Shown here piece by piece: positions 1 through 64,000 of a DNA stretch of 64,000 bases (position 1 is the stretch's first letter; each line of letters opens with the position of its first letter). The notes under the pieces are model-generated. The model made no database searches. It was not told where the DNA came from and was given only the letters and a program-made list of their open reading frames with translations. Made by a program: the position numbers and the translations under genes. The stretch lies in contig JAZORF010000002.1 in the NCBI GenBank assembly GCA_045656545.1, positions 11,072 through 75,071 of the forward strand. The letters run 5' to 3'. Source of the DNA: Acutalibacteraceae bacterium (GTDB taxonomy: Bacteria; Bacillota; Clostridia; Oscillospirales; Acutalibacteraceae).

Positions 1-525
1 AGAGTGCAAGAACTGTGCCAGAAGTATGACGAGCTTGACAAAAGTGCCACCCGTCACCATATCGGCAGACTGCAAACCAACAAGGTCAAGCAGGTGGTGG
101 GCAAGGTGCAGATGGTGCAGTCGGTTGATTCACTCAAACTTGCAAGTGAACTGTCAAAGCGCAGTCTTGATATGAATCTTGTCACCGATATTTTGGTGGA
201 AATCAACATTGGCAACGAGGTGTCAAAGTCAGGAATTCCTGCCCACCAAACAGAAGAATTTTTACACCAAATCGCAACATTTGAGGGTATAAAAGTCAAA
301 GGATTGATGTGTATACCCCCAATATGCGAAAATGATAAAGAAATTCGAGTATTTTTTGATAAAATGTATCAGAAGTTTATTGACATTTGGGATAAAAAAA
401 TAGATAATATTAGTATGGACTTTTTGTCTATGGGAATGTCGGGCGATTTCGAACAAGCGATAGAGTCGGGTGCAAATATAATCCGTCTTGGCTCGGTACT
501 GTTCGGTGCCCGAGAATATAAATGA
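1..525 (+). CDS. yggS: YggS-family PLP-binding protein (N-terminus upstream of window)
   Basis: Frame open from base 1 (ORF track 4..525). Signature 'HHIGRLQTNKVK'. Sits first in the ylmE-sepF-ylmH-divIVA-ileS order known from Bacillus. Confidence 0.85.
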   Translation, partial: RVQELCQKYDELDKSATRHHIGRLQTNKVKQVVGKVQMVQSVDSLKLASELSKRSLDMNLVTDILVEINIGNEVSKSGIPAHQTEEFLHQIATFEGIKVKGLMCIPPICENDKEIRVFFDKMYQKFIDIWDKKIDNISMDFLSMGMSGDFEQAIESGANIIRLGSVLFGAREYK

Positions 526-550
526 TTTTATTTTTAAAGGAGAATTTACT

Positions 551-991
551 ATGGGCTTTAAAGAGAATTTTAAGAATTTCTTCACCCCTGCCGATGAAGT
601 AGAAGAAGAGGTAGAAGTGGAAGAGGAATATGAAGAAGAGCCTCGTCGTACCTTCGGCGTAAAAACTCGTTCAGATGCTCCTAAAAATGTTGTAAATATG
701 AACAATGCACCACAACTTCAGGTTGTGCTTGTAAAACCCGAAACTTTTGAGGACGGCCTTGCAATTGCAGACCATCTTTGTGCAAAGCGCACTGTTGTTG
801 TTAACCTTGAAAACGCACCTAAGGATGTGGTTCGCCGTTTGGTTGACTTCTTAAGCGGTGTTGCCTATGCCAATAAGGGTACTATCAAGCGTGCCGCCAA
901 CAATGCATTTGTTGTAACTCCCAACAATGTTGATGTTATGGGTGACGTGCTTTTTGAGGAAGTTGAAAACAACTCCTACTTCCGTCCTTAA
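551..991 (+). CDS. sepF: Cell division protein SepF
   Basis: ORF 488..991 trimmed to ATG 551, 8 nt after AAAGGAG. SepF core 'VVLVKPETFEDGLAIADHLCAKRTVVVNLE'. Synteny supports the call. Confidence 0.9.
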   Translation: MGFKENFKNFFTPADEVEEEVEVEEEYEEEPRRTFGVKTRSDAPKNVVNMNNAPQLQVVLVKPETFEDGLAIADHLCAKRTVVVNLENAPKDVVRRLVDFLSGVAYANKGTIKRAANNAFVVTPNNVDVMGDVLFEEVENNSYFRP

Positions 992-1746
992 TGGCAAATA
1001 ACATAAACAGTGATGACCGACTTATCGTAAGTCGTGTTGAAGATGCCGTTTGCTCCGCAAGGGATAAATATGCAACCCGTTTTATCGGCTTTCTTGATGA
1101 ACACGGGGTTGCAGTTGCCAAAGGTGCGGCATCTAATTACAGCAACATAGCCTTTTACGGCGGCTACGATTCGGCAGACAGGGTGTATATGTGTGTATAC
1201 CCCGATTATGCCGAGGTTAGCACCGATGACTATCCATTCAAGGCAATCACGGTCACTGCCCGTCCTACCGCTCAACTGTCCCATCGGGATTGGTTGGGCA
1301 GTTTGATGTCTTTAGGTCTTCGTCGTGACTCGGTGGGTGATATACTGACTGACGGCAGTCGAGCAGTAATTTTTCTTGCTGACGGCGTTGTGGACTATGT
1401 GATGTGTCAACTTCAAAAGGTGGGTGGCGAAGGGGTAAAAATCCAACTTGGCTACACACAGCCACTACCTCAGGCAAGCGGGTTTGAGCAGTTGCGGTTT
1501 ACCGTTGCATCCACCCGCCTTGACTGTGTTGTGGGGGCACTTTGCTCCTTATCGCGCAACAAGGCAGAGGAGGTTATCTCTGCAGGCTTGGTTGCAGTTG
1601 ATTCGGCAGAATGTCTGTCAACCTCTAAAAAGGTTGGGTCAGGCAGTCGGATTACAGTCAGGGGCAAAGGCAAATTTATAATTGATGAGTGTGATACTCT
1701 TACGCGCAAAGGCAGAACGGTTTTGTGCGTGCGCAAATATATCTGA
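991..1746 (+). CDS. ylmH: YlmH-like S4-domain RNA-binding protein
   Basis: 251-aa ORF. TAATG overlap with the sepF stop. Position between sepF and divIVA; C-terminal S4-like segment. Confidence 0.8.
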   Translation: MANNINSDDRLIVSRVEDAVCSARDKYATRFIGFLDEHGVAVAKGAASNYSNIAFYGGYDSADRVYMCVYPDYAEVSTDDYPFKAITVTARPTAQLSHRDWLGSLMSLGLRRDSVGDILTDGSRAVIFLADGVVDYVMCQLQKVGGEGVKIQLGYTQPLPQASGFEQLRFTVASTRLDCVVGALCSLSRNKAEEVISAGLVAVDSAECLSTSKKVGSGSRITVRGKGKFIIDECDTLTRKGRTVLCVRKYI

Positions 1747-1770
1747 AAACACGAAAGGCAGGAAAACAGG

Positions 1771-2724
1771 ATGATTACTTCCGAGCAGGCTTTGAATTAT
1801 GAGTTCCAAAAAGCTGGTATGAACGGTTACCGCGCAGCAGAGGTTGACGAATTCATTTCTTCTGTGGCAGAAACCTTATCTTTTCAAGAAAGAAAAGTTC
1901 GCGATATGCAGCGCATTATTGACGAACTTAAAAAGAACGAGACTATTATACAGACTACTCTCGTTAATGCACAAAAGTTGGCTATGCAGTTAACTGATGA
2001 GGCAAAGCAAAATGCTGAGCAAACCTTGGCAGAGGCACAGTCAAAAGCACAGACTGTTACCGCTGATGCCGACGCAAAGGCAGAGGCAGTCCTTGCCGAT
2101 GCTATTGCAAAGTCAAAGCAACTTACTGCAGATGCCGAGGCAGCCTTTGAAAAAGCAAATGCGGAGGCAGAGGAAAAGGCTAACCAGATGCTTGAAGAGG
2201 TGCGCCGCATTGCTGCAGAGGAGTCTGCAAAACTGCAGGCAGAGATTGAGGCACAGCGCGCCCTTTACGATGCCCTTAAAACAGAGGTATCCGCTTTCCG
2301 CGCCGATGTGCTTGAGCGCTACAAGGCACAGGTTACTCTTATCAAAGATTTGCCTGATTTGATGCCCGCAGTTGAGGTTGCTCCCGTTCAGCAGGAAATC
2401 GTTTACGAAGTTCCCGCAAAGGAAGAAACACCTGTTGAAACTCCCGAAATCGTCGAGGAAGAGGATGACTTGCCCGTTGCACAAATTTCCTTTGTTGACA
2501 ACACTCCTGCAGAGGAGCCTACTCAGGCAAGCAGTCCTTTGCTTAAACTTTTTGACGATATGCAAGAAAATGAGGCACAGGCGGCCGCCGCAGTTGAAGA
2601 GGTGGCATCTCTTACCGAGAATGCACAACCTGCAAAGAGCGGATTTACCGTAATTTTTGACGATGATGACGACAAGGACGATACCTTCGGCGGCAGAATT
2701 CAAATTGGCGAAGACAATAACTAA
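1771..2724 (+). CDS. divIVA: DivIVA domain protein with long coiled-coil and acidic tail
   Basis: N-terminal DivIVA motif 'FQKAGMNGYRAAEVDEFI'. Ala/Glu/Lys-rich coiled-coil region. Confidence 0.9.
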   Translation: MITSEQALNYEFQKAGMNGYRAAEVDEFISSVAETLSFQERKVRDMQRIIDELKKNETIIQTTLVNAQKLAMQLTDEAKQNAEQTLAEAQSKAQTVTADADAKAEAVLADAIAKSKQLTADAEAAFEKANAEAEEKANQMLEEVRRIAAEESAKLQAEIEAQRALYDALKTEVSAFRADVLERYKAQVTLIKDLPDLMPAVEVAPVQQEIVYEVPAKEETPVETPEIVEEEDDLPVAQISFVDNTPAEEPTQASSPLLKLFDDMQENEAQAAAAVEEVASLTENAQPAKSGFTVIFDDDDDKDDTFGGRIQIGEDNN

Positions 2725-2743
2725 TTGATTGGAGATATAACAA

Positions 2744-5533
2744 ATGGCACAGGATTATAACCAGACACTCAACCTGCTTAATACCGAGTTCCCAATGCGC
2801 GCAGGTTTGCCCGAGCGTGAGCCTGAGGCACTTAAGAAGTGGTATTCAGAGGAACTTTACGAGCAGATTATGAAACGTAACGAGGGCAAGCCTCTTTACA
2901 CCTTGCACGATGGCCCTCCATATGCAAACGGAAAAATTCACCTTGGCACTGCACTTAACAAAATCCTCAAAGACTTTGTTGTGCGCTACAAGAATATGAC
3001 CGGATTTAAGGCGCCTTTTGTGCCCGGATACGATACTCACGGTCTGCCTACCGAACTTAAGGCTCGTAAGGCAGCAGGTATGAAGTCTTCTGAGCAGGTT
3101 TCACCTCTTGAACTGCGTAAACTTTGCCGCGAGTTTGCTCTTGGCTTTGTTGATGACCAGCGCGACCAGTTTAAGCGTTTGGGCGTTTTGGGCGAATGGG
3201 ATAACCCTTATTTGACCCTTAAACCCGAGTTTGTTGCCCGTCAGGTTGAAATATTCGGCGATATGGCTCAAAAGGGCTATATCTACAAGGGACTTAAGCC
3301 TGTTTATTGGTGCCCTGAGTGTCAGACCGCTCTTGCCGAGGCAGAAATCGAATATGCAGAGGATCCTTGCCATTCTATCTATGTTAAGTTCAAGGTTAGC
3401 GACGATATGGGCAAACTTGCTCAGTATGGCTGTGACCTTGACAAAACCTATTTCGTAATCTGGACCACTACTACTTGGACTTTGCCCGGCAACGTGGCAA
3501 TCTGTGTTGGTCCCAACTATGATTACGGCATTTATAAAGCAGGCGACGAGTTCTATATTATGGCTGAAGAACTTGCAGGCAAATCCTTTGCCGCCGCAGG
3601 AATTGAGCAGTATGAACTTATCGCAACCCTTATGGGCAAAGAACTTGAACTTATGTCTGCTCAGCACCCCTTCCTTGACCGCGAAAGTCTTGTTATCGTG
3701 GGTGACCACGTAACTCTTGAAAGCGGTACAGGTTGCGTTCACACCGCCCCCGGTTTTGGTGTTGACGACTTTGAGGTTTGCCGCAAATATCCTCAGGTGC
3801 CAATGATTGTATCGGTTGATGCAAAGGGTGTTATGACTGAGGAGGCAGGCCAGTTTGAAGGCCTTACCACCGACGAAGCAAACAAGAGCATTGCAATGCA
3901 TCTTGACCAGACAGGCAACTTGTTTGCTCTTGCAAAGATTATCCACCAGTATCCTCACTGCTGGCGTTGTAAGTCACCCATTCTTTTCCGTGCCACCAAA
4001 CAGTGCTTCTGCTCAATCAAGGCTTTCTCTGATGAGGCTCTTGAAGCAATCAAGACTGTTAAGTGGATTCCCGGTTGGGGTGAAGACCGCATTTCAGGTA
4101 TGGTCCGTGACCGTTCTGACTGGTGTATTTCCCGTCAGCGTACTTGGGGCGTGCCTATTCCTCTGTTCTACTGTGAGGATTGCGGCGAGCAGATTATATC
4201 TGAGCAAACCATCGCAAAGGTTGCCGATATGTTCCGCAAAGAAGGCGCAGATGCTTGGTATGCTCATAGCGCCACTGAACTGTTACCCGAGGGTACAGTC
4301 TGCAAATGCGGTTGCAACCGTTTCACTAAAGAAACTGATATTATGGACGTTTGGTTTGACTCAGGCTCAACCCACGCCGCCGTTCTTGACGAGCGTGACT
4401 ATCTTGGCAATCCTGCCGACCTTTATCTTGAGGGTGCCGACCAGTATCGTGGTTGGTTCCAGTCAAGCCTTCTTACCAGTGTTGCTACCAAGGGTATTGC
4501 TCCTTATAAGGCAGTTGTAACTCACGGTTGGGTAGTTGACGGCGAAGGCAAAAAGATGTCTAAGTCTATCGGCAACACTATCGAGCCTGAAGAAATCGTA
4601 AATCAGTACGGTGCCGATATCTTGCGCTTGTGGGTTGCATCAAGTGACTATCACGCCGATATCCGCATTTCAAAGGATATTCTTAAGCAACTTTCAGAGG
4701 CATACCGTAAAATCCGTAATACCGCCCGCTTCATTTTGGGTAACATTCACGATTTCAATCCTGATACCGATGCAGTTGAAATCAGCAAACTTGAGCCTAT
4801 GGATAAATGGGCACTTGCTCGCCTTAACGGACTTATTGAAAAGTGCCGCGAAGCATATGAGAATTTCGAGTATCACATCATATTCCATGCCATTCACAAC
4901 TTCTGCGTTGTTGATATGTCAAACTTCTATCTTGATGTTATCAAAGACAGACTTTATGTAGAGCGTGCAGACAGTGATACCCGCCGTGCTGCACAAACTG
5001 CAATGTATCGTATTCTTGATAATCTTACACTTCTTCTTGCACCTATTATCGCATTTACTGCAGAGGAGATTTGGAACTTTATGCCACACGATGCAAATCG
5101 TGATGCAGGCAGTGTAATGTTTAACGATTTCCCCACTGCAACCAACCTTGATGTTGACGATAACTTTATGCAAGAGTGGGATAAACTTCACGCTGTACGC
5201 GACGATGTTAAAAAGGCAATCGAAATTGCCCGTAAAGACAAGATTATCGGCTCATCACTTGATGCAAAGGTAACCGTATACGCAGACGGTGAGTGGTACG
5301 AGCTTTTGAACGATACTGCAAATCCCCTTACCGCACTCTTTATCACCTCTACCGTTGAGTTGGTCAAGGGCGAGGGCGGTGACTTCAAGGGTGATAACGT
5401 TGGTGTTACCGTATCAAAAGCAGAGGGCTGCAAGTGTGCTCGTTGCTGGTCATACGAGGAGTATGTTGGCAGTGATAGTACATATCCCGATTTGTGCCGC
5501 CGTTGTGCAAAGATTATTGCCGAAATGAATTGA
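2744..5533 (+). CDS. ileS: Isoleucine--tRNA ligase
   Basis: 929 aa. Class I aaRS motifs 'PYANGKIHLGT' and 'KMSKSIGN'. C-terminal Zn-finger CxxC..CxxC. Confidence 0.97.
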   Translation: MAQDYNQTLNLLNTEFPMRAGLPEREPEALKKWYSEELYEQIMKRNEGKPLYTLHDGPPYANGKIHLGTALNKILKDFVVRYKNMTGFKAPFVPGYDTHGLPTELKARKAAGMKSSEQVSPLELRKLCREFALGFVDDQRDQFKRLGVLGEWDNPYLTLKPEFVARQVEIFGDMAQKGYIYKGLKPVYWCPECQTALAEAEIEYAEDPCHSIYVKFKVSDDMGKLAQYGCDLDKTYFVIWTTTTWTLPGNVAICVGPNYDYGIYKAGDEFYIMAEELAGKSFAAAGIEQYELIATLMGKELELMSAQHPFLDRESLVIVGDHVTLESGTGCVHTAPGFGVDDFEVCRKYPQVPMIVSVDAKGVMTEEAGQFEGLTTDEANKSIAMHLDQTGNLFALAKIIHQYPHCWRCKSPILFRATKQCFCSIKAFSDEALEAIKTVKWIPGWGEDRISGMVRDRSDWCISRQRTWGVPIPLFYCEDCGEQIISEQTIAKVADMFRKEGADAWYAHSATELLPEGTVCKCGCNRFTKETDIMDVWFDSGSTHAAVLDERDYLGNPADLYLEGADQYRGWFQSSLLTSVATKGIAPYKAVVTHGWVVDGEGKKMSKSIGNTIEPEEIVNQYGADILRLWVASSDYHADIRISKDILKQLSEAYRKIRNTARFILGNIHDFNPDTDAVEISKLEPMDKWALARLNGLIEKCREAYENFEYHIIFHAIHNFCVVDMSNFYLDVIKDRLYVERADSDTRRAAQTAMYRILDNLTLLLAPIIAFTAEEIWNFMPHDANRDAGSVMFNDFPTATNLDVDDNFMQEWDKLHAVRDDVKKAIEIARKDKIIGSSLDAKVTVYADGEWYELLNDTANPLTALFITSTVELVKGEGGDFKGDNVGVTVSKAEGCKCARCWSYEEYVGSDSTYPDLCRRCAKIIAEMN

Positions 5534-5555
5534 TTTTAAGTGGAGGCTGTCAGTT

Positions 5556-6122
5556 TTGACCAAGCAAAAAAATGCCATTGATTTTATAGGTTGGCTTAAG
5601 TCACGAAAGGTTGAACTTATTGCTTTGTTGGTATCTGCCTTGTTGGTGGTTATTGACCAGATAACTAAACTTTTGGTTGAAAGCAACTTTCAGACTGTGG
5701 GTGAAACCCTGCCTGTTATAAAAGGTGTGCTTAATTTTACCTATATCCGCAATGACGGTGCGGTGTTTGGCTCCCTTTCAGGCAAACCCTATATTTTTAA
5801 CACTATTACTGTTATAATTGTCGTTTTAGGTGTTGCGGCTCTGCTTATGGGCAAAATCAAGGGCAAATGGTTGATTTGGACAGCCTCTTTAGTTATCGGC
5901 GGCGGTGTTGGTAATATGATTGACCGCTTCCGACTGAAATATGTTATTGATTTTATTGATGTTAAATTGTTTGGCAAACTGTGGGTTTGGGTGTTTAACT
6001 TTGCCGACTGCTGTGTGGTTGTTGGTTGCATAATGCTTATAATCTACTTTATTGCCGATACCGTAAATGACGTTAAAAAATCAAAAGCACAAAAGGCATC
6101 AAAGGGTGACAATGATGCCTGA
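5556..6122 (+). CDS. lspA: Signal peptidase II (lipoprotein signal peptidase)
   Basis: TTG start 9 nt after GGAGG. Motifs 'IRNDGAVFG' and 'FNFADCCVVVG'. Four hydrophobic segments. Confidence 0.9.
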   Translation: MTKQKNAIDFIGWLKSRKVELIALLVSALLVVIDQITKLLVESNFQTVGETLPVIKGVLNFTYIRNDGAVFGSLSGKPYIFNTITVIIVVLGVAALLMGKIKGKWLIWTASLVIGGGVGNMIDRFRLKYVIDFIDVKLFGKLWVWVFNFADCCVVVGCIMLIIYFIADTVNDVKKSKAQKASKGDNDA

Positions 6123-7026
6123 GTTAGAGTTTATTTGTACCGAAAAATGTGACAGGGTGGATGCTTTTTTAGCATCCACAGGTCAGTTTACACGCTCTGC
6201 CGCCGCCAAACTTTGTGACGATGGTAGGGTGCTAATAAACGGGAAGCAGGCAAAGAAAAAGTCCTCACTCTTACAGGGTGACAAGGTAACTGTTCAGGTG
6301 CCTGCACCTGTTGATTCCACCGCAAAACCTCAAGAAATCCCTCTTAATATTGTTTATGAGGATGACGATTTGCTTGTAGTTAACAAACCGAAGGGAATGG
6401 TTGTTCATCCCGCTCCCGGCAATGCCGACGGAACTTTGGTAAATGCCTTGCTTGCTCACTGCGGTGACAGTCTTTCGGGCATAAACGGAGTTATACGCCC
6501 CGGTATAGTCCACCGCATTGACAAAGATACAAGCGGTCTGCTTATAGTGGCAAAGAATGACCGCGCCCACACTCATTTGGCCGCACAGATAAAGGAGCAT
6601 TCCTTTACGCGCGAGTATGAGGCAGTGGTCTACGGCAATGTTAAAGAGGATGAGGGTATTGTTGATGCGCCAATTGGCAGGCATCCCACCAAGCGCAAGC
6701 AAATGGCGGTCACAACCAAAGCTTCCCGTAATGCCGTTACCCATTGGCGCGTAGTTAACCGTTACGGCAAATTCACCCACCTTGCTTTGCGACTTGAGAC
6801 GGGACGCACCCATCAGATAAGGGTGCATATGTCATACATAGGCCACGCGGTAGCAGGGGATTCGGTTTACGGCCCTAAAAAAGTTATTGAGCGGCTGGGC
6901 GGTCAGTGTCTGCACGCTAAAAAGATTGGTTTTATCCATCCTGACGGCAGATATCTTGAATTTGACAGTCCGCTACCCGAATATTTTACCTCATTTTTAA
7001 AAGGGTTACAGAATGAAAAAGTTTGA
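6112..7026 (+). CDS. rluD: RluA/RluD-family 23S rRNA pseudouridine synthase
   Basis: ORF 6067..7026 trimmed to ATG 6112, overlapping the lspA end. N-terminal S4 domain; catalytic motif 'HRIDKDTSGLLIVAK'. Confidence 0.9.
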   Translation: MMPELEFICTEKCDRVDAFLASTGQFTRSAAAKLCDDGRVLINGKQAKKKSSLLQGDKVTVQVPAPVDSTAKPQEIPLNIVYEDDDLLVVNKPKGMVVHPAPGNADGTLVNALLAHCGDSLSGINGVIRPGIVHRIDKDTSGLLIVAKNDRAHTHLAAQIKEHSFTREYEAVVYGNVKEDEGIVDAPIGRHPTKRKQMAVTTKASRNAVTHWRVVNRYGKFTHLALRLETGRTHQIRVHMSYIGHAVAGDSVYGPKKVIERLGGQCLHAKKIGFIHPDGRYLEFDSPLPEYFTSFLKGLQNEKV

Positions 7027-7795
7027 AGGCTTTCTGCTTGTGTCCGATATTGACGGCACTTTGGCAGAGCAAAGATATATTAACCCCGCCAACATAACCG
7101 CAATTAACCGTTTTGTTGCGGATGGCGGTCAGGTGCTGTTAGCAACGGGGCGCTCACCTCAGTCATCGGTGCCTGTTGCAAAAAAATTGGGTTGCTCTGC
7201 AAAACTGATTGCAAACAACGGTGCAGTGGTGTATGATACTGCACTTGGCAAGGTGGTTTCTCAAAAGTCACTTGACTGCAAGCAAATATCACTTGATATT
7301 GTAGAAAAATTTACGGTTGGTGGAATTTTCTATTGCGGTGAAGAACTTTGGCTTTTCAAAAACAACCCCGAAATATCAAGCCTTATTGAATCAGAGCAAC
7401 TGACCGTTAAAGACAGTTGCGATGGTGTTATAAATAAGGTGCTTTTTGGCGGCACTTCCACTGTCATAGATGAACTGGATGCGTATTTGCGCTCAATTCC
7501 CGATTTAGTAGGGGACGTGGTTCGCAGTGACAAGGTTTTCGTTGAAATATTGCCAAATGGAGTTAATAAAGGCAGTGTAATGATGGACGTTGCAGCGCAA
7601 CTGGGCATAAGTTCCGACAAAATCTTTGTTGCGGGCAACTATTACAATGATATAGGTATGCTTAAAAAAGGCGCTGTCACTTGTGTGCCAAGTGATTCAC
7701 CTGACGATTTAAAGGCAATGGTGGACTATGTTGCTTGCCCATGCCGAGAGGGTGCGGTGGCAGAATTCATTGATTGTCTGTATCAAAGATATTAA
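7013..7795 (+). CDS. Cof-type HAD-IIB family hydrolase
   Basis: 260 aa. HAD motif I 'VSDIDGTL' and C-terminal 'GNYYNDIGM'. Confidence 0.8.
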   Translation: MKKFEGFLLVSDIDGTLAEQRYINPANITAINRFVADGGQVLLATGRSPQSSVPVAKKLGCSAKLIANNGAVVYDTALGKVVSQKSLDCKQISLDIVEKFTVGGIFYCGEELWLFKNNPEISSLIESEQLTVKDSCDGVINKVLFGGTSTVIDELDAYLRSIPDLVGDVVRSDKVFVEILPNGVNKGSVMMDVAAQLGISSDKIFVAGNYYNDIGMLKKGAVTCVPSDSPDDLKAMVDYVACPCREGAVAEFIDCLYQRY

Positions 7796-7857
7796 AAAGG
7801 TTATCATCCGTTTTTAAAGGCGGTAATAATAAATTTTCAAGCTGAAGAGGAGTAATT

Positions 7858-8700
7858 ATGGACGTTCAGACTAAAAAACAACTCAAAATTGCGGCTTGCA
7901 AAGCACGAATGGGTGTTATCGAAGGCACCTTTAATGCAAAAGCAGGCCATCCGGGCGGTTCGCTTTCAATATGCGACGTTCTGGCATATCTCTATTTTAA
8001 CGAGATGAACATTGACCCCGCAAATCCCAACAAGGCAGACAGAGACCGTTTTGTTCTTTCAAAGGGTCATGCTGCACCTGCACTTTATCCTATTCTTTCA
8101 CTTCGCGGATTCTTTGATTGGTCCGAAATTGCCCGTCTTCGCAAGCCTCACGCTATGCTTCAGGGTCACCCCAGTCTTAAAAGCACCCCTGGTGTAGATA
8201 TGTCCACCGGCTCTTTGGGTCAAGGTATTTCTACTGCTGTTGGTATGGCTTTGTCATCAAAACATTTTGGTGATAATTACCGTGTTTACACCATTCTCGG
8301 TGATGGCGAGATTGAGGAAGGTCAGGTTTGGGAGGCAGCCATGTTTGCCGCTAACAAGAAACTTGACAACCTTGTCGCTTATGTTGACTTTAACAATCTT
8401 CAGATTGACGGTACTGTAGAAGAGGTTAACTCTCCTGCACCCGTTGATAAGAAGTTTGAAGCATTCGGTTGGAATGTAATCACTATTGACGCTCACGACT
8501 TTGACCAGATTGAAGCCGCCTACAAGGCAGCCCGTGAGTGCAAAGGCAAGCCCACTGCAATTGTTGCAATTTCTGTAAAGGGCAAGGGCGTATCGTTTAT
8601 GGAAAATCAGGTTGGTTGGCACGGTGTTGCTCCCAACGCTGAACAGGCAGAGCAGGCAATGGCTGAACTTAAGGCACAGCTTGCAGACCTTGAAGCATAA
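7858..8700 (+). CDS. tktA: Transketolase, N-terminal (TPP-binding) subunit
   Basis: 280 aa. 'GHPGGSLS' and 'GDGEIEEGQVWEA' thiamine-diphosphate motifs. Split-gene arrangement with the next ORF. Confidence 0.92.
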   Translation: MDVQTKKQLKIAACKARMGVIEGTFNAKAGHPGGSLSICDVLAYLYFNEMNIDPANPNKADRDRFVLSKGHAAPALYPILSLRGFFDWSEIARLRKPHAMLQGHPSLKSTPGVDMSTGSLGQGISTAVGMALSSKHFGDNYRVYTILGDGEIEEGQVWEAAMFAANKKLDNLVAYVDFNNLQIDGTVEEVNSPAPVDKKFEAFGWNVITIDAHDFDQIEAAYKAARECKGKPTAIVAISVKGKGVSFMENQVGWHGVAPNAEQAEQAMAELKAQLADLEA

Positions 8701-8715
8701 GAAGGAGTGATAATA

Positions 8716-9660
8716 ATGGCAGAAATCAAAAAGATGGCTACCCGTGACGGCTACGGTCAAGGCCTTATCGAACTTGGCAAAACCCGTGACGATATTATTG
8801 TTATGGACGCTGACCTTGCCGCCGCTACTAAAACAGGCGCATTCAAAAAAGAATTCCCCGAAAACTTCTATAACTGCGGTATCGCAGAGCAAAATATGAT
8901 GTCTATCGCCGCAGGCGTTGCTGCAACAGGTAAGGTTGTATTTGCATCAAGCTTTGCAATGTTTGCCGCAGGCCGTGCCTTTGAGCAGGTTCGCAACTCT
9001 ATCGGCTATCCTCATTTGCCCGTAAATATCGGTGCAACCCATGCAGGTATCTCTGTTGGTGAAGACGGTGCAACCCATCAGTGCTGTGAGGATATTGCTC
9101 TTATGCGCACTATCCCCGGTATGACTATTATCAACCCCGCCGACGCAGTTGAGGCAAAGGCAGCAACTATTGCAGCAGCCGAAATTGACGGTCCTGTATA
9201 TCTCCGTTTTGGCAGACTTGCAGTACCCGTAATTAACGACGACAACTACAAGTTTGAGGTTGGCAAGGGCGTCAATCTTGTTGACGGCACCGATGTTACT
9301 ATCGTTGCAACAGGTCTTATGGTTGAGCGTGCCCTTCAAGCTGCAGATATTCTTAAGGAAGAGGGTATCTCTGCACGAGTAATTAACATCCACACCATCA
9401 AGCCTTTGGATGAAGAGATTATTCTTGACGCTGCTAAGAAGACCGGCGCAATCGTTGTTGCAGAAGAGCATTCTGTTATCGGCGGTCTTGGCAGTGCAGT
9501 GTGCGAATTGCTTGCCGACAAGATGCCTACCCCTGTTAAAAAGGTTGGCGTTGAGGATAAGTTTGGCACCTCAGGTCCTGCACTTGACTTACTTGAGATG
9601 TTTGGTCTTGGCTCAAAGGATATTGTTAAAAAGGCAAAAGAAGTTATTGCAATGAAGTGA
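8716..9660 (+). CDS. tktB: Transketolase, C-terminal (pyrimidine-binding) subunit
   Basis: ORF 8707..9660 trimmed to ATG 8716 after GGAG. 'CGIAEQNMMSIAAG' motif. Confidence 0.92.
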   Translation: MAEIKKMATRDGYGQGLIELGKTRDDIIVMDADLAAATKTGAFKKEFPENFYNCGIAEQNMMSIAAGVAATGKVVFASSFAMFAAGRAFEQVRNSIGYPHLPVNIGATHAGISVGEDGATHQCCEDIALMRTIPGMTIINPADAVEAKAATIAAAEIDGPVYLRFGRLAVPVINDDNYKFEVGKGVNLVDGTDVTIVATGLMVERALQAADILKEEGISARVINIHTIKPLDEEIILDAAKKTGAIVVAEEHSVIGGLGSAVCELLADKMPTPVKKVGVEDKFGTSGPALDLLEMFGLGSKDIVKKAKEVIAMK

Positions 9661-9716
9661 TGTATTATTCGGCTAACGAATGTAACATAAATATTATTGA
9701 TAAAGGGGTTATTGTT

Positions 9717-12020
9717 ATGAGAAAGTTTTTATCCCTGCTTTTGTGCATAGCAATGCTCTGTACAATGATGACCTGTCTTACAGGTTTTACCGCTTTTGCA
9801 GAAGAAAAAACTCCTGTAAGAAGCCTTGTTGGTAAAGAAGTTCCCAACTTCAACTCTACCGATTGGACCAGCACTTCATCCACTGCTATCAAGGATGATT
9901 CTAATGCCCTTAAAGCACCCACAAGCAATGGCTATGCAACTGCAGAAACAAAAGAAAGCTACATTATAGGCTCACAGTTTGATGTAGCATTCAACTTTGT
10001 TTGGGGCGGCTTCGACAACTACCATGGTGATGTTGGCGTTATTTTCGGCACAAACCAAATTCGCGTTGGCAATCCGGATACTGATTACAAAAACGGAAAT
10101 AAAAGCTATACACTTATCGTATCCAACAAATCAGGCACAGTTGCAACTGCTGAACTTGGCGACAGCAAAGACGTCATCGGCGGTAAATACACCTTTACCT
10201 ACAAAAACGGTGAACTTTCAGGCACACAAAACGGCAACGTAATTAACTGGACTGTTGGCGAAGAAACCGCAACATCTGTAAATGTTACTTTTGACATTGC
10301 AACTGCTCCTGTTAAGGTAACTGTTGGCGGTAACTATTGCGACGACAGATATGTAAAAGACTTTTCAATTAGAGGTACCGTTAACGGTGATGTTAACTTT
10401 GACGGAAAGGTTGACAGTTTTGACCTTCTTGCTTCTCAGCAGGCACTTCTCGGTGTTGACGGTGCTATTTCTGGCACATATTGCGATAATACCTATGACG
10501 ATGTTTTGTCTTCTTCAGACATTCTTTCAATGACCCATCACATTTTGGGTACAGGCTTGATGTCTCACTACGAGCGTCCTCCTGTAAAGATTATGTGTGT
10601 TGGTGACTCTATCACCGCAGGTGCAGGCACCCTTAGTGCTTGGAGATATAGCTTGTTTGAAAAACTTTATAGTTATAATGTAAACAACTTCCGTCTTGTT
10701 GGTGTTAACGAATCTTCTGCCGACTTCCGTTTGCCCAAGGGCTTCCGTGGTCACTCTGCAGTTGGCGGTCATACTACTGCAAATGTAGTTAACGCTCTTG
10801 ACAACTATATGTCTGTTGATTTTGATGTATTTGCAATGATGATTGGTACTAATGATGCTGACAAGAATATTGAACAATCTATTGCCAACTATCGCACCAT
10901 TCTTGACCGTGTGTTTGAAACCCACCCCAATGCACACGTTTACATTTCAACAATGTGCCCCAAGAAAGAAACCGTTACTTCTGCAACTTGGCTCAACTTC
11001 GGTATTAACCCTTACTTGCCTGTTTTGGTAGCAGAGTATACCGAGCGTGGCTACAATATCACCTATGTTGACAACTTCACAGGCTACAACTGGTCAACAT
11101 CTGACTTCCCTGCAACCGACTCTGTTCATCCTAACGAGGGTGGCAGAGAGAAGATTGCAGACGCCTTTTTCAATGCAATGAAGGATGATGTAAGAGACCT
11201 TGATGTAAAGTCTTCATCCTTCACTTATAATCCCGAAGTCAGTGTTGACGATATGACTGTTTCTGATACCGCTATCAGCGTTCCTGTCGGTGAGGCAAAG
11301 AGTGTTGTTGCTACCGTATCACCCGCAAATGCACTTGTAAATACTGTTCTTTGGTCAAGCAATAATGAAGCGGTTGCTACCGTTAATGCTAACGGACGTA
11401 TTACAGGTGTTTCTGAGGGTACCGCAACCATTACCGCAAAATCCCTTGACGGCGGTATTGTTAAGACTGTTGCTGTTATCGTAACTGCTGCTGAAGTAAC
11501 TGAAGTTACCGAAGTGTTTGCAGACAACTTCCAAAATTTTGATAATTGGGTATTTGCTGACGCAGAGAAAACTATTTTTAGCATTAGGTCGCAGACTTGC
11601 AGCACATATATTCCTAACGATACAGAAACAATCACTACCGCTAATACTTATGCTTTTACCGACAACTTTGTGCTTTCATTTGACTATTCTTCTTCAATCA
11701 ATGAGAGTGCACAAGATAAAACCTTCTACGGTGGCATTGGTTATGCGGGCTATGAGTTTCGTGTTTCAGACTGCGGCAGATATATGATTATTGCAAATGC
11801 AGATGGAGTAGTCGCAACCTATACTACCGTTGCAACCATTGAGTATGTAAACGCTCGCTTGGTTTACGAAAACAACACCTTGACCGCATACTATGACGGT
11901 GAGGCAGTGCTTACTGTAAGCGATGTTACTATTGAAGCAGGCGAATATGCAATTACCTATACCAATACTGAAAAATGGCGCAGCACTAACTTTGATAATC
12001 TCTTCCTCGGCACCTTCTAA
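9717..12020 (+). CDS. Secreted multidomain SGNH/GDSL esterase with internal dockerin, Big_2 domain and two ConA/LamG-like modules
   Basis: ORF 9657..12020 trimmed to ATG 9717, which opens a signal peptide 'MRKFLSLLLCIAMLC'. Dockerin Ca-loop 'DVNFDGKVDSFD'. SGNH blocks 'CVGDSITAG', 'GTNDA', 'DSVHPN'. Big_2-like 'LWSSNNEAVATVNANGRITGVSEGTATITA'. Confidence 0.8.
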   Translation: MRKFLSLLLCIAMLCTMMTCLTGFTAFAEEKTPVRSLVGKEVPNFNSTDWTSTSSTAIKDDSNALKAPTSNGYATAETKESYIIGSQFDVAFNFVWGGFDNYHGDVGVIFGTNQIRVGNPDTDYKNGNKSYTLIVSNKSGTVATAELGDSKDVIGGKYTFTYKNGELSGTQNGNVINWTVGEETATSVNVTFDIATAPVKVTVGGNYCDDRYVKDFSIRGTVNGDVNFDGKVDSFDLLASQQALLGVDGAISGTYCDNTYDDVLSSSDILSMTHHILGTGLMSHYERPPVKIMCVGDSITAGAGTLSAWRYSLFEKLYSYNVNNFRLVGVNESSADFRLPKGFRGHSAVGGHTTANVVNALDNYMSVDFDVFAMMIGTNDADKNIEQSIANYRTILDRVFETHPNAHVYISTMCPKKETVTSATWLNFGINPYLPVLVAEYTERGYNITYVDNFTGYNWSTSDFPATDSVHPNEGGREKIADAFFNAMKDDVRDLDVKSSSFTYNPEVSVDDMTVSDTAISVPVGEAKSVVATVSPANALVNTVLWSSNNEAVATVNANGRITGVSEGTATITAKSLDGGIVKTVAVIVTAAEVTEVTEVFADNFQNFDNWVFADAEKTIFSIRSQTCSTYIPNDTETITTANTYAFTDNFVLSFDYSSSINESAQDKTFYGGIGYAGYEFRVSDCGRYMIIANADGVVATYTTVATIEYVNARLVYENNTLTAYYDGEAVLTVSDVTIEAGEYAITYTNTEKWRSTNFDNLFLGTF

Positions 12021-12030
12021 TTAACGAATT

Positions 12031-12063
12031 CACCCCGTTGGCATCGCCAACGGGGTGTTTTTA
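12031..12063 (+). terminator. Intrinsic terminator after the esterase gene
   Basis: Perfect 12-bp stem CACCCCGTTGGC/GCCAACGGGGTG (12031-12042 / 12046-12057) followed by TTTTT. Confidence 0.85.
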
Positions 12064-12669
12064 TCTGAATTTTGCTTTAATTTGTTCATAGATTTCTACA
12101 ATTTTAAACTTAACTTTAAACCTTTGTCCGTTTTTTACAACACGCTGTCCATTACTGTCAAGTACAGTATCAACCTCTTTTGCCGCACTGCCCATACACA
12201 CATTAGGGAAACAGACACACCACCAATTTTGCCCCTTAGCATCACCCAAGAGCACCCTTACCGCCATATATTTACCTGCCGGCAAGGTTAGATTGTCACT
12301 GTATACTCTGGTGCTAAAATCAGAGGGAGCAACTTCAACTTTTACAGAGTAGTCAAATCCCTTTTGTTCAAGGGTGCTTTTGGCAATTTGTTGTAGCTTT
12401 AGTGCGTTCTTTTTTGCCAAAGTTTCCGCTTCATCAAGGGATACTGCCCCGTCAAACAGATTGCTAAATTCACAGAGCAAGGCATCCCTCACTGCAATTT
12501 TCACCTTTTGGTCGTCGTCACTGTCAGAATTGGCAATAATGTGAAGCCGCAAAACATTTTCTCTTACCTGCTCACAACTCGCATCAAAACAGGCGAGCGA
12601 CATAAGTATGGAAAAAACAAGACTAAAAGAAATTGCGGCAAAAAGCCGCTTGCTATCAATTTTACTCAT
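12061..12669 (-). CDS. spoIIR: Stage II sporulation protein R
   Basis: ORF 12061..12687 trimmed to ATG 12669. Signal anchor, then SpoIIR signature 'LRLHIIANSDSDDDQKVKIAVRDAL'. Confidence 0.9.
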   Translation of the reverse strand: MSKIDSKRLFAAISFSLVFSILMSLACFDASCEQVRENVLRLHIIANSDSDDDQKVKIAVRDALLCEFSNLFDGAVSLDEAETLAKKNALKLQQIAKSTLEQKGFDYSVKVEVAPSDFSTRVYSDNLTLPAGKYMAVRVLLGDAKGQNWWCVCFPNVCMGSAAKEVDTVLDSNGQRVVKNGQRFKVKFKIVEIYEQIKAKFR

Positions 12670-12714
12670 TAAAAAACCGCCTTTCAATGTGATTATTGAA
12701 CAGGCGGTTAATTT

Positions 12715-13566
12715 TTATTCAAATTTCTCAATAGATTGTGCAGTGGGCTTGCAAACGTGGGCCCAACCAAACTGATTTTTGATTTCTTTTGCAGTTTTTT
12801 CTGCCTTTTCAAAATCATCAAAAATGGCAAATAAGGTAGGACCTGCGCCACTTAAACTGTGACCAAGGGCGCCATTTTGTTCAAAAATGTGGCAAATGCT
12901 CTGCACCCTTTCATTTTGCCAAAGTGGAGCAAAACTGTTACCGAGCAAGCCGCACAGACTTTTCAAATCACCTTTGTTAACACAGTCGATAGCGCCCTCT
13001 ATTTGCGGATGAAACTGCTCTTTTGCCTCGTCAAAACGGCGGAACATAGCACCTGTGGAGTCTTTCACTCCGCCCGATGCCAATACTATGTAGCACTGGG
13101 GCAAATGGGAAAGGACGGTCAGATTTTCACCCACACCTGTAGCATAAGCGGTGCCCCCAACCATAGCAAAGGGCACGTCTGCACCAAGGGATAGGGCAAT
13201 TTTATCAAGATTGCCCTTGTCTACTATACCGAAAGCGCGGTCAAGAGCAGTCAGCACTGCGGCACAGTCGGCACTGCCGCCACCCATACCTGCAGTCATC
13301 GGTATATGCTTTTCAATATGAATACTGCCGCCGATATTAAGCCCTGCTGCCTCGCTATAAGCCTTAACGGCTTTTGTAACAATATTTTCACCCTCTATTT
13401 CAACAGAGGAGGTAACTGTAAGGGGCGCGTTAAGGATAAAATTTGCGGTAATAAAGTCGGCAATATCTACCGTCTGCATAATCATTCGCATTTGATGATA
13501 TCCGTTATCCTCTCTTGCACAGATGTCAAGCAGAAGGTTTAATTTAGCATTAGCCTTTAATTTCAT
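12715..13566 (-). CDS. ispE: 4-diphosphocytidyl-2-C-methyl-D-erythritol kinase
   Basis: 283 aa. 'KANAKLNL' N-terminus and GHMP kinase motif 'PMTAGMGGGSADCAAV'. Confidence 0.92.
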   Translation of the reverse strand: MKLKANAKLNLLLDICAREDNGYHQMRMIMQTVDIADFITANFILNAPLTVTSSVEIEGENIVTKAVKAYSEAAGLNIGGSIHIEKHIPMTAGMGGGSADCAAVLTALDRAFGIVDKGNLDKIALSLGADVPFAMVGGTAYATGVGENLTVLSHLPQCYIVLASGGVKDSTGAMFRRFDEAKEQFHPQIEGAIDCVNKGDLKSLCGLLGNSFAPLWQNERVQSICHIFEQNGALGHSLSGAGPTLFAIFDDFEKAEKTAKEIKNQFGWAHVCKPTAQSIEKFE

Positions 13567-14741
13567 TTGCCTTCACTCTTTAATTCGTCAAGGAACAATC
13601 CAACGCGACGGATAGCCTCTTTAATATGGTCAACCGAGTAGCAGTATGAGGCGCGCACAAATCCCTCACCGCCAACACCAAATGCAGTGCCGGGCACAAG
13701 AGCAACCTTGTGAGAATAAAGCAAGCGCTCGCAAAACTCTTCGCTGGAAAGACCACTTGAACGTATGCAGGGGAAGGCGTAAAAAGCACCCTTTGGCTCA
13801 AAACAGGTAAGACCGATTTGATTAAAACCGTTAACCATTATTCTGCGACGGGCATCATATTGCTGGAGCATTTTTGCAATGTCATCGTCACCGTATTTGA
13901 TAGCCTCAATAGCGGCGTATTGTGACACGGTGGGTGCGCTCATAATGGCAAACTGATGGATTTTGGTCATTTGTGTGATGACTTCGGCAGGACCGCAAGC
14001 ATAACCTAAACGCCAACCTGTCATAGAGTAGGTCTTGGAAAAACCGCCGATTATAACGGTGCGCTCCCGCATGCCGTCAATGGAAGCCACAGATACGTGC
14101 TTGATGCCGTAGGTAAGCTCACCGTAAATCTCGTCAGATAAAATCATAATGTCGGTTCCGCGAAGTACCTCGGCAATTTCTTCAAGATGCTCACGCTCCA
14201 TAACAGCACCGGTAGGATTGCAGGGATAGGGAAGAATAAGCATCTTTGTTTTATCAGTAATGAGTGCTTTCAGTTGCTCGGCAGTAATTCTGAATTCATT
14301 TTCGGCAAGAGTTTCAAGAGCAACGGGAGTACCCCCTGCCAAACGAACAATGGGGTCATAGCAAACAAAACTTGGTTGAGGTATTATAACCTCATCACCT
14401 GCGCCCACAATGGCGCGGATAGCCGCATCAATACCCTCACTGCCACCGACGGTAATAAGCACCTCACTGTCACCGCAGTAATCAAGGTCAAAACGGCGTT
14501 TTAAATACTCGGCAATTTCACGGCGCAACTCAATAAGACCGCTGTTAGATGTGTAACGGGTCTTTCTGCCTTGTATTGCTTCAATACCTGCCTGACGGAT
14601 GTGCCAAGGTGTAGCAAAATCTGGCTCTCCCACACCAAGAGATATAACATCGCTCATATTAGCGGCAATATCGAAGAATTTTCGTATACCTGATGGTGTT
14701 ATGTTAACCACATCAGGATTAAGAATTTTAGAATAATCCAT
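13563..14741 (-). CDS. Class I/II PLP aminotransferase (AlaT/AspC-like)
   Basis: 392 aa. PLP-lysine motif 'GFSKTYSMTGWRLGY'. Overlaps the upstream Lrp/AsnC gene by 1 nt, as in the Bacillus alaR-alaT pair. Confidence 0.85.
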   Translation of the reverse strand: MDYSKILNPDVVNITPSGIRKFFDIAANMSDVISLGVGEPDFATPWHIRQAGIEAIQGRKTRYTSNSGLIELRREIAEYLKRRFDLDYCGDSEVLITVGGSEGIDAAIRAIVGAGDEVIIPQPSFVCYDPIVRLAGGTPVALETLAENEFRITAEQLKALITDKTKMLILPYPCNPTGAVMEREHLEEIAEVLRGTDIMILSDEIYGELTYGIKHVSVASIDGMRERTVIIGGFSKTYSMTGWRLGYACGPAEVITQMTKIHQFAIMSAPTVSQYAAIEAIKYGDDDIAKMLQQYDARRRIMVNGFNQIGLTCFEPKGAFYAFPCIRSSGLSSEEFCERLLYSHKVALVPGTAFGVGGEGFVRASYCYSVDHIKEAIRRVGLFLDELKSEGK

Positions 14742-15220
14742 TATAACGACACCGTTTCTCTGTCATCGGGTGTGCCACACATCTTGACACCCATATCCTT
14801 ATATCTGCGCAAAACGAAGTGAGTACCTGTAGAGGTAACTTCCTTCATAGTTGCAAGATGCTTTGCAACAAACATAGCAACCTTTTGGAAGGTCTGACCT
14901 GTAACAATAACGCTAAGGTCGTAACCGCCCGACATAAGATAAACTGCCTCAACATATTCAAACTCGGCAATACGTTCGGCAATTTCCTCAAAGCCTGCAT
15001 CGGCTTGAGGAGTAACGTTTATCTCAATAATGGCGGTGATATGCCTGTCATCCACGCTTGCCCAGTCGATAAGGGCTTTGTATCCTCTGATAATGCCGTC
15101 TGCCTCCAACTCGGCAACGGCGGCGCAAATTTCAGTTTCGCTTACACCAAGCATAGTAGCCAAATCGGCAGAGGTGTATCGTGCATTTTCGCTTAATAAT
15201 TGCAAAAGTTTCTCTTTCAT
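14741..15220 (-). CDS. Lrp/AsnC-family transcriptional regulator (AlaR-like)
   Basis: 159 aa. N-terminal HTH 'RYTSADLATMLGVSETEI' and a C-terminal RAM-like domain. Confidence 0.85.
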   Translation of the reverse strand: MKEKLLQLLSENARYTSADLATMLGVSETEICAAVAELEADGIIRGYKALIDWASVDDRHITAIIEINVTPQADAGFEEIAERIAEFEYVEAVYLMSGGYDLSVIVTGQTFQKVAMFVAKHLATMKEVTSTGTHFVLRRYKDMGVKMCGTPDDRETVSL

Positions 15221-15349
15221 AATTTTAACTCCTTAAACCATAGTAGTTATGCAAAGAATAAATGACAAAAAGTAAAGAATGGGACTAACTATCTTAACAA
15301 GGGTAATAAAAACCTTTTTAATGCCACAGTCTGCAAGAAAATTTGCAAG

Positions 15350-15601
15350 TTATAAAAAGTTAAGATAAATTACCATATAAATGATAATAGTGGCAACAGA
15401 GCCTACTCCAAACTTCAAAAAAGTGATAATCTGCAATCCAAACAGAGCAAAATTGACAACAATCATCACTGCTTGAATAACAGCCATAACGGCAATTGCC
15501 TTTTTCTGCGGAGGTGTAATCACTATTTTTTGACCGCGCTCCTCATCATCGGCGCGCATTACAGGAGTAGTATCCACAAAAACCACCTCCACATACGGCA
15601 A
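15350..15601 (-). CDS. Small hydrophobic protein of unknown function; the frame continues past an in-frame TAA to 15233
   Basis: 83-aa ORF with TTG start and two predicted TM segments. After its TAA (15350-15352), 38 more sense codons follow in the same frame. Confidence 0.4.
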   Translation of the reverse strand: MPYVEVVFVDTTPVMRADDEERGQKIVITPPQKKAIAVMAVIQAVMIVVNFALFGLQIITFLKFGVGSVATIIIYMVIYLNFL

Positions 15602-15734
15602 ATTGCCAAAAAATCACCTTATTAAAGGAATTATACCATATAAAACAACAAAAAACAATCATAATTAAATAAAGGTGTTTCATTTTTATGAAATATGTGG
15701 TAAAATCAAATATATTTATACTGGAGGTAGGAAT

Positions 15735-16004
15735 ATGAAAGCAGTTATTACAGTTGTTGGTAAGGATACAGTGGGTATTCTGGCAAAGGTATCAAACCTC
15801 TGCGCCGAAAAGAATATAAATATTATTGATGTAACTCAGACAGTTATGCAAGATTTGTTTTGTATGATAATGCTTTGCAATATTGACACAATGACAGGCA
15901 GTTTTTCTGACTTTGTAGATGCCGCTGACGCTATCGGTAAGGAAAATAATCTTAGCGTTCACGTTATGCATGAAGAGATTTTTAACTCTATGCACCGCAT
16001 TTAA
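15735..16004 (+). CDS. ACT-domain protein (UPF0237 family)
   Basis: ORF 15675..16004 trimmed to ATG 15735 after GGAGGT. 'VITVVGKDTVGILAKVS' ACT fold. Paired with a UPF0210 gene. Confidence 0.85.
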   Translation: MKAVITVVGKDTVGILAKVSNLCAEKNINIIDVTQTVMQDLFCMIMLCNIDTMTGSFSDFVDAADAIGKENNLSVHVMHEEIFNSMHRI

Positions 16005-16016
16005 GGGGGACGCATA

Positions 16017-17378
16017 ATGCTTAACACAAAAGATATTCTTGAAACTATTGCAATGATACAAGACGAGCATCTTGATATACGCACCGTAACAATGGGTATA
16101 TCATTGCTTGACTGTATCGACCCTGATATTGATTCTGCCTGCCGCAAGGTTTACGACAAAATCACCCGTTATGCTGAGCGTTTGGTACCCGTTTGTCAGG
16201 ATATTGAAAAGACCTACGGCATTCCCATTATCAATAAGCGTATATCGGTTACTCCTATTGCAATGCTTGCTTCTGCTTGCCCCAATGCCGATTTGACAAA
16301 ATTTGCATTGGCACTTGAAAAGGCGGCTTGCAAGGTTGGTGTTAACTTTATCGGCGGCTACAGTGCCTTGGTGCAAAAGGGCTTTGCTCACGGCGATGCC
16401 GAGCTTATCAACTCCATCCCCGAAGCCTTGGCAATTACCGACCATATCTGTTCATCGGTTAATATTGGCTCCACCAAAGCAGGCATCAATATGGACGCTG
16501 TAGCTATGATGGGTAAGGTTATCCGCCGCACTGCCGAACTTACTGCCGAGCGAGATTGTATCGGCGCCGCAAAATTGGTTGTTTTTTGTAACGCTCCCGA
16601 GGATAATCCCTTTATGGCAGGCGCATTCCACGGTGTCGGCGAGGCTGACTGTGTAATCAACGTTGGCGTTTCAGGCCCCGGCGTAGTTCGTGCCGCTCTT
16701 GCCAAACTTGGCGGCGATGCAAGTATTACCGAGGTTGCCGACCTTATTAAACGTACTGCATTTAAGATTACCCGAATGGGTCAGCTTGTGGCAAAAGAGG
16801 CATCTGCCCGTCTTGGTGTGCCCTTTGGTATTGTTGACCTGTCCCTTGCTCCCACACCTGCAGTTGGTGACTCGGTTGCTCATATTCTTGAAGAAATGGG
16901 CTTGGAGTCATGCGGTGCCTGTGGCACTACCGCTTGCCTTGCACTGCTTAACGATGCCGTCAAAAAGGGTGGCGTAATGGCATCATCCCACGTTGGCGGT
17001 CTGTCGGGTGCATTTATTCCCGTAACCGAGGATGCAGGTATGATTGATGCCGCTCGCAGTGGCGCTCTTACTATTGAAAAACTTGAGGCTATGACTGCCG
17101 TTTGCTCGGTTGGTCTTGATATGATAAATATTCCCGGTGACACTCCCAGCGAGGTTATTTCGGGCATTATTGCCGACGAAGCCGCAATCGGTATGGTTAA
17201 CAGCAAAACCACTGCCGTTCGCCTTATTCCCGCTATCGGTAAGGGTGTGGGCGAAGAGTTATCTTTTGGCGGCCTCCTTGGTGGCGGCCCCGTTATGAAG
17301 GTTAATACCGCATCACCCAAGGTGTTTATAAATCGCGGCGGACGATTGCCTGCCCCCCTCCAAAGCCTTAAAAATTAA
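16017..17378 (+). CDS. UPF0210/DUF711 family protein (PFL-like fold)
   Basis: 453 aa. Conserved N-terminus '[27 protein letters not shown]'. Canonical partner of the ACT gene. Confidence 0.85.
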
Positions 17379-17475
17379 AGTTCATCTAAAGCTAACCGCT
17401 TTAAATCTTTGAAAAGGTCCTGTTAACAATCCTGACGGAGAAGCCTTTATACTTTTTGGGTGGCTTTGGTTGATT

Positions 17476-17655
17476 ATGAAGATTGCAATAATCGTTGGTT
17501 TTGTTATAATCAGTATAAAAATCAGTAAGCAGTTTAAATCAAAAATAGCGGTGTTTATTTTGTTGTTAATGCTTATAGTTATAGGTATGATAGCGGGTGC
17601 TGTTGTAATGAAGGACGGCTATGTTACACTTTATCAAGACACTGTGCAGCTTTAA
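17476..17655 (+). CDS. Small membrane protein, unknown function
   Basis: 59 aa with two hydrophobic helices. Weak RBS. Followed by a terminator at 17733-17766. Confidence 0.35.
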   Translation: MKIAIIVGFVIISIKISKQFKSKIAVFILLLMLIVIGMIAGAVVMKDGYVTLYQDTVQL

Positions 17656-17732
17656 ATAATAAATTCAAATATAAGCACTGAAAGAGGACAATTTTCTTTG
17701 TCACCTAAATGCATACGGCACAGAACAACTAA

Positions 17733-17766
17733 AAAGCAGATGAAATCTTGTTTCATCTGCTTTTAA
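17733..17766 (+). terminator. Intrinsic terminator
   Basis: Hairpin AAAAGCAGATGAAA-tctt-gTTTCATCTGCTTTT with a trailing T-run. Confidence 0.7.
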
Positions 17767-17773
17767 TATTTAG

Positions 17774-17802
17774 TTGAATAGTTAAAACTATTGGTGTATA
17801 AT
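17774..17802 (+). promoter_or_regulatory. Sigma-A-type promoter for yqeG
   Basis: TTGAAT, 17-nt spacer, TATAAT. Confidence 0.55.
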
Positions 17803-17825
17803 GGTGTTAACAGGAGTGATGAACT

Positions 17826-18323
17826 TTGGCGATTTTTAAACCGTATAAAATGTTTTACCGCGTTACCGATATAACGCCCGAATTTTTACATAATAACGGT
17901 ATCAAGGGTTTGGCGCTTGATGCCGATAACACCTTGTCTGAGCACCATTCACAAACTGCTCACGAGGGTGTTGAGCAGTGGCTTCGCGATATGGAGGGGG
18001 CGGGCATCAAACTTAAAATGGTGTCAAACGCCCGCGGAAGACGGGTTGTACCCTTTGCCAACAAATTAGGTCTTACCTTCACAAGCACCGCATTAAAACC
18101 GCTACCTTTCGGATTTTGGCGCGCCGCCAAAAGTATGGGCTTAAAGGTGAAGGAAATCGGTGCAGTGGGTGACCAACTTTTCACCGATATGATGGGTGCC
18201 AATCTTGCAGGGGTAAAACCTTTGCTTGTAACACCTATAAAGGAGGAAACGGGCGCATCCTTCCGGTTGCGCCGCCGTCTTGAAAAACCGCTTATTAAAA
18301 GGTATAAGGAGAATAGCTTATGA
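17826..18323 (+). CDS. yqeG: YqeG-family HAD-IIIA phosphatase
   Basis: 165 aa. TTG start 8 nt after AGGAG. 'LDADNTL' and 'VGDQLFTDMMGAN' motifs. Confidence 0.85.
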   Translation: MAIFKPYKMFYRVTDITPEFLHNNGIKGLALDADNTLSEHHSQTAHEGVEQWLRDMEGAGIKLKMVSNARGRRVVPFANKLGLTFTSTALKPLPFGFWRAAKSMGLKVKEIGAVGDQLFTDMMGANLAGVKPLLVTPIKEETGASFRLRRRLEKPLIKRYKENSL

Positions 18324-19177
18324 GTGCAAAATTCGGTCCTGCAGGAACCTCTGACAGTTTTGCAAAAATGGGATACAAGGGCAGTCTTGATATGCCCGAA
18401 TATATCGTAAAAATGGGCCTTGATGCCTTTGAGTATCAGTGTGGCAGAGGGGTTAATATCGGTGAGGAGAAAGCCCGACAGTTTGGCGCCTTAGCCGCCG
18501 AAAAGGGTATTGCTCTGTCACTCCACGCTCCTTATTATATCTCTCTTGCGGCGGCGGAGGAAGCAAAACTTGACAACTCCATAAACTATATCCTACAAAG
18601 CGCCCGTGCGGCAGATTGGATGGGTGCTACCCGTGTGGTAGTCCACCCCGGCGGCAAGGGTAAAATGGAGCGAGAGGTAGCTGTCAATTTGGCAATATCT
18701 ACTTTTGAGCGTGCTCTTAAGGCTATGGATGAGGAGGGGCTTGGTCATATCACACTTTGCCCCGAAACAATGGGCAAAATCAATCAACTTGGTGACCTTG
18801 ACGAAATAATGCGTTTTTGCGCAGTGGATGAGCGTGTTATCCCCTGCATAGATTTTGGGCATCTTAACGCTCGCACAAGGGGCGGTCTTACCACTCGTGA
18901 AGATTTCCAGAAGATTTTTGATACTCTGCAAAACTCAATCGGCACTGAGCGTATGAAAAAATACCACGCCCACTTTTCAAAGATTGAATACAGTGAGGGC
19001 GGTGAGGTAAAACATCTCACTTTTGAAGACACTGTCTTTGGCCCCAACTATGACTACCTTATGGATATAACCTACAAATTGGGATGCAGTCCCACCATTA
19101 TATGCGAGTCGGCAGGCACTCAGGCAGAGGATGCCTTGCAGATGAAAACCTATTATAAATCCTTGGAGACAAAGTAA
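18320..19177 (+). CDS. TIM-barrel protein, endonuclease IV / xylose-isomerase-like family
   Basis: 285 aa. 'LHAPYYISL' and 'VVVHPGG' metal-site-like motifs. Confidence 0.7.
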   Translation: MSAKFGPAGTSDSFAKMGYKGSLDMPEYIVKMGLDAFEYQCGRGVNIGEEKARQFGALAAEKGIALSLHAPYYISLAAAEEAKLDNSINYILQSARAADWMGATRVVVHPGGKGKMEREVAVNLAISTFERALKAMDEEGLGHITLCPETMGKINQLGDLDEIMRFCAVDERVIPCIDFGHLNARTRGGLTTREDFQKIFDTLQNSIGTERMKKYHAHFSKIEYSEGGEVKHLTFEDTVFGPNYDYLMDITYKLGCSPTIICESAGTQAEDALQMKTYYKSLETK

Positions 19178-19179
19178 CA

Positions 19180-19608
19180 ATGAAAAAAATACTTGTTTTA
19201 AACGGCCCAAATCTTAATATGCTTGGCAAACGGGAGCCTCATATTTACGGCAGTCGCACTCTTTCGGATATAAATGCCGATATAGAAAAATATGCCGCAA
19301 CACTTGGCGCAGAATGTGATTTTTTTCAGTCCAATCACGAGGGTGCATTGGTTGACATAATTCAGACTGTGGACGAAAAATATGACGGATGCGTGCTTAA
19401 CGCAGGTGCATATACCCACTATTCAATTGCCATTCGCGATGCAATAAGCTCTGTTACCACTCCTTTTATTGAGGTGCATATTTCAGAGCCTAAAAACCGT
19501 GAGGAGTTCAGGCACGTTTCGGTTATTACCGATGTGTGCAAGTGTGTTATAAGCGGTCATGGTGAACAAAGTTATCATATGGCAATAAAGGAGCTTTGTG
19601 ATGAATGA
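19180..19608 (+). CDS. aroQ: Type II 3-dehydroquinate dehydratase
   Basis: 142 aa. 'LNGPNLNMLGKREPHIYG' signature. Confidence 0.93.
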   Translation: MKKILVLNGPNLNMLGKREPHIYGSRTLSDINADIEKYAATLGAECDFFQSNHEGALVDIIQTVDEKYDGCVLNAGAYTHYSIAIRDAISSVTTPFIEVHISEPKNREEFRHVSVITDVCKCVISGHGEQSYHMAIKELCDE

Positions 19609-20659
19609 GCGGCTTTTGGCGGTGATAAACAGCGCCGCAGACTTTGACGGAGTGCTTATAACCTGTGAGACTCAGCGCCGCTACCTTACTGGCTTTGAGT
19701 CGGGGGATGCAGGGGTGCTTGTTATCACTCCAAAGGGCGCCACGTTTGTAATTGACGGCAGATATTTCGAGTTGGCAGAAAAACAAGCGGCGGTACCCGT
19801 TCTGTTACAAGAAAACCTCTATGAGCAAATAAAAGATTTGCTTGCAGACTGCAAAAGGGTAGCAGTTCAGTCGGGTATCACCCTTGCTCAGTTTGAATTT
19901 ATGAAAAGCAAGTTGGATGGCATCGAGCTTGCACCTTGCGAGGCTGTTGATAAAGTTTTAAGAGAAATGGCTCGCATAAAAACTGATGATGAGCTTAATG
20001 CTATAATCAAGGCACAACGAATTGCCGAGTTGGCATTTGACCATATTTTAGGCTTTATTAAAGAGGGCGTAACCGACATTGAAATTGCCGCAGAGCTTGA
20101 ATATGTGATGCGCAAAAAGGGTGCTGAGGCTATGTCTTTTGATACCATTGCGGTGTCGGGTGCCAATTCAAGCGTGCCTCACGGCGTACCTACTGCCAAA
20201 AAGGTTTCGGCAGGGGATTTTGTAACAATGGATTTTGGCGCAGTGGTTAACGGTTGCCATAGCGATATGACCCGTACCGTTGCAGTTGGCTTTGCAACCG
20301 ATGAAATGAAGCAGGTTTACAACACAGTTTTGTCGGCACAAATAAAAGCCCTTGATGGCATCAAGGCAGGCGTGCCCTGCAGTCAGATTGACCGTCTTGC
20401 CCGAGATGTGATTTCGACGGCAGGCTATGGGGAATATTTTACTCATTCAACAGGTCACGGCGTAGGGTATGAAATTCACGAAGCCCCAAATCTGTCACAA
20501 AAATCAGAACAAATACTTAAAGTGGGCGATGTGGTCACCGTTGAACCGGGCATTTATTTGCCTGCCAGGATGGGTGTTCGCATAGAAGATATGGCATTTG
20601 TCACTGAAAATGGGTGCAAAAACCTGACAAAATCACCCAAAGAGCTTATAATTGTTTAA
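19601..20659 (+). CDS. pepP: M24-family Xaa-Pro aminopeptidase
   Basis: ATG 19601 overlaps the aroQ stop. 'HSTGHGVGYEIHE' metal-binding motif. aroQ-pepP-efp synteny as in Bacillus. Confidence 0.9.
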   Translation: MNERLLAVINSAADFDGVLITCETQRRYLTGFESGDAGVLVITPKGATFVIDGRYFELAEKQAAVPVLLQENLYEQIKDLLADCKRVAVQSGITLAQFEFMKSKLDGIELAPCEAVDKVLREMARIKTDDELNAIIKAQRIAELAFDHILGFIKEGVTDIEIAAELEYVMRKKGAEAMSFDTIAVSGANSSVPHGVPTAKKVSAGDFVTMDFGAVVNGCHSDMTRTVAVGFATDEMKQVYNTVLSAQIKALDGIKAGVPCSQIDRLARDVISTAGYGEYFTHSTGHGVGYEIHEAPNLSQKSEQILKVGDVVTVEPGIYLPARMGVRIEDMAFVTENGCKNLTKSPKELIIV

Positions 20660-20675
20660 AAATGTTAAAAAGTGC

Positions 20676-20704
20676 TTGAAATATTGGCGCAAATGTAATA
20701 GAAT
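20676..20704 (+). promoter_or_regulatory. Sigma-A-type promoter for efp
   Basis: TTGAAA, 17-nt spacer, TAGAAT. Confidence 0.55.
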
Positions 20705-20811
20705 ATATTAGTAAAATATAAGAGGGCTTGTGCTTGTTCGCAACACCACGCCGACGGAGTGCGGTTGCGGTGCACCTGTTTTCCTCTCCGTCGGAGAAAT
20801 GGAGACAAAAA

Positions 20812-21369
20812 ATGATTTCAGCAGGCGATTTTCGTAATGGCGTAACCTTTGAAATGGATGGTAACGTTTATCAGATTATTGAGTTCCAACACGTTAAGCC
20901 CGGTAAAGGTGCCGCATTTGTTCGCACCAAAATCCGCAATGTAATTGCAGGCAGCGTTGTTGAAAAGACCTTCAACCCCAACGACAAGTTCCCCACCGCT
21001 TTTGTTGAGCGCAAGGATATGGAGTATTCTTATGCAGATGGCGGTCTGTACTACTTTATGGACCTTGAGTCATACGAGCTTATTCCTATTAACGAGACCG
21101 AACTTAGCGACAACTTTAAGTTTGTTAAAGAGAATATGGTTTGCAAGGTACTCTCTTACAAGGGCAATGTTTTCGGCGTTGAGCCTCCCACATTTGTTGA
21201 GCTTGAAGTTACCCACACCGAGCCTGGTGTAAAGGGCGACACCGCTACCAATGCAACCAAGCCCGCAACTGTCGAGACCGGTGCCGAGGTTCGCGTACCC
21301 CTCTTTATTAACGAGGGCGAGAAGATTCGTATCGACACCCGCACAGGCGAGTATATGGAGCGCGCATAA
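20812..21369 (+). CDS. efp: Elongation factor P
   Basis: ORF 20728..21369 trimmed to ATG 20812 after GGAGAC. '[19 protein letters not shown]'. Confidence 0.95.
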
Positions 21370-21395
21370 TTTAATTACCGAAAGGACGGCTTACT

Positions 21396-21815
21396 ATGAA
21401 TTTGACTGAAAAAGCCTCTTATATCAAGGGCCTTGCCGAAGGTATGAAGGTAGACGCTACCGACAACACCGGCAAACTTATCCTTGCTCTTATCGATGTT
21501 ATTGACGATATGTCTCTCACCATCAGCGACCTTGAGGACGAGGTTGCCGCATTGACTGAGCAGATTGATGCTGTTGATGAGGATTTGTCACTTCTTGAGG
21601 ACGATTATTACGAAGAGTACGATGAAGATGACGAATGGGACGATGACGACGAGTATTACTACGACGATGACGAGCAGTTTTTTGAAGTAGAGTGCCCCGA
21701 GTGTCACGACAATATCATACTTGATGAAGAAATGGTTGCAGAGGGTAGTATCAAGTGCCCCAACTGCGGCGTAAACATCGAGTTTGAGATGGACGAAGAC
21801 GAGGACGAAGATTAA
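21396..21815 (+). CDS. Acidic zinc-ribbon protein (CD1247 N-terminal-domain type)
   Basis: 139 aa. Asp/Glu-rich centre and C-terminal 'CPECHD...CPNCG' zinc ribbon. Confidence 0.7.
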   Translation: MNLTEKASYIKGLAEGMKVDATDNTGKLILALIDVIDDMSLTISDLEDEVAALTEQIDAVDEDLSLLEDDYYEEYDEDDEWDDDDEYYYDDDEQFFEVECPECHDNIILDEEMVAEGSIKCPNCGVNIEFEMDEDEDED

Positions 21816-21868
21816 TATCAAAAATCAAACCCACCGCAAGATCGCGGTGGGTTTCAGACTGTCGATAA

Positions 21869-21898
21869 ACAGCGAAGTTTTTACTTCGCTGTTTTTTT
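21869..21898 (+). terminator. Intrinsic terminator; the second of two tandem hairpins (first at 21830-21851)
   Basis: 10-bp stem ACAGCGAAGT/ACTTCGCTGT with a TTTT loop, followed by T6. Confidence 0.85.
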
Positions 21899-22121
21899 AT
21901 GATTACTTCAGAATCAACCGATTCAAAAGGTGAACTATATGTTGGCTTTGTATTGAGACGGATATTAAGCAGACAACTTATTAAGGCGGGTATGGCAGGA
22001 CATAGCCATCTTAATTGCGAAGAAACCCTTGACAACGGCATACCTCAATTCACTACTTACAGTAGTTTTGCCGGATATGTGCGCGAGATAACCATAATCT
22101 AAGAAAAAGAGCAAAATAAAG

Positions 22122-22150
22122 TTGCAATTGTGCAAAAAGTGTGGTATACT
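22122..22150 (+). promoter_or_regulatory. Sigma-A-type promoter for putP
   Basis: TTGCAA, 17-nt spacer, TATACT. Confidence 0.5.
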
Positions 22151-22191
22151 TATTCTAATTTAGCACTTTAATGCACAAAAGGAGAGTTAAA

Positions 22192-23736
22192 ATGGAAATT
22201 TTGGCATTCATAATTTATTTTGCCCTAATGCTTGGAATTGGAATTTTCTTCTTCCTGCGTTCCAATGATGACGGCGAAAAAGAGTACTTTTTAGGCGGTC
22301 GTTCAATGGGACCATGGGTTACTGCAATGAGCGCACAAGCCTCCGATATGTCTGGCTGGCTGCTAATGGGATTCCCCGGCAGCATTTTGGCGTTTGGCTT
22401 GGGTCAGGTGTGGATTGGTATCGGTCTTGCACTTGGTACGGCTGCTAACTGGATTTTTGTAGCAAAGCGTTTGCGCCGCTTTTCAAAGGCTGCAGGTGAC
22501 TCTATCACTTTGCCTCAGTACTTAACCAACCGCTTTATGTCACAAAATCCTGTGCTTAAAATTGTTTGTGCCGTAATATTCTTAATCAGCTTTACTGTTT
22601 ATGTATCATCGGCTTTTGTTGCAGGCAAAAATGTTTTGTGTGCAGTTATTCCTTGGTTTGCAGGTAAAGAGATGTTGGCAATGTTGTTTTTTGCCCTTAT
22701 TATTCTTGTTTACACCTTCCTTGGCGGATACAAGGCGGTTTGCTGGACCGACTTTTTCCAGGGTTTGCTTATGCTTGTTGCCCTTCTTGCAGTGCCGATT
22801 GTTATGGCAAACGGCAACAGTGACCCCTCTCTTGCAGGCGCTTTTGCAGAGGGAGTTAAGCCTTTCGGCACCAACCCCTTCACTGCTCCTTGGCAAGAGA
22901 TTGTAACAGGTCTTTCTTGGGGTCTTGGCTACTTTGGTATGCCTCATATTATTGTTCGCTTTATGGCTATTGAAAAGCCCTCTATGGTTAAAAAATCTGC
23001 AACAGTTGCAATCGTTTGGGTTGTGCTTACCTTGGGTGCCGCCGCCGCAATGGCTATTATCGGCAGAACATATTTGTTTGATGACGGCACTTCTTTGGCA
23101 GCAACACTTCTTTCAAACGGCACACAACAAAACATATTCATTGATGTTGTGCAAAAGATATTCCCCTCATTTATTGCAGGCTTGCTTCTTGCCGCTATCG
23201 TAGCCGCCGCAATGTCTACTGCCGACTCACAACTTCTTGTTGCATCATCATCCTTCACAAGTGATATTTATAAGCCTATGCTTCGTAAAAACAAGGCATC
23301 TGATAAAGAGGTTTTGTGGATTGGCCGTTTGGTTGTTATTGTAGTTTCTGTTGTTGCATTCTTCATTGCCGCATCGGGACTTAACAACACAAGCAGTTGG
23401 GCAAACAGTATTATGTCAATGGTAGAAAATGCATGGGGACTGTTTGGAGCCTCCTTTGGTCCTGTTGTTATTTTGTCACTTTTCTGGCGTCGCTTTAACT
23501 ATGCAGGTGCCGTTTCGGGTATTATTGCAGGTGCTATTGGTGATATTGCTTGGTTGCTCCTTTTCACCGATACAATTATGACTCCTGTTATCGCCGATAC
23601 AGGCGTTTACGAGATATTGCCCGGCTTTATTGTTGGCCTTATCGTATCGGTTGTTGCAACTCTTGCAACCAAGGCTCCCTCTGATGAGGTTGACGCAATA
23701 TTCGCAACTGCAACAGATAAATCAATTGATGACTAA
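22192..23736 (+). CDS. putP: Sodium/proline symporter (SSS family)
   Basis: ORF trimmed to ATG 22192 after AAAGGAGAG. About 13 TM segments. 'YFLGGRSMGPWVTAMSAQASDMSGWLLMGFPG'. Confidence 0.88.
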   Translation: MEILAFIIYFALMLGIGIFFFLRSNDDGEKEYFLGGRSMGPWVTAMSAQASDMSGWLLMGFPGSILAFGLGQVWIGIGLALGTAANWIFVAKRLRRFSKAAGDSITLPQYLTNRFMSQNPVLKIVCAVIFLISFTVYVSSAFVAGKNVLCAVIPWFAGKEMLAMLFFALIILVYTFLGGYKAVCWTDFFQGLLMLVALLAVPIVMANGNSDPSLAGAFAEGVKPFGTNPFTAPWQEIVTGLSWGLGYFGMPHIIVRFMAIEKPSMVKKSATVAIVWVVLTLGAAAAMAIIGRTYLFDDGTSLAATLLSNGTQQNIFIDVVQKIFPSFIAGLLLAAIVAAAMSTADSQLLVASSSFTSDIYKPMLRKNKASDKEVLWIGRLVVIVVSVVAFFIAASGLNNTSSWANSIMSMVENAWGLFGASFGPVVILSLFWRRFNYAGAVSGIIAGAIGDIAWLLLFTDTIMTPVIADTGVYEILPGFIVGLIVSVVATLATKAPSDEVDAIFATATDKSIDD

Positions 23737-23741
23737 AAATG

Positions 23742-23770
23742 TTGACTTTTTAAGGCCAATGTGATATACT
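23742..23770 (+). promoter_or_regulatory. Sigma-A-type promoter for the SCIFF operon
   Basis: TTGACT, 17-nt spacer, TATACT. Confidence 0.55.
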
Positions 23771-23800
23771 CTTTTCAGTTAGATATGGAGGTCAAGTAAT

Positions 23801-23956
23801 ATGAAACACATTAAAACTATTGAAACCCGTAATCTTTGCGAAAGCGCTAAAAAAGGCGGTTGCGGTGAGTGTCAGACTTCTTGCCAGTCTGCTTGCAAGA
23901 CCAGTTGCGGTATTGCAAATCAGCAGTGCGAAAAAACTGCTGAGCAAAGCAAGTAA
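23801..23956 (+). CDS. SCIFF (six-cysteines-in-forty-five) ribosomal peptide precursor
   Basis: Not in the ORF track (51 aa). My translation is MKHIKTIETRNLCESAKKGGCGECQTSCQSACKTSCGIANQQCEKTAEQSK. GGAGG lies 9 nt upstream. The 'GGCGECQTSCQSACKTSC' core is the SCIFF hallmark. The maturase gene follows immediately. Confidence 0.9.
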   Translation: MKHIKTIETRNLCESAKKGGCGECQTSCQSACKTSCGIANQQCEKTAEQSK

Positions 23957-23968
23957 TTAACAAAGGAT

Positions 23969-23996
23969 AAAATGCCGCCTATGGCGGCATTTTTTC
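23969..23996 (+). terminator. Hairpin plus T5 between the SCIFF precursor and maturase genes (putative partial terminator)
   Basis: 8-bp stem ATGCCGCC/GGCGGCAT (23972-23979 / 23983-23990), 3-nt loop, TTTTT. Lies 19 nt before the maturase ATG. Confidence 0.65.
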
Positions 23997-24014
23997 ATAA
24001 AAGAGGGATATTTA

Positions 24015-25391
24015 ATGATTCATCAGTATAAATTGGGCGGCTATAATATTGTGCTTGATATATGCTCAGGTTCGGTCCACGCCGTTGACGATGTAGCCTA
24101 CGATATTATCGCGTTGTACGAAAGCCAATCCCGTGACGAGATTATCACCGCTATGGCTAAAAAATACGAGGGTGACCAAGGCATCACAAAGGCAGATGTT
24201 GAGGAGTGTTACGACCAGGTAACCACCCTTAAAGATATGGGCAAACTTTTTACTCCCGATACCTTTGAGCCTATGGCAGACACTCTTAAGAAAAAGACGG
24301 CAGGGGTTGTTAAGGCTTTGTGTCTTCACATTGCTCACACCTGCAATCTTAACTGTGCCTACTGTTTTGCCAGTCAGGGCAAATATCACGGCGAGCGCGC
24401 CCTTATGAGTTATGAGGTGGGCAAGCAAGCCCTTGATTTTCTTGTTGCCAATTCAGGCAACCGCCACAATCTTGAGGTTGACTTTTTCGGTGGCGAGCCG
24501 CTAATGAATTTTGACGTTGTCAAGCAACTTGTGGCATACGCCCGCTCTATTGAAAAGGAGTATAACAAGAATTTCCGCTTTACCCTTACCACAAACGGCG
24601 TGCTTATTGATGACGATGTTATTGACTTTGCCAATAAGGAAATGAGCAATGTTGTGCTGAGCCTTGACGGTCGAAAAGAGGCGCATGACCGCTTCAGAGT
24701 AGACTATGCAGGCAACGGCAGTTACGATAATATTGTGCCTAAATTCCAAAAGTTAGTGGCGGCTCGCGGCGGCAAAAATTACTATATGCGCGGCACCTTT
24801 ACCCACCACAACCCCGACTTTTTGGGAGATATTAAGCAAATGCTTGACCTAGGATTTAACGAGCTTAGTATGGAGCCTGTTGTGTGTGCATCAGGTGACC
24901 CCTCGGAATTAACCGAAGCCGACAAGAAAATTGTTCTTGACCAATACGAAAAGTTGGCAGAACTTATGATAAAGCGGGATAAAGAGGGCAAACCATTCAC
25001 CTTCTATCACTATATGATTGACCTTAAGGGCGGCCCTTGTGTTTATAAGCGTATTTCGGGTTGCGGCTCAGGTACTGAGTATATGGCAGTTACCCCGTGG
25101 GGTGATTTGTACCCTTGCCATCAGTTCGTTGGTGACGATAAATATTTGCTTGGCAATGTTTTTGACGGAGTCAAGAACACCGCTATTCAGGACGAGTTTT
25201 TAAAGTGCAATGTTTATTCCCGCAAGGAATGTCAGGACTGTTGGGCAAAACTTTATTGTTCAGGCGGATGCGCCGCCAATGCATATCACGCCACAGGCTC
25301 TGTAAACGGCGTGTATGAGTACGGATGTGACCTATTCCGCAAACGAATGGAATGTGCCATAATGGTGGCAGTCGACAGGGAATTAAGATGA
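24015..25391 (+). CDS. SCIFF radical-SAM/SPASM thioether-forming maturase
   Basis: 458 aa. 'CNLNCAYC' CX3CX2C motif. C-terminal SPASM Cys clusters 'CGSGTEYMAV..YPCHQF' and 'CQDCWAKLYCSGGC'. Confidence 0.92.
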   Translation: MIHQYKLGGYNIVLDICSGSVHAVDDVAYDIIALYESQSRDEIITAMAKKYEGDQGITKADVEECYDQVTTLKDMGKLFTPDTFEPMADTLKKKTAGVVKALCLHIAHTCNLNCAYCFASQGKYHGERALMSYEVGKQALDFLVANSGNRHNLEVDFFGGEPLMNFDVVKQLVAYARSIEKEYNKNFRFTLTTNGVLIDDDVIDFANKEMSNVVLSLDGRKEAHDRFRVDYAGNGSYDNIVPKFQKLVAARGGKNYYMRGTFTHHNPDFLGDIKQMLDLGFNELSMEPVVCASGDPSELTEADKKIVLDQYEKLAELMIKRDKEGKPFTFYHYMIDLKGGPCVYKRISGCGSGTEYMAVTPWGDLYPCHQFVGDDKYLLGNVFDGVKNTAIQDEFLKCNVYSRKECQDCWAKLYCSGGCAANAYHATGSVNGVYEYGCDLFRKRMECAIMVAVDRELR

Positions 25392-26743
25392 TGAACACAC
25401 CTATTTGTGATTTTGTCAAAACCTACGCTAAACATAATAAAATAAGAATGCATATGCCGGGGCACAAGGGTGTCGACTATCTTGGTTTTGAAACCTTTGA
25501 TATAACCGAGATTACGGGTGCCGACAGTCTGTACGAGGCAAAGGGTATCATTGCCAAAAGTGAAACTAATGCAAGCACTCTTTTCGGATGTCCCACCTTT
25601 TATTCTACCGAGGGCTCGTCACATTGTATAAAAGCAATGCTTTATCTTTGCCTTTTAAATGCAAAGCAAAAGGGACTAAGTCCAACTGTACTTGCAGGCA
25701 GAAATGCTCACAAAACCTTTGTAAGCGCTGCCGCATTGCTTGATTTTGATGTTCAGTGGATTTATCCCAACGAAAAGGAGTCTTATCTTGCTTGCACTGT
25801 TACACCTGAAAAGGTAGCAGAGACGCTTTCCTCAATGGATAATACACCTGCCGCAGTTTATATCACTAGCCCCGATTATCTTGGTAATGTTGCCGATATT
25901 AAGGGAATAGCAGAGGTGTGCCACAAGTTTGGCACTCTTTTTGTTGTTGACAATGCCCATGGCGCCTATCTTAAATTTTTAGAGCCTTCTCAGCACCCAA
26001 TGGATTTGGGTGCAGATATATGTTGCGACTCGGCGCATAAAACGTTGCCCGTCCTCACAGGTGGTGCCTATTTGCATATATCGAAAGATTTGAATATTCT
26101 TTCTGCTAACGTCAAGAACGCCCTTGCACTTTTTGGATCCACAAGCCCGTCATATTTGATTTTGCAGTCACTTGATATGGCAAACAAGGTGATAAGTGAG
26201 TTCTATGCAGAGAGACTTGCCTTGGCGGTTAAAAGTGTTAAAGACTTAAAGCAAAACCTTTCTCAAAAGGGCTATACCCTTGTGGGTAACGAGGTGATGA
26301 AAATCACCCTTGATGCCAAAGTCTACGGCTACCCAGGGGATGAACTTGCGAAAATCCTTGCAGAGAAGGGAATAGAGTGTGAGTTTGCCGACAGTGATTA
26401 TCTTGTGCTAATGCCATCGGCTGATACAACGGCCGACCAATTTGCACAGATTGAAAAGATTATGACAGACATACCTCAAAAATCGCCTATTTTGACCTGC
26501 GCGCCCAACTTTGCTTTACCAAGTCAGATTATGACTGTGCGAACTGCAACCTTGTCTGCGACAGAAATATTGCCTCTTTCGCAGTGTGAGGGCAGAGTGC
26601 TGGCTCAACCTACTGTATCTTGTCCACCTGCAGTGCCGATTTTGGTAAGCGGCGAATTGATTGATAAAGATGCAATAAAGCGTTTTGAGTATTACGGAAT
26701 TAAAAATTTAACAGTTGTAAAAGTAAAAATCCCCTTAACTTAA
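25388..26743 (+). CDS. Orn/Lys/Arg decarboxylase-family PLP enzyme (YaaO-like)
   Basis: ORF trimmed to ATG 25388 (ATGATGA overlap with the maturase stop). 'MHMPGHKG' N-terminal motif and 'DSAHKTLP' PLP-lysine motif. Confidence 0.85.
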   Translation: MMNTPICDFVKTYAKHNKIRMHMPGHKGVDYLGFETFDITEITGADSLYEAKGIIAKSETNASTLFGCPTFYSTEGSSHCIKAMLYLCLLNAKQKGLSPTVLAGRNAHKTFVSAAALLDFDVQWIYPNEKESYLACTVTPEKVAETLSSMDNTPAAVYITSPDYLGNVADIKGIAEVCHKFGTLFVVDNAHGAYLKFLEPSQHPMDLGADICCDSAHKTLPVLTGGAYLHISKDLNILSANVKNALALFGSTSPSYLILQSLDMANKVISEFYAERLALAVKSVKDLKQNLSQKGYTLVGNEVMKITLDAKVYGYPGDELAKILAEKGIECEFADSDYLVLMPSADTTADQFAQIEKIMTDIPQKSPILTCAPNFALPSQIMTVRTATLSATEILPLSQCEGRVLAQPTVSCPPAVPILVSGELIDKDAIKRFEYYGIKNLTVVKVKIPLT

Positions 26744-26750
26744 ACACTTT

Positions 26751-27626
26751 TTAAGATGCTTGTTTTTTGCCCTCTTTAAGTTGCACAAAAATTCCAAGCA
26801 CAATTATGGCAAGACCTAGCACCGACCAAGGATTTATAGGCTCTTTTAAGAATAGCGCAGTCCATACCAGTGATAAAAATGGGGTGATATAAGCAAGGTT
26901 AGATATCTTTGCCGTTTTGCCTGAATCAAGTGCCAATGCCCAAGTGACAGTAGCGATTGCCATAACAGAAAACCCATTCCAACCGAGCCCTAATCCTTGC
27001 AGTAAATTGATGGTCATATCAGTACCCATAGCAAGATTTATAATCAGACTAAGCCCAAATGCCGAAATAAAAGACAACATAAGGGAAACAAATTTATCAT
27101 AGTGCCACTTTTGGTTAAGAGCAGTAAAAAGTCCGTATGATACTGCCGCACCAATGCAAAGAAGCATACCAAACAGTGTTTGCACATTAAAATGTGAAAG
27201 TTCACCGCCTGCAACGGTAATAACACCTAAAAACGACATAGCAATGGCGATGATTTTGCGAGGTTTAAACTTTTCTTTAAGCAAAACGCAAGCAAAAACC
27301 ACACTCATAATGGGCCACAGATAGTTGATGATAAAGGCCTGAGAGGCGAGCATCCTGTCGGTGCCTAAATATAAAAAGACATAATAAAAGAAAGTGCCGG
27401 GAAGCCCTATAAGAATTATCGTTATGTAGTCCTTTAATTTGTAAGTTTTAAGAACAGACAGTCGCTTGGTAAAAAGGTTAACAATAAGCAGTGTTACCGC
27501 TGCAAAAAATGCGCTTATACAAAGCACCTTGTAACTGTTCATTGTGCCAAGCAGTAATTTTGAAACGGTTGCAAGGCTTGACCAAAGCAGAATGGAAATT
27601 CCAGCATAAAAGTAAGTTTTTTTCAT
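26751..27626 (-). CDS. DMT-superfamily (EamA-type) transporter
   Basis: ORF trimmed to ATG 27626. About 10 TM segments with two EamA-like halves. Confidence 0.8.
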   Translation of the reverse strand: MKKTYFYAGISILLWSSLATVSKLLLGTMNSYKVLCISAFFAAVTLLIVNLFTKRLSVLKTYKLKDYITIILIGLPGTFFYYVFLYLGTDRMLASQAFIINYLWPIMSVVFACVLLKEKFKPRKIIAIAMSFLGVITVAGGELSHFNVQTLFGMLLCIGAAVSYGLFTALNQKWHYDKFVSLMLSFISAFGLSLIINLAMGTDMTINLLQGLGLGWNGFSVMAIATVTWALALDSGKTAKISNLAYITPFLSLVWTALFLKEPINPWSVLGLAIIVLGIFVQLKEGKKQAS

Positions 27627-27701
27627 AACACAAGTCCTGTTCTTTTTATTTGATGCCGATAACTTCAAAAACAGTATAGCATATTAAAATATTATTTCAA
27701 T

Positions 27702-27733
27702 AAAAAAACGGCCATATTTTTGGCCGTTTTTTA
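27702..27733 (-). terminator. Bidirectional intrinsic terminator ending the 31085-to-27765 minus-strand operon
   Basis: A7-ACGGCCA-tatttt-TGGCCGT-T5. U-runs on both strands. Confidence 0.8.
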
Positions 27734-27764
27734 TGAATGTGGGTTAAATATTTTGCTTTATTTT

Positions 27765-27928
27765 TTACAAATAAATAATAAGTTTTCTTGCAAGATAATT
27801 CCAAGCAAAAACCATAACAGTGGCTATTACCTTTGACAGCATATAGTGTTGATTAAATCAGGCGGTTATAACACTATAATCAGTTCTGTTATGCTCAAAC
27901 CTACCACGCTAATAACTGAAAACACCTA
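27765..27928 (-). pseudogene. GtrA-family membrane protein remnant (C-terminal half, frame-disrupted)
   Basis: My translation of the minus strand gives 'VFSVISVVGLSITELIIVL*', then in another frame 'MLSKVIATVMVFAWNYLARKLIIYL*'. The latter matches the GtrA C-terminal pattern (..AT..V..WN[FY]....). There is no room for the N-terminal half. Confidence 0.4.
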
Positions 27929-27951
27929 AAGAGGATTTACCCTTACTTCGT

Positions 27952-29502
27952 TTATTTTTCTTCGTGATATTCCTTCTCGGTGTTAACATTCCAGATGTTA
28001 TCTTTGCTTGTCTCACCCGACAGAATATTCTTTACGCACTCAAAAGAGGTGCACATACTGTGGTCAATATTATTGTAGCGATGCTGACCATTACGACCTA
28101 CGCAGAACAGATTGGGGATAGAATCAAGATACTCGCGCAGGGTATCCATATTCTCATAAGTGTCAAAGTATGCGGGGTATGCCTTCTTAACACGCTCAAC
28201 ATGAGAATCAAGCACCTCGTCCTCGCTTTTAATAAGACCCATAGTTGCCATTTCCTTAATTGCAAACTTGGCAAAATCGTCATCGGTCATAGACCACATT
28301 TCGTCACCTTCGTTGCAGAAATACTCAAGGCCAACCCAAACATTGTTTTCAATATCTTTAACCATATAAGGTGACCAGTTGTTGTAAATCTGGAAACGGC
28401 CCATTTTCACACTTCTGTCGTGAACATAAACCCAGTTGTCAGGCACAATGTTGCCCAAAGTTTTGATTTTAGTCTCGTTTTTAAGCAACAAATTAGGTAC
28501 AAGCACACCAACAGTCATATAATCGCGGTAGGGCAAACCTTTTGCGATTTCTGCACACTCTGCAGGCACATCGTTCATACCAAGAACCAAATCCTTAACA
28601 GGCATAGAAGAGATAACATAATCACCGTTGACAGTGACCTTCTCGCCGTCTTTTTCATAAACGACACCTGTTAATTGATTGTTTTCATTTTTAATAAGGT
28701 TAACAACCTTGGCGTTTTTGATGATGGTACCACCCATAGTCTCAAAATCAGCGGCAGTCAACTCCCACAACTGACCGGGGCCAAGTTTTGGATATGCAAA
28801 CTCCTCAATCAAAGAGGTTTCAACCACGCGGTTTTTCTTGTTGAATATTTTGCCAAAAATATCCTTAAGAATGGCTTTTATAGACAATCCTTTAACACGC
28901 TGTGCGCCCCATTCGGGTGAGATTTCACTAGGATGACGGCCCCACAGATTTTCGGTGTAATTTTCAAAAAACATTGAGTAGAGTTTTTTGCCAAAGCGGT
29001 TGATATAAAAATCCTCCAAGGATTTTTCCTCACGCTTAAAGAACACCGATTTAAGATAACTAAATCCTACAATAATGGTGGTGCCAAGCCCCATATTCTT
29101 AATGGTGTCAAACTTTAATGAAACGGGATAATCAAAGAATTTGTTGTTAAAGAAAATTCTTGAAAGACGGTTTCTTCTGAGCATAACACGGTCGTCTTTT
29201 TCGGGGTCGGGACCGCCTTCAGCAATAGTAGAGTTTCTGCCCAAAGCAACATCGTCAAAGGGCATAGCGCCTTGGGTGGGGAGCATCTTTTCCCACCACT
29301 CGTTAACCTCAGGCACCTTAGAGAAGAAACGGTGACCGCCCATATCCATTCGGTTGCCTTTATAGTTAACGGTTCTTGAAATACCGCCAAAGCAGTCGGT
29401 TTCTTCAAAAACGATAACTTCATAATCCTTTGATTTGTCCATCAATTCATAGGCAGCAGTAAGTCCTGCAGGGCCTGCACCGATAATTAAAACCTTTTTC
29501 AT
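27952..29502 (-). CDS. NAD(P)/FAD-dependent oxidoreductase (amine-oxidase / UDP-galactopyranose-mutase-like fold)
   Basis: 516 aa. N-terminal dinucleotide fold '[17 protein letters not shown]'. C-terminal '[15 protein letters not shown]'. Confidence 0.75.
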
Positions 29503-29504
29503 AA

Positions 29505-31085
29505 TTATTCTGAACTCCCATCTTTTTGGTTTTTATAAAGAAATACTAATAAAATTGGCGTAAGCATAAAGGTGTAGAAAAAGAATCTGCAAGAATCACC
29601 TGAGCCTGTAAGCAGCAGTGTTGTACCGAAATTGTATAAGAAAACAGGCAACACAAAGAATATCTTTTTCCAATCTGTCCACTTGTTGAGTTTGCATTTT
29701 GCAAGCACCGAAACAAGCAGTATTAGGTGCATCATACCCACATACATAAACAGGTGAGGGAACAATTTGTTAAAATCGGCAGTCAGTTGCTTGTCGAACC
29801 GTTGCATCTCTGCCTTGCTTTCCGACACCTCGTTATATTGGCTTAAGCCACTGTATGGGGTGATATAAAGATAAAAATCGTCGCTGACGGTATAAACAAC
29901 CTCAGTCAGTTTTATAAGGCCAGTGATGGAGGCTTTGGGGCAATCTTTAAAGCACCTTGCCGCCATATTAAGCACCTTAGCGGCGCCGTATTCCTCAATA
30001 ACATAGTTGTTGGTGCGATAGTCCCACTTAACCTCGTTGTATGAGCCGTAGTAGTATGTGCTTTGCCACACCTCTTTGGGTGCAACTTTGTATGCAAATT
30101 CCAGAATGTCTTTATCCACATTTTCGGTGTCAAATGTAACTGCGGCACCGATAACTGTCATTGGCATACCTAAAGTTTCAATCTGCCGACTGTCAGGGCT
30201 TTCAACCTTTAGTATAGCATAAAATGGATATTTAACTGCCCCAACCAAAACAATACAAGCGGCGGCAATAACAAGTGCTCGCTTTCGCGAAATAAACAAA
30301 AGCACCGCAAAAACAAAAGGCACTGTGAAAAGCAGAGCGTTGTGTCTAAAAAGGGTGGTTGCTACTGCAGTAAGCACAAAGCATATGATGTTAAGGGGGC
30401 GTTTTAACCACTCGCCCTTGGTAAAATAGACCTTTAGCCCATAGGTTACCATCAGCATAGCGCCTATTGCAAAAGAAACATCTTTCCAAGGGAACAGAGC
30501 CATACTTGATGTTTCGGGGTTTACAAGAATAAACAACATTGCAATCAGTGCATAGCCTGTGCTTGTGTACCGCTTGATTGCACAAAGACTGTATCCAATT
30601 ACCGCAGAAAAGAGTAACATTTGGAACAAAACTATAGAGCCAATCCACCCCCGCGTTATAAAAAGAGGCAGTTTAAAGGCAAACAAGGTGTGGAAAACGG
30701 GATGCCAGTCGTTATATACCCCTTGCATACACTGTTCGTATTGGGTAAGTGAATCGGTTGAAAAACAACCTGGATAATACAAAAAATAATGGAACAAAAA
30801 GACTATGAGGGGCGCTGCAAAAAACAAAATGCGCCACACATTGTCGTGAATGGCAAACTTGCACTGTTTACCCTCTGAAAACTCGAATTTGCGTACCAAT
30901 TTCAATATGAATGGACAAACTAAAAGACAGATAACCAACCATATCAGTGCGCCAATCCAAAACGCGCCGCTATAAGTTGTGTGGATGTACACTTGAGTTA
31001 GTGTAATGAAAAGGGTATAAAGGATAAAAATTATTCCGTTTGTACCCTCAAAATGATTGAATATTTTTTTACAAACAGTTTTCAT
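29505..31085 (-). CDS. Large polytopic membrane protein, possible GT-C-type glycosyltransferase
   Basis: 526 aa, more than 10 hydrophobic segments and one large loop. 2-nt gap to the downstream FAD enzyme gene. The functional call is inference from architecture only. Confidence 0.45.
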
Positions 31086-31195
31086 TTTAACTCCTTAAAT
31101 TCAGAAAAAAGAAACTAAATTATTAAACAACTATATATAATAATTCTACACCTATCACGCTTTTTAGTCAATGTTTTTTTGTTTATGACTACATT

Positions 31196-31235
31196 CACAA
31201 AAAAGACTCTCAAATCAAATGTGATTTGAGAGTCT
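31196..31235 (-). terminator. Intrinsic terminator of the zinc-ribbon membrane protein gene
   Basis: 14-bp stem AGACTCTCAAATCA/TGATTTGAGAGTCT. U-run on the minus strand. Confidence 0.85.
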
Positions 31236-31249
31236 GCTAACTGTAAATA

Positions 31250-32098
31250 TTAAAGAATGTTGTTTTGCTGAATATCGGTAAAGTATTTGCCAATAAGCAC
31301 TGATGCAAGAATGCCTGCAACGCCTAAACTGGCGGATGCAAAAAAAGCAACTATTCCGGATTCAAGTGATGAAAGGGATGCTACGGCACTGCACACACCA
31401 AAGAACATAAGCCAATTTTTTGCACTCACAGGGTTTGCAAAATAAGGAGCAGGGGAGTCAACCGATTGATAGGCTGACTTTACAAAGCGGTGGATTTTCT
31501 TCATACCCAAAAGATTGAAGATTAAAATCAGTGCGGCAACGAATATAAAGGCAAAGCCGAATATTAAACCTATTGCTGCAATGCCTATTTGAGCAATATC
31601 AACGCTAAGGTTAAGATTAAACCCAAATTCATCCATCAATTCGTAAAGGTAACCTTCCCCAAGCTTTGCAATAGTACCAAAAGAAACCGAAAGGATAATT
31701 CCACACACAATAAAAATGCCGCTAACAACGTTTGATATAACGTAATTAGCATAAACGGTGCCGCTTACACACCTTAAATGGTTAGTAGGAAGAATGCCTT
31801 TGCGACCGCTTGCAAATGCAAGCCAAAGGAAAATCGTAAACAAAATATGTAAGATGTCAGGCAGTGAACCGCTTAAAATAGAGCAACCGCAAGAAACAGT
31901 CATTAAAATGCAAATTGCCAAAAACAATTTATCCTGCACGGCAGACATCATTCTTTCTGCAAAGGGGTTAAAGATATTTGCAGATGGTTCAGACTGAATA
32001 GGCTGCTCAGGCTGAGGTGTGTAGGTAACAGGGGTGCCGCATTTTGAGCAAAATCCCATACCCTCCTGAATTTCAAAACTGCATTTTTGACATTTCAT
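31250..32098 (-). CDS. Zinc-ribbon membrane protein of unknown function
   Basis: 282 aa. N-terminal 'CQKCSFEIQEGMGFCSKCG' followed by about 6 TM segments. Confidence 0.7.
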   Translation of the reverse strand: MKCQKCSFEIQEGMGFCSKCGTPVTYTPQPEQPIQSEPSANIFNPFAERMMSAVQDKLFLAICILMTVSCGCSILSGSLPDILHILFTIFLWLAFASGRKGILPTNHLRCVSGTVYANYVISNVVSGIFIVCGIILSVSFGTIAKLGEGYLYELMDEFGFNLNLSVDIAQIGIAAIGLIFGFAFIFVAALILIFNLLGMKKIHRFVKSAYQSVDSPAPYFANPVSAKNWLMFFGVCSAVASLSSLESGIVAFFASASLGVAGILASVLIGKYFTDIQQNNIL

Positions 32099-32214
32099 AA
32101 AAAGACCTCCTTTAAGGTGTTTGTTATGTTTATAATATCACAAACCGACAGGTTTTTCAATGACAATTTAAATTCTGTATCAAATGTGCATCTTCTTAAA
32201 GCAGTTGTTGAATT

Positions 32215-32436
32215 TTATTTTTCTTTTTTAAGTTTATCAATGCGTGCAATCATTACCGATGCGTAGTGAATTCCGTGAGCATACTGTGCTTCGCGGATAT
32301 TAGCACCGATGCTTGTGCCACTGCGACCAATTTGGTTTGAAATTATATGTTCCTTGTTTTCTTTTAGGCATTTTACAAGATTTATAATGGAAACAGCAAA
32401 ATCAATTGATAGAACAGATAATTTATCATTACGCAT
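32215..32436 (-). CDS. Four-helix-bundle (23S rRNA intervening-sequence type) protein, C-terminally truncated or diverged
   Basis: ORF trimmed to ATG 32436. 'FAVSIINLVKCLKENKEHIISNQIGRSGTSIGANIREAQ' fits the family N-terminal half. The expected second half (..ALKE..ET.YWL..) is absent. Confidence 0.55.
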   Translation of the reverse strand: MRNDKLSVLSIDFAVSIINLVKCLKENKEHIISNQIGRSGTSIGANIREAQYAHGIHYASVMIARIDKLKKEK

Positions 32437-32487
32437 AACAGCAACAACTTTCCAAATAAAGTATAGCATAAACTTTAAGTCTTTTCA

Positions 32488-32643
32488 ATGAAAAATGAAG
32501 CATTGGCTTCGCCAATATGAAGCGCTTGCTAACGCTCGTATGAAGCGAAGCGCACATTTTTTCGTTATTTATGTTGCGAAGCAACACTTCATAGCCGAAG
32601 GCGACTTCATTCTTCATTAGCACCGTAAGGTGCGCTTCATTGC
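32488..32643 (-). repeat. Periodic hexamer / mini-hairpin inverted-repeat element, copy R1 (candidate structured ncRNA)
   Basis: On the + strand, ATGAAG at 32495, 32517, 32540 (plus ATGAA at 32488), then CTTCAT at 32587, 32605, 32612, 32635. Spacers form small hairpins. Homologous to 39121-39290 when read on the minus strand, i.e. downstream of tRNA-fMet. Confidence 0.6.
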
Positions 32644-32647
32644 AACC

Positions 32648-32684
32648 AAAAAAATAGCAGCCGACAAAGTCGACTGCATTTTTT
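32648..32684 (-). terminator. Terminator of tRNA-fMet (bidirectional)
   Basis: Stem GCAGCCGAC/GTCGACTGC (one mismatch, a G-U pair on the transcribed minus strand) flanked by A7 and T7. Confidence 0.75.
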
Positions 32685-32761
<77 letters not shown>

Positions 32762-32924
32762 ATATATGGCGCACTCAAAGTGCAAGACTTATTATACTAT
32801 ACCAAAATGATAAATGCAAGCATTATTTTCAAAAAAATAAAACTTTTTTACAGAGGATTGCCAAAAGCCTACTATATTATAGGCAAATATCAATAGTTTT
32901 ATACCAAATATATCCCCAAAACAG

Positions 32925-32953
32925 TTGACAAAAAGGCACCTTCATTATAAAAT
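32925..32953 (+). promoter_or_regulatory. Sigma-A-type promoter for valS
   Basis: TTGACA, 17-nt spacer, TAAAAT. Leaves a leader of only about 45 nt. Confidence 0.6.
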
Positions 32954-33002
32954 ATATATTTGACAAACTATGTTTTTAACTACTGTGAGAGGAGAGCATT
33001 AT

Positions 33003-35627
33003 ATGCAAAAACAGTTAGATAAAATATACGATCCTGCCAAAGTTGAGGACAGGCTGTATAAATTCTGGGTTGACGGCGGTTATTTTCACGCCGAGGCTGA
33101 TCCTGAAAAGGAGCCTTACACCATCGTAATACCCCCACCAAACATCACCGGTCAACTTCACATGGGCCACGCCCTTGACGAAACCTTGCAGGATATTCTT
33201 ATCCGTTTCCGCAGAATGCAGGGCAGAGCAACCTTGTGGCTTCCCGGCACAGACCACGCCTCTATTGCAACCGAGGCAAAGATTGTAGCCGCAATGGCAG
33301 AGGAAGGCATAACCAAAGAGGATTTGGGCCGTGAAAAATTCCTCGAGCGCGCTTGGGAGTGGAAGCGTCAGTACGGCGGCCGCATTGTTGAGCAGCTTAA
33401 AAAACTTGGCTCATCTTGTGACTGGGACCGTGAGCGCTTTACTCTTGACGAAGGCTGCAACAAGGCTGTTAACGAGGTCTTTATCCGTCTTTACGAAAAG
33501 GGACTTATTTATCGCGGCGAGCGTATTATTAACTGGTGCCCCACCTGTTGCACCTCTATCTCTGATGCAGAGGTTGAATATGAAGAGACTGACGGCAATT
33601 TCTGGCATTTGCGCTATCCCATTACTGACGGCAGCGGCTATATCGAACTTGCCACCACCCGTCCCGAAACCTTGCTTGGTGATACCGCCGTTGCAGTTCA
33701 CCCCGATGACGAGCGCTACAAGGCTCTTATCGGCAAAACTGTAACTTTGCCCCTTGTAAACCGCGAAATTCCCGTTGTTGCCGACACCTATGTTGAAATG
33801 GATTTCGGTACCGGTGTTGTTAAAATCACACCTGCCCACGACCCCAACGACTTTGAAGTTGGTCTTCGCCACAACCTTGAGGTTATCAACGTTATGACTG
33901 ACGACGCTCACATCAACGAAAAGGGCGGCAAGTACGCAGGTATGGACAGATACGAGGCACGCAAAGCCATCGTTGCTGATTTGGACGAGGGCGGCTTCCT
34001 TGTAAAAGTTGAACCTATGAAGCATAATGTAGGCCACTGCTACCGTTGTAATTCTACTGTTGAGCCTCGTGTTTCAAAGCAGTGGTTTGTTAAGATGGAG
34101 CCTTTGGCAAAGCCTGCTATTGATGCAGTTAAAAACGGGGATATTAAATTTGTTCCCGAGCGATTTAACAAAACCTACTTCAATTGGATGGAAAATATCC
34201 GTGACTGGTGTATCTCCCGTCAGTTGTGGTGGGGTCACCGTATCCCTGCCTATTACTGCGCCGACTGTGACGAGGTAATGGTTGCTTTGGATGCTCCTTG
34301 CAAGTGTTCAAAGTGCGGCAGCACCAATATTAGTCGCGACGAGGATACTCTTGATACTTGGTTCTCATCGGCACTGTGGCCCTTCTCAACGTTGGGTTGG
34401 CCTGACGATACTGATGACCTTAAATATTTCTATCCCACCAACACCCTTGTTACAGGTTATGACATTATTTTCTTCTGGGTTGCACGTATGATATTCTCAG
34501 GCCTTGAGTACACAGGCAAGGCACCCTTTGATACAGTTCTTATTCACGGCATTGTTCGTGATGCACAGGGCAGAAAGATGAGTAAGTCCCTCGGCAACGG
34601 TATTGACCCACTTGTAGAGATTGAAAAGTACGGTGCAGATGCACTCCGCTTCACTCTTGCCACAGGTAACAGCCCAGGCAACGATATGCGCTACGTGCCT
34701 GAAAGGGTAGAGGCTTCCCGCAACTTTGCCAACAAACTTTGGAATGCATCACGCTTTATTCTTATGAACTTGCCTGATGACGAGCCTGCTGCTCATTTGC
34801 CCGAAAATCTTTCTATGGAAGATAAATGGGTGCTCAGTCAGTACAACCGATTGGTTGCCGAGGTTACCGATAACCTTGACAAGTTTGAAATCGGTATGTC
34901 TGTTCAGAAACTTTACGACTTTATTTGGGATGTTTTCTGCGATTGGTACATTGAATTGTGCAAAGTCCGTCTTAACAGTGAAGATAAGATTGCCGCAGCA
35001 ACCGCTCGTGCAGTGCTTGTTTATGTAATGACAGGCGTGTTAAAACTGCTTCATCCCTTTATGCCTTATATTACAGAGGAAATCTGGCAAACTCTGCCTC
35101 ACGATGGCGAAAGCATTATGGTATCCGAATGGCCCAAGTTCACCGAAAGCCTTGTTTTTGATGAGGATGAGCGTGAGTTTGGCAGAATTATGGATGCTAT
35201 CCGTGCCGTTCGTAACCGCCGTGCAGAGATGAATGTTCCCCCCTCTAAAAAGGCAAAGGTTTATATTGATACCGTTTACGGCGATACCTTCTGCAAGGGC
35301 GCAATCTTCTTTGAACGCCTTGCATCTGCCTCTGAAACCGAGGTTAGTGAGGGTGTAGAGGTTGAAAATGCCGTATCAATCGTTACCGTTGATGCCAAGA
35401 TTTATATTCCTCTTGGCGAGCTTGTTGACCTTGCCGCAGAGCGTGCCCGACTCCAGAAAGAACGTGAGGCAGTGCTTAAGGATGTTGCCTTTGTTGAAAA
35501 CAAGCTCAACAATCCCTCATTTGTAGAAAAGGCACCCGAAAAGGTTGTTGCCGCACAGCGTGAGCAACTTGCCCGTCATCAAGAAAAGTTAGCAATGATT
35601 GACGAGCGCATTGCCGCACTTAAATAA
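33003..35627 (+). CDS. valS: Valine--tRNA ligase
   Basis: ORF trimmed to ATG 33003 after GAGAGGAGAG. '[15 protein letters not shown]' and 'KMSKSLGN' motifs. C-terminal coiled coil. Confidence 0.97.
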
Positions 35628-35636
35628 GGAGCATAT

Positions 35637-36887
35637 ATGAACTATACCGAAGCCGTAAGGTTTATTCACTCACGGCAGAGGTTCAGCTCAACTCCAAGTC
35701 TTGACCGAATAAAGCGCATTACTTCCTTGTGTGGAAATCCCCAACGAAGTATGCGCTTTATCCACATAGCAGGCACTAACGGAAAGGGCTCAACCTCTGT
35801 AATGCTCAGCAGCATATTAACCGCCGCAGGCTACAAAACGGGGCTTAGTACATCGCCTTATATCACTTGTTTTCGTGAGCGGTTCCGTATTAACGGAATT
35901 ATGATTAGTGAGGAAGAACTTGCCCAAACCGTTACCGAATTACATCCTATCATCACTGAGTTGGATGAGCAGGGGGTGGTTGCTAACGAGTTTGAGGTGG
36001 TTGTTGCCGTCACACTTTTGTGGTTTGCAAAGGAAAAATGCGATATTGCAGTTTTAGAGGTAGGACTTGGCGGCAGATTTGATGCCACCAACGTTATACC
36101 TGCACCCGATTCAGCCGTTATCACCCATATTGATTTGGACCATACTGCCATTCTTGGTGACAGTGTAAAGCAAATTGCCGCCGAAAAATGCGGTATTATT
36201 AAATCGGGCAGTAAGGTTGTGGCGTACCCCGTGCAATATCCCGAGGCAATGCAGGTGATAAAAGACAGTTGCGAAAAGGCAGATTGCCCTCTTGCTATAC
36301 CGCAAATTCCTGATTTTACTGCCGATTTAAGCGGTGCAACCTTTGACTACAAGGGCGAAAGTTATAATATATCACTTGTAGGTGAACATCAGGTACTAAA
36401 CGCCGTCACTGCTATAGAGGCGGCACTTGGAATAGGCATCGACATCAAGTTTATCAAGCAGGGCTTAGCCTCTGCCACAATGCCCGCAAGGGTAGAGGTG
36501 GTGTCAAAATCCCCTCTGATTATACTTGACGGCGCCCACAATCCCGATGGAATGACCGCCTTGTCAAAAACACTGCAAACACTATGCGACGTGAAACCTG
36601 TGGCAATAATGGGTATGCTTAAAGATAAGGATTGCGATTCGGCAGTAAAAAATGTTGCACCCCAATTCAGCAAGGTTATAACCGTTACGGTGGATAATCC
36701 CCGCACGATGACAGCAAATGAATTAAAAGCCTGCCTTGCCCCCTATTGCAACGATATTTGCACCGCCAATAATTTTAGCGAGGCATTAAATCTTGCAAAA
36801 GCAGAGGGTAAACCCATAGTAATTTGCGGCTCTCTTTATCTTGCTTCCCAAATTCGACCGCTACTTACAGAAAAACAAAATATTTGA
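35637..36887 (+). CDS. folC: Folylpolyglutamate synthase / dihydrofolate synthase
   Basis: 416 aa. Mur-ligase P-loop 'IAGTNGKGST'. valS-folC synteny. Confidence 0.92.
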   Translation: MNYTEAVRFIHSRQRFSSTPSLDRIKRITSLCGNPQRSMRFIHIAGTNGKGSTSVMLSSILTAAGYKTGLSTSPYITCFRERFRINGIMISEEELAQTVTELHPIITELDEQGVVANEFEVVVAVTLLWFAKEKCDIAVLEVGLGGRFDATNVIPAPDSAVITHIDLDHTAILGDSVKQIAAEKCGIIKSGSKVVAYPVQYPEAMQVIKDSCEKADCPLAIPQIPDFTADLSGATFDYKGESYNISLVGEHQVLNAVTAIEAALGIGIDIKFIKQGLASATMPARVEVVSKSPLIILDGAHNPDGMTALSKTLQTLCDVKPVAIMGMLKDKDCDSAVKNVAPQFSKVITVTVDNPRTMTANELKACLAPYCNDICTANNFSEALNLAKAEGKPIVICGSLYLASQIRPLLTEKQNI

Positions 36888-36916
36888 CGGCGGTTTTTTC
36901 GTGAAAAAATAAGCAG

Positions 36917-36949
36917 TATCCTGTATTATTCGTAATACAGGATATTTTT
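36917..36949 (+). terminator. Intrinsic terminator after folC
   Basis: 12-bp stem TATCCTGTATTA/TAATACAGGATA with a TTCG loop, followed by T5. Confidence 0.85.
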
Positions 36950-36968
36950 GTTTGAAAGGAAAAACTAT

Positions 36969-37295
36969 ATGTCGGTAAGAATAGAGCTTAGTGAGGACAA
37001 GCTTATTGCCTATCTTGAGGGTGAACTTGACCATCATGCCGCACCGCCAATCCGCCAACAGATTGACGAAGCAATTTTACATCACAAACCTAAAAATTTG
37101 ATAATTGATTTTGAGGCGCTTTCCTTTATGGATTCATCGGGTATTGGACTTGTTATGGGACGCTACAAAACTGCATCTGAGGTTGGCGCAACCCTGACGG
37201 TACAAAACATATCTGCTCAGGTTTATAAGGTAATGCGGCTATCGGGTATAGACCGAATTGCAGTGATAAAACTAAAAAGTCAAATGAGGGGGTGA
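36969..37295 (+). CDS. spoIIAA: Anti-sigma-F factor antagonist
   Basis: ORF trimmed to ATG 36969 after GAAAGGA. STAS domain with 'FMDSSGIGLV' (phosphorylatable Ser). Confidence 0.93.
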   Translation: MSVRIELSEDKLIAYLEGELDHHAAPPIRQQIDEAILHHKPKNLIIDFEALSFMDSSGIGLVMGRYKTASEVGATLTVQNISAQVYKVMRLSGIDRIAVIKLKSQMRG

Positions 37296-37299
37296 AAGA

Positions 37300-37737
37300 A
37301 TGAAAGCAGTAAATCAAATAAAATTGACCTTGCCGTCACTTTCGGCAAACGAGGGCTTTGCCCGTGTGGCAGTGGGTGCTTTTGTATCACAACTTGACCC
37401 AACGGTAGATGAGCTTGCTGATATAAAAACTGCCGTCAGTGAGGCAGTTACTAACTGCGCCGTCCATGCTTACGGGGACGCCATAGGCACAATCTACATA
37501 ATAGCAGAGTATTATTCCGACCGCACCGTAAAAATCAAAATTAAGGATAAGGGATGCGGTATCGAAAATATTGAACAGGCAATGCAACCTATGTGGTCAT
37601 CCCTTGGGGGCGAGCGTGCAGGACTTGGCTTTGCAGTTATGCAGTCCTTTACCGACGGGGTAAAGGTACGCTCTGTACTTGGCAAAGGTACCACTGTAAC
37701 ACTCAAAAAGGTGCTTAGTCAGAGGGTGCATATATGA
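37300..37737 (+). CDS. spoIIAB: Anti-sigma-F factor (serine kinase)
   Basis: 145 aa. HATPase N-box 'SEAVTNCAVHAY' and G-box 'GLGFAVM'. Confidence 0.93.
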   Translation: MKAVNQIKLTLPSLSANEGFARVAVGAFVSQLDPTVDELADIKTAVSEAVTNCAVHAYGDAIGTIYIIAEYYSDRTVKIKIKDKGCGIENIEQAMQPMWSSLGGERAGLGFAVMQSFTDGVKVRSVLGKGTTVTLKKVLSQRVHI

Positions 37738-38399
37738 GTGTTGCCCAGCGTAACCAATTGGTGTCGGATAATATAGGGCTTGTCCACTCATGTTGCCGAC
37801 GTTTTTCGGGCAGGGGGATTGAGTACGACGACCTTTTTCAAGCAGGATGTTTGGGGCTAATCCGTGCCGCCGAGGGATTTGACAATGACAGAGGCATAAT
37901 GTTTTCAACCTATGCTTTTCCTGCTATATTGGGCGAAATCCGCCGCCTTTTTCGTGACGGGGGAGCGGTCAAGGTTAGCCGTAGCCTTAAAGAACTGGCA
38001 ATGCGTTGCCTGAAAGAGCAGGAAAAACTGTCAAAGACGTTGGGCGAAACGCCTACCGTCAGTCAACTTGCTGAGGCAATGGGCGAAAGTGTTGAAGCAG
38101 TCAGTGAGGCTTTGTGTGCTGCACAGCCTACATTGTCACTGACAGTGGGCGCAGACGGGGAGGAGGGGGCAGAGTATGACCTGCCCACCGATGACACCAC
38201 CTCAAGACTGTGCGAAAATATGGCACTCAGGCAGGTGATGGACAGTCTTGACGAAATTGACCGTAAAATGATAGAATTGCGATATTTTGATGAATTAACT
38301 CAAACTCAAACGGCAAAAATACTTAATATGTCACAAGTGCAGGTGTCTCGTCGGGAGAAAAAGGTGATAGCTATCATTCGCGAAAGGCTAAAGTGTTAA
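37734..38399 (+). CDS. sigF: RNA polymerase sporulation sigma factor F
   Basis: 221 aa. ATGA overlap with spoIIAB. Region 2 'DDLFQAGCLGLIRAAEGFD' and region 4 'TQTQTAKILNMSQVQVSRREKK'. Confidence 0.92.
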   Translation: MSVAQRNQLVSDNIGLVHSCCRRFSGRGIEYDDLFQAGCLGLIRAAEGFDNDRGIMFSTYAFPAILGEIRRLFRDGGAVKVSRSLKELAMRCLKEQEKLSKTLGETPTVSQLAEAMGESVEAVSEALCAAQPTLSLTVGADGEEGAEYDLPTDDTTSRLCENMALRQVMDSLDEIDRKMIELRYFDELTQTQTAKILNMSQVQVSRREKKVIAIIRERLKC

Positions 38400-38426
38400 T
38401 AAAAAGCAAAAAAATGAAAAAAACTG

Positions 38427-38455
38427 TTGACAAGTCAAGGGCGTTGTATTATAAT
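38427..38455 (+). promoter_or_regulatory. Consensus sigma-A promoter of the tRNA operon
   Basis: TTGACA, 17-nt spacer, TATAAT, about 30 nt upstream of the first tRNA. Confidence 0.75.
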
Positions 38456-38485
38456 ATCAAAGTCGCACGATATGTGCACCTGTAT

Positions 38486-38562
38486 GGCGGTATAGCTCAG
38501 TTGGCTAGAGCATTCGGTTCATACCCGAAGTGTCGTTGGTTCAAATCCGACTACCGCTACCA
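38486..38562 (+). tRNA. tRNA-Met (CAU), elongator type
   Basis: GGCGGTATAGCTCAGTTGGCTAGAGCATTCGGTTCATACCCGAAG..GCTACCA. Close to the Bacillus elongator tRNA-Met. A lysidine-modified Ile2 identity cannot be excluded by eye. Confidence 0.8.
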
Positions 38563-38567
38563 TATAT

Positions 38568-38642
38568 GGCCCGTTGGTCAAGCGGTTAAGACACCGCCCT
38601 TTCACGGCGGTAACATGGGTTCGATTCCCGTACGGGTCACCA
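38568..38642 (+). tRNA. tRNA-Glu (UUC)
   Basis: GGCCCGTTGGTCAAGCGGTTAAGACACCGCCCTTTCACGGCGG..GGGTCACCA. Near-identical to Bacillus tRNA-Glu. Confidence 0.92.
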
Positions 38643-38650
38643 TCCCGATA

Positions 38651-38681
38651 CCCCTTGTGTCATTGACCACGAGGGGTTTTT
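38651..38681 (+). terminator. Terminator-like hairpin inside the tRNA cluster
   Basis: Stem CCCCTTGTG/CACGAGGGG (one mismatch, a G-U pair in RNA) followed by T5, between tRNA-Glu and tRNA-His. Confidence 0.6.
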
Positions 38682-38692
38682 CGGGCCTATTT

Positions 38693-38770
38693 GGTGGGTA
38701 TGGCGCAGTTGGCTAGCGCGCCAGATTGTGGCTCTGGAGGCCGAGGGTTCGAGTCCCTTTACCCACCCCA
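38693..38770 (+). tRNA. tRNA-His (GUG) with encoded G-1 and CCA
   Basis: GGTGGGTATGGCGCAGTTGGCTAGCGCGCCAGATTGTGGCTCTGG..ACCCACCCCA. The anticodon loop is TTGTGGC. Confidence 0.9.
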
Positions 38771-38813
38771 TTTTAAAAAGAATGGCACGCATTACTGCGT
38801 GCCGTTATAATAT

Positions 38814-38989
38814 AGAGGTGTCGCCAAGCGGTAAGGCACGGGATTTTGATTCCCGCATCCGTAGGTTCGGCGTAGCAGTTGAGTTGCAAAGCAAATCAAC
38901 TGTGAAGTCTCGAGCAAGGCAAGTTTTTTCGGACACCGCTTAGAGCGGTCGAAAAAACGCCTGCGCAGAGTACCCTGCCACCTCTGCCA
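38814..38989 (+). pseudogene. tRNA-Gln (UUG) copy interrupted in the T-loop by a 104-nt structured insert
   Basis: 38814-38869 is identical to nt 1-56 of the intact copy at 39008, and 38974-38989 is identical to its last 16 nt. In between, 104 nt replace the three T-loop bases AAT. Confidence 0.6.
38870..38973 (+). other. Structured insert within the tRNA-Gln T-loop
   Basis: Closing helix GGCG (38869-38872) / CGCC (38958-38961). Hairpin CAGTTGA (38876-38882) / TCAACTG (38896-38902). Long hairpin TTTTTTCG-gac-ACCGC-ttaga-GCGGT-CGAAAAAA (38924-38957). Confidence 0.55.
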
Positions 38990-39007
38990 TTTGAATTTAA
39001 TAAATAT

Positions 39008-39082
39008 AGAGGTGTCGCCAAGCGGTAAGGCACGGGATTTTGATTCCCGCATCCGTAGGTTCGAATCCTGCCACCTCTGCCA
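39008..39082 (+). tRNA. tRNA-Gln (UUG), intact copy
   Basis: AGAGGTGTCGCCAAGCGGTAAGGCACGGGATTTTGATTCCCGCATCCGTAGGTTCGAATCCTGCCACCTCTGCCA. Cloverleaf folds by eye; anticodon TTG. Confidence 0.9.
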
Positions 39083-39083
39083 G

Positions 39084-39118
39084 AAAAAACTCCTTGAGAA
39101 ATTCTCAAGGAGTTTTTT
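39084..39118 (+). terminator. Intrinsic terminator of the tRNA operon
   Basis: A6-CTCCTTGAGAA-a-TTCTCAAGGAG-T6. Confidence 0.88.
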
Positions 39119-39120
39119 CA

Positions 39121-39290
39121 ATGATGTTTGCCTTACGGCAAATGATGTCGCTTGCGCTAATGATGACGGCTTTGTCTAATGATGTCGCTTCGCTAATGTT
39201 TTGTGGAAAATATCGCATCATTTTCGGCGTAGCCCAATACATCATATTTGCGAATCAAATGCATCATATCGCCGTAATGCGATGCATCAT
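39121..39290 (+). repeat. Periodic hexamer / mini-hairpin inverted-repeat element, copy R2 (candidate structured ncRNA)
   Basis: ATGATG at 39121, 39142, 39160, 39179, then CATCAT at 39216, 39240, 39262, 39285. Spacers form hairpins (39128-39141, 39246-39260, 39268-39283). Confidence 0.65.
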
Positions 39291-39347
39291 TTAAATATTT
39301 TTAGAATTGTTCATCTTTTCAAAAAATAAGATTAGTTACTCCTTCGC

Positions 39348-39390
39348 AACTAACAACCCTAACTGCTGAGTTAAGGTTGTTAGTTTTTTA
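39348..39390 (+). terminator. Strong orphan intrinsic terminator downstream of R2
   Basis: 17-bp stem AACTAACAACCCTAACT/AGTTAAGGTTGTTAGTT (one mismatch) with a GCTG loop, followed by T-rich TTTTTA. No ORF precedes it on the + strand. Confidence 0.8.
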
Positions 39391-39397
39391 TTCCATA

Positions 39398-39426
39398 TTG
39401 ATTTTATTTTCAAAAAGTGTTATAAT
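39398..39426 (+). promoter_or_regulatory. Sigma-A-type promoter for the nfnAB-like operon
   Basis: TTGATT, 17-nt spacer, TATAAT. Confidence 0.55.
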
Positions 39427-39501
39427 GCAAGTCTACACTGTAAGAAATTGATATCGGTGGTTGTCGGGGGCTCGATACCGCCTTTTAAATGAGGAATATA
39501 A

Positions 39502-40356
39502 ATGTACAAAATAGTTGAAAAAAAGATATTAAATCCCACCGTGGTGCAACTTCAGATTGAGGCTCCCCTTGTAGCAAATAAGGCGCGCCCCGGTCAGTTT
39601 ATCATTCTTCGTGTTGACGAGGATGGTGAGCGTATTCCTTTGACTGTTGCAGGTGTAAACAAAGACAAAGGCCTTGTAAAAATCATATATCAGATTGTGG
39701 GCGCCACTACCAAAAAACTTTCTTATAAGCAAGCAGGGGACTATCTTCAGGATTTTGTAGGTCCTCTTGGCGTAGCAACCCACCTTGACGGACTAAAAAA
39801 GGTTTGTGTTGTTGGCGGCGGAGTCGGATGCGCTATTGCTCTGCCTATTGCTGAGGCGCTTAAAGAAATGGGCGCAGATGTTACAAGCATAATCGGTTTT
39901 AGAAGCAAAGACCTTGTTATTCTTGAAGATGAGTTTAAATCTTGCTCAAACACCTTAAACATTATGACCGATGACGGCTCATACGGTGAAAAAGGCAATG
40001 TTACCATTCCTCTTAAAGAGATGCTTGAAAAGGGCGAACAGTTCGATATGATTATCACCATCGGACCCCTTGTTATGATGAAATATGTTGTTGAAACGGC
40101 ACGACCTTTCGGTACTCCCGTAACCGCCTCTATGAATCCCATTATGATTGACGGAACGGGAATGTGTGGCGGCTGCCGACTTACCTTAAACGTTGACGGC
40201 AAAAAAGTTACTAAATTTGCCTGTGTTGACGGACCCGATTTTAACGGCTACGAAATAGATTTTGACGAAGCCATGTTAAGAGGCAGAATGTACTCATCCT
40301 TTGAGCGTCACGCTTATGAGGATACTTGCAACCTTTTTAATAAGGAGGTGCGCTAA
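39502..40356 (+). CDS. Sulfide/dihydroorotate-dehydrogenase-like FAD/NAD-binding subunit (NfnA-like)
   Basis: 284 aa. C-terminal 2Fe-2S motif 'GTGMCGGCR...CVDGP'. Abuts the gltD-like gene. Confidence 0.8.
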   Translation: MYKIVEKKILNPTVVQLQIEAPLVANKARPGQFIILRVDEDGERIPLTVAGVNKDKGLVKIIYQIVGATTKKLSYKQAGDYLQDFVGPLGVATHLDGLKKVCVVGGGVGCAIALPIAEALKEMGADVTSIIGFRSKDLVILEDEFKSCSNTLNIMTDDGSYGEKGNVTIPLKEMLEKGEQFDMIITIGPLVMMKYVVETARPFGTPVTASMNPIMIDGTGMCGGCRLTLNVDGKKVTKFACVDGPDFNGYEIDFDEAMLRGRMYSSFERHAYEDTCNLFNKEVR

Positions 40357-41772
40357 ATGGCAAAAACAAATATGTCGCTTACCCGCAATGTAATGCCTAC
40401 TCAGGATGCTGCCACGCGCGCCCATAATTTTGACGAGGTTGCATTGGGCTATAGCGAAGAAACGGCAATCAACGAAGCAATGCGTTGCCTTGACTGTAAA
40501 AATATGCCCTGTGTTTCAGGTTGCCCTGTTAAAATTCACATTCCCCAGTTTATAGGCAAAATCAAAGAGGGGGATTTTGAAGGAGCCTATCAGGTTATTG
40601 CAAAATCATCCTCACTTCCTGCTGTTTGCGGAAGAGTTTGCCCGCAGGAGACACAGTGCGAGTCCAAATGTGTGCGCGGCATTAAGGGCGAATCGGTTGG
40701 TATTGGCAGACTTGAAAGATTTGTTGCCGATTGGCACAATACCTTTTGCACAGATGCCCCAGTCCGCCCCCAAAGTAACGGACACAAGGTGGCAGTTGTA
40801 GGTTCAGGTCCCTCTGGGCTGACTTGCGCAGGTGACCTTGCCAAAAAGGGCTATGAAGTAACTGTTTTTGAGGCGCTTCATACTGCAGGCGGTGTGTTGG
40901 TTTACGGCATTCCTGAATTCAGACTTCCCAAGGCTATCGTGGCAAAAGAGGTTGAAACTCTTAAAAAACTTGGGGTTAAAATTGAAACCAATGTTGTTAT
41001 TGGCAAAACCTTGACAGTTGACGAACTTTTTGACGGAGGTTTTGAAGCGGTCTTTATAGGCTCAGGCGCAGGACTTCCTAATTTTATGGGAATTCCCGGT
41101 GAAGCCTTTAACGGAGTTTATTCTGCAAATGAATTCTTAACCCGCAGCAACCTGATGAAATCATATCTTGACAATCCCCAAACACCCATTATGAAGGGTG
41201 GAAAGGTTGCCGTTGTTGGCGGTGGCAACGTTGCTATGGATGCCGCAAGAACGGCACTGCGTTTAGGTGCAGATAAGGTCTACGTCGTATATCGTCGCTC
41301 TATGGATGAGCTTCCTGCAAGGCGGGAAGAGGTTGAGCACGCTGAGGAAGAGGGAATTGAATTCAAACTTCTTTGTAATCCCATCGAAATTATTGGTTAC
41401 AACAATCCCAATGACCCAAAAGACGCTAAAAACGGCTTTGTTACGGGTATGACCTGTGTAAAAATGGAATTGGGTGAACCCGACGAGCGTGGCAGACGCC
41501 GTCCCGTAGTTGTTGAGGGCAGTGAGTTTACCATTGATGTGGACACTGTGATTATGTCTATCGGAACGTCACCTAATCCCCTTATTAAATCCACAACAGA
41601 GGGACTTGAGGTTAACAATCGAGGCGGAATTGTGGTAAATGAAGATGGATTAACAACACGAACTGGCGTTTATGCCGGCGGTGACGCCGTAACAGGCGCC
41701 GCAACCGTTATTTCTGCAATGGGTGCAGGAAAGACTGCCGCCAAGGCAATAGATGAATATTTAAGCAAATAA
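40357..41772 (+). CDS. NADPH-dependent glutamate-synthase small-chain homologue (NfnB/GltA-like)
   Basis: 471 aa. Fe-S motifs 'CLDCKNMPCVSGCP' and 'CGRVCPQETQCESKC'. Rossmann folds 'VAVVGSGPSGLTCA' and 'VAVVGGGNVAMDAA'. Confidence 0.85.
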   Translation: MAKTNMSLTRNVMPTQDAATRAHNFDEVALGYSEETAINEAMRCLDCKNMPCVSGCPVKIHIPQFIGKIKEGDFEGAYQVIAKSSSLPAVCGRVCPQETQCESKCVRGIKGESVGIGRLERFVADWHNTFCTDAPVRPQSNGHKVAVVGSGPSGLTCAGDLAKKGYEVTVFEALHTAGGVLVYGIPEFRLPKAIVAKEVETLKKLGVKIETNVVIGKTLTVDELFDGGFEAVFIGSGAGLPNFMGIPGEAFNGVYSANEFLTRSNLMKSYLDNPQTPIMKGGKVAVVGGGNVAMDAARTALRLGADKVYVVYRRSMDELPARREEVEHAEEEGIEFKLLCNPIEIIGYNNPNDPKDAKNGFVTGMTCVKMELGEPDERGRRRPVVVEGSEFTIDVDTVIMSIGTSPNPLIKSTTEGLEVNNRGGIVVNEDGLTTRTGVYAGGDAVTGAATVISAMGAGKTAAKAIDEYLSK

Positions 41773-41776
41773 CCTT

Positions 41777-41813
41777 ACAAGGATAAAGTTTTTTCTTTAT
41801 CCTTGTCTTTTTT
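41777..41813 (+). terminator. Intrinsic terminator
   Basis: 12-bp stem ACAAGGATAAAG/CTTTATCCTTGT followed by a T-run. Confidence 0.85.
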
Positions 41814-41814
41814 C

Positions 41815-41843
41815 TTTACATATCTGATTGTTTGGTGTATAAT
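41815..41843 (+). promoter_or_regulatory. Sigma-A-type promoter for fucO
   Basis: TTTACA, 17-nt spacer, TATAAT. Confidence 0.55.
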
Positions 41844-41878
41844 AACATTGTTAAAAAATTAACAAAGGAGTTTTCACT

Positions 41879-43027
41879 ATGGCAAACAGATTTGTACTTA
41901 ACGAAACTAGTTATCACGGAAAGGGTGCGATTGCATCAATCGCAACCGAGATTAAAGCAAGAGCTTTCAAAAAGGCTTTTGTATGCTCTGACCCTGACCT
42001 TATCAAGTTCGGTGTTACCAAAAAGGTGACTGATATTCTTGATGGCGCTGCCATTGCTTACGAAATTTATAGTGATATTAAGCCCAATCCCACCATTGAG
42101 AATGTTCAAAACGGTGTTGCCACATTCAAAGCAAGCGGTGCAGATTGCATTGTTGCTATCGGTGGTGGCTCATCTATGGATACTGCAAAGGCGATCGGTA
42201 TTATCATTGAGAACCCCGAATTTGCCGATGTTCGTTCATTAGAGGGTGTTGCACCTACCAAGAATCCTTGCACTCCTATTATTGCAGTTCCCACCACTGC
42301 AGGTACTGCCGCAGAGGTTACTATCAACTATGTTATCACTGATGCTGAAAATAATCGCAAAATGGTTTGCGTAGACGTTCACGACATTCCTGTTGTTGCA
42401 GTTGTTGACCCCGATATGATGGCTTCTATGCCTAAGGGACTTACCGCTGCTACCGGTATGGATGCCCTTACCCACGCTATCGAGGGCTACATTACCAAGG
42501 GTGCATGGGAAATGAGCGATATGTTCCACATTAAAGCTATCGAGATTATCGCAAAGTCACTCCGTGGTGCAGTTGCTAATACCGACGAAGGCAGAGAGGG
42601 TATGGCTCTCGGCCAGTATATTGCAGGTATGGGCTTTTCTAACGTTGGTCTTGGTATCGTTCACTCTATGGCACACCCACTTGGCGCGGTATATGACACT
42701 CCTCACGGTGTTGCAAACGCTATCATTCTTCCCACTGTTATGGAGTATAACGCTCCCGCAACAGGTGAGAAGTACAGAGATATTGCAAAGGCTATGGGTG
42801 TTGATGGTGTAGATGCTATGACTCTTGAAGATGCAAGAAAGTCTGCTATTGATGCTGTTAAGCAGTTGTCACTTGATGTTGGCATCCCTGCCGACCTTAA
42901 AGAGATTGTTAAGGCAGAGGATATTGACTTCCTTTCACAGTCTGCATTTGATGACGCTTGCCGTCCCGGTAACCCCCGTGAAACCAGCGTAGAGGAAATC
43001 AAAGAGCTTTATCTTAAGTTAATGTAA
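41879..43027 (+). CDS. fucO: Iron-containing alcohol dehydrogenase, lactaldehyde reductase type
   Basis: 382 aa. Long collinear similarity to E. coli FucO as I recall it ('NPEFADVRSLEG', 'PTTAGTAAEVTINYVITD', 'GFSNVGLG.VH.MAHPLGA.Y.TPHGVANAI'). Confidence 0.88.
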   Translation: MANRFVLNETSYHGKGAIASIATEIKARAFKKAFVCSDPDLIKFGVTKKVTDILDGAAIAYEIYSDIKPNPTIENVQNGVATFKASGADCIVAIGGGSSMDTAKAIGIIIENPEFADVRSLEGVAPTKNPCTPIIAVPTTAGTAAEVTINYVITDAENNRKMVCVDVHDIPVVAVVDPDMMASMPKGLTAATGMDALTHAIEGYITKGAWEMSDMFHIKAIEIIAKSLRGAVANTDEGREGMALGQYIAGMGFSNVGLGIVHSMAHPLGAVYDTPHGVANAIILPTVMEYNAPATGEKYRDIAKAMGVDGVDAMTLEDARKSAIDAVKQLSLDVGIPADLKEIVKAEDIDFLSQSAFDDACRPGNPRETSVEEIKELYLKLM

Positions 43028-43034
43028 TTAAAAA

Positions 43035-43075
43035 AGCGGCGGCAGAGGTCTTCCTCTGTCACCGCTATCTTTTTG
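43035..43075 (+). terminator. Intrinsic terminator
   Basis: Stem AGCGGCGGCAGAGG/CCTCTGTCACCGCT (imperfect) followed by a T-run. Confidence 0.75.
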
Positions 43076-43115
43076 TTTTAAAGATAAATACTACCAAAAA
43101 TCCCCTTTGTTTTTA

Positions 43116-43144
43116 TTGACAAACGAAGTTGTTTAATATAAAAT
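43116..43144 (+). promoter_or_regulatory. Sigma-A-type promoter for glnA
   Basis: TTGACA, 17-nt spacer, TAAAAT. Confidence 0.55.
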
Positions 43145-43174
43145 AATATCATCAAAAATGAAAGAAGTGTGAAT

Positions 43175-44599
43175 ATGGGCAAATCTATTAAAGACATTGT
43201 CAAATTTATAAAAGACAATGATATTAAAATGGTTGACTTTAAAATGGTGGATATCAACGGTCAATTCCGCCACGTAACTATCCCTGCATACAGTTTTTCT
43301 GAAGAAACTATGGAAAAGGGTATCGGATTTGATGCCTCTAACTACGGTTATGCAGTTGTTGAAAAAAGCGATATGGTCTTTATTCCTGACCCCGATACTG
43401 CTATGATTGACCCCTTCTGTGAGATTCCTACTCTTACAATGAGCGGTAACGCCATGATTATCGACTCTCCCGCCAACAGACCTTTGGCACAGTATCCCCG
43501 TAACATCGTCCTTGCCGCAGAAAAGTTTATGCGCGACAGCGGTGTTGCTGATGAAATGTTTATTCTTCCTGAGTTTGAGTTTTATCTTTTCGACCAGGTA
43601 GGTTGGGAAGTACAACCCGATTCAATCTCTGTGTGCCTTGACGCTAAGCAGTCATACTGGAACAGTTTTGAGCAAGGTCTCGGTCATATCGTTCCCAAGC
43701 AGAAGGCTTATCACATTGCCAAGCCTTACGACACTTCTTATGAGTGCCGCAGCGAAATGTGTCTGCTAATGGAACAGGCAGGCATTAAGGTTAAGTATCA
43801 TCATCCCGAAGTTGCCGCTTCAGGTCAGTTCGAGATTGAGCCTCAGCTTGGCGAAATGTCCAAAATGGCAGATGCTACAATGACCATTAAGTATATTATT
43901 AAGAACACTGCCGCAAAATACGGCAAGAGTGCAACTCTTATGCCTAAGCCCATTTATGGCGAGGCAGGCAGCGGTATGCACGTTCATATGCTTCTTATGA
44001 AGGATGGCAAGCCCGTATTTTCTGACGATGCAGGCTACGCTCACCTTAGCGAGACTGCTCACTACTTTATCGGCGGTCTTTTAAAGCACATTGGTGCTCT
44101 TTGCGCTATCTCTAACCCTAGCACCAACTCATTCAAGCGTCTTGTTCCCGGTTTTGAGGCTCCCGTAACCGTTGGCTACGCTACTTCTAACCGCAGTGCA
44201 GTTATCCGCATCCCTGCTTACGCAAAGCAGCCTGAGGAGCGCCGCTTTGAAATCCGCAATCCTGATGCAACTTGCAACCCCTATTTCTGCTATGCCGCAT
44301 TGCTTATGGCAGGTCTTGACGGTGTTAAGAATAAGATTGACCCCCACGCAAACGGCTGGGGCCCCTTCGATGTTAACCTTTACAATCTGCCTGAGGAAGA
44401 AAAGGCAAAGCTTCAGGGCTTGCCCACTTCTTTGGAGGGTGCTTTGGATGCACTTGAAGCAGACTACGGCTTCTTGATGGAAGGCGGAGTATTCCCCGAA
44501 GAACTTATCAAAAACTTCATTAAGACCAAGCGTGATGAGTGCCGTCAGCTTGCTGCAGTTCCTCACCCCGCCGAGTTTGATAAGTATTATAATCTGTAA
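43175..44599 (+). CDS. glnA: Glutamine synthetase
   Basis: ORF trimmed to ATG 43175. About 474 aa with GS catalytic-domain motifs 'KPIYGEAGSGMHVHM' and 'NSFKRLVPGFEAP'. Confidence 0.92.
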   Translation: MGKSIKDIVKFIKDNDIKMVDFKMVDINGQFRHVTIPAYSFSEETMEKGIGFDASNYGYAVVEKSDMVFIPDPDTAMIDPFCEIPTLTMSGNAMIIDSPANRPLAQYPRNIVLAAEKFMRDSGVADEMFILPEFEFYLFDQVGWEVQPDSISVCLDAKQSYWNSFEQGLGHIVPKQKAYHIAKPYDTSYECRSEMCLLMEQAGIKVKYHHPEVAASGQFEIEPQLGEMSKMADATMTIKYIIKNTAAKYGKSATLMPKPIYGEAGSGMHVHMLLMKDGKPVFSDDAGYAHLSETAHYFIGGLLKHIGALCAISNPSTNSFKRLVPGFEAPVTVGYATSNRSAVIRIPAYAKQPEERRFEIRNPDATCNPYFCYAALLMAGLDGVKNKIDPHANGWGPFDVNLYNLPEEEKAKLQGLPTSLEGALDALEADYGFLMEGGVFPEELIKNFIKTKRDECRQLAAVPHPAEFDKYYNL

Positions 44600-44607
44600 T
44601 AACACAA

Positions 44608-44638
44608 AATCCCGATTCAACTGAATCGGGATTTTTTT
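44608..44638 (+). terminator. Intrinsic terminator after glnA
   Basis: Stem AATCCCGATTCA/TGAATCGGGATT followed by a T-run. Confidence 0.88.
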
Positions 44639-44706
44639 ATGCCTCCCTTGCCTAAAGGAAGGTGGCAAAACCGTAGGTTTTGACGGAGGGATATAACAAA
44701 TATGCG

Positions 44707-45786
44707 TTATTCCTCAACATAATTCAACAACTTAAACTCATAAACGCCATTGCCGTGAGAGGTAAGGGTAAAGGTATAATCACCCTTATAATTCGAAATA
44801 TCCCACCAACAAGGCTCGCAGTCCTTTTCATCAAGCACAACCTTGCCACTTGCATTTTTGATTACAAGGTCATAGGATTGCTGAGAATCATAGAAGGTAG
44901 CAGGTCCCTTAGCATCAATGCACAAGCGGTTAACACTGCCGTCGGCAGTAAATGTACCCATAATTTTTTGCTCGCCCGTTACAACGCCAAAGGCGATAGG
45001 GGACTTAGCAACAATGAAACTGCTTGGTATGTTAGTATGTATGTTTGTGGGTTGCTCCTCCGATTTTTTTACAGTGCAACGGGCAACTCCATCAATACCG
45101 CTTGTGGTGATTGTATACTCACCTTTTGTTAAGAAAAACTTGCGGTAGTACCACTCAGTTTCGTGAATGGAAACCTTGTCTGCAATAATATTGCCTTTGC
45201 TATCCTCAATTTTAAAGGTGCAGTCGCTTTCAAAGGTGCAAAGTTCACCGCAGTTAATGTCATAAAGGCCGTCTTCTTTGGCGGTAAAGGTGAATTTTGT
45301 ATTTTTACCGCTAACTTTTGCGGCGGCAACGCCACCACCAACAGTTACAGTCTGTGCCTCGTCGGTATCGGGTGCAAATCCCCAGGAAACAAAAGCCTTT
45401 TTCATATCCTTAAACTTTTTGTCAAATGTAATTTTAGCGGTAACAGTGCCTTTTTCAAAGCGGATTTTATCGGTGTAACCCCCCGAAATATCATCAAACT
45501 TGTGCAAAACCTTGCCCTTATTGTCCAAAAATTCCAACCGTGCCTTGTTAAAACCGTCGGGCCAAACCTCATATTCCGTGTTATCGTATGCAAGCAGTTT
45601 GATATATCCCGCCTCAGAAAGCACAAAATCAATCTGCAACTTTCCGCCTGTCAGTTCAATGTCTTTTCCATCCACAACAGGCTCTTTTGCAAGGTCAATT
45701 GTGACGGCGGTTATGGGTTTGTTGCATCCGCAAAACAGGGTGAGGAAAAGAGCGACAACCAAAAGCACAGAGAAAAACCTTTTCAT
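44707..45786 (-). CDS. Lipoprotein of unknown function with three beta-rich modules
   Basis: 359 aa. Signal peptide plus lipobox 'LTLFCGC'. Recurring module ends 'EKGTVTAKITF', 'TKGEYTITTSG', 'YKGDYTFTLTSHG'. Confidence 0.7.
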   Translation of the reverse strand: MKRFFSVLLVVALFLTLFCGCNKPITAVTIDLAKEPVVDGKDIELTGGKLQIDFVLSEAGYIKLLAYDNTEYEVWPDGFNKARLEFLDNKGKVLHKFDDISGGYTDKIRFEKGTVTAKITFDKKFKDMKKAFVSWGFAPDTDEAQTVTVGGGVAAAKVSGKNTKFTFTAKEDGLYDINCGELCTFESDCTFKIEDSKGNIIADKVSIHETEWYYRKFFLTKGEYTITTSGIDGVARCTVKKSEEQPTNIHTNIPSSFIVAKSPIAFGVVTGEQKIMGTFTADGSVNRLCIDAKGPATFYDSQQSYDLVIKNASGKVVLDEKDCEPCWWDISNYKGDYTFTLTSHGNGVYEFKLLNYVEE

Positions 45787-45857
45787 ACAACTCCAACCTT
45801 TCGCAAGGATTTTACAACCTCAATGTAGCATAAATTAAAGCAACTGTCAACAATATG

Positions 45858-45885
45858 TGAAAACCCCGACGGTACCGTCGGGGTT
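45858..45885 (-). terminator. Intrinsic terminator after rubrerythrin
   Basis: Palindrome AACCCCGACGGTACCGTCGGGGTT followed by a short U-run on the minus strand. Confidence 0.7.
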
Positions 45886-45889
45886 AATT

Positions 45890-46429
45890 TTAATAATTTT
45901 CAGCTTTAATGCGGAAGTAACTTTGAGGATGAACACAAAGAGGACAAACCTCAGGAGCCTTTTTACCGATTACGATGTGACCGCAGTTGTAGCACTGCCA
46001 GATAACGTCCTCATCGCGAGAGAAGACCAAACCGCCCTCCACATTTTCGATAAGTTTTCTGTAGCGTTCCTCGTGAGTCTTTTCAACGGCTGCAACACGC
46101 TCAAACAAAGCGGCAATTTCATCAAATCCCTCTTTGCGAGCTTCCTCGGCAAAGCCTGCGTACATGTCGGTCCATTCAAATTGTTCGCCAGCAGCGGCAT
46201 CCTGCAAGTTTACCAAGGTGTCGGGCATACCGTCGTGAAGCAACTTAAACCAAATTTTAGCATGCTCTTTTTCTTGAGCGGCAGTCTCGGCAAACAAATC
46301 ACCGATTTGAACATAACCGTCCTTTTTTGCTTTTGAAGCATAGTAGTTGTACTTGGTGTAGGCTTGTGACTCGCCTGCAAAAGCGGCCATCAAATTAGCC
46401 TCTGTTCTTGAACCTTTTAACTGGGGCAT
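45890..46429 (-). CDS. rbr: Rubrerythrin
   Basis: 179 aa. Ferritin-like '[18 protein letters not shown]' and C-terminal rubredoxin 'CYNCGH..CPLCVHP'. Confidence 0.92.
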
Positions 46430-46479
46430 AGTAAAATCCTCCTTAAATTTTATGGTTATTATTTACGGCAAAAGAAAAA

Positions 46480-47646
46480 TTATTCCTCACATACCGAAAC
46501 AATCACGTCGATAGCTTCTTCAAGTATATTCTGCGGAATGTTAAGGGCAGGCAGGAGTCTCACCTTATCCTTTGCAGTAAGGCAAAGCACACCCTTTTCC
46601 ATGCATTTTTTAACAACGTCACCTGCAGGCTTGACCGTTTTAATGCCAATCATAAGACCCATACCGCTAACCGACTCAACACCTTTTGCAGAGTTAAGGC
46701 GGTCAAATATGTATTTGCTCTTTTGATTGACTTCGCTCAGCAACTTGTCATCAATGCGGCTTATAATACTTACGGCACCTGCACAGCAAACGGGATTTCC
46801 GCCAAAAGTAGAACCGTGGTCGCCAAAACCGTAAACATTTTGCACCTTTTCACCAAGCATAACGGCACCGATAGGCAATCCGCCACCAAGACCTTTTGCA
46901 GTGGTCACAATATCGGGAGTGATGCCGTAGTTCATATAGGCATACATTTTGCCGGTACGTCCGTTACCCGTCTGCACCTCGTCAACGATGAGCAAAATAT
47001 CCTCTTTGCTGCAGATATCTGCAACTGTCTTAACAAAATCCTCGTCAAGAGCAAGCACGCCGCCCTCACCCTGAATGCACTCAATCATAATTGCGGCAAC
47101 TTTGTTTGCCTTAACAGTGCTTTCAAGGGCTGCAATATCATTGGCAGGGGTATGCACAAAACCGTCGGTCAATGGCTTAAACAACTGATGATAATGCTCC
47201 TGACCTGTGGCGGCAAGGGTAGTAACCGTTCTGCCGTGAAAACTGTTAACAAGGGTAACAATTGTGTAGTAATCCTCACCCTTTTTCTCGGCGGCATATT
47301 TGCGAGCGGCTTTAATAGCGCCCTCGTTAGCCTCTGCACCCGAGTTGGCAAAGAATATTTTTTTCATACCCGATTTTTCGCACAGCATCTTTGCCAAATC
47401 TACACAAGGCTTGGTGTAATAAAGGTTAGATGTGTGCTGCACAAGACCTAACTGAGCGGTAACGGCTGCCTGCCACTCTTTATCGGCAATTCCAAAAGCG
47501 GTAACGCCGATGCCTGTGCCCATATCAATATCACGCTTGCCATCGGGGGAATACACAACCGAACCTTCGCCCTTTTCAATCTCAACAGGGAAGCGGTTGT
47601 AAGTGCCTGCAATATATAATTTATCGTCATTTATAACTTGACTCAT
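46480..47646 (-). CDS. argD: Acetylornithine aminotransferase
   Basis: 388 aa. Class III aminotransferase motif 'DEVQTGNGRTGK'. Last gene of the argCJBD order. Confidence 0.92.
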   Translation of the reverse strand: MSQVINDDKLYIAGTYNRFPVEIEKGEGSVVYSPDGKRDIDMGTGIGVTAFGIADKEWQAAVTAQLGLVQHTSNLYYTKPCVDLAKMLCEKSGMKKIFFANSGAEANEGAIKAARKYAAEKKGEDYYTIVTLVNSFHGRTVTTLAATGQEHYHQLFKPLTDGFVHTPANDIAALESTVKANKVAAIMIECIQGEGGVLALDEDFVKTVADICSKEDILLIVDEVQTGNGRTGKMYAYMNYGITPDIVTTAKGLGGGLPIGAVMLGEKVQNVYGFGDHGSTFGGNPVCCAGAVSIISRIDDKLLSEVNQKSKYIFDRLNSAKGVESVSGMGLMIGIKTVKPAGDVVKKCMEKGVLCLTAKDKVRLLPALNIPQNILEEAIDVIVSVCEE

Positions 47647-48518
47647 TTTCTATCACCCATAACCATAGTGCCTGCACCCTCATCGGTAAGAATTTCCATA
47701 AGAATGGAGTGGGGCACACGGCCATCCATAATAACAACATTTTTAACACCCTCGTGAATTGCCTCGATACAACAATCCACCTTAGGGATCATACCGCCGG
47801 AAATGACACCCTCTTCCTTCAACTTTTCAGCTTCAGACAGAGTAATGTCCGCAATAAGCGTAGAGGGGTCATCTTTATCACGAAGCACGCCTGCAATATC
47901 GGTCATCATAATAAGGCGCTCGGCATTGATGGCACCTGCAATGTATGCGGCGGCAGTGTCACCGTTAATGTTGTAGGCGTTGCCCTCTTTATCGCAACCA
48001 ACGGTAGAGATAACGGGAATGTAACCCTTTTCAAGCAGGTCAATAACGGGGGTAGCGTGGATTTTTTTGATTTCACCAACATAGCCTAGACGCTCGTCTT
48101 TCATTGTGGCTTCAATCAGTCTGCCGTCCATACCTGAAATACCCATAGCCTTGCCGCCTTTCATTTCAAGCAGGTTAACAAGGGTTTTGTTAACCTTGCC
48201 GGCAAGCACCATTTGCACAATATCAACCGTCTCTTTATCGGTTACGCGAAGTCCATCAACGAAAACGGGCTCCTTACCCAATTTGCTCATAATATCACTG
48301 ATTTCGGGGCCGCCTCCGTGAACAAGCACAACCTTAACGCCGATAAGCCACAAAAGAACAATATCTTCCATAACCTGTTGCTTAAGTTGCTCGTTAATCA
48401 TAGCGTTGCCACCGTATTTTACAACGACGATTTTGCCGTTGTAACGCTTGATATAGGGAAGGGCTTGAGTAAGCACCTCGGCTCTTTGCATATTAGAAAA
48501 CTCTTTAGTCATATCCAT
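47643..48518 (-). CDS. argB: Acetylglutamate kinase
   Basis: 291 aa. 'VVKYGGNAM' and 'VLVHGGGPEI' motifs. Confidence 0.94.
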   Translation of the reverse strand: MDMTKEFSNMQRAEVLTQALPYIKRYNGKIVVVKYGGNAMINEQLKQQVMEDIVLLWLIGVKVVLVHGGGPEISDIMSKLGKEPVFVDGLRVTDKETVDIVQMVLAGKVNKTLVNLLEMKGGKAMGISGMDGRLIEATMKDERLGYVGEIKKIHATPVIDLLEKGYIPVISTVGCDKEGNAYNINGDTAAAYIAGAINAERLIMMTDIAGVLRDKDDPSTLIADITLSEAEKLKEEGVISGGMIPKVDCCIEAIHEGVKNVVIMDGRVPHSILMEILTDEGAGTMVMGDRK

Positions 48519-48527
48519 TCCTCATTT

Positions 48528-49745
48528 TTAGGTGCGGTAGTCACCGTTGATTTTTACATAATCGTATGTAAGGTCGCAACCCCAGGCACAACTTTCATAT
48601 TTGCCGTCACCCAAGGTAACAAGAATTTCAATTTCATTTTCAAGCAATATTTCTTTGGCAATTTCTTCAGAAAATTCAACCCCTGCACCGTCACGGCAAA
48701 CCTCAACAGTGCCTTTGGCAGAGCGGAAGAAAACGCCAACCTTGTTAATATCTACCTTTGCACCGCTGTAACCGATAGCGCACAGTACACGGCCCCAGTT
48801 GGCATCGGCACCAAACATAGCGGCTTTAAGCAGACTTGAACAGATAACGCTCTTTGCAACAGTCTTTGCGGCTTCAAGAGTATCGGCGCCGCTGACCTTG
48901 CACTCAAGCAGTTTTGTAGCACCTTCGCCATCACCTGCAATCATACGGCAGAGTGACACGGTAACAGTGTTAAGTGCCTTCATAAACTCATTAAAATCGT
49001 CACCCTCGGCGGTGATTTCAACATTTTCTGCCATTCCGTTAGCAAGCACAACCACCATATCGTTTGTAGAAGTGTCGCCGTCAACACTAACCATATTAAA
49101 GGTGTCTTTAATATCACCCGACAAAGCCTTTTGCAGCATAGCGGGGGAGATAGACACATCGGTAGTCAAAAACACAAGCATAGTTGCCATGTTTGGATGA
49201 ATCATGCCGCTACCCTTGGCAATACCGCCAAGACGACAGGCTTTGCCGCCAACGGTAAATTCAACTGCAACCTCTTTTGCCACAGTATCGGTGGTAAGGA
49301 TTGCCTGAGCGGCAAACTCTGCACCCTCAACCGACAAACCGCTTGCCAATTCGGGCAGACCGTTTGCAATAGGAGTGATGTCAAGAGGTTGACCGATAAC
49401 GCCGGTTGATGCAACCACAACATCCTCGGCGGAAATATTTATCTGCTTTGCAACAAGCACACTCATCTGCTCGGCAATTTCTATACCGTTAGCGTTGCAA
49501 GTGTTGGCGTTACCACTGTTGCAGATGATTGCTTGAGCGGTACCGTCTGCAATATGATTTTTGGTAACAGAAAGGGGAGCGCCCTTAACCAGATTTGTAG
49601 TATAAACTGCGGCAGCGTTAGCCTTTTTTTCGCTGACAATTAAAGCCAAATCGCGCTTTGTTTGGTTTTTACGGATACCGCAATGAATTCCGTTGGCAAC
49701 AAAGCCTTTTGCGGCACAAATACCGCCATCTATCATTTTAATCAT
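48528..49745 (-). CDS. argJ: Bifunctional ornithine acetyltransferase / N-acetylglutamate synthase
   Basis: 405 aa. Autoprocessing site 'PNMATMLVFLTTD'. Confidence 0.94.
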   Translation of the reverse strand: MIKMIDGGICAAKGFVANGIHCGIRKNQTKRDLALIVSEKKANAAAVYTTNLVKGAPLSVTKNHIADGTAQAIICNSGNANTCNANGIEIAEQMSVLVAKQINISAEDVVVASTGVIGQPLDITPIANGLPELASGLSVEGAEFAAQAILTTDTVAKEVAVEFTVGGKACRLGGIAKGSGMIHPNMATMLVFLTTDVSISPAMLQKALSGDIKDTFNMVSVDGDTSTNDMVVVLANGMAENVEITAEGDDFNEFMKALNTVTVSLCRMIAGDGEGATKLLECKVSGADTLEAAKTVAKSVICSSLLKAAMFGADANWGRVLCAIGYSGAKVDINKVGVFFRSAKGTVEVCRDGAGVEFSEEIAKEILLENEIEILVTLGDGKYESCAWGCDLTYDYVKINGDYRT

Positions 49746-49757
49746 ACTATATCCTCC

Positions 49758-50678
49758 TTAAAGGTCTAACCCTGCAGTTTCGTCTGCGCCAAGTACGATG
49801 TTCATATTCTGAATGGCAGAGCCTGAAGCACCCTTGCCAAGATTATCAAATCTGCTAATAAGCAAAATGCGGTCATCATTTCCGCAAACTGTAATTTGCA
49901 TACCGTCGTTGCCACTCATTGCGGCGGCAGACATAAATCCACCCTCGTCGGCACTGTCAACAAACTTAACAATATCACCTGTATAAACCGATTTGTAAAC
50001 TGCCTTAATATCATCAATCGTGCCGTTAATCATACTTTTGAAGATAGGCACTGTAACCTCCATACCACTGTAAAAATCGGCAACGATGGGACAAAAGGCA
50101 GGCAGATTATTAAGGGAGCAAAGCACGCCAATTTCTTTAAGATGCTTGTGCTGTTGAGTCAGCCCGTACTGGCGGGGACCGTCAAGCAACTTATCCCTGT
50201 CAGGTGAATTGTAGTCGGCAATCATACCCTTACCGCCACCTGAATATCCTGTAAGAGAAAAGCAGGTGAGCAGAGCATCCTTGCTGATTATACCCTTGTC
50301 AACCAAAGGCTTAACAAGTGCTACAAAACCGCTTGCATGGCAACCTGGGTTGGCAATACGCTTTGAAGACGCCACCTTGTCTTTGCCGCAAAGTTCGGGG
50401 AAACCGTAGGTCCATCCCTCTGCGGTGCGGTGAGCGGTGGAAGTGTCAATGATAACAGTGTTGGGATTATCTACCATACTAACCGCCTGAATTGCGGCGG
50501 CATCAGGCAAACACAAAAAGGCAATATCGGCACTGTTTAAGGCTTGGCGTCGGGCATTATCGTCTTTTCTTAAATCTTCGGGCAAGCGGATAAGTTCAAT
50601 ATCTTTTCTGCCTTCAAGTCGCTCGACAATGCGCAGTCCCGTAGTACCTGCGCTGCCGTCAATAAACACCTTTGCCAT
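49758..50678 (-). CDS. argC: N-acetyl-gamma-glutamyl-phosphate reductase
   Basis: ORF trimmed to ATG 50678 after GTGAGG. Active-site 'NPGCHASGF'. Confidence 0.92.
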   Translation of the reverse strand: MAKVFIDGSAGTTGLRIVERLEGRKDIELIRLPEDLRKDDNARRQALNSADIAFLCLPDAAAIQAVSMVDNPNTVIIDTSTAHRTAEGWTYGFPELCGKDKVASSKRIANPGCHASGFVALVKPLVDKGIISKDALLTCFSLTGYSGGGKGMIADYNSPDRDKLLDGPRQYGLTQQHKHLKEIGVLCSLNNLPAFCPIVADFYSGMEVTVPIFKSMINGTIDDIKAVYKSVYTGDIVKFVDSADEGGFMSAAAMSGNDGMQITVCGNDDRILLISRFDNLGKGASGSAIQNMNIVLGADETAGLDL

Positions 50679-50731
50679 AGTCAAAACCTCACTTTAAAAA
50701 ATAAATTGCCAATTTAATCTATGATTGAATA

Positions 50732-50760
50732 ATTATATGATAAATAGCGCTTTTTGTCAA
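50732..50760 (-). promoter_or_regulatory. Consensus sigma-A promoter of argCJBD, overlapped by an ARG-box-like site
   Basis: Minus strand reads TTGACA, 17-nt spacer, TATAAT. ATTGAATAA (50724-50732) abuts the -10 box. Confidence 0.65.
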
Positions 50761-50861
50761 CTAATATTTGCATAAATATTGAATAACTTACATTATATGC
50801 AACGAATATACGCATAATAATGCATATAATTGTAACATTTAACAAAATATATACAATTTTT

Positions 50862-50905
50862 TTGACAAAAAACAAACGGCTCTTCGGAATTGCCCGAAAA
50901 GCCGT
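50862..50905 (-). terminator. Intrinsic terminator of the his operon
   Basis: Stem ACGGCTCTTCGG / CCGAAAAGCCGT followed by a U-run on the minus strand. Confidence 0.75.
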
Positions 50906-50910
50906 AAATT

Positions 50911-51696
50911 TTATACTGTTAAATCAACAAATTCGGCACCCAAATCGGTTGCCCATTTATACCATTTTTCAAACTCAAAACAGATATTATCGGCAGAATG
51001 ACTGTCACTGTTTAAAACAAACTTGCCACCCTTGTTCGCAATATAAGTTATCATATCTTTACTTGGGTATGGAGTGTTTCTGTAACCTCTTGAGATAGCA
51101 CCGGTGTTGATTTCAAAAGGTTTGCCGTATGGCAAAAGTCTGTCTACCGCCTTTTGCCAAGCATCAACATAACGGGGATGATTACTGTCAAATATGCAGT
51201 CATCTTCGTTGAATTTTGACACCAGGTCAAAGTGACCGATAATATCAGCGCTCGTAGCCTCAACCACCTTTGAAACCAAGTCAAAATACCCCTCGCAAAA
51301 AGAGAATATGTCACCGTCAAAATATTCATTAACGACCTTTTCAAGATAATCTCTGCTTCGGTCAACATCAAAATAGATACCGTCTTTTTTAACATAATGA
51401 ACTGAGCCGATAACATAGTCAAAATCTGTAATAGGATTGCCACCAAAATAATCCTGCTCAACACCGCACAAAACCTTAATTTTATCCTTGTGCTTCTCTT
51501 TTAGTGCAGTGATTTCTTCGTAATACAACTTAGAATTTTCAAGGCTCATACAAAAACTGCCGTCAAAATCGGTGTAACCGTGACCTGAAAAACCTATGGC
51601 GGTAAGCCCCATATTTATCGCCGACTGCACTATTTCTTCCGGGGAGTTTTTGCCGTCGCAATAATGGGTGTGGATGTGATAATCCCACTTAATCAT
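50911..51696 (-). CDS. hisJ: Histidinol-phosphatase, PHP (HisJ/HisK) family
   Basis: 261 aa. PHP motif '[11 protein letters not shown]'. Last gene of the his operon. Confidence 0.88.
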
Positions 51697-52343
51697 TTTG
51701 TCATTTTCTCCTGCTTTACCTTGTGGTCGATAACGTGACGGGATTTCAGTTCGTTGTGAATATCCTCAAGAGAAATACCGGCCTCAATCATAAGCACCAT
51801 AATGTGATAGGTAAGGTCAGCAATTTCATAGATAGTCTCTGCCTTGTCCTCTGCCTTGCCTGCAATGATAACCTCGGTGCATTCCTCGCCGACTTTTTTA
51901 AGAATTTTATCAAGTCCCTTTTCAAACAAATAGGTAGTGTATGAACCCTCTTTTTTGTCGGTTTTTCTGCCTTCAATAAGGCTCATAAGTGACTGCAAAG
52001 AGAACTCTTTAAGTTCTTCGCTCTCCCACAATCTGTTTTCAAAGCAAGACTTTGTGCCAAGGTGGCAGGCAGGGCCGTCAGGCTCAACAACTACTACCAA
52101 AGCGTCCTTGTCGCAGTCGGCGGTAATTGAAACAATATGCTGATAATTGCCGCTTGTTTCACCCTTAAGCCACAATTCCTGACGGGAGCGGCTGTAAAAA
52201 CAGGTAAGTCCCTTTTCAAGTGAGATTTTAAGGCTTTCCTCATTCATATAAGCAAGGGTAAGCACCTGCTTTGTTACAGAGTCAACCACGATTGCAGGGA
52301 TAAGACCCTTTTCGTCAAATTTAAGTGTAGAAATATCTAACAT
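51693..52343 (-). CDS. hisIE: Bifunctional phosphoribosyl-AMP cyclohydrolase / phosphoribosyl-ATP pyrophosphatase
   Basis: 216 aa with HisI N-terminal and HisE C-terminal halves. Confidence 0.92.
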
Positions 52344-52357
52344 ACCAAAAATCCTTT

Positions 52358-53116
52358 CTATACGCGAGCAGGGATGCCCTGCTTTTTCATTTCTTGTTTA
52401 AGGTCGCTTATTTTAACCTCGCCAAAATGGAATATTGATGCCGCCAAGCCTGCATCAACCTTTGGCAAAGCCTTAAATAACTGAATAAAATGGTCGATGT
52501 TTCCTGCACCACCTGATGCAATAACGGGCACGTTAACCACGTTGCACACCGCCTCAAGCATTTCAAGGTCAAATCCGCCTTTAACGCCATCGGTATCAAT
52601 GGAGTTGACTACAATTTCACCTGCGCCCGAGTCAACGCAACGCTTAATCCAACCTATTGCTTCCATGCCTGTGTTTTCTCTGCCGCCTTTGGCAAAAACA
52701 CAGAATTTGCCGTCAACGCGCTTAACATCAACCGAAAGCACAACACACTGGTCGCCGTAAAGTTTTGCGGCATCGTAAATAAGATTGGGGTTGCGGATAG
52801 CACCCGAATTAACGCTAACCTTGTCGGCACCGCATTTAAGCACCCTATCAAAATCGGCAACCGTGTTGATGCCGCCGCCAACAGTCAGAGGAATAAATAC
52901 GCTTTTTGCCGTTTCACACAAAATATCGGTAAACAGTTTTCTGCCGTCGGATGATGCGGTAATATCGTAAAAGACCAACTCGTCGGCACCGCAGTCGCTA
53001 TAAAATTTGGCAAGTTCAACAGGGGAGGAAACATCCTTTAATCCCTCAAAGTTAATGCCTTTAACTACTCTGCCGTCACGCACGTCAAGGCAGGGGATAA
53101 TACGCTTTGTTATCAT
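52358..53116 (-). CDS. hisF: Imidazole glycerol phosphate synthase, cyclase subunit
   Basis: 252 aa. 'RIIPCLDV' start and (beta/alpha)8 motifs. Confidence 0.95.
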
Positions 53117-53826
53117 TTCGCCACCTCGATTGCTTCTTTAAGGTCAATGGCGCCTGTGTAATATGCCTTGCCGATTATGGCACCGTACATATCAAGTTGA
53201 CGCAAACGGGAAACATCCTCTATGGATGAAACACCGCCCGATGCAATAATCTGCATATTAAACTTTTGTGACAACTCTTTATAAAGGGGAACGTTGGTGC
53301 CTTTCATAGCGCCGTCAAGTGAAATATCGGTGATTATAAGGGTGTCAACACCAAGGGCTTGCAGACTTTCGCAAAAATCAAAGGCATCAAGTTTTGATTT
53401 TTCAGTCCAACCCTTAATAGCAACCTTGCCCTCTTTAATATCAACGCCAACGGCAATTTTTGAGCCGTGTTTTTTAACGGCTTCTTGCAGGAAATCGGGG
53501 TTGGTTACTGCGGCAGTGCCAAGAATAACCCTGTCAACCCCTGCACCGATGTAGCGGTCAACAACCTCCATACTGCGAATACCACCGCCAACCTCACAAA
53601 AAAGCCCTGCGGCAGATTTAATCTTGCAAATGGTATCAAGATTGGGAGTAGTGCCTGATTTTGCACCCTCTAAATCCACCAAATGAATGTGGGTTGCACC
53701 GGCATTTTTAAAGTCTAAAGCCACATCTACGGGGTTTTCGCTGTAAACGGTCATTTGGGCATAATCGCCCTTAAAAAGTCTGACCGCTTTACCTTCATAT
53801 AAATCAATAGCGGGATAAATTATCAT
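53113..53826 (-). CDS. hisA: ProFAR isomerase
   Basis: 237 aa. 'IIYPAIDL' start. Confidence 0.94.
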   Translation of the reverse strand: MIIYPAIDLYEGKAVRLFKGDYAQMTVYSENPVDVALDFKNAGATHIHLVDLEGAKSGTTPNLDTICKIKSAAGLFCEVGGGIRSMEVVDRYIGAGVDRVILGTAAVTNPDFLQEAVKKHGSKIAVGVDIKEGKVAIKGWTEKSKLDAFDFCESLQALGVDTLIITDISLDGAMKGTNVPLYKELSQKFNMQIIASGGVSSIEDVSRLRQLDMYGAIIGKAYYTGAIDLKEAIEVAK

Positions 53827-53835
53827 AAAAATACC

Positions 53836-54444
53836 TCAAATTTCGCAAAATGCGCGCAAAATATTTAGACCTACATTGCCGCTTTTTTCGGGATGAAATT
53901 GACAACCGTAAACGTTGCCTTGCCTGGCGGCAGCAGTAAGATTTGCGCCATATTCCGCAGTGGCAATCACCGATTCGTCGCAGTCGGCGGCATAGAAAGA
54001 ATGAACAAAATAGACACAGTCACCCTTGTTTAAATATTTGAAAAGAGGACAGTCCTCTTTAAAGGTTAATTCATTCCAACCAATGTGTGGAATTTTAAGA
54101 TTATTGGGAATAACATCTGCAATAGGCTTAACATTGCCCGAAATAAGACCAAGTCCGTCGTGCTCGCCGTATTCGTAGCCCTTGTCAAAAAGCAGTTGCA
54201 TACCAAGACAAATGCCCATAAGAGGCTTGCCTTCGGCTGCTAACTCTATCAAAACTTTGTCAAGCCCTGTCTTGCGAAGCTTCTCTGCCGCATCACCGAA
54301 AGCCCCAACGCCGGGAAGAATTATTCTATCTGCGGTTTTAAGTACATCGGCATCGTCGGTAACTACAATTTCGGCACCGATAGCGGCAAAACTGCTTTTT
54401 AAGGAGAACAGATTACCTACTCCGTAATCAACAATGGCAACCAT
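53836..54444 (-). CDS. hisH: Imidazole glycerol phosphate synthase, glutaminase subunit
   Basis: 202 aa. Nucleophile motif 'GICLGMQLL' and 'QFHPEKS'. Confidence 0.95.
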   Translation of the reverse strand: MVAIVDYGVGNLFSLKSSFAAIGAEIVVTDDADVLKTADRIILPGVGAFGDAAEKLRKTGLDKVLIELAAEGKPLMGICLGMQLLFDKGYEYGEHDGLGLISGNVKPIADVIPNNLKIPHIGWNELTFKEDCPLFKYLNKGDCVYFVHSFYAADCDESVIATAEYGANLTAAARQGNVYGCQFHPEKSGNVGLNILRAFCEI

Positions 54445-55031
54445 TAAAGAACTCCCTTCGTAGAGGGGATTTCGTCTGCGAAATCGCGGTCAATTTCAAC
54501 TGCGGCTTTAAGTGAGCGCGCAACCGATTTGAATGCCCCCTCAATAATGTGGTGAGAATTGGTGCCGTCAAACTGTTTAATGTGCAAGGTACACTCTGCA
54601 TTTCTCACAAAGCCAAGCCAAAACTCCTCAACAAGTTCGGTATCAAAACTGCCAACCTTTTCAGTGGGAATGGTAAGGCCGTAGTTTAGCAATCCTCTGC
54701 CCGAAAGGTCAACAGCAGACATAATAAGTGCCTCGTCCATAGGCAAAATCATATTACCGTAGCGGTTTACACCCTTTTTATCACCAAGAGCCTCTTTAAA
54801 AGCCTTGCCTAAACTGATGCCGATGTCCTCAACAGTGTGGTGGTCATCAACATAGGTGTCACCCTTGCAGGTAAGTGTAATATCAAATCTGCCGTGCTTG
54901 GCAAAAAGGGTAAGCATATGGTCTAAAAATCCGCAGCCGCTGTCAATCTGAGCAGTGCCTGCTCCGTCAAGGTCAATAACAAGATTGATTTGGGTTTCTG
55001 CAGTTTCTCTTAAAATAGTAGCAGTTCTCAT
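54444..55031 (-). CDS. hisB: Imidazoleglycerol-phosphate dehydratase
   Basis: 195 aa. 'DDHHTVEDIGI' and 'NSHHIIEGAFK' motifs. Confidence 0.95.
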   Translation of the reverse strand: MRTATILRETAETQINLVIDLDGAGTAQIDSGCGFLDHMLTLFAKHGRFDITLTCKGDTYVDDHHTVEDIGISLGKAFKEALGDKKGVNRYGNMILPMDEALIMSAVDLSGRGLLNYGLTIPTEKVGSFDTELVEEFWLGFVRNAECTLHIKQFDGTNSHHIIEGAFKSVARSLKAAVEIDRDFADEIPSTKGVL

Positions 55032-56092
55032 TTTTTATCCTCCAAAATAGTTTTTGTTTTTTGGATAAGGGCATCCATCTGTTGACGGGTGCCGATGGTA
55101 ATACGGTTGTACTGACAAAGTTTGTGGGTGTCAAAGTGGCGCACAAGCACCCCTGACTCTTTTAGCCTTTTGTAAAGTTCACCGCCGTCAATATCGGGGT
55201 GTTTGCAAAACAAAAAGTTTGTGGCAGACTCGGTCATTTCAAAGCCTAATTTTTTAAGTTCATTTGCAGTATACTGACGGGTTTCAATAATCTCGTTGCA
55301 GTTTTTAATTGTATACTCCTCATCCTTTATGCAACCAAGACCTGCCGCCATAGTCATACTGTTAATGTTATAGGGGTTGGTGGAATATTTAACGGTTTTG
55401 AGGTCGTTTATAAGTGCCTCGCAACCTATACCAAAGCCAAGCCGTGCACCCGCCATAGAGCGTGATTTTGAAAAGGTCTGTGTAACAAGCAGATTATCAT
55501 ATTTGTCCACAAGAGTCAATGCACTCTGGGTACCGAAATCCACGTAAGCCTCGTCAATAACCACCACATTGTTGGGGTTGCTTTTTACAATCTCCTCAAT
55601 GTCATCAAGACTAAGTGCCAATCCTGTGGGGGCATTAGGGTTTGCGATAAAGATAGTCTTGCCTGCGTTAAGATAATCTGCCTTGTTCAAGGTGAAGTCC
55701 TCATTAAGAGGTACCTCAACATAGGGTAGGCAGTTAATTTGCGCAAACACCTTGTAAAAGCCATATGTAATATCGGCAAACATAGCGGGGGTGTTGCTAT
55801 CGCAAAAAGCCATAAATGCAAAGTTCAGAATTTCGTCTGAGCCATTTGTCAGCAAAATTTGATTGGGCTTTATATTATAAAGGCTCGCCAACTCATTTAC
55901 AAGAGCGGTACATTCGGGGTCGGGATAAAGTTGCAACCTTTTTGCCGCCTCAATTGCCAAATCCTGTGCTTTTTGAGATGGGGGATAGGGGGATTCGTTG
56001 GTGTTAAGTTTTATGTACTGCATATCCCTTGGTTGTTCACCTGGGGTGTATGGCACAAGGGATGCATACTTTTTACTAAAAAACTTACTCAT
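55028..56092 (-). CDS. hisC: Histidinol-phosphate aminotransferase
   Basis: 354 aa. 'TFSKSRSMAGARLGF' PLP-lysine motif. Confidence 0.93.
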   Translation of the reverse strand: MSKFFSKKYASLVPYTPGEQPRDMQYIKLNTNESPYPPSQKAQDLAIEAAKRLQLYPDPECTALVNELASLYNIKPNQILLTNGSDEILNFAFMAFCDSNTPAMFADITYGFYKVFAQINCLPYVEVPLNEDFTLNKADYLNAGKTIFIANPNAPTGLALSLDDIEEIVKSNPNNVVVIDEAYVDFGTQSALTLVDKYDNLLVTQTFSKSRSMAGARLGFGIGCEALINDLKTVKYSTNPYNINSMTMAAGLGCIKDEEYTIKNCNEIIETRQYTANELKKLGFEMTESATNFLFCKHPDIDGGELYKRLKESGVLVRHFDTHKLCQYNRITIGTRQQMDALIQKTKTILEDKK

Positions 56093-56095
56093 TTA

Positions 56096-57373
56096 TTATT
56101 CATCCTCGGTTCTTATAACCGCGCTTTTTGCGTGAGCGGTAAGTCCCTCTTTTGTGGCAAAGTAAGCCACATCATCGGCAACCTTCTTAAGCGCATCGGC
56201 GGTATAATAGGTGTACTGAGTCTTTTTAACAAAATCGTCAACCGACAGGGGACTTGAGAATTTAGCAGTGCCACCTGTGGGTAGAGTGTGGTTGGGTCCT
56301 GCAAAGTAGTCACCCAAAGCCTCAGGGCAATTTTTACCCATAAAGATGGAGCCTGCGTGACGGATACTGTCAAGATAATCAAAGGGATTATCAACACAAA
56401 GTTCAAGATGCTCGGGTGCAATCTCGTTGGCAATGTCGATAACAACCTTAAGATTGTCGGCAACGATGATTTTGCCGTTGCGGTCAATAGACTCTCTTGC
56501 AATCTCACTGCGAAGAAGCTGAGGAATTTGCACCTCTAATTCTGCCTGAACGGCAGTTGCCAAATCTAACGAGTCGGTCACAAGAACGGCGCTTGCCATT
56601 TTGTCGTGCTCTGCCTGACTAAGCAGGTCGGCGGCGATATGACGGGGATTGCAGGTGCCGTCAGCAACAATCAGAATTTCACTGGGGCCTGCAATCATAT
56701 CAATTGAAACAACGCCGAAAACTTGCTTTTTAGCCTCGGCAACAAAGGCGTTACCTGGTCCTACAATCTTGTCAACTTTGGGCACGCTTTCGGTACCGTA
56801 GGCAAGAGCGGCAACGGCTTGTGCACCGCCGATTTTAAAGATTTTATCAACGCCTGCAACACTTGCGGCCGCAAGAATAACGGGGTTAACTTTGCCGTCA
56901 CTTGAGGGGGGAGTAACCATAACCACCTCTTTGCAACCTGCAATTTTGGCAGGAATGGCATCCATCAGCACAGTTGAGGGATAGGCGGCAGTGCCACCGG
57001 GCACATACAGTCCTGCACGGTCAACGGGGATAACCTTCTGACCGATAACAACACCCTCACTGTCGTTTATAATAAAACTGTTTCTTACTTGCTTTTGATG
57101 GAAATTGCGGATGTTTTCTGCCGCTTTTTCCAAAATCTCAATAAATTTGTCGTCAACCTGTGCGCGAGCCTGAGCAATTTCCTCTGCTGTTACCTGCAAA
57201 GAGGTGAGCTTTGCCTTGTCAAACTTTTCGCAGTATTCATAAAGAGCCTTGTCACCCGACTTGCGAACATTTGCAATAATATCGGTAACAATATCCTCAA
57301 CATTCACCTGAGGAACTGCGCGGGCAAATATATCAGCATTTGAAACTTCGCCGTATTTTAAAATCTTAATCAT
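56096..57373 (-). CDS. hisD: Histidinol dehydrogenase
   Basis: 425 aa. '[11 protein letters not shown]' and 'QAEHD' motifs. Confidence 0.95.
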
Positions 57374-58005
57374 TTTGATACCTCTGTCTGTGCGGCCATA
57401 GAGCCCACGATTTTTTCAATAATATCACCCTTAAACTTAAATGCCGATTTGTTGGCAATCAGTCGGGCACTGATAGGAACAATAGTCTCAAACACCTCAA
57501 GATCGTTTTCCTTAAGGGTTGTGCCTGTTTCTACAATATCAACAATAACGTCTGACAAATCCAGAATAGGTGCAATCTCAATTGAGCCGTTAAGGTGGAT
57601 TATATCAATATCTCTGCCTTTTGAAGCGTAGTAACTGCGGGCAATGTTTGAAAACTTAGTGGCAACTCTGAGGGTGTGGTTGGGATTGTCACGAAAATCT
57701 TTTTTAGCGGCAACAGCCATACGGCACTTGCCAATGTCAAGGTCAAAAAGCTCGTAGACGTCAGGCTCATACTCAAGCAAAATATCCTTGCCTGCTACAC
57801 CGATGTCTGCGGCACCGCGCTCAACATAAATTGCAACGTCAGAGGGCTTTACCCAAAAGTAGCGAACCCCCACCGTCTCGTTTTCAAAAATAAGTTTGCG
57901 GTTATTCTCTTTTATAGAAGGGCACTCAAAGCCTGCCTTTTCAAACATGGCATAGACCTTTTCACCCAATCTGCCTTTCGGCAGAGCAACATTAAGCATT
58001 TTCAA
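57370..58005 (-). CDS. hisG: ATP phosphoribosyltransferase, short form
   Basis: 211 aa. Short HisG, requires HisZ. Confidence 0.94.
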   Translation of the reverse strand: MKMLNVALPKGRLGEKVYAMFEKAGFECPSIKENNRKLIFENETVGVRYFWVKPSDVAIYVERGAADIGVAGKDILLEYEPDVYELFDLDIGKCRMAVAAKKDFRDNPNHTLRVATKFSNIARSYYASKGRDIDIIHLNGSIEIAPILDLSDVIVDIVETGTTLKENDLEVFETIVPISARLIANKSAFKFKGDIIEKIVGSMAAQTEVSK

Positions 58006-59098
58006 TTTCAGTCACCTCGTTGCCGTCAAACTTCATTAAACGGCGGTATGTAAACTTATCGGGAATCTGCTTTTGAGCCGATACAGACCCATCTTTGCCA
58101 AGGGTAGCAACTGCCTCAAGGAGTTTTGCAATATCGCAACCCTCGTTGTAAATAAGCAGGGTGTCAACATCATATTTTTTGTCGGCGGAGTTAAGTCTCT
58201 GCAACAAATCAATGTAAACGGCAAAGCCAATAGCACCTGATTTTCTTCCCATCTTTTGCATCAGTCGGTCATACTGACCACCGGAAAGGACTGCATCGGG
58301 CACCGACTCAACAAATCCCTTAAATGCAATTCCGTTGTAATAGTTTATATCACTTACAACCGAAAAGTCGATATGGAGCATATCACCAAGCCCCTCGTTT
58401 TCAAGGGCAAGGCAAACTGCCTCTAACTCACTAAGCATAAAGGGATTTATAACTGCCGACATTGATTTAAGTTTTGCAAGCACCGACTTGGGTGTGCCGT
58501 AGGTGTTGCACAAGGTGCATAGAGCGGCAGAGCAGTCGTCGCCAATACCTGCTTCCTCACAAATCTTAACAATATCGTGCTCGTTTTTCTCGCCGATACA
58601 CTTAACAAGTTTGCTTTTTACATCGGCAGAAATAGCCTCGCGGTCAATAATATCGGCAACAATGCCAAGATGAGATATGTCAAGCACGGAAGTTTCGGAT
58701 ATGCTTTTCAGACTCTTTGCGGCAAGGAGTAGCACTTCTGAAATGCAGTAGCCGTCAATATCACCAATGCATTCAAGCCCCACTTGCATAATCTCTTTAA
58801 AGGAATGGGTGCCTTTGGCGACGCGGTAAACGTTTTCATTGTAATATACTTTTTTAATACCATTTGCATCGTCACTGTTTTTGATGATTGACAGAGTAAC
58901 GTCGGGCTTAAGCGCCAGCAATTTGCCATTTGCATCGTTAAAGGTGATAACACTGTCAGATATTAAAAAGTCTTTGTTACGGGCGTAAAGGTCATATTCC
59001 TCAAACTTGCTCATTTTAAAACGGTTATATCCGTAACTTTCATAAACAGAGCGCAGATTAAATATAACCCGCTCTTCGTTGGTAAGTACAGTGTTCAT
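57992..59098 (-). CDS. hisZ: ATP phosphoribosyltransferase regulatory subunit
   Basis: ORF trimmed to ATG 59098. HisRS-like fold without an anticodon domain. Overlaps hisG. Confidence 0.88.
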   Translation of the reverse strand: MNTVLTNEERVIFNLRSVYESYGYNRFKMSKFEEYDLYARNKDFLISDSVITFNDANGKLLALKPDVTLSIIKNSDDANGIKKVYYNENVYRVAKGTHSFKEIMQVGLECIGDIDGYCISEVLLLAAKSLKSISETSVLDISHLGIVADIIDREAISADVKSKLVKCIGEKNEHDIVKICEEAGIGDDCSAALCTLCNTYGTPKSVLAKLKSMSAVINPFMLSELEAVCLALENEGLGDMLHIDFSVVSDINYYNGIAFKGFVESVPDAVLSGGQYDRLMQKMGRKSGAIGFAVYIDLLQRLNSADKKYDVDTLLIYNEGCDIAKLLEAVATLGKDGSVSAQKQIPDKFTYRRLMKFDGNEVTEIENA

Positions 59099-59099
59099 A

Positions 59100-59399
59100 T
59101 TATTTGCCTGCCTTTTCAAGTTTGTCAATGGCGGCGTTATATCCACCGCTACCGTAATTCAAGCATTTGCTTACACGGCTGATTGTGGCGGTGCTGACAC
59201 CTGTCTGCGCCGAAATATCCTGATAATTAAGCCCCTTGCGAAGCATAATAGCAACTTCTAAACGCTGAGACATATCCTGAATTTCTTTGATAGTGCAAAT
59301 GTCCTCAAAAAATGCATAGCACTCATCAACCGATTCAAGATTCAAAAAGACCTCAAACAACTTATCAACTGCTTGTGAATGTATATTAGCCATAGCCAA
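59100..59399 (-). CDS. YerC/YecD-family TrpR-like DNA-binding protein (putative HisR)
   Basis: 99 aa. 'EIQDMSQRLEVAIMLRKGLNYQDISAQTGVSTATISRVSKCL' HTH. Its stop lies 1 nt before the hisZ ATG. Confidence 0.85.
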   Translation of the reverse strand: MAMANIHSQAVDKLFEVFLNLESVDECYAFFEDICTIKEIQDMSQRLEVAIMLRKGLNYQDISAQTGVSTATISRVSKCLNYGSGGYNAAIDKLEKAGK

Positions 59400-59426
59400 T
59401 CCTCACTTTAATTAAAATACTTTCAT

Positions 59427-59455
59427 ATATTAGCACTTTATCACGTCAAAGTCAA
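59427..59455 (-). promoter_or_regulatory. Sigma-A-type promoter of the hisR-his operon
   Basis: Minus strand reads TTGACT, 17-nt spacer, TAATAT. Confidence 0.55.
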
Positions 59456-59537
59456 TAGTGAAATCAACATTTGTACATATTTATTATAAATAATGGCTAT
59501 ATGAACAAAAACCCGCCTAAAATACACAAAAACTGAC

Positions 59538-59566
59538 TTGTGGAAAGGCAGAGAATGGTATATAAT
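59538..59566 (+). promoter_or_regulatory. Sigma-A-type promoter for the PAP2 gene
   Basis: TTGTGG, 17-nt spacer, TATAAT. Confidence 0.45.
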
Positions 59567-59585
59567 GTAGGCTGAGGTGATTATT

Positions 59586-60506
59586 ATGGCGTTTTTACAT
59601 TTTCTTGAAGATTTACGAACACCCTTTTTTGATGCCTTTTTCAGTCTTGTAACCCGTTTGGGTGAAGAAACCTTTTTTATTGTAATGGGTATGATTTTGT
59701 TTTGGTGCGTCAATAAAAGACTTGGTTATTATCTGTTGTCTGTCGGTCTTACAGGCACAGTGTTAAATCAGTTTTTAAAACTTCTTTTCCGCATTCCACG
59801 TCCTTGGGTGAGGGATAACAGTCTCACCGTTGTTGGCGACGCTACCGAGGCGGCGACGGGCTATTCGTTCCCAAGTGGCCACACTCAGACCGCGGTGGGA
59901 ATTTACGGCGGTATTGCCCGTTGGTACAATAATATTTGGGTGCGCGTGGTATGTATTGCCCTATGTGTGCTTGTGGGCCTTTCAAGAATGTATCTTGGTG
60001 TCCATACACCTGCCGATGTTGGCATCTCTACGCTGTTAGCAGTAGCCATTGTGTTTGGATTTTACCCCATCGTTGCCAAGGCAACCGCAACCGACAAAGG
60101 ACTGCGCATACTTTTCGCATCAATGACTGTATTTTCAGTTGCATACCTTGTGTTTGTCCATACCTTTAGTTTCCCTGCTGATACTGATGCCGAAAATCTT
60201 TCTCACGGCATAAAAACCGCCTACACAATGGTTGGTTGTGTATCGGCACTGTGGCTTTCTTTTGAGGTTGATCATCGCTTTACCCACTTTGAAACCAAGG
60301 CAGTGTGGTGGGTGCAGATTATCAAACTTGCCATCGGTTTCGGTCTTGTAATGGCAATCAAAGCGGGACTTAAGCAACCCCTTTACGCCATTTTTGGTGA
60401 GGGCTATTTTGCCGACGGTGTGCGCTATTTTCTTATGACCGCCTTTGCAGGATGTGTTTGGCCTATAACCTTTAAATATTTAAACAAACTGTCAAATAAG
60501 AATTAA
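59586..60506 (+). CDS. PAP2-family membrane phosphatase
   Basis: ORF trimmed to ATG 59586. Motifs 'RIPRP', 'SFPSGHT' and 'SRMYLGVHTPADV'. Confidence 0.88.
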   Translation: MAFLHFLEDLRTPFFDAFFSLVTRLGEETFFIVMGMILFWCVNKRLGYYLLSVGLTGTVLNQFLKLLFRIPRPWVRDNSLTVVGDATEAATGYSFPSGHTQTAVGIYGGIARWYNNIWVRVVCIALCVLVGLSRMYLGVHTPADVGISTLLAVAIVFGFYPIVAKATATDKGLRILFASMTVFSVAYLVFVHTFSFPADTDAENLSHGIKTAYTMVGCVSALWLSFEVDHRFTHFETKAVWWVQIIKLAIGFGLVMAIKAGLKQPLYAIFGEGYFADGVRYFLMTAFAGCVWPITFKYLNKLSNKN

Positions 60507-60535
60507 AATGTAGTCATACAGATAACTTTAGATGA

Positions 60536-60572
60536 AAAAGGACCCGTAACAAAGCGTTACGGGTCATCTTTT
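60536..60572. terminator. Bidirectional terminator between the PAP2 and thioesterase genes
   Basis: 10-bp stem GACCCGTAAC/GTTACGGGTC flanked by A- and T-runs. Confidence 0.8.
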
Positions 60573-61284
60573 ATAATTCTATTTTACACAAAAACATTGT
60601 GTCCTTTTCTCTTAAACCTTTGGCAAAGATTGTGTTGCCCTCTCGCTTGCAGTAAAGGTCAATCTTATCGCCTTGCTGAATTTCCTTGTGATAGTCAATC
60701 TGAAAATCGGCAATTTCCTCATCATTGCCAAGATTAACACAGTTCATAACGTAAATGGCATACTTTGTGTTGTTAACGTGACCGTTGCAGTCAATGTCAC
60801 TGAAGGTGGGAGTAATGGTGCAAATTTTATCCTGGCAATCAAAGTCGTGCAAACGGGGCAGTCTGCCCTCATACATTTTGTCGGTCAGGTATTCAACCTT
60901 TTCGGGATAGACACCCTTTGCCGCTACCAACTTGCGCTGGTTACAGTCAACTGCTGCCCACTCTGATGAACCTCTTATAAGCAAAGCGCCTTGTTCATCG
61001 GTAACGGAATACTCACGCTGAAATATAACTCGGTTTGGTTCAAGAGGCCAAGTGTAAACCTTGGCATACGAGTTTTTTAAGGGCGATTTTATCACTGAAA
61101 AGCGCACTCTTGTAACCATCCATAGCAGATTTTTCTCAAGCATATCGGCAAAACTGCATCCGAGCATGGCGGCGTGTCCCCCTGCAACCTCTTGAAACAG
61201 GTCAAGCACTGCGGCAGGATGAATACGGCTGTTCATATCAAAATCAGAAGTGCGCAGGTAATAATCAACATCAAATCTGTTCAT
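60571..61284 (-). CDS. Acyl-ACP thioesterase
   Basis: 237 aa. Double hot-dog pattern: 'YYLRTSDFDMNSRIHPAAVLDLFQEVAG' and a second half 'DIDCNGHVNNTKY'. Confidence 0.82.
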   Translation of the reverse strand: MNRFDVDYYLRTSDFDMNSRIHPAAVLDLFQEVAGGHAAMLGCSFADMLEKNLLWMVTRVRFSVIKSPLKNSYAKVYTWPLEPNRVIFQREYSVTDEQGALLIRGSSEWAAVDCNQRKLVAAKGVYPEKVEYLTDKMYEGRLPRLHDFDCQDKICTITPTFSDIDCNGHVNNTKYAIYVMNCVNLGNDEEIADFQIDYHKEIQQGDKIDLYCKREGNTIFAKGLREKDTMFLCKIEL

Positions 61285-61371
61285 AATTTACTCCTTTGTT
61301 TGCAAGGAATTTATATCTTTAACCATTATATCACAAAAGACAAAAAACACAATAAAAATTACACCAACAAC

Positions 61372-61406
61372 AAAAACCGCTCAAGAGTGTGACTCCTGAG
61401 CGGTTT
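61372..61406 (-). terminator. Intrinsic terminator after uxuB
   Basis: Stem AACCGCTCAAGAG/CTCCTGAGCGGTT (imperfect) followed by a U-run on the minus strand. Confidence 0.75.
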
Positions 61407-61416
61407 GAATATTTAA

Positions 61417-62268
61417 TTAAACACCTGAATAGGCAGAGAAACCGCCGTCAACGGGAAGCACAACGCCTGTAATAAATCCTGCAGCCTCCTCATTAGCCAA
61501 GAAGAGCAAGCCGCCCTCCAACTCCTCGGTTTTACCGAAACGGCCCATAGGAGTTGCGGCAAGAATTTTGCCTGTACGAGCGGTGGGGGTGCCATCCTCA
61601 TTCCAAAGCAATTTTGCATTTTGCTGGGTAGAGAAGAAGCCGGGAGCAATGGCATTTACTCTGATACCAACCTTTGAAAAGTGAACGGCAAGCCACTGAG
61701 TAAAGTTAGAAATAGCAGCCTTTGCACCTGAATAAGCAGGAATTTTGGTAAGGGGAGTGAATGCGTTCATAGAAGATATGTTGATAATGCTGCAACCCTC
61801 TCTGCCAACCATCTGGCAGGCAAAAGCCTGAGTGGGAATAAGGGTGCCAAGGAAGTTAAGGTTAAACACAAAACCTACACCGTCGGCATCCAAATCAAAG
61901 AAACTTTTGGTATCGGCATCAATATCACCAAGTTCAAAATATTCCTTGTCGGTGGTAGCACGGGGATTGTTACCGCCTGCGCCGTTTACAAGCAAATCGC
62001 AAGGGCCAAAGTCGGCCTCAACTTGCTTTGCAACTTCGGTGCAAATGCTCTTGTCAAGAACGTTGCAAGCATAAGCCTTTGCAATTCCGCCCTCTGCCAC
62101 GATTTCGTCGGCATAGGTTTTTGCGGCGGCTTCATTAAGGTCAATCAGAGCAACCTTTGCGCCGGCACGGGCAAGCACCTTTGCAAAGTATGAGCAAAGC
62201 ACGCCGCCTGCACCTGTAACAACGGCAACCTTGCCTGTAAGATTGGTGTTTAAACAGTTGGTGTTCAT
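61417..62268 (-). CDS. uxuB: SDR-family oxidoreductase, D-mannonate oxidoreductase type
   Basis: 283 aa. 'VAVVTGAGGVLC' and 'YSGAKAA' SDR motifs. Directly downstream of uxuA, as in Bacillus yjmF. Confidence 0.75.
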   Translation of the reverse strand: MNTNCLNTNLTGKVAVVTGAGGVLCSYFAKVLARAGAKVALIDLNEAAAKTYADEIVAEGGIAKAYACNVLDKSICTEVAKQVEADFGPCDLLVNGAGGNNPRATTDKEYFELGDIDADTKSFFDLDADGVGFVFNLNFLGTLIPTQAFACQMVGREGCSIINISSMNAFTPLTKIPAYSGAKAAISNFTQWLAVHFSKVGIRVNAIAPGFFSTQQNAKLLWNEDGTPTARTGKILAATPMGRFGKTEELEGGLLFLANEEAAGFITGVVLPVDGGFSAYSGV

Positions 62269-62280
62269 ATTAAATCTCCT

Positions 62281-63333
62281 TTAATTCTTTGCTTTTTCAC
62301 AGGCTTCAAACAAGCCGTTAATGTAGGTAGCACCAAGGGCGCGGTCAAAGAGTCCGTAGCCAGGTTTACCTGTTTCGCCCCAAATCATTCTGCCGTGGTC
62401 GGGACGAACATATCCGTCATAGTTTTCGTCAACCAAAGCCTTAACGATTTCGTAAATGTCAAGTGAACCGCAGTCAGAAAGGTGAGCACGTTCTTCAAAA
62501 GAACCGTCCTCCATAATCTTAACGTTGCGAATGTGCATAAATGCAATTCTATCCATAGCGGCATACTTTTTAACCATAGCCACAACGTCGTTGCTTGCGG
62601 CACATCCAAGACTGCCTGTGCAAAGGCAAAGGCTGTTTGCAGGGCTATCATAAAGTTTCAAGAAACGGTCAAGATTAGCCTCGCAAGTGATGATTCTGGG
62701 CAGGTTGAAAATGGGGTATGGCGGGTCATCAGGATGAATGCCCATTCTCACGCCACATTCCTCTGCAACGGGAATAACCTTTTTGAGAAAACGCTCAAGG
62801 TTAGCCCAAAGACCTTCTTCACCTAATTCGCCGTAAGCGGTGATGAGTTCACGAACTTCGTCTTGAGTATAACTTGAATCCCAACCGGGCAGGTGAATAT
62901 CATCTTTAAGTGGGTCAAGACCTCTCATCTGGTCCCAATACATAACCAGACTTGTAGAGCCGTCAGCCGCCTTTTTATCAAGTTGAGTACGGGTCCAGTC
63001 GAATACAGGCATAAAGTTATAGGTTACACACTTAACACCGTATTCGGCGCAGCGGCGAATGTTTTCGCAATAGGTTTCAAGCAAATCCTCAACGTTGCCT
63101 CTGCCAAGTTTGATGTTTTCGTGAACTGGGATAGACTCAACCACGTCAAACACAAGATTGTGACTGTCGCACTGTTCCTTCATTTTTGCAAGGCTTTCAC
63201 GGGGCCAAACCTCACCGGGCTTTACGTCGTAAACGGCAGATACGATAGAGCGCATATTAGGAATCTGCGAAATATACTCCAAAGAAATTGGGTCGTCCTC
63301 ACCGTACCAACGGAATGACATTTTCATACTCAT
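62281..63333 (-). CDS. uxuA: Mannonate dehydratase
   Basis: 350 aa. 'MKMSFRWYGEDDP' start typical of UxuA. Confidence 0.92.
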   Translation of the reverse strand: MSMKMSFRWYGEDDPISLEYISQIPNMRSIVSAVYDVKPGEVWPRESLAKMKEQCDSHNLVFDVVESIPVHENIKLGRGNVEDLLETYCENIRRCAEYGVKCVTYNFMPVFDWTRTQLDKKAADGSTSLVMYWDQMRGLDPLKDDIHLPGWDSSYTQDEVRELITAYGELGEEGLWANLERFLKKVIPVAEECGVRMGIHPDDPPYPIFNLPRIITCEANLDRFLKLYDSPANSLCLCTGSLGCAASNDVVAMVKKYAAMDRIAFMHIRNVKIMEDGSFEERAHLSDCGSLDIYEIVKALVDENYDGYVRPDHGRMIWGETGKPGYGLFDRALGATYINGLFEACEKAKN

Positions 63334-64000
63334 TTGTTTTCCTCCAAACCGAAATATTTAAGTGCATTTTTGCAACAGATACCCTCAACGATTTCTTTAA
63401 GTTGAGCCTCGTCGCAAGGATATTCTCCACCCTCAACCCATTCACCGATTAGCTGACAGAGAATGCGGCGGAAATATTCGTGACGGGTGTAACTTAAGAA
63501 ACTGCGAGAGTCGGTAAGCATACCAACAAAGTTGCCAAGAATACTGAGGCTTGAAAGGCTCTTTAACTGGTCACGCATGCCTTGCAGTGTGTCATAGAAC
63601 CACCAAGCACTGCCGTGCTGAATTTTGCCGTTAATATCGTCACCCTGGAAAGAACCAATAAGGGTGTCGATAAAAGCGTTGTCACTGCCGTCAAGGCTGT
63701 AAATGATAGTGCGGGGCAGTGCATTGTCGGCATAAAGTGTATCCATAACCTTGGCAAGTTTGATTGAATCGTTGTTAGGACCGATGCAGTCAAAACCGCT
63801 GTCGGGTCCAAGTTTGTTAAACATGGCAGAGTTGGGATTGCGCATACAGTTATAATGAAGCTGCATAACCCAACCCAAACGGTTGTACTCTTTAGCACAG
63901 AAAAGAAGTAAGCAAGTCTTTAACTTTTCGGCATCTTGGGCAGAGACAGACTTGCTGTTTAATCCTGCCTTGATGATTTTGTCAACTTCCTTGTCACTTG
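63330..64000 (-). CDS. uxaC: Glucuronate isomerase (N-terminus beyond window end)
   Basis: The frame stays open from 63330 to the window edge (I read through 63879-64000 without a stop). C-terminal 'HGSAWWFYDTLQGM' motif. Confidence 0.9.
   Translation of the reverse strand, partial: SDKEVDKIIKAGLNSKSVSAQDAEKLKTCLLLFCAKEYNRLGWVMQLHYNCMRNPNSAMFNKLGPDSGFDCIGPNNDSIKLAKVMDTLYADNALPRTIIYSLDGSDNAFIDTLIGSFQGDDINGKIQHGSAWWFYDTLQGMRDQLKSLSSLSILGNFVGMLTDSRSFLSYTRHEYFRRILCQLIGEWVEGGEYPCDEAQLKEIVEGICCKNALKYFGLEENK

Follow-up and report, generated by a model that had tools for sequence, protein, structure and literature searches.

The Gut-1 motif (RF01706) was rated as certainly an RNA by Weinberg et al. 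in 2010 (PMC2864571) and has since then been an orphan RNA motif, without an assigned organism, partner or function. The flanks of the published alignment (BAAZ01025322 and BAAZ01000095) show a two-armed plan, GUGAUAU ... AUAUCAC (PMC2864571). The protein family PF05635/TIGR02436, a four-helix bundle of the 23S rRNA intervening sequence (IVS) or Avd-like type (here termed IVP), is very common and uncharacterised; the one member that has been studied, Avd, is indispensable to diversity-generating retroelements. PF05635 resembles Avd (PMC10053308), and Avd itself forms a pentamer, a barrel with positive charge that is "similar to S23 ribosomal proteins", carries a dedicated RNA-binding surface and contacts a specific RNA element (bioRxiv 10.1101/2023.10.23.563531). 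Relatives of IVP are also found as S23p/IVP ORFs inside 23S rRNA intervening sequences (for example in Coxiella), which have been described as selfish elements (PMC4990558).

Here we describe an element, R1, with a sister element, R2, in a 64,000-nucleotide stretch of DNA from an Acutalibacteraceae bacterium (the window). R1 is a genuine copy of a widespread gut-Clostridia element related to Gut-1, and the family is not new in kind. When aligned to the Gut-1 model, R1 shows three consecutive short hairpins, each flanked by a UGA-containing word, and it shares the wider architecture of accepted Gut-1 members with an inverted second arm and a position after a tRNA and terminator. The left arm of R1 scores 22.6 bits (32562-32642, E = 0.019-0.054) and that of R2 15.7 bits, both below the Rfam gathering score of 50, which nothing in the 64-kb window passes. 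Arrays of RTGAWAT words do pass this threshold (61.9 bits for L017 and 54.3 bits for L305) and both of these are two-armed. The likeness to Gut-1 lies in the gut-Clostridia niche, in the location after a tRNA or terminator and in the three or four short GC hairpins that each follow a word of the (G/A)UGA(A/U) type. The differences are that the words of R1 and R2 are 6 nt long (ATGAAG and ATGATG) and score below threshold, that the Rfam model spans the left arm only and that a link to IVP is established only for RTGAWG arrays.

Structure of R1 and R2

R1 (32488-32643) is read on the minus strand, downstream of a tRNA-Met with anticodon CAT (32685-32761, minus strand; found by ARAGORN, Rfam tRNA model 59.6 bits) and a long terminator hairpin. 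This tRNA is the initiator, tRNA-fMet, as shown by its C1xA72 mismatch and by three G-C pairs (GGG/CCC) in the anticodon stem. The hairpin between the tRNA and the words (32642-32691, minus strand) has the A-tract, GC stem and T-tract of a bidirectional terminator, and a terminator scan placed a stem with a T tail at 32677-32657, before R1. At the base of this hairpin the 3' end of the tRNA, GCAACCA, pairs with a downstream TGGTTGC, and in other copies this distal flank co-varies with the tRNA end (GCACCA/TGGTGC and TCACCA/TGGTGA).

All parts of R1 lie on the minus strand, their positions being taken from reading of the sequence. The left arm (32572-32641) consists of four ATGAAG words (32640-32635, 32617-32612, 32610-32605 and 32592-32587) and three hairpins, GCACC-TTAC-GGTGC (32633-32620), GCC-TTC-GGC (32602-32594) and TGTTGC-TTC-GCAACA (32586-32572). 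A centre, TAAATAACGAAAAAATGTGCGCTTCG (32546-32571), separates the two arms, and the GCGCTTCG run directly before the first right word is kept among R1-type copies. The right arm (32488-32545) contains three CTTCAT words (32545-32540, 32522-32517 and 32500-32495), one degenerate word, TTTTCAT (32494-32488), and one hairpin, ATTGGC-GAA-GCCAAT (32516-32502). A sigma-70-type promoter (TTGAAA, 17 nt, TG-n-TATACT; 32460-32488, minus strand) abuts the last word and a truncated IVP gene (32215-32436, minus strand) lies beside the element.

R2 (39119-39290, plus strand, or 39083-39290 with its terminator hairpin) follows tRNA-Gln (39008-39082) and is composed of a terminator hairpin (39083-39119), four ATGATG words (39121, 39142, 39160 and 39179) with spacers, a centre and four CATCAT words (39216, 39240, 39262 and 39285) with hairpins. 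Its hairpins include TTGCC-TTAC-GGCAA and ATTTG-CGAAT-CAAAT. No IVP gene is adjacent to R2, which is an orphan array, whereas R1 keeps a decayed partner in its truncated IVP gene. Sequence reading bore out the preliminary description as regards the words of R1 and their placement after tRNA-fMet and its terminator, the two hairpins of R1 that it listed (GCACC-TTAC-GGTGC and ATTGGC-GAA-GCCAAT) with their R2 counterparts, and the reading frames (MKRTLRC* in R1 and a frame of 57 codons in R2). The claim of one layout for both elements stands for the shared two-arm plan but not in detail: R1 has a doubled word without a hairpin (ATGAAGAATGAAG) and is missing the outermost right hairpin, and several left spacers of R2 form poor hairpins.

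Distribution of the family

The family was defined in the present analysis, as IVP-linked RTGAWG word-hairpin arrays, by arms in which one RTGAWG word recurs unchanged at least three times with a period of 17-26 nt, the second arm mirroring the first; R1 has 4 + 3 such words (+1 degenerate) and R2 4 + 4. Copies were sought with regular-expression and word-agnostic scanners and not with a custom covariance model, as no single model could accommodate the variation in word, in number of units and in make-up of the arms. The genome scan gave 105 matches, where we estimate that chance would yield roughly 17, and some 90% of the matches came from gut Clostridia. The search for further copies, which had been put forward as the test of the family, thus found about 90 in gut Clostridia, some of them with non-compensatory hybrid arrays. 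By the word-agnostic scan R1 and R2 are the only arrays of the element recognised in the 64-kb window; of the other clusters flagged, at 51187-51425 and 62026-62199 of the window, at L003 16669-16870 and at L004 1000-1114, the first and the last two were read and are not elements of the R1/R2 type. An exact-protein look-up of two genes in the window returned no match.

The layouts of R1 and R2 are each kept across species, as expected of the conserved non-coding repeat family that had been proposed. The left-arm spacing of R1 (+1, +23, +30, +48) is conserved in other genomes and an R1-like right arm occurs in L208, L219, L174, L150 and L198, while the spacing of R2 (+1, +22, +40, +59 / +95, +119, +141, +164) is kept in at least 20 species. 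Copies had been predicted to follow other tRNA operons and 54% of elements (31/57) do follow a tRNA, with 15 tRNA identities represented. An AAAA-stem-TTTT hairpin precedes nearly all copies and forms a conserved leading part of the module. A promoter equivalent to that of R1 is conserved after many copies, its -35 usually beginning -1 to +6 nt from the last word. There are 3, 4 or 5 words per arm in 224 of 228 arms. The words are of four types, [A/G]TGA[A/T]G, and since all four combinations exist as uniform arrays recombination cannot be their source.

The IVP protein and its co-variation with the words

The IVP gene of R1 scores 36.4 bits against the Pfam model (cut-off 33.8) and 41.9 bits against TIGR02436 (cut-off 24). 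Its homology is limited to residues 1-64, indicating truncation, and intact 117-aa orthologues are found at the equivalent position in L208, L174, L150 and L219. The closest solved relative is 2RLD (E = 1e-40), which was deposited with five chains. Genes downstream of IVP showed no common theme, and the idea of a defence island was set aside on account of their heterogeneous cargo (ATPase, glycosidase-like, membrane proteins, aldehyde dehydrogenase and methyltransferase).

Counted from the IVP genes, 76 of 82 (93%) are accompanied by an array of four or more identical words no more than 330 nt upstream, and in some loci the arms of the array flank the gene. Counted from the arrays, IVP is the only protein family that recurs nearby (12 of 76 loci). 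The other 64 of 76 arrays in the genome scan have no IVP gene near them, which counts against IVP as a reader of the words; at these loci binding would have to act in trans, or the copies are relics. A further point against it is that no IVP-like gene was found beside the true Gut-1-type RTGAWAT arrays L017 and L034.

Where array and gene occur together the two co-vary. A-type words accompany the N-terminus M[RK][NE][DN]KL[SA] and G-type words accompany M[SPA]ESKLR; the truncated IVP of R1 begins MRNDKLS, the type that goes with A-type words, matching ATGAAG. In the TGATG clade the division is without exception (6/6 and 13/13) and in the TGAAG clade it is strong (14/18 and 25/27), with a Fisher p of 1e-10 for the association. 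Position 1 of the word co-varies with IVP residues 2, 4 and 7 (Arg7 with G) in two clades, and position 5 divides precisely along the deep IVP clades, as well as with residues of the protein body such as Q/E63 and H/Q53. Intermediate proteins accompany mixed arrays (L261 and L296). The codons used for the correlated residues are synonymous and diverse, which indicates that selection acts on the protein; on the same ground a cause at the RNA level, in which the 5' coding region would pair with or mimic the words, was rejected. The co-variation is correlative and there are few independent switches beneath it, which also counts against IVP as the reader.

The concerted change of words between R1 and R2 had been attributed to pairing of the arms. 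It is better explained by a reader acting in trans, since the adjacent IVP co-varies with the word, and a protein that reads the words, not arm-to-arm pairing alone, is the most likely cause of the "compensatory" hexamer switch.

The array as a probable binding platform

On balance the array is probably a binding platform for its IVP protein. The module, which is intergenic and dispersed, begins with a terminator-type hairpin, in most cases directly behind a tRNA; then come the left arm, a short centre and the mirrored right arm, in many copies a promoter, and lastly the IVP gene. The left arm is made up of 3-5 copies of [A/G]TGA[A/T]G with a short GC hairpin after each. The words would be the recognition sites of the roughly 117-aa IVP, whose N-terminal residues 2-7 are predicted to read word position 1 (Arg7 for G and Asp/Asn4 for A) and whose body residues are predicted to read position 5. 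If one protein reads both arms, all eight words would be expected to stay identical (mirrored) and to change jointly when the specificity changes. The hairpin spacers may present or space the words, and, should IVP assemble into a five-subunit oligomer, a single arm of 3-5 words could be bound by one such oligomer. The role that we favour is that of a DNA-level cis site for auto-control of the abutting IVP promoter, a site that may also label a small cassette that moves horizontally and resides in tRNA trailers. Avd, to which IVP is related, is known as an RNA-binding partner and not as a DNA operator protein, a point against IVP as the reader.

Such an arrangement would be similar to omega-type iteron or heptad operators, with short direct and inverted words beside promoters and a small protein (here a candidate) as reader, the specificity of which co-evolves with the words. 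The omega repressor of pSM19035 binds WATCACW heptads in direct or inverted arrays, and some right-arm words are CATCAC or ATATCAC while contiguous, hairpin-less heptads occur in L004. In contrast to the omega repressor, a ribbon-helix-helix protein, IVP is a four-helix bundle, and the arrays differ from omega operators in the palindromic hairpins between words and in the 17-26 bp period. IVP shares its fold and family with Avd, but the arrays are linked to neither a reverse transcriptase nor a template or variable repeat, and repeated words and sequence-specific co-variation have not been described for Avd. The 23S rRNA intervening sequences with an S23p/IVP ORF (PMC4990558) offer the same protein family in a stable-RNA operon, complementary arms as bounds, a sporadic distribution through horizontal acquisition and an ORF that tends to decay, as has the truncated gene of R1. 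They differ from the arrays, which lie in a tRNA trailer and not inside helix 25 or 45 of 23S rRNA, which have word-hairpin arms in place of a simple RNase III stem and whose ORF is usually outside the arms.

We suggest, tentatively and with slightly less than even confidence, that standalone PF05635 proteins of the Avd fold may read hexamer words between hairpins, the tail contacting base 1 and the body base 5, and that array and protein together may form an unrecognised class of IVS-like cassette in the tRNA (perhaps rRNA) trailers of gut Firmicutes. If so, the orphan Gut-1 and a very large uncharacterised protein family would gain a partner and a function, and there would be a hint as to how Avd-type proteins choose their nucleic-acid targets. 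The link between array and IVP may also explain the origin of ORF-bearing rRNA intervening sequences, and words read by a programmable small oligomer could offer a modular scaffold for nucleic-acid recognition. The 93% linkage and the residue-to-base co-variation make the hypothesis directly testable.

RNA or DNA

An alternative is that the element is a structured RNA, transcribed as a tRNA trailer or IVP mRNA leader, in which the arms pair as a ladder of 6-7-bp helices from which the hairpins branch off. The fold, with or without bound IVP, would then control processing, stability or translation in the manner of the paired ends of 23S rRNA intervening sequences. We consider this rather unlikely. 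In 62 of 70 elements, over four word types, the words of the left arm match those of the right, as pairing would require; pairing alone, however, needs no identity of the four words within one arm, and yet they are identical. The compensatory switch of every hexamer holds between R1 and R2 but is not a rule of the family, as 19 of 49 arrays are mixed (14) or fully discordant (5), with some hybrids stable across four species, and the common mixed state of left A and right C gives an A-C mismatch on the IVP-sense strand. The position-1 switch from A-U to G-C, with a possible G-U intermediate, has occurred about 8 times and the position-5 transversion once, which is the pattern of an RNA helix.

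Folding gives similarly divided evidence. The RNA folds of R1 and R2 are more stable than those of shuffled sequences (z = -4.0 and -3.6), word-word pairing is used in the minimum-free-energy folds, and compensatory changes keep the hairpins, as had been claimed, a single alignment position being occupied by TCGCC/GGCGA, TCACC/GGTGA, TCGGC/GCCGA or TTTGC/GCAAA. Against this, RNAalifold applied to 20 R2-type copies returned an energy of -12.6 with a covariation term of only -0.21, a weak consensus that gives no supported global fold. G-U pairs make up only 1.4-3.7% of hairpin pairs and GNA triloops, a type known from DNA mini-hairpins, dominate; the stable GNA/GNRA loops lie on opposite strands in the left and right arms. 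The earlier reading of the element as structured RNA or ssDNA therefore stands as to a non-coding family, but the scarce G-U pairs and the GNA triloops leave the RNA form not established.

As regards transcription, no internal promoter was found in the centre of R1 or R2, a strong bidirectional terminator separates tRNA and element, and in R1-type copies the IVP promoter is downstream of the array. On the other hand, 16 of 75 IVP-linked arrays are so near the ATG that there is no room for a promoter and the mRNA must include them, and the L-IVP-R arrangement puts the arms into one transcript with the gene, as at L294-type loci, which have an arm on either side of the ORF and a terminator after them. 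These two observations favour an RNA form, to which may be added the rating of Gut-1 as an RNA (PMC2864571) and the specific RNA element bound by Avd. The DNA form is pointed to by single-arm arrays, which exist in either orientation relative to IVP, by the -35 that abuts the last word, by the scarce G-U pairs and GNA triloops and by hairpin-less tandem words such as the contiguous heptads of L004 (9615-9642). The short palindromic spacers would have no obvious role if plain duplex DNA were bound, which counts against a DNA site.

Mobility and strain variation

The arrays could also be the terminal inverted repeats or attachment sites of a selfish, mobile IVS-like cassette with IVP as its signature cargo. 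The complete element would be the L-IVP-R unit; R1, R2 and other L-centre-R copies would be derived from it in the manner of MITEs, and the hairpin after tRNA genes would be the target. As an account of the array this is improbable, although it is compatible with IVP as the reader and does not exclude it. Closely related strains do differ by presence, absence or replacement of arrays: L001 has the same tRNAs and no arrays, and in L004 (99% ValS identity) both sites carry other arrays, with identity ending exactly at the tRNA 3' end. At the ValS-homologue loci of relatives with 87-95% ValS identity arrays are absent, a sign of hypervariability and not of conservation, and at two of these (L002 and L003, 87-88%) no tRNA was found either. 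Movement would also account for the 15 tRNA identities upstream, for the several copies in some genomes and for one copy that lies away from any tRNA and keeps a remnant of the tRNA-fMet 3' end. Terminator half and left arm are present as direct repeats around IVP or whole units (L174, L142 and L250), some IVP genes have inverted arms on their two sides, orphan arrays are more numerous than those linked to IVP, and relatives of IVP are carried by 23S rRNA intervening sequences, described as selfish elements (PMC4990558). However, genes for a recombinase, a transposase or a HUH protein do not recur beside the arrays, and no catalytic motif is known in the 117-aa helical bundle. Target-site duplications were not identified, the copies of one genome lack the near-identity of young MITEs, and the commonest arrangement places the IVP gene outside both arms. 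An att site of an integrative element was also considered and rejected, as the window contains no second tRNA-fMet 3' end (at up to 3 mismatches) and no integrase family recurs near the arrays.

Set against MITEs or transposon ends, with their terminal inverted repeats, target-site duplication and transposase-encoding relative, the arrays show inverted arms, and L-IVP-R units exist, but IVP has no known catalytic activity. The arrays resemble REP/BIME- and MITE-type repeats in being small, extragenic, located after terminators and variable between strains, and in their inverted units of a hairpin with a short conserved flank. They differ in that there is no genome-wide hairpin consensus, no linked RAYT or transposase and no visible target-site duplication.

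That the arrays are a functionless by-product of slippage- and palindrome-prone, low-complexity DNA in "safe" gaps after terminators might be suggested by unit numbers that vary from 3 to 6, by hairpins lost between words, internal deletions (L190) and hybrid arrays, but is very unlikely given the conservation of unit order and individual hairpins across at least 20 species and the 93% linkage to one gene family, and is also opposed by the protein-word co-variation and the compensatory upkeep of palindromes.

Viral contigs gave 0 matches to the R1/R2-specific pattern. A pattern of three GTGAWAT words identified two true arrays among at least 120 matches listed, roughly 98% of which were tandem-repeat noise.

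The R1 and R2 arrays

The words and hairpins of R1 (32488-32643, minus strand) and R2 (39119-39290, plus strand) were read directly. A word-agnostic scan found no other arrays in the 64 kb window, and both fold more stably than shuffled sequence (z = -4.0 and -3.6). The existence and layout of the arrays, as first described, are thereby confirmed, and the finding is real and non-random. R1 follows an initiator tRNA-Met on the minus strand (32685-32761), recognised in the sequence by a C1xA72 mismatch and an anticodon stem with GGG/CCC. After the tRNA comes a long hairpin (32691-32642, minus strand), its GC stem flanked by GCAACCAAAAAAA and TTTTTTTGGTTGC, which pair with each other; a terminator scan puts the core at 32677-32657. 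The left arm of R1 then carries four ATGAAG words (32640, 32617, 32610 and 32592) and the right arm three CTTCAT words (32545, 32522 and 32500) and a degenerate TTTTCAT (32494-32488), all on the minus strand. The spacer hairpins named in the preliminary description are present where it placed them, with two additional ones in the R1 left arm. A minus-strand promoter (TTGAAA, 17 nt, TATACT) abuts the last word, and 3' of it lies a truncated gene (32215-32436, minus strand) for a protein of the family termed IVP here, broken past residue 64. Four loci from other genomes or metagenomes (L208, L174, L150 and L219) have an intact orthologue at this position.

On the 5' side of R2 are tRNA-Gln and a terminator hairpin of 17 bp, and the element has four ATGATG and four CATCAT words. 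R2 is an orphan copy of its type, with a nearly identical orthologue in locus L177. An extra copy of tRNA-Gln (38816-38990) was seen shortly 5' of the intact gene (39008-39082); past the T-arm GGTTCG it is broken by about 105 nt (gcgtagcag...cgcagagta) and then continues as CCCTGCCACCTCTGCCA. ARAGORN made no call for this interrupted copy, which could be a T-loop insertion or a recombination relic. On the 3' side of R2, a separate strong hairpin and T-tract (39340-39390; aactaacaaccctaactgctgagttaaggttgttagtttttt) stands 5' of the promoter (39398-39426) of a PyrK-like gene and gave weak sub-threshold Rfam matches to leader and sRNA families.

Relation to the Gut-1 motif

When the window was compared with Rfam, only tRNA scored above threshold. 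In a permissive search the left arms of R1 and R2 matched Gut-1 (RF01706), whose consensus has three hairpins with UGAAA-like words between them; the scores were 22.6 and 15.7 bits, where the gathering score is 50. The Gut-1 Stockholm file with flanks shows that accepted members likewise lie 3' of a tRNA and terminator and have an inverted arm downstream (GUGAUAU x3-4 ... AUAUCAC x4), which the authors left out of the motif (Weinberg et al. 2010, PMC2864571). Because two-armed RTGAWAT arrays exceed the Rfam Gut-1 threshold (61.9 bits in L017, 54.3 bits in L305), R1 and R2 are sub-threshold variants of the Gut-1 architecture with a 6-nt word. The motif class was previously known, yet unexplained. 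Beside its bona fide Gut-1-type array, just 5' of a TerL-like gene, the viral contig L017 also carries tandem GGTAACTTGCC x4 and TATCTGC x5 (5185-5335), a pattern resembling an iteron or packaging region.

Distribution and evidence of mobility

By its ValS homologues the host belongs to the Acutalibacteraceae (Oscillospirales). A genome scan with a unit-specific pattern gave 105 loci, against about 17 expected by its own chance estimate, and gut Clostridia MAGs account for some 90% of them. Many species keep the R2 layout (+1, +22, +40, +59 / +95, +119, +141, +164) or that of R1 (+1, +23, +30, +48 / ~+92, +115, +137, +162), doubled word included; mean column identity among twenty R2-type copies is 71%. 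Over all arrays, arms have three (76 arms), four (135) or five (13) words, more being rare, with a period of 17-26 nt, or 7-8 nt where there is no hairpin, and arm pairs are convergent in 57 cases versus divergent in 6. Whether copies follow other tRNA operons had been left as a check, and they do: a tRNA 3' end lies at most 110 nt away in 31 of 57 elements, involving 15 tRNA identities.

Among close relatives, a contig with 95% ValS identity (L001) has the same tRNAs and lacks the arrays, while in one with 99% identity (L004) both orthologous sites carry arrays that differ from those of the window. Within L004 15905-16190 / 9560-9650, tRNA-Gln is followed by ATATCATCA x3 / TGATGATAT x3 in a partly divergent arrangement together with the conserved last two R2 units, and tRNA-fMet by hairpin-less tandem TCTTCAC heptads (x4) and then GTGAA words. 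The word core (TGATG or TGAAG) is retained per site while all else differs, and identity between strains ends precisely at the tRNA 3' end. This presence, absence and replacement among strains, the many different tRNA targets, the bringing of a tRNA-end remnant to a non-tRNA site and the occurrence of terminator plus left arm as direct repeats together provide substantial evidence that the array module is mobile, although no recombinase is linked to it.

Several further observations concern these junctions. In R1-type copies (window 32642-32691; L141, L174, L150, L171, L205 and L208) the terminator hairpin is extended, the tRNA 3' end pairing with the sequence directly before the first word, and its distal flank co-varies with the tRNA end (GCAACCA/TGGTTGC, GCACCA/TGGTGC, TCACCA/TGGTGA). 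A copy in L208 (~6120-6190), away from any tRNA, retains TTGGTTGCA and a re-created complement. The match might have arisen by fold-back copying during insertion, or through selection that favours an extended terminator. Locus L142 (2020-2540) has two complete arrays bounded by three copies of GCATCGCGTAAGCGGTGCTTTTTTCAATG. In L142 and L174 the terminator hairpin and left-arm start are present as direct repeats, which look like tandem or replicative insertion; in L174 (~2400-3100) a left arm stands on either side of the IVP gene, and the junction falls within the terminator loop. On the minus strand of L001 (~2400-2440), about 240 nt 3' of the intact gene, the 3' end of tRNA-fMet is partly duplicated (GGTCAAGTCCCACCCCCGCAACCA), probably the trace of a former integration or excision event at the tRNA.

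The IVP partner protein

To find linked genes, the open reading frames lying up to 3.5 kb from any of 76 arrays were clustered. No recombinase was linked to the arrays, and the sole recurrent family, in 12 of the 76 loci, was a protein of about 117 residues belonging to PF05635 (23S_rRNA_IVP) / TIGR02436 ('four helix bundle protein'). In the reverse test, a search of metagenomes with the IVP alignment gave 80 loci; among metagenome and genome loci with enough upstream sequence, 76 of 82 IVP genes (93%) have an array of at least four identical words. The commonest arrangement is left arm, centre, right arm, (promoter), IVP. A second places the gene between the arms and before a terminator (L294 type, L135), and in a third the order left arm, centre, right arm, IVP is followed by a further terminator half and left arm (L174, L250, L285).

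Agreement between the arms

The preliminary description proposed that the words of the two arms switch in a mirrored, compensatory way. The left-arm and right-arm majority words are the same in 62 of 70 distinct two-armed elements, over four word types (ATGAAG, GTGAAG, ATGATG and GTGATG), so the pattern is real and general; restricted to the genome set, the Fisher p for the association is 9e-26, uncorrected for phylogeny. There are exceptions, namely 14 mixed and 5 discordant arrays and single-arm arrays in both orientations, and a hybrid (ATGATG x4 / CATCAT x2 + CTTCAT x2) is common to four species. The proposed cause, pairing of left with right words, fares less well: RNAalifold found no supported global fold, pairing alone does not account for identical words within an arm, and a protein reader that evolves together with the words explains the signal better than pairing alone does.

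Of 239 distinct spacers 63% have a fold of at least 4 bp, and stems vary between copies by changes on both sides of the stem. Loops on the CWTCAY strand are GNA triloops and GNRA tetraloops (GAA 48, GTAA 32, AAA 15, GTA 11, GCA 10), of the type of the classic stable DNA mini-hairpin d(GCGAAGC). With one arm inverted relative to the other, the two have their canonical loops on opposite strands, which makes the element symmetric, not oriented.

Co-variation of protein and word

On the IVP tree, word position 5 (A/T) switches once, at a deep clade split, and position 1 (A/G) about 8 times, versus about 20 with shuffled labels. Position 1 tracks the protein N-terminus, M[RK][NE][DN]KL[SA] accompanying A-type and M[SPA]ESKLR G-type words (overall Fisher p = 1e-10); MRNDKLS of the broken R1 protein matches its A-type TGAAG words. 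In the TGATG clade residue 7 is Arg in 6/6 G-type and 0/13 A-type proteins, a perfect split shared by residues 2 and 4, and in the TGAAG clade in 14/18 versus 2/27. Intermediate N-termini accompany mixed A/G arrays (MPENKLK in L261, MQDSKLR in L296). The match of Arg with G and of Asn/Asp with A fits common preferences in protein-DNA recognition. The residues concerned are encoded by diverse synonymous codons, which places the constraint on the protein. Position 5 tracks residues of the IVP body, such as Q/E63 and H/Q53. As the array lies 5' of the N-terminus and the N-terminus 5' of the body, simple linkage or recombination cannot tie position 1 to the one and position 5 to the other in all of the approximately eight words. 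That all four word combinations occur as uniform arrays implies at least one repeated concerted switch.

With moderate confidence, the array is proposed to be the recognition platform of its IVP protein. This would explain why the words of an arm are uniform, why the two arms mirror each other and why R1-type and R2-type arrays differ by a concerted switch. The protein would read the words, the same protein meeting both arms, and the three to five words of an arm could engage one five-subunit oligomer, if IVP forms one, which they would suit in number. Among solved structures 2RLD (E = 1e-40) is the nearest to IVP, and its deposition contains five chains; Avd, a DGR accessory protein that shares the fold, forms a basic barrel of five subunits that is 'similar to S23 ribosomal proteins' and has a dedicated RNA-binding surface (bioRxiv 10.1101/2023.10.23.563531). 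Should R1 and R2 still be bound, it would have to be by a protein encoded elsewhere in the genome.

We lean slightly towards DNA as the bound form. Recognition would not depend on orientation; for most of the 29 arrays whose promoter is recognisable, the -35 box begins between -1 and +6 nt from the last word; and the IVP transcript of R1-type copies does not include the array. Scarce G-U pairs (1.4% on the RTGAWG strand, 3.7% on the other), GNA triloops and the contiguous hairpin-less heptad version point the same way. RNA is slightly less favoured, but several points speak for it: GNA/GNRA loops are compatible with it too, in 16 of 75 arrays the gap before the ATG is too short to hold a promoter, the arrangement with IVP between the arms and a terminator forms one transcription unit, Avd binds RNA, and position 1 changes via transitions, as RNA helices do. 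It is also plausible that IVP on the words competes with arm-arm pairing.

For the role of a protein-bound array, the most economical proposals are that IVP auto-controls the promoter abutting the array and that the system marks a small mobile cassette. The likeness to 23S rRNA intervening sequences with an ORF, described as selfish (PMC4990558), is striking: both involve this protein family, a stable-RNA operon, arms that are complementary and an ORF in decay. Among the papers searched, PF05635 occurred in a single one, on DGRs, and the IVS and four-helix-bundle terms in none; as far as we know the IVP-array link and the residue-to-base co-variation, which make the system directly testable, are undescribed.

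In L208, L170, L183, L284, L293 and about 15 further IVP loci the IVP stop overlaps the next start codon (ATGA), preceded by AAGGAG inside the C-terminal IVP codons. The genes that follow IVP are mutually unrelated (an ATPase, a methyltransferase-like protein, membrane proteins), and the IVP module may therefore be a portable promoter and leader translationally coupled to the next gene.

Follow-up and report, generated by a model that had tools for sequence, protein, structure and literature searches.

Why does a bacterial tRNA cluster carry, directly upstream of an intact tRNA-Gln gene, a second copy of that gene in which part of the T-loop has given way to 104 nucleotides of other sequence, and what is the sequence found there? 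The copy lies in the window, by which we mean the whole stretch of 64,000 nucleotides (64 kb) of Acutalibacteraceae DNA analysed here. The tRNA cluster is surrounded by housekeeping genes with a G+C content of 44%, and the Pfam assignments of neighbouring ORFs place valS, folC, spoIIAA, spoIIAB, and a sigF-like sigma factor upstream of it. The order within the cluster is Met-Glu-His-Gln. A consensus promoter (38427-38455) precedes the plus-strand genes for tRNA-Met (38486-38562), tRNA-Glu (38568-38642), and tRNA-His (38694-38770), all identified by ARAGORN and Rfam. These are followed on the same strand by the interrupted tRNA-Gln copy, an 18-nt spacer (TTTGAATTTAATAAATAT, 38990-39007), and the intact tRNA-Gln(UUG) at 39008-39082, which was called by ARAGORN, scored 62 bits with Rfam, and has an A1:U72 pair and the T-loop TTCGAAT. 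The intrinsic terminator of the cluster (39083-39119, plus strand) is kept in three close relatives (L039, L040, and L042).

Both tRNA-Gln copies of the window have A1:U72, and so have the closest relatives (L038-L042), while more distant ones display U1:A72 or G1:C72. T-loop position 57 is A in the closest relatives (TTCAAAT, and in L038 even GTCAAAT). The segment 38784-38811 contains a conserved hairpin, GGCACGCATTACTGCGTGCC, which also scores as a minus-strand terminator; it is followed by a TATAAT that ends 3 nt before the tRNA-Gln 5′ end, too close to be the promoter of this gene.

Alignment of the two copies bore out the boundaries given in the original prediction. The 56-nt 5′ part of the interrupted copy (38814-38869, plus strand) and its 3′ part (38974-38989, plus strand, comprising the T-stem 3′ strand, acceptor 3′ strand, discriminator, and CCA) exactly match the intact gene, the latter corresponding to 39067-39082. 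Between them, 104 nt (38870-38973, plus strand) substitute for the AAT of T-loop positions 58-60, so that the upstream copy reads TTCG-X-CCTGC and the intact copy TTCG-AAT-CCTGC. We refer to these 104 nt as X, which was delimited by the alignment, by its homologues, and by a covariance model (R1) described below. The duplication produces a 61-nt perfect direct repeat (38809-38869 = 39003-39063), the left copy of which, on the plus strand, consists of 5 nt of upstream flank and tRNA-Gln positions 1-57. The flank upstream of the X-bearing copy is the one that precedes the single tRNA-Gln in relatives. Neither ARAGORN nor the Rfam tRNA model (RF00005) called the upstream copy as a tRNA, and the downstream copy alone was called; the upstream copy retained a partial Rfam match of 20.3 bits, confined to the D and anticodon arms.

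Homologues of X were found via spurious minus-strand ORFs that read through it. The translations of three ENA metagenome ORFs (P0245, P0246, and P0247) cover both tRNA-Gln copies, a homologue of X, and a counterpart of the spacer, whose length we deduce to be 17 nt. The contigs of these ORFs are known from the translations alone, and the variants that they represent, types A and B, are reconstructions based on codon comparison and parsimony. A fourth ORF (P0303), detected through a representative-library search, led to the DNA of another metagenome contig, L046, in which X accompanies a different tRNA. Read in the tRNA orientation, L046 comprises a promoter, tRNA-Thr, an intact tRNA-Tyr, an intrinsic terminator, a stretch of about 60 nt in which a fragment of the tRNA-Tyr T-arm region recurs in inverted orientation, the X unit, a second terminator, and a flank that is 83% identical to the one following tRNA-Gln in the close relative L038. 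The X unit is a tRNA-Tyr remnant that lacks the tRNA 5′ half: it consists of the tRNA-Tyr T-stem 5′ strand plus GCCG, the X homologue, and the exact last 16 nt of tRNA-Tyr. Both of its T-stem strands are of the tRNA-Tyr type (GATGG/CCATC), and the tRNA segment repeated directly in L046 spans 16-18 nt. No sigma-70-like promoter was found before X in this contig.

The position of X is the same in both tRNA contexts: it starts after T-loop position 57 and ends at position 61, and AAT is absent from the Gln and Tyr units alike. X lies in the tRNA orientation in all contexts examined, and an intact copy of the same tRNA adjoins the X-bearing copy in every case. The family, as represented by two DNA-level copies (window and L046) and three ORF-derived sequences, ranges from about 104 to 113 nt and occurs in uncultured gut Clostridia. 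In the reconstructed types A and B, both tRNA copies appear to carry the same lineage-specific variable-loop substitution, which points to concerted evolution of the tandem tRNA-Gln copies. Such concerted evolution of tandem repeats is the better explanation of the perfect flank identity. The encoded CCA of the X-bearing copy would be CCG or CCT in these types. The weakest of our inferences, drawn from the N-termini of the ORFs, is that a second L046-like unit (X2) may lie downstream of the intact tRNA-Gln in the contigs of P0245 and P0247.

The insert had been predicted to be structured, and its fold agrees with this. X alone reached -42.6 kcal/mol (z = -4.9) and the whole 176 nt had a z-score of -5.3; none of 200 shuffles folded as well in either case. 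RNAalifold returned 38 pairs for the two DNA copies, 8 of them compensatory. We then aligned four sequences (window, L046, and the inferred types A and B) under a consensus structure written by hand, in which 97.2% of the cells were paired and 8 pairs had changed on both sides. Neither value was reached by any of 500 shuffles, and pairing fell to 40-46% in controls with slid partners.

According to the consensus fold, the T-stem, formed by the 5′ strand GTAGG (38861-38865, plus strand) and positions 38974-38978, closes a three-way junction of two arms. Hence, the fold does join the two tRNA halves, as first proposed, and the closing stem covaries with tRNA identity. The first arm is hairpin 1 (38875-38903, plus strand), whose base GCAGU/ACUGU is kept and whose interior differs in sequence and length between copies with its pairing maintained. 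It is followed by the linker or junction strand GAAGTCTCGAGCAAGGCAA (38904-38922, plus strand), which contributes the 5′ side of the long arm's lower helices and differs at only 2 positions between the window and L046. Hairpin 2 (38923-38958, plus strand) has a 9-bp lower stem, a GAC bulge, and an upper stem of 5-6 bp; the lower stem displays three compensatory pairs relative to L046, and the closing pair changes from T-A to C-G in the inferred type A. The conserved 3′ strand of X, GCC-TGC-GCAGAGTAC (38959-38973, plus strand), pairs back to 38907-38920 and contains the invariant CGCAGAGTAC. The long arm as a whole (38907-38973) is thus built from GUCUC/GAG-UAC, GC/GC, GGC/GCC, the 9-bp stem, the GAC bulge, and the 5-6-bp stem. 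Hardly any change is seen in the joining strands and internal loops (ACTGTGAAGTCTCGAG, CGCAGAGTACCC), whereas the intergenic flank of L046 and L038 is only 83% identical. The two hairpins originally placed at 38876-38902 and 38924-38957 are real and backed by these comparative data. The proposed pairing of the ends, GGCG (38869-38872) with CGCC (38958-38961), has to be abandoned: CGCC pairs instead with GGC at 38918-38920 and with G38923, and the terminal helix is not conserved, the L046 homologue having no GGCG at its 5′ end.

A cloverleaf combined with X had a free energy of -64.7 kcal/mol, against -72.0 for the minimum free energy structure. Wobble pairs gave conflicting indications of the strand. 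Columns 15-48 form a G.U pair on the plus strand in both DNA copies and G-C in type A, which favours the plus strand, whereas the loop-closing pair 85-89 is C.A on the plus strand in L046 and inferred type B and would be a wobble on the minus strand, which favours the latter. Such pairs do not settle the strand. The covariance model R1, built from the four-sequence alignment, scored 139.7 bits for the window copy and 118.8 bits for L046, and identified no further copy in the 349 kb of the window and the collected loci, dozens of tRNA genes included. Invariant joining strands together with covarying helices are typical of functional RNAs. The combination found here, of covarying helices, invariant junction strands, and variable hairpin loops, favours an RNA nature of X. 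At the level of the aligned sequences, the compensatory changes and invariant blocks show selection on X.

Searches for known families and for further copies gave little. No Rfam 15 family matched X at E ≤ 10 (38780-39350, and also L046). This included group I and group II introns (RF00028/RF00029), which exceed 200 nt and, for group I introns of tRNAs, sit in the anticodon loop, X being 104 nt long and in a T-loop position, and the self-cleaving ribozymes (hammerhead, twister, pistol, hatchet, and HDV-like) in both the window and L046; hammerhead and kink-turn motifs, judged by eye, do not fit X. The arrangement is indeed as unusual as the original prediction held it to be, and the Rfam searches leave no known bacterial intron type that fits. 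We found no precedent in the searchable literature for a structured element in a bacterial tRNA T-loop and, to our knowledge, no bacterial tRNA gene with a conserved structured element at this place has been described. An exact 24-mer pattern from X had no match in genome, metagenome, or viral contigs, three more X or spacer patterns and one two-block pattern had none in viral contigs, and blastn with the window insert and the L046 copy retrieved nothing from phage and plasmid collections. A looser two-block pattern matched once, in a GC-rich coding region (L047), which we attribute to chance. Derivation of X from nearby sequence was also considered and rejected: X has an 11-mer in common with 39223-39233, and the flanks of hairpin 2 resemble the terminator arms, but these similarities are marginal, being reached by 17-20 of 500 shuffles. 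The only match in metagenome contigs to a pattern of A1-type tRNA-Gln was an unrelated phage-like tRNA array (L037, JAEIGA010007790.1, a JGI metagenome). On the minus strand of that contig, at about 975-1130, one tRNA apparently has a second tRNA-like sequence in its anticodon loop, and the tRNA called by ARAGORN at 1012-1088 has an anticodon of 4 nt.

The closest relatives show what the locus looks like when X is missing. They were reached via the 90%-identity cluster of the sigF-like protein (members P0241 and P0242). Nucleotide identity to the window, measured over 5.1 kb, is 96.4% for L038 and 94.8% for L039 and L040; L042 reaches 96.6% over a shorter overlap. All four assemblies have Met-Glu-His and one intact tRNA-Gln behind the same upstream flank. 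Compared with these empty alleles, the window has exactly 194 nt extra, made up of X, the 16-nt 3′ piece, the 18-nt spacer, and the 56-nt 5′ piece. The first 13 nt of the spacer (38990-39007) are missing in the empty alleles and have no source in the local flanks, which rules out a simple tandem duplication. Going by their names, L040 and L042 are k141 contigs, in which a 61-nt repeat should not have collapsed. Each of 11 more distant relatives (about 79-87% identity around the cluster) has a single tRNA-Gln, and all 20 species whose genome contigs matched a tRNA-Gln 22-mer pattern have one intact gene. The contigs for P0002, P0122, and P0123, which are 91-95% identical to the window in nucleotide sequence, stop before or just past the tRNA cluster. 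Decaying flanks in relatives, named in the original prediction as the mark of a plain pseudogene, were not what was seen; the closest relatives have a clean empty site.

Collectively, these comparisons indicate that X is a member of a small, previously undescribed family of conserved structured elements that replace T-loop positions 58-60 in spare tRNA copies. As to what such an element does, we put forward, at somewhat short of an even chance, that X is a structured RNA embedded in the T-loop, made with the tRNA cluster and scaffolded by the tRNA, of which X would be the functional domain. The possibility of a novel processed RNA or tRNA-like scaffold, raised in the original prediction, accordingly stays one of two leading readings. 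The X-bearing copy would be transcribed with the cluster, since it occupies the site of the relatives' only tRNA-Gln and no terminator precedes 39083. With the acceptor/T-stem helix intact, RNase P and 3′ trimming could release a chimeric RNA of about 176 nt, in which the tRNA body would act as a scaffold for processing and stability. Within X, the active portion would be the conserved core of the junction, whose most plausible role is to bind a protein or a ligand. Such an RNA would be unable to decode because the elbow of T-loop and D-loop is gone, and a non-decoding copy would explain why the intact copy is always retained. Recombination between the 61-nt (or 16-nt) direct repeats would remove the module and yield exactly the empty allele of the relatives, while homologous exchange through the flanking tRNA sequence could restore it. 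A single crossover in the 5′ or 3′ repeat block would account for both gene orders: in the window the X copy precedes the intact gene, whereas in L046 it follows.

This proposal is reminiscent of tRNA-scaffolded and tRNA-like RNAs such as tmRNA, the bacterial Y-RNA-like YrlA, and engineered tRNA scaffolds with an inserted RNA. There, as in the X-bearing copy, an acceptor/T-stem helix frames a foreign structured domain, and tRNA enzymes would be expected to set the ends. The differences are that X replaces the T-loop rather than the anticodon arm, that there is no Rfam match to tmRNA or other families, and that the X-bearing tRNA body is an exact copy of a neighbouring functional gene. Several considerations weigh against a scaffolded RNA. 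Expression of the L046 unit would need read-through, given the terminator upstream of it and the missing promoter, and the same unit, without a tRNA 5′ half, shows that a full tRNA scaffold is not required. Hairpins that act in single-stranded DNA would be expected to covary just as much. Finally, the presence of X at two tRNAs with tRNA-specific flanks needs a transfer mechanism, and the scaffolded RNA supplies none. We also consider a more far-reaching and rather unlikely version, in which X represents a new class: a three-way-junction RNA domain in the T-loops of spare tRNA copies that would rely on the tRNA body to be expressed, processed, and stabilised, and would move between tRNA-Gln and tRNA-Tyr by an undescribed T-loop-specific route. 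Binding or catalysis would then take place at its invariant junction core and serve a function, cellular or selfish, that is tied to tRNA biology.

The main rival is a DNA cassette, mobile but non-autonomous, with tRNA T-loops as its target. A transposase or recombinase encoded elsewhere would recognise its hairpins in single-stranded DNA, as with IS200/IS605 ends or integron attC sites; the cassette would survive only in duplicated tRNA copies, and any RNA would be incidental. We judge this unlikely on balance, while retaining it as the other leading reading. What survives of the recent small mobile or structured element first suggested is the element itself: a single recent insertion does not agree with a family that is also found in a tRNA-Tyr context. 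A cassette would explain the presence or absence of X, with precise empty sites, among close relatives, and the same element in the T-arms of two tRNAs with the same boundaries (NNCG-X-T-stem 3′ strand) and AAT missing in both. The two diverged copies that seem to flank one tRNA-Gln in types A and B and the promoter-less unit between two terminators in L046 point the same way. In attC sites, structure rather than sequence is conserved, and X resembles them in this, as it resembles IS200/IS605 ends and TnpB omega RNAs in its size of roughly 100 nt and in a variable flank 3′ of a conserved end.

Other features fit a cassette poorly. X is present once in the 64-kb window, and the 349 kb of window and loci, with their dozens of tRNA genes, gave no copy beyond this one and that of L046. 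It has no terminal inverted repeats or target-site duplication: its ends, GCGTAG... and ...GAGTAC, are not inverted repeats, so the terminal repeats that were to mark a MITE are not found, and AAT gives way to X instead of being duplicated. The two hairpins are dissimilar, unlike ends of the IS200/IS605 type and of elements derived from them (PATE), and the flanks rejoin to a tRNA without AAT, which does not recreate the target. The attC core sites (RYYYAAC ... GTTRRRY) are absent from the ends of X, whose fold is a three-way junction, and it is the joining strands and not the stems that are most conserved. No cognate enzyme gene lies nearby; transposase, integrase, TnpB, IscB, and Cas genes were all absent from the scanned window ORFs and from the ORFs called on L046. 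Two window ORFs, at 29505-31085 (minus strand, 526 aa) and 44707-45786 (minus strand, 359 aa), had no Pfam match at E ≤ 1e-5.

Integration at tRNA genes offers a second and more improbable DNA-based account, in which the X units are decayed ends of integrative elements at tRNA att sites, X being the arm next to attR and the 16-nt fragment the displaced tRNA end, with the interiors deleted. Direct repeats of att type are present (61 nt and 16 nt in the window, 16-18 nt in L046), and the layout of L046, as of the inferred X2, is an intact tRNA, about 190 nt, and a direct repeat of the tRNA 3′ end. Like genomic islands and their remnants, the X locus thus combines a repeat of the tRNA 3′ end with strain-level presence and absence and, downstream, with a cassette that varies among close strains. 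Here as well, both gene orders could result from a single crossover in one or the other repeat block (5′ or 3′). In contrast to such islands, X has neither integrase nor cargo: the 133 nt (window) or about 190 nt (L046) between the repeats hold no ORF, and no integrase or other element gene is present. X also lies inside the T-arm, between two tRNA-specific T-stem strands, whereas an att core should be contiguous. Integrase arm sites are not known to undergo compensatory base-pair changes, and X displays such RNA-like covariation. The window unit, moreover, has the whole tRNA 5′ part upstream of X, opposite to the usual geometry in which the 3′ end is restored.

Very improbable, in our view, is a guide-RNA-like module, consisting of a scaffold and a 16-nt 3′ segment equal to the adjoining tRNA, comparable to a TnpB omega RNA or a homing crRNA, which would guide a nuclease or transposase encoded elsewhere to tRNA genes. 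It would account for the variable 16 nt 3′ of the invariant scaffold end GCAGAGTAC, which match the local tRNA (Gln or Tyr) and are preceded by CGAAT in the intact genes, and for the terminator after these 16 nt in L046. However, no TnpB, IscB, or Cas gene was present in the ORFs scanned in the window and L046, and known omega-RNA scaffolds are longer than X. The first 5 nt of the supposed guide are paired with the 5′ flank, which likewise comes from the tRNA. The joined flanks give a tRNA without AAT and not an intact gene, so the logic of transposon homing does not fit.

There is only a very slight chance that X is a T-loop intron, spliced out to yield a second functional tRNA-Gln. The flanks are identical to those of a functional gene, and folding places the exon ends side by side at the T-stem, much as archaeal tRNA introns of the bulge-helix-bulge (BHB) type at non-canonical positions, including the T-loop, and split or permuted tRNAs combine an insert in the T-arm with preserved flanks and juxtaposed halves. 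This analogy, already drawn in the original prediction, fails on several counts. Excision would join TTCG to CCTGC (Gln) or GCCG to CCATC (Tyr), both without positions 58-60, and cannot restore a 7-nt T-loop. The host is bacterial and the junctions have no BHB, since both sit at the end of the T-stem, with a single strand of 9-10 nt on the 5′ side and an abutting helix on the 3′ side; group I and group II signatures are equally absent. Unlike archaeal introns, X adjoins an intact copy of the same tRNA gene in every case and is conserved in sequence and structure across different tRNAs. The L046 unit, further, has no tRNA 5′ half, and the encoded CCA of the X-bearing copy seems to be lost in types A and B. 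Least credible of all is a plain tRNA pseudogene, made by a single insertion or rearrangement, or a MAG assembly artefact, for which one may cite that the 104-nt insert is unmatched in pattern scans of genome, metagenome, and viral contigs and in phage and plasmid collections, and that a 61-nt repeat can loop in a de Bruijn graph, but which is largely refuted by homologous modules in four independent ENA assemblies, by the compensatory changes and invariant blocks that show selection on X, and by a 16-nt right junction too short to be joined by an assembler, so that reads presumably span it.

As an RNA, X would give the engineered tRNA scaffold a natural equivalent and would be a candidate for a new class of non-coding RNA. 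As a DNA cassette, it would represent a new route by which a selfish element takes advantage of biology's most conserved hairpin without harm to tRNA function. Under either reading, X accounts for the odd gap that automated annotation sees in this tRNA cluster. Its hosts are abundant but uncultured gut Clostridia; the covariance model R1 is a concrete means of finding more copies, and the presence/absence polymorphism among near-identical strains makes X experimentally tractable.

Variation around the tRNA genes of this locus is also seen outside X. The roughly 180-270 nt that follow tRNA-Gln behave as a replaceable cassette comprising the terminator and the first half of a repeat array (window 39083-39262, L038 5155-5425, and L046 34-262). 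L038, which is 96% identical upstream, has a different version of this cassette, and it is the L038 version that recurs, with 83% identity, behind the X/tRNA-Tyr remnant of L046. L024 is a relative with about 90% identity overall and 99.6% as far as the end of tRNA-Glu, directly beyond which synteny is lost. The following 160 nt (within L024 2990-3150) contain three perfect hairpins (z = -7.2) and are flanked by one inverted and one direct fragment of the tRNA-Glu 3′ end. Despite the similar style, the covariance model ruled out this structured segment as a relative of X.

The repeat array itself (window 39121-39290) consists of ATGATG hexamers with a period of about 19-23 nt. Direct ATGATG occurs at 39121, 39142, 39160, and 39179, with a partial hexamer at about 39195, and is followed by four inverted CATCAT at 39217, 39240, 39262, and 39285. 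The array sits between the tRNA-Gln terminator and a second hairpin or terminator (39348-39385), downstream of which begins the 39502 operon (FAD/NAD-binding protein, GltD-like, Fe-ADH, and glnA). Relatives have other repeated motifs at the same site (GTGAAGTT, TTTTCACT, and TGATGATATA). From its layout, the ATGATG array looks like a candidate protein-binding array.

Follow-up and report, generated by a model that had tools for sequence, protein, structure and literature searches.

In the 64-kb stretch of DNA analysed here (the window), genes that we read from their ORF translations as spoIIAA-spoIIAB-sigF precede a tRNA operon (Met-Glu-His-(split Gln)-Gln), which is followed by an intrinsic terminator, a repeat element that we call R2 (39119-39294), a second terminator and nfnAB (Table 1). 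R2 begins with the first base past the tRNA-operon terminator, which, being symmetric, is potentially bidirectional. The element consists of four ATGATG hexamers (at 39121, 39142, 39160 and 39179) and then four CATCAT hexamers (at 39216, 39240, 39262 and 39285), with mini-hairpins between them, exactly as laid out in the first-pass annotation of this DNA; the three spacer hairpins named there (TTGCC-TTAC-GGCAA, ATTTG-CGAAT-CAAAT and ATCGC-CGTAAT-GCGAT) also form as described. On the plus strand, the left-arm loops read TTAC, TTGC, TTT and TTC. The hairpin at the centre of the element has another sequence in the orthologue from L002, the window's 98% relative, yet it is kept as a hairpin, and the termini of R2 are inverted (TTTCAATGATG / CATCATTTAAA). 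A generic scan for any hexamer found at least three times and followed by at least three of its reverse complements, all inside 260 nt, returned R2 and a second element, R1, as its sole hits in the window, against a mean of 0.1 hits in 50 shuffled sequences. The end of R2 overlaps a decayed promoter-like stretch; at the equivalent site, intact relatives carry TTGAAA-16/17-TATCAT or TATACT, driving a gene of the PF05635 family. The downstream terminator folds with -19.4 kcal/mol (z = -6.1). The promoter scan found no promoter between the tRNA terminator and R2, the Rfam scan no rRNA in the window, and the exact-protein look-up no match for the window NfnA.

Table 1. Features of the R2 and R1 loci, with their positions in the window
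Feature	Position	Strand	Basis or detail
tRNA-Gln(UUG), last of the Met-Glu-His-(split Gln)-Gln operon	39008..39082	+	ARAGORN; Rfam tRNA 62 bits
tRNA-operon intrinsic terminator	39083..39119	+	perfect 18+18 inverted repeat, A6-stem-T6; terminator scan
R2 left arm: 4 units, (A)ATGATG + mini-hairpin spacer	39120..39194	+	weak Gut-1 match 39119-39190
R2 central hairpin ATGTTTT-GTGG-AAAATAT	39195..39215	+	sequence and fold
R2 right arm: 4x CATCAT + spacers	39216..39292	+	plus-strand loops GTA, GAA, GTAA
Decayed promoter-like stretch at R2 end	39289..39325	+	TTTAAA here, TTGAAA in L002 (sequence reading)
"Orphan" intrinsic terminator	39348..39390	+	stem arms 39348-39385, 17 nt, 94% complementary, then T6
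Sigma-70-type promoter TTGAAA-17-TATACT, with TG	32460..32488	-	promoter scan
R1: ATGAAG/CTTCAT hexamers, directly after the tRNA-fMet terminator	32487..32643	-	paralogue of R2
tRNA-fMet (32685-32761) and terminator (about 32645-32683)	32645..32761	-	ARAGORN
Internally deleted PF05635/TIGR02436 four-helix-bundle (23S-rRNA-IVS protein) gene	32218..32436	-	Pfam E = 4.5e-9

The first-pass annotation had also pointed to R1 as a homologue of R2 with compensatory changes, and this holds: read in the direction of its tRNA (minus strand), R1 is collinear with R2, and their stems change on both sides (TTTGCC/GGCAAA against CGCACC/GGTGC, with the TTAC loop kept, and ATTTGC/GCAAAT against ATTGGC/GCCAAT). 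The tRNA in front of R1 reads as an initiator, with C1 facing A72 and an anticodon stem that contains GGG/CCC. On the other side of R1 stands a promoter whose -35 box overlaps the last R1 unit, an arrangement also seen at L450, and behind it an ORF of 73 aa that matches PF05635 over profile positions 9-52 of 106. Compared with the protein P0157, this ORF corresponds to the N-terminal 55 aa and the C-terminal tail of a 117-aa protein, which implies an internal deletion. The [Eubacterium] siraeum-type R1 locus is intact and reads, in order, promoter, tRNA-fMet, terminator, ATGAAG/CTTCAT element, promoter (TTGAAA-16-TATCAT), 117-aa gene and terminator.

R2 had been thought to resemble no described RNA family. 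The array is, however, that of Gut-1 (RF01706), whose Rfam gathering score is 50 bits: relatives of R2 pass this score, and the left arms of R2 (15.7 bits, E = 3.5, 39119-39190) and of R1 (22.6 bits, E = 0.025, 32562-32642, minus strand) match the model below it. Relatives with canonical GTGATAT tags pass the threshold and R2 and R1 do not, so these two are divergent variants. Eleven further loci pass, with 15 hits in total; at that score, no hit is reported for the R1-type loci L450 and L457. In L055b, the left arm reaches 65.9 bits and the right arm, on the other strand, 28 bits. R2, R1 and the Gut-1 members have in common a CAATGA start, the first loop CCTTACGG and the overall layout. The Gut-1 consensus runs CAAUGAAAU-hairpin-GUGAAAU-hairpin-GUGAAAU-hairpin-GUGAAAU, and its members open with CAAUGA and carry at least three hairpins joined by 7-nt linkers (RUGAWAU); R2 opens with CAATGATG followed by four units, and R1 with CAATGAAG followed by its own. 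The surroundings can also be compared. Among the loci that pass the threshold, L436 and L446 have a tRNA terminator before the element and a PF05635 gene after it, and L443 and L445 adjoin a PF05635 gene in a TrmO context with no tRNA; R1 has the same tRNA arrangement, and R2 has the tRNA terminator only, with no gene.

Gut-1 was described from human-gut sequences and found in no sequenced organism, and the text of that report mentions neither a palindromic layout nor a link to tRNAs or to a protein (Weinberg et al. 2010, PMC2864571). The flanked Gut-1 alignment from the same work contains a tRNA, a terminator, GUGAUAU units and then AUAUCAC units (PMC2864571). Our literature search found no further paper naming the motif. 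By sequence comparison, R2 is a copy of the orphan RNA motif Gut-1 that has diverged and is decaying, and the motif itself is a single arm of a palindromic hairpin-array element.

Relatives define the anatomy of these arrays. The 80 loci around NfnA homologues in gut MAGs of Acutalibacteraceae/Oscillospirales contain about a dozen elements built in the same way, with the tags ATGAAT, ATGATAT, ATGAAAT, GTGAAGT, GTGATAT and ATGTAAT; a metagenome scan for three copies of GTGATAT mostly returned unrelated repeats, and about 12 of its loci were real arrays after hairpin filtering. As deduced from these sequences, the unit is a tag of 6-7 nt (RTGAnnT; ATGATG in R2) followed by a mini-hairpin of 4-7 bp closed by a C-G pair. 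An arm has three to ten units, and most elements have two inverted arms around a central hairpin. In 141 curated spacers from 26 elements, the stems have a mean length of 5.1 bp, compared with 2.7 bp when the spacers are shuffled, and 87% of the hairpins close with a C-G pair. Of the 722 stem pairs, 713 are Watson-Crick; G.T and A.C account for only 3 each. The loops have a marked polarity: read on the tag strand, 78 are of the form T..C (TTC, TAC, TGC, TTAC, TTGC or TTTC) and 7 of the form G..A (p = 3e-16), so that the opposite strand bears C-GNA-G or C-GNRA-G loops. As this polarity is equal in both arms, the arms are inverted copies of one asymmetric unit, which also accounts for the complementarity of the hexamers from arm to arm. 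Stems are conserved and loops are free to vary between copies (L055a/b and the R1 orthologues), and the number of units varies between samples at the same locus, including the TrmO loci. MAFFT alignments of arms suffered register shifts, and a full-element alignment was good for the first unit only.

These data bear on the fold. From nested pairing of the hexamers, the first-pass annotation had predicted a stack of four-way junctions and, with it, an autonomous structured RNA of about 170 nt that might titrate a protein. In every two-armed element, with at least nine tag variants among them, the hexamers of one arm are indeed exact complements of those of the other, R2 and R1 both fold more stably than shuffled versions on the window plus strand (z = -3.6 and -4.3, respectively), L049 folds in a partly ladder-like manner, and a terminator follows R2. 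Against these points, some arrays, including Rfam-certified ones, have one arm only and lack complementary heptamers altogether, and the variant heptamers of L038 and L321 are uncompensated in the opposite arm. Local hairpins do better than cross-arm pairing, partner spacers in L055b are unrelated, and the minimum-free-energy fold is, for R2 and for its orthologue in L002, an extended hairpin in which spacers pair across the arms. In addition, R2 lacks a promoter of its own behind the tRNA terminator, its right arm is decaying in the window genome, and right arms score far below left arms (28 vs 66 bits). The ladder is therefore not supported, and we regard an independent RNA gene of this kind as improbable.

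The proposed association with a tRNA operon turned out to be general. Elements begin at the T-run of a terminator, or a few bases past it, at no fewer than ten different tRNA loci, after tRNA-Gln, fMet, Pro, Val, Arg, Leu and His; around NfnA homologues, this is the case for 8 of about 13 elements. Other elements follow protein genes. One-armed arrays start 10-40 nt past the stop codon of a recR, pyrG or portal gene in the same orientation, and the two-armed L321 and L352 lie behind co-oriented HAD-hydrolase and ogt genes; we assign these orientations solely from ORFs whose products could be told by eye (RecR, PyrG, HAD hydrolase, portal protein and Ogt), stop-to-stop ORF calls being ambiguous in high-GC contigs. 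Behind the arrays of L356 and L417 stands an intrinsic terminator, and L412 apparently lies between divergent genes. The far end of an element usually abuts or overlaps the -35 box of a promoter, according to the scan tool for R1 and L450 and to sequence reading for L038, L049, L055b, L446 and L449. Near-identical elements occur with different flanks (L321, L352 and L412). We found no evidence of a link to phages: the tag-array matches listed in viral contigs are mostly chance or tandem repeats, and only L207 and L240 look genuine.

A tblastn search for the PF05635/TIGR02436 protein gave only four homologues in the gathered loci (window, L002, L337 and L368), all beside an element, that of L337 being a full TIGR02436 member (115 bits). 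In all seven distinct PF05635/TIGR02436 contexts examined, drawn from ten looked-up proteins together with L368 and the R1 of the window, a two-armed element stands directly upstream of the gene. These contexts are Peptidase_M18 with tRNA-Arg, TrmO, GerA with tRNA-Gln, UDG with tRNA-Gln, lipase with tRNA-Gly-Arg-His, L368 (no flank assigned) and tRNA-fMet. Tag class tracks protein subfamily across two lineages only: ATGAAG accompanies R1-type proteins (two looked up, P0157 and P0201) and GTGATAT accompanies L337-type proteins (eight looked up, P0007, P0046, P0077, P0069, P0085, P0080, P0119 and P0061), the two types being 36-50% identical. L449 and L464 have in common 565 nt of element and gene, 91% identical. 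In both, this stretch opens at the T-run of a tRNA terminator, a different one in each, and closes 15 nt short of the stop codon of the gene; as the flanks are unrelated, it has the look of a discrete cassette. At its junctions we identified no target-site duplication, such as would accompany terminal inverted repeats in a MITE. TrmO loci have arrays on both sides of the gene. At one of them, L443, the last tag and the ATG are 30 nt apart, ribosome-binding site included, with no promoter predicted between them, so that transcription would have to pass through the element. PF05635 genes are missing from the neighbourhood of many elements. The four-helix-bundle product, which is of the 23S-rRNA-IVS/Avd-like type, matched no defence system in PADLOC. 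The family is abundant in gut data, where a single PF05635 query has more than 7,000 relatives and the [Eubacterium] siraeum-type P0157 occurs on at least 1,000 contigs.

Comparison with L002 informs the state of R2. The two copies differ at 9 of 174 positions and at none of the 48 hexamer positions, against about 19% of the next 52 nt and about 15% of the third codon positions of nfnA, so the element has been under purifying selection. All four differences in arm stems break pairs that are perfect in L002 (a G.T at 39175 and mismatches at 39235, 39255 and 39278), with one stem-breaking substitution in each of three right-arm hairpins, and the TTGAAA at the end of the L002 element has become TTTAAA. 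We read R2 as a gene-less copy of the cassette, apparently decaying in the lineage of the window, and the orphan terminator may be what remains of that cassette, which would once have held a gene. The same terminator had been taken as a sign that R2 is transcribed, by read-through from the tRNA operon or on its own. It is strong and no ORF was called between it and R2, as claimed, but it can equally be read as the remnant of a lost cassette and so gives no evidence for an independent RNA gene. Synteny in relatives revealed no empty site for R2 or R1, because only L002 keeps the junction between tRNA-Gln and nfnA.

The explanation that we consider best, with confidence evenly balanced, is that R2 is the gene-less, decaying remnant of a modular cassette whose Gut-1 array is presumably transcribed and acts in cis. 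The array would be transcribed as a 3' trailer, by read-through or as an intercistronic part of the upstream unit, and its RNA would fold into a string of compact hairpins or, where there are two arms, into a long branched stem. The folded array might then form a structural barrier, or a module for processing, between a strongly expressed host RNA and the gene of the cassette, a parallel being the extended stems of intervening sequences in 23S rRNA, which carry the same protein family; it is probably also a platform bound by the four-helix-bundle protein. Strain comparisons suggest that arrays grow and shrink through slippage between the repeated tags, which would keep the tags uniform inside one element. 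Transcription of the array as RNA agrees with the position of the elements, their polarity relative to upstream transcription, the arrangement at L443 and the parallel to intervening sequences of 23S rRNA. It agrees poorly with the strong terminator that separates the tRNAs from R2, with the near absence of G.U on either strand, unusual for a purely RNA-level structure, with stable GNA/GNRA loops lying on the strand that incoming transcription leaves uncopied into RNA, with the apparent position of L412 between divergent genes and with the many elements that have no PF05635 gene.

Alternatively, the elements might work as DNA, their hairpins forming in single strands and serving as a recombination or mobility site of the cassette, in logic akin to integron attC sites, REPINs or the ends of IS200/IS605, or constituting a selfish palindrome, with RNA incidental; in the selfish variant, they would spread and expand by template switching. 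We hold this to be possible, if somewhat unlikely. The nearly all-Watson-Crick stems, with no wobble excess on either strand, fit well, as does the strand with C-GNA-G and C-GNRA-G loops, which correspond to the extraordinarily stable DNA mini-hairpins of ssDNA origins (PMC13037366). The same cassette behind different tRNA terminators, the near-identical elements in different flanks (L321, L352 and L412), the polymorphic unit number between samples and the conserved stems with freely varying loops point in the same direction. However, no recombinase, transposase or integrase was seen beside the copies among the few neighbours examined, and no target-site duplication was identified. Moreover, the polarity of the arrays follows the direction of upstream transcription, and the strand with the stable loops is the template of the incoming gene and not the strand expected to be exposed as lagging-strand template where genes are co-oriented.

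An operator or iteron array in double-stranded DNA, in which the tags would be sites for the PF05635 product or another protein controlling the promoter at the end of the element, is improbable as well: the overlap of the cassette promoter's -35 box with the last unit, the tag spacing of about 18-24 bp, close to two helical turns, and the match between tag class and protein subfamily would suit it, but a duplex site needs neither perfect arbitrary palindromes nor strand-asymmetric loops, and arrays also occur in 3' UTRs and downstream of the gene, far from promoters.

More speculatively, the Gut-1 array and the PF05635 gene could together be an unrecognised small mobile cassette, kin of the 23S intervening sequences, that homes 3' of tRNA-operon terminators; the protein would read the tags, the mini-hairpins, as ssDNA or RNA, would serve mobility or processing, and R1 and R2 would represent successive stages of decay. 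We propose this tentatively and, as a whole, think it rather unlikely.

Several other identities were considered and dropped. C/D-box k-turns would need a CUGA partner, which is lacking; the repeats of type III antitoxins have identical units and a toxin gene following them; and complementarity of the first hairpin to the D-loop of tRNA-Gln lost its appeal since the same loop follows other tRNAs. parS sites, DnaA boxes, Chi sites and CRISPR were likewise set aside.

The left arm of these elements has already been described as Gut-1; the palindromic two-arm layout and the links to tRNA terminators and to PF05635 are new here. Gut-1 has been an orphan in Rfam since 2010, and PF05635/TIGR02436 is a very large family described as functionally uncharacterised. 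Their physical coupling hands each of them a concrete, testable partner, and the [Eubacterium] siraeum-type locus, with tRNA-fMet, element and intact gene, indicates a named, data-rich host in which to study both. For annotation, the elements explain "empty" gaps of 150-400 nt after tRNA operons in Oscillospirales.

It is instructive to compare the elements with known systems. With Gut-1 as published, R2 and R1 share the string of short hairpins, the conserved 7-nt linkers, the CAAUGA start and a source in gut Clostridia, but their tags are ATGATG and ATGAAG instead of GUGAWAU, and the published model covers three hairpins of one arm only. The 23S rRNA intervening sequences are similar in combining a PF05635 protein (23S_rRNA_IVP) with an extended hairpin inserted in or beside a stable-RNA unit. 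However, those sequences lie in 23S helices (25 or 45) and are excised by RNase III, whereas the elements described here lie after tRNA terminators or protein genes, have their palindrome in front of the ORF, with arrays on both sides at the TrmO loci only, and are built of repeated units of tag and hairpin. REP, BIME and REPIN sequences, too, are palindromes that lie outside genes where transcription units end (3'), with a short conserved tag for each hairpin, inverted pairs that make long hairpins, and clustered mosaics of variable unit number. They differ in that REP sequences occur as hundreds of near-identical palindromes per genome, whereas our 141 hairpins are mostly distinct and only the tags are common, and in that REP systems have a RAYT gene, of which none is known here. 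Integron cassettes resemble the present ones in joining a short ORF to an imperfect palindrome conserved in structure rather than sequence, in having complementary 7-nt end motifs and in being found at different places. In contrast to attC sites, with their core RYYYAAC/GTTRRRY, the ends here are CAATGAW/WTCATTG, which sets the elements outside the attC definition; the palindrome is internally periodic, the target is the T-run of a terminator, and neither an integrase nor a tandem cassette array was noticed beside the loci read. Finally, DNA mini-hairpins of the types d(GC-GNA-GC) and d(GC-GNNA-GC) are known from ssDNA origins and ssi signals (PMC13037366, PMC3201870), and C-GAA-G, C-GTA-G, C-GCA-G and C-GTAA-G occur on one strand of nearly every unit; those hairpins are single and mark priming sites of phages and plasmids, whereas here they form chromosomal, intergenic arrays with no replication function indicated.

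A single cassette, comprising a Gut-1-type hairpin array, a promoter and a PF05635 four-helix-bundle protein gene, lies behind different tRNA terminators in two comparison contigs, following that of tRNA-Gln in L449 and that of tRNA-His in L464, with 91% identity between the two copies and unrelated flanks (see the table for the positions of this and the other features). Downstream of the gene, both contigs carry a small unannotated ORF, which differs between them. L464 also contains, downstream of its cassette, an array with the opposite arm order, a minority layout. This array shares 36 of 37 nt with its counterpart in L078 (ATCCATTGCGAAGCAATGG-CATATCATCA).

Positions of the features discussed, in window or contig coordinates
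Feature	Location	Strand	Remark
Cassette (element, promoter, PF05635 gene)	L449 684-1248; L464 484-1048		91% identical
Arrays with reversed arm order	L078 2870-3060; L038 7290-7500; L464 1500-1560		AnnTCAY arm first
Second tRNA-Gln(UUG) copy, interrupted	window 38814-38990	+	same sequence as intact copy up to GGTTCG of T arm
Weak sigma-70-like match, TTGAAA-17-AATATT	window 39294-39322	-	aimed into R2 from the right
Gut-1 arrays on either side of PF05635 gene	L443, L444, L445, L463, L465 (TrmO to PF05635 locus); ~1250-1650 in L443		

In one [Eubacterium] siraeum-type contig (L461, ~560-640), the tRNA-fMet upstream of a cassette of the R1 type, the paralogue of R2 in the window, is replaced by unrelated sequence reaching ...CCATATAAAAGC, immediately ahead of the terminator, pointing to insertion or rearrangement at the tRNA 3' end. 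Upstream of R2, the second tRNA-Gln(UUG) copy is split after GGTTCG by a strongly folding insert of ~116 nt (38870-38985) with two hairpins, one of them terminator-like, and resumes beyond it with the T stem's 3' half and the acceptor. The interrupted copy is missing in L002, a 98% relative of the window that keeps the R2 orthologue, and the insert had no match in Rfam or in any of the comparison loci.

Among the right-arm differences between R2 and its L002 orthologue, three (39255, 39278 and 39292) are alike, all G in L002 and T in the window and each immediately 3' of AA or TT (GAA-G, GTAA-G and CATCATT-G); two of the three changes abolish a loop-closing C-G pair. A minus-strand transcript from the sigma-70-like match to the right of R2 would stop at the bidirectional tRNA terminator, and this match has no consistent counterpart at other elements.

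Two genuine Gut-1-type arrays occur in IMG/VR contigs classed as viral (L207 and L240), directly 3' of genes that resemble, by eye, those for major capsid protein and portal protein. At the TrmO locus, where arrays lie on both sides of the PF05635 gene, many units are identical (GTGATAT-TGCCCTTCGGGCA), and unit number and order vary among samples of the same locus, as they do in VNTRs.
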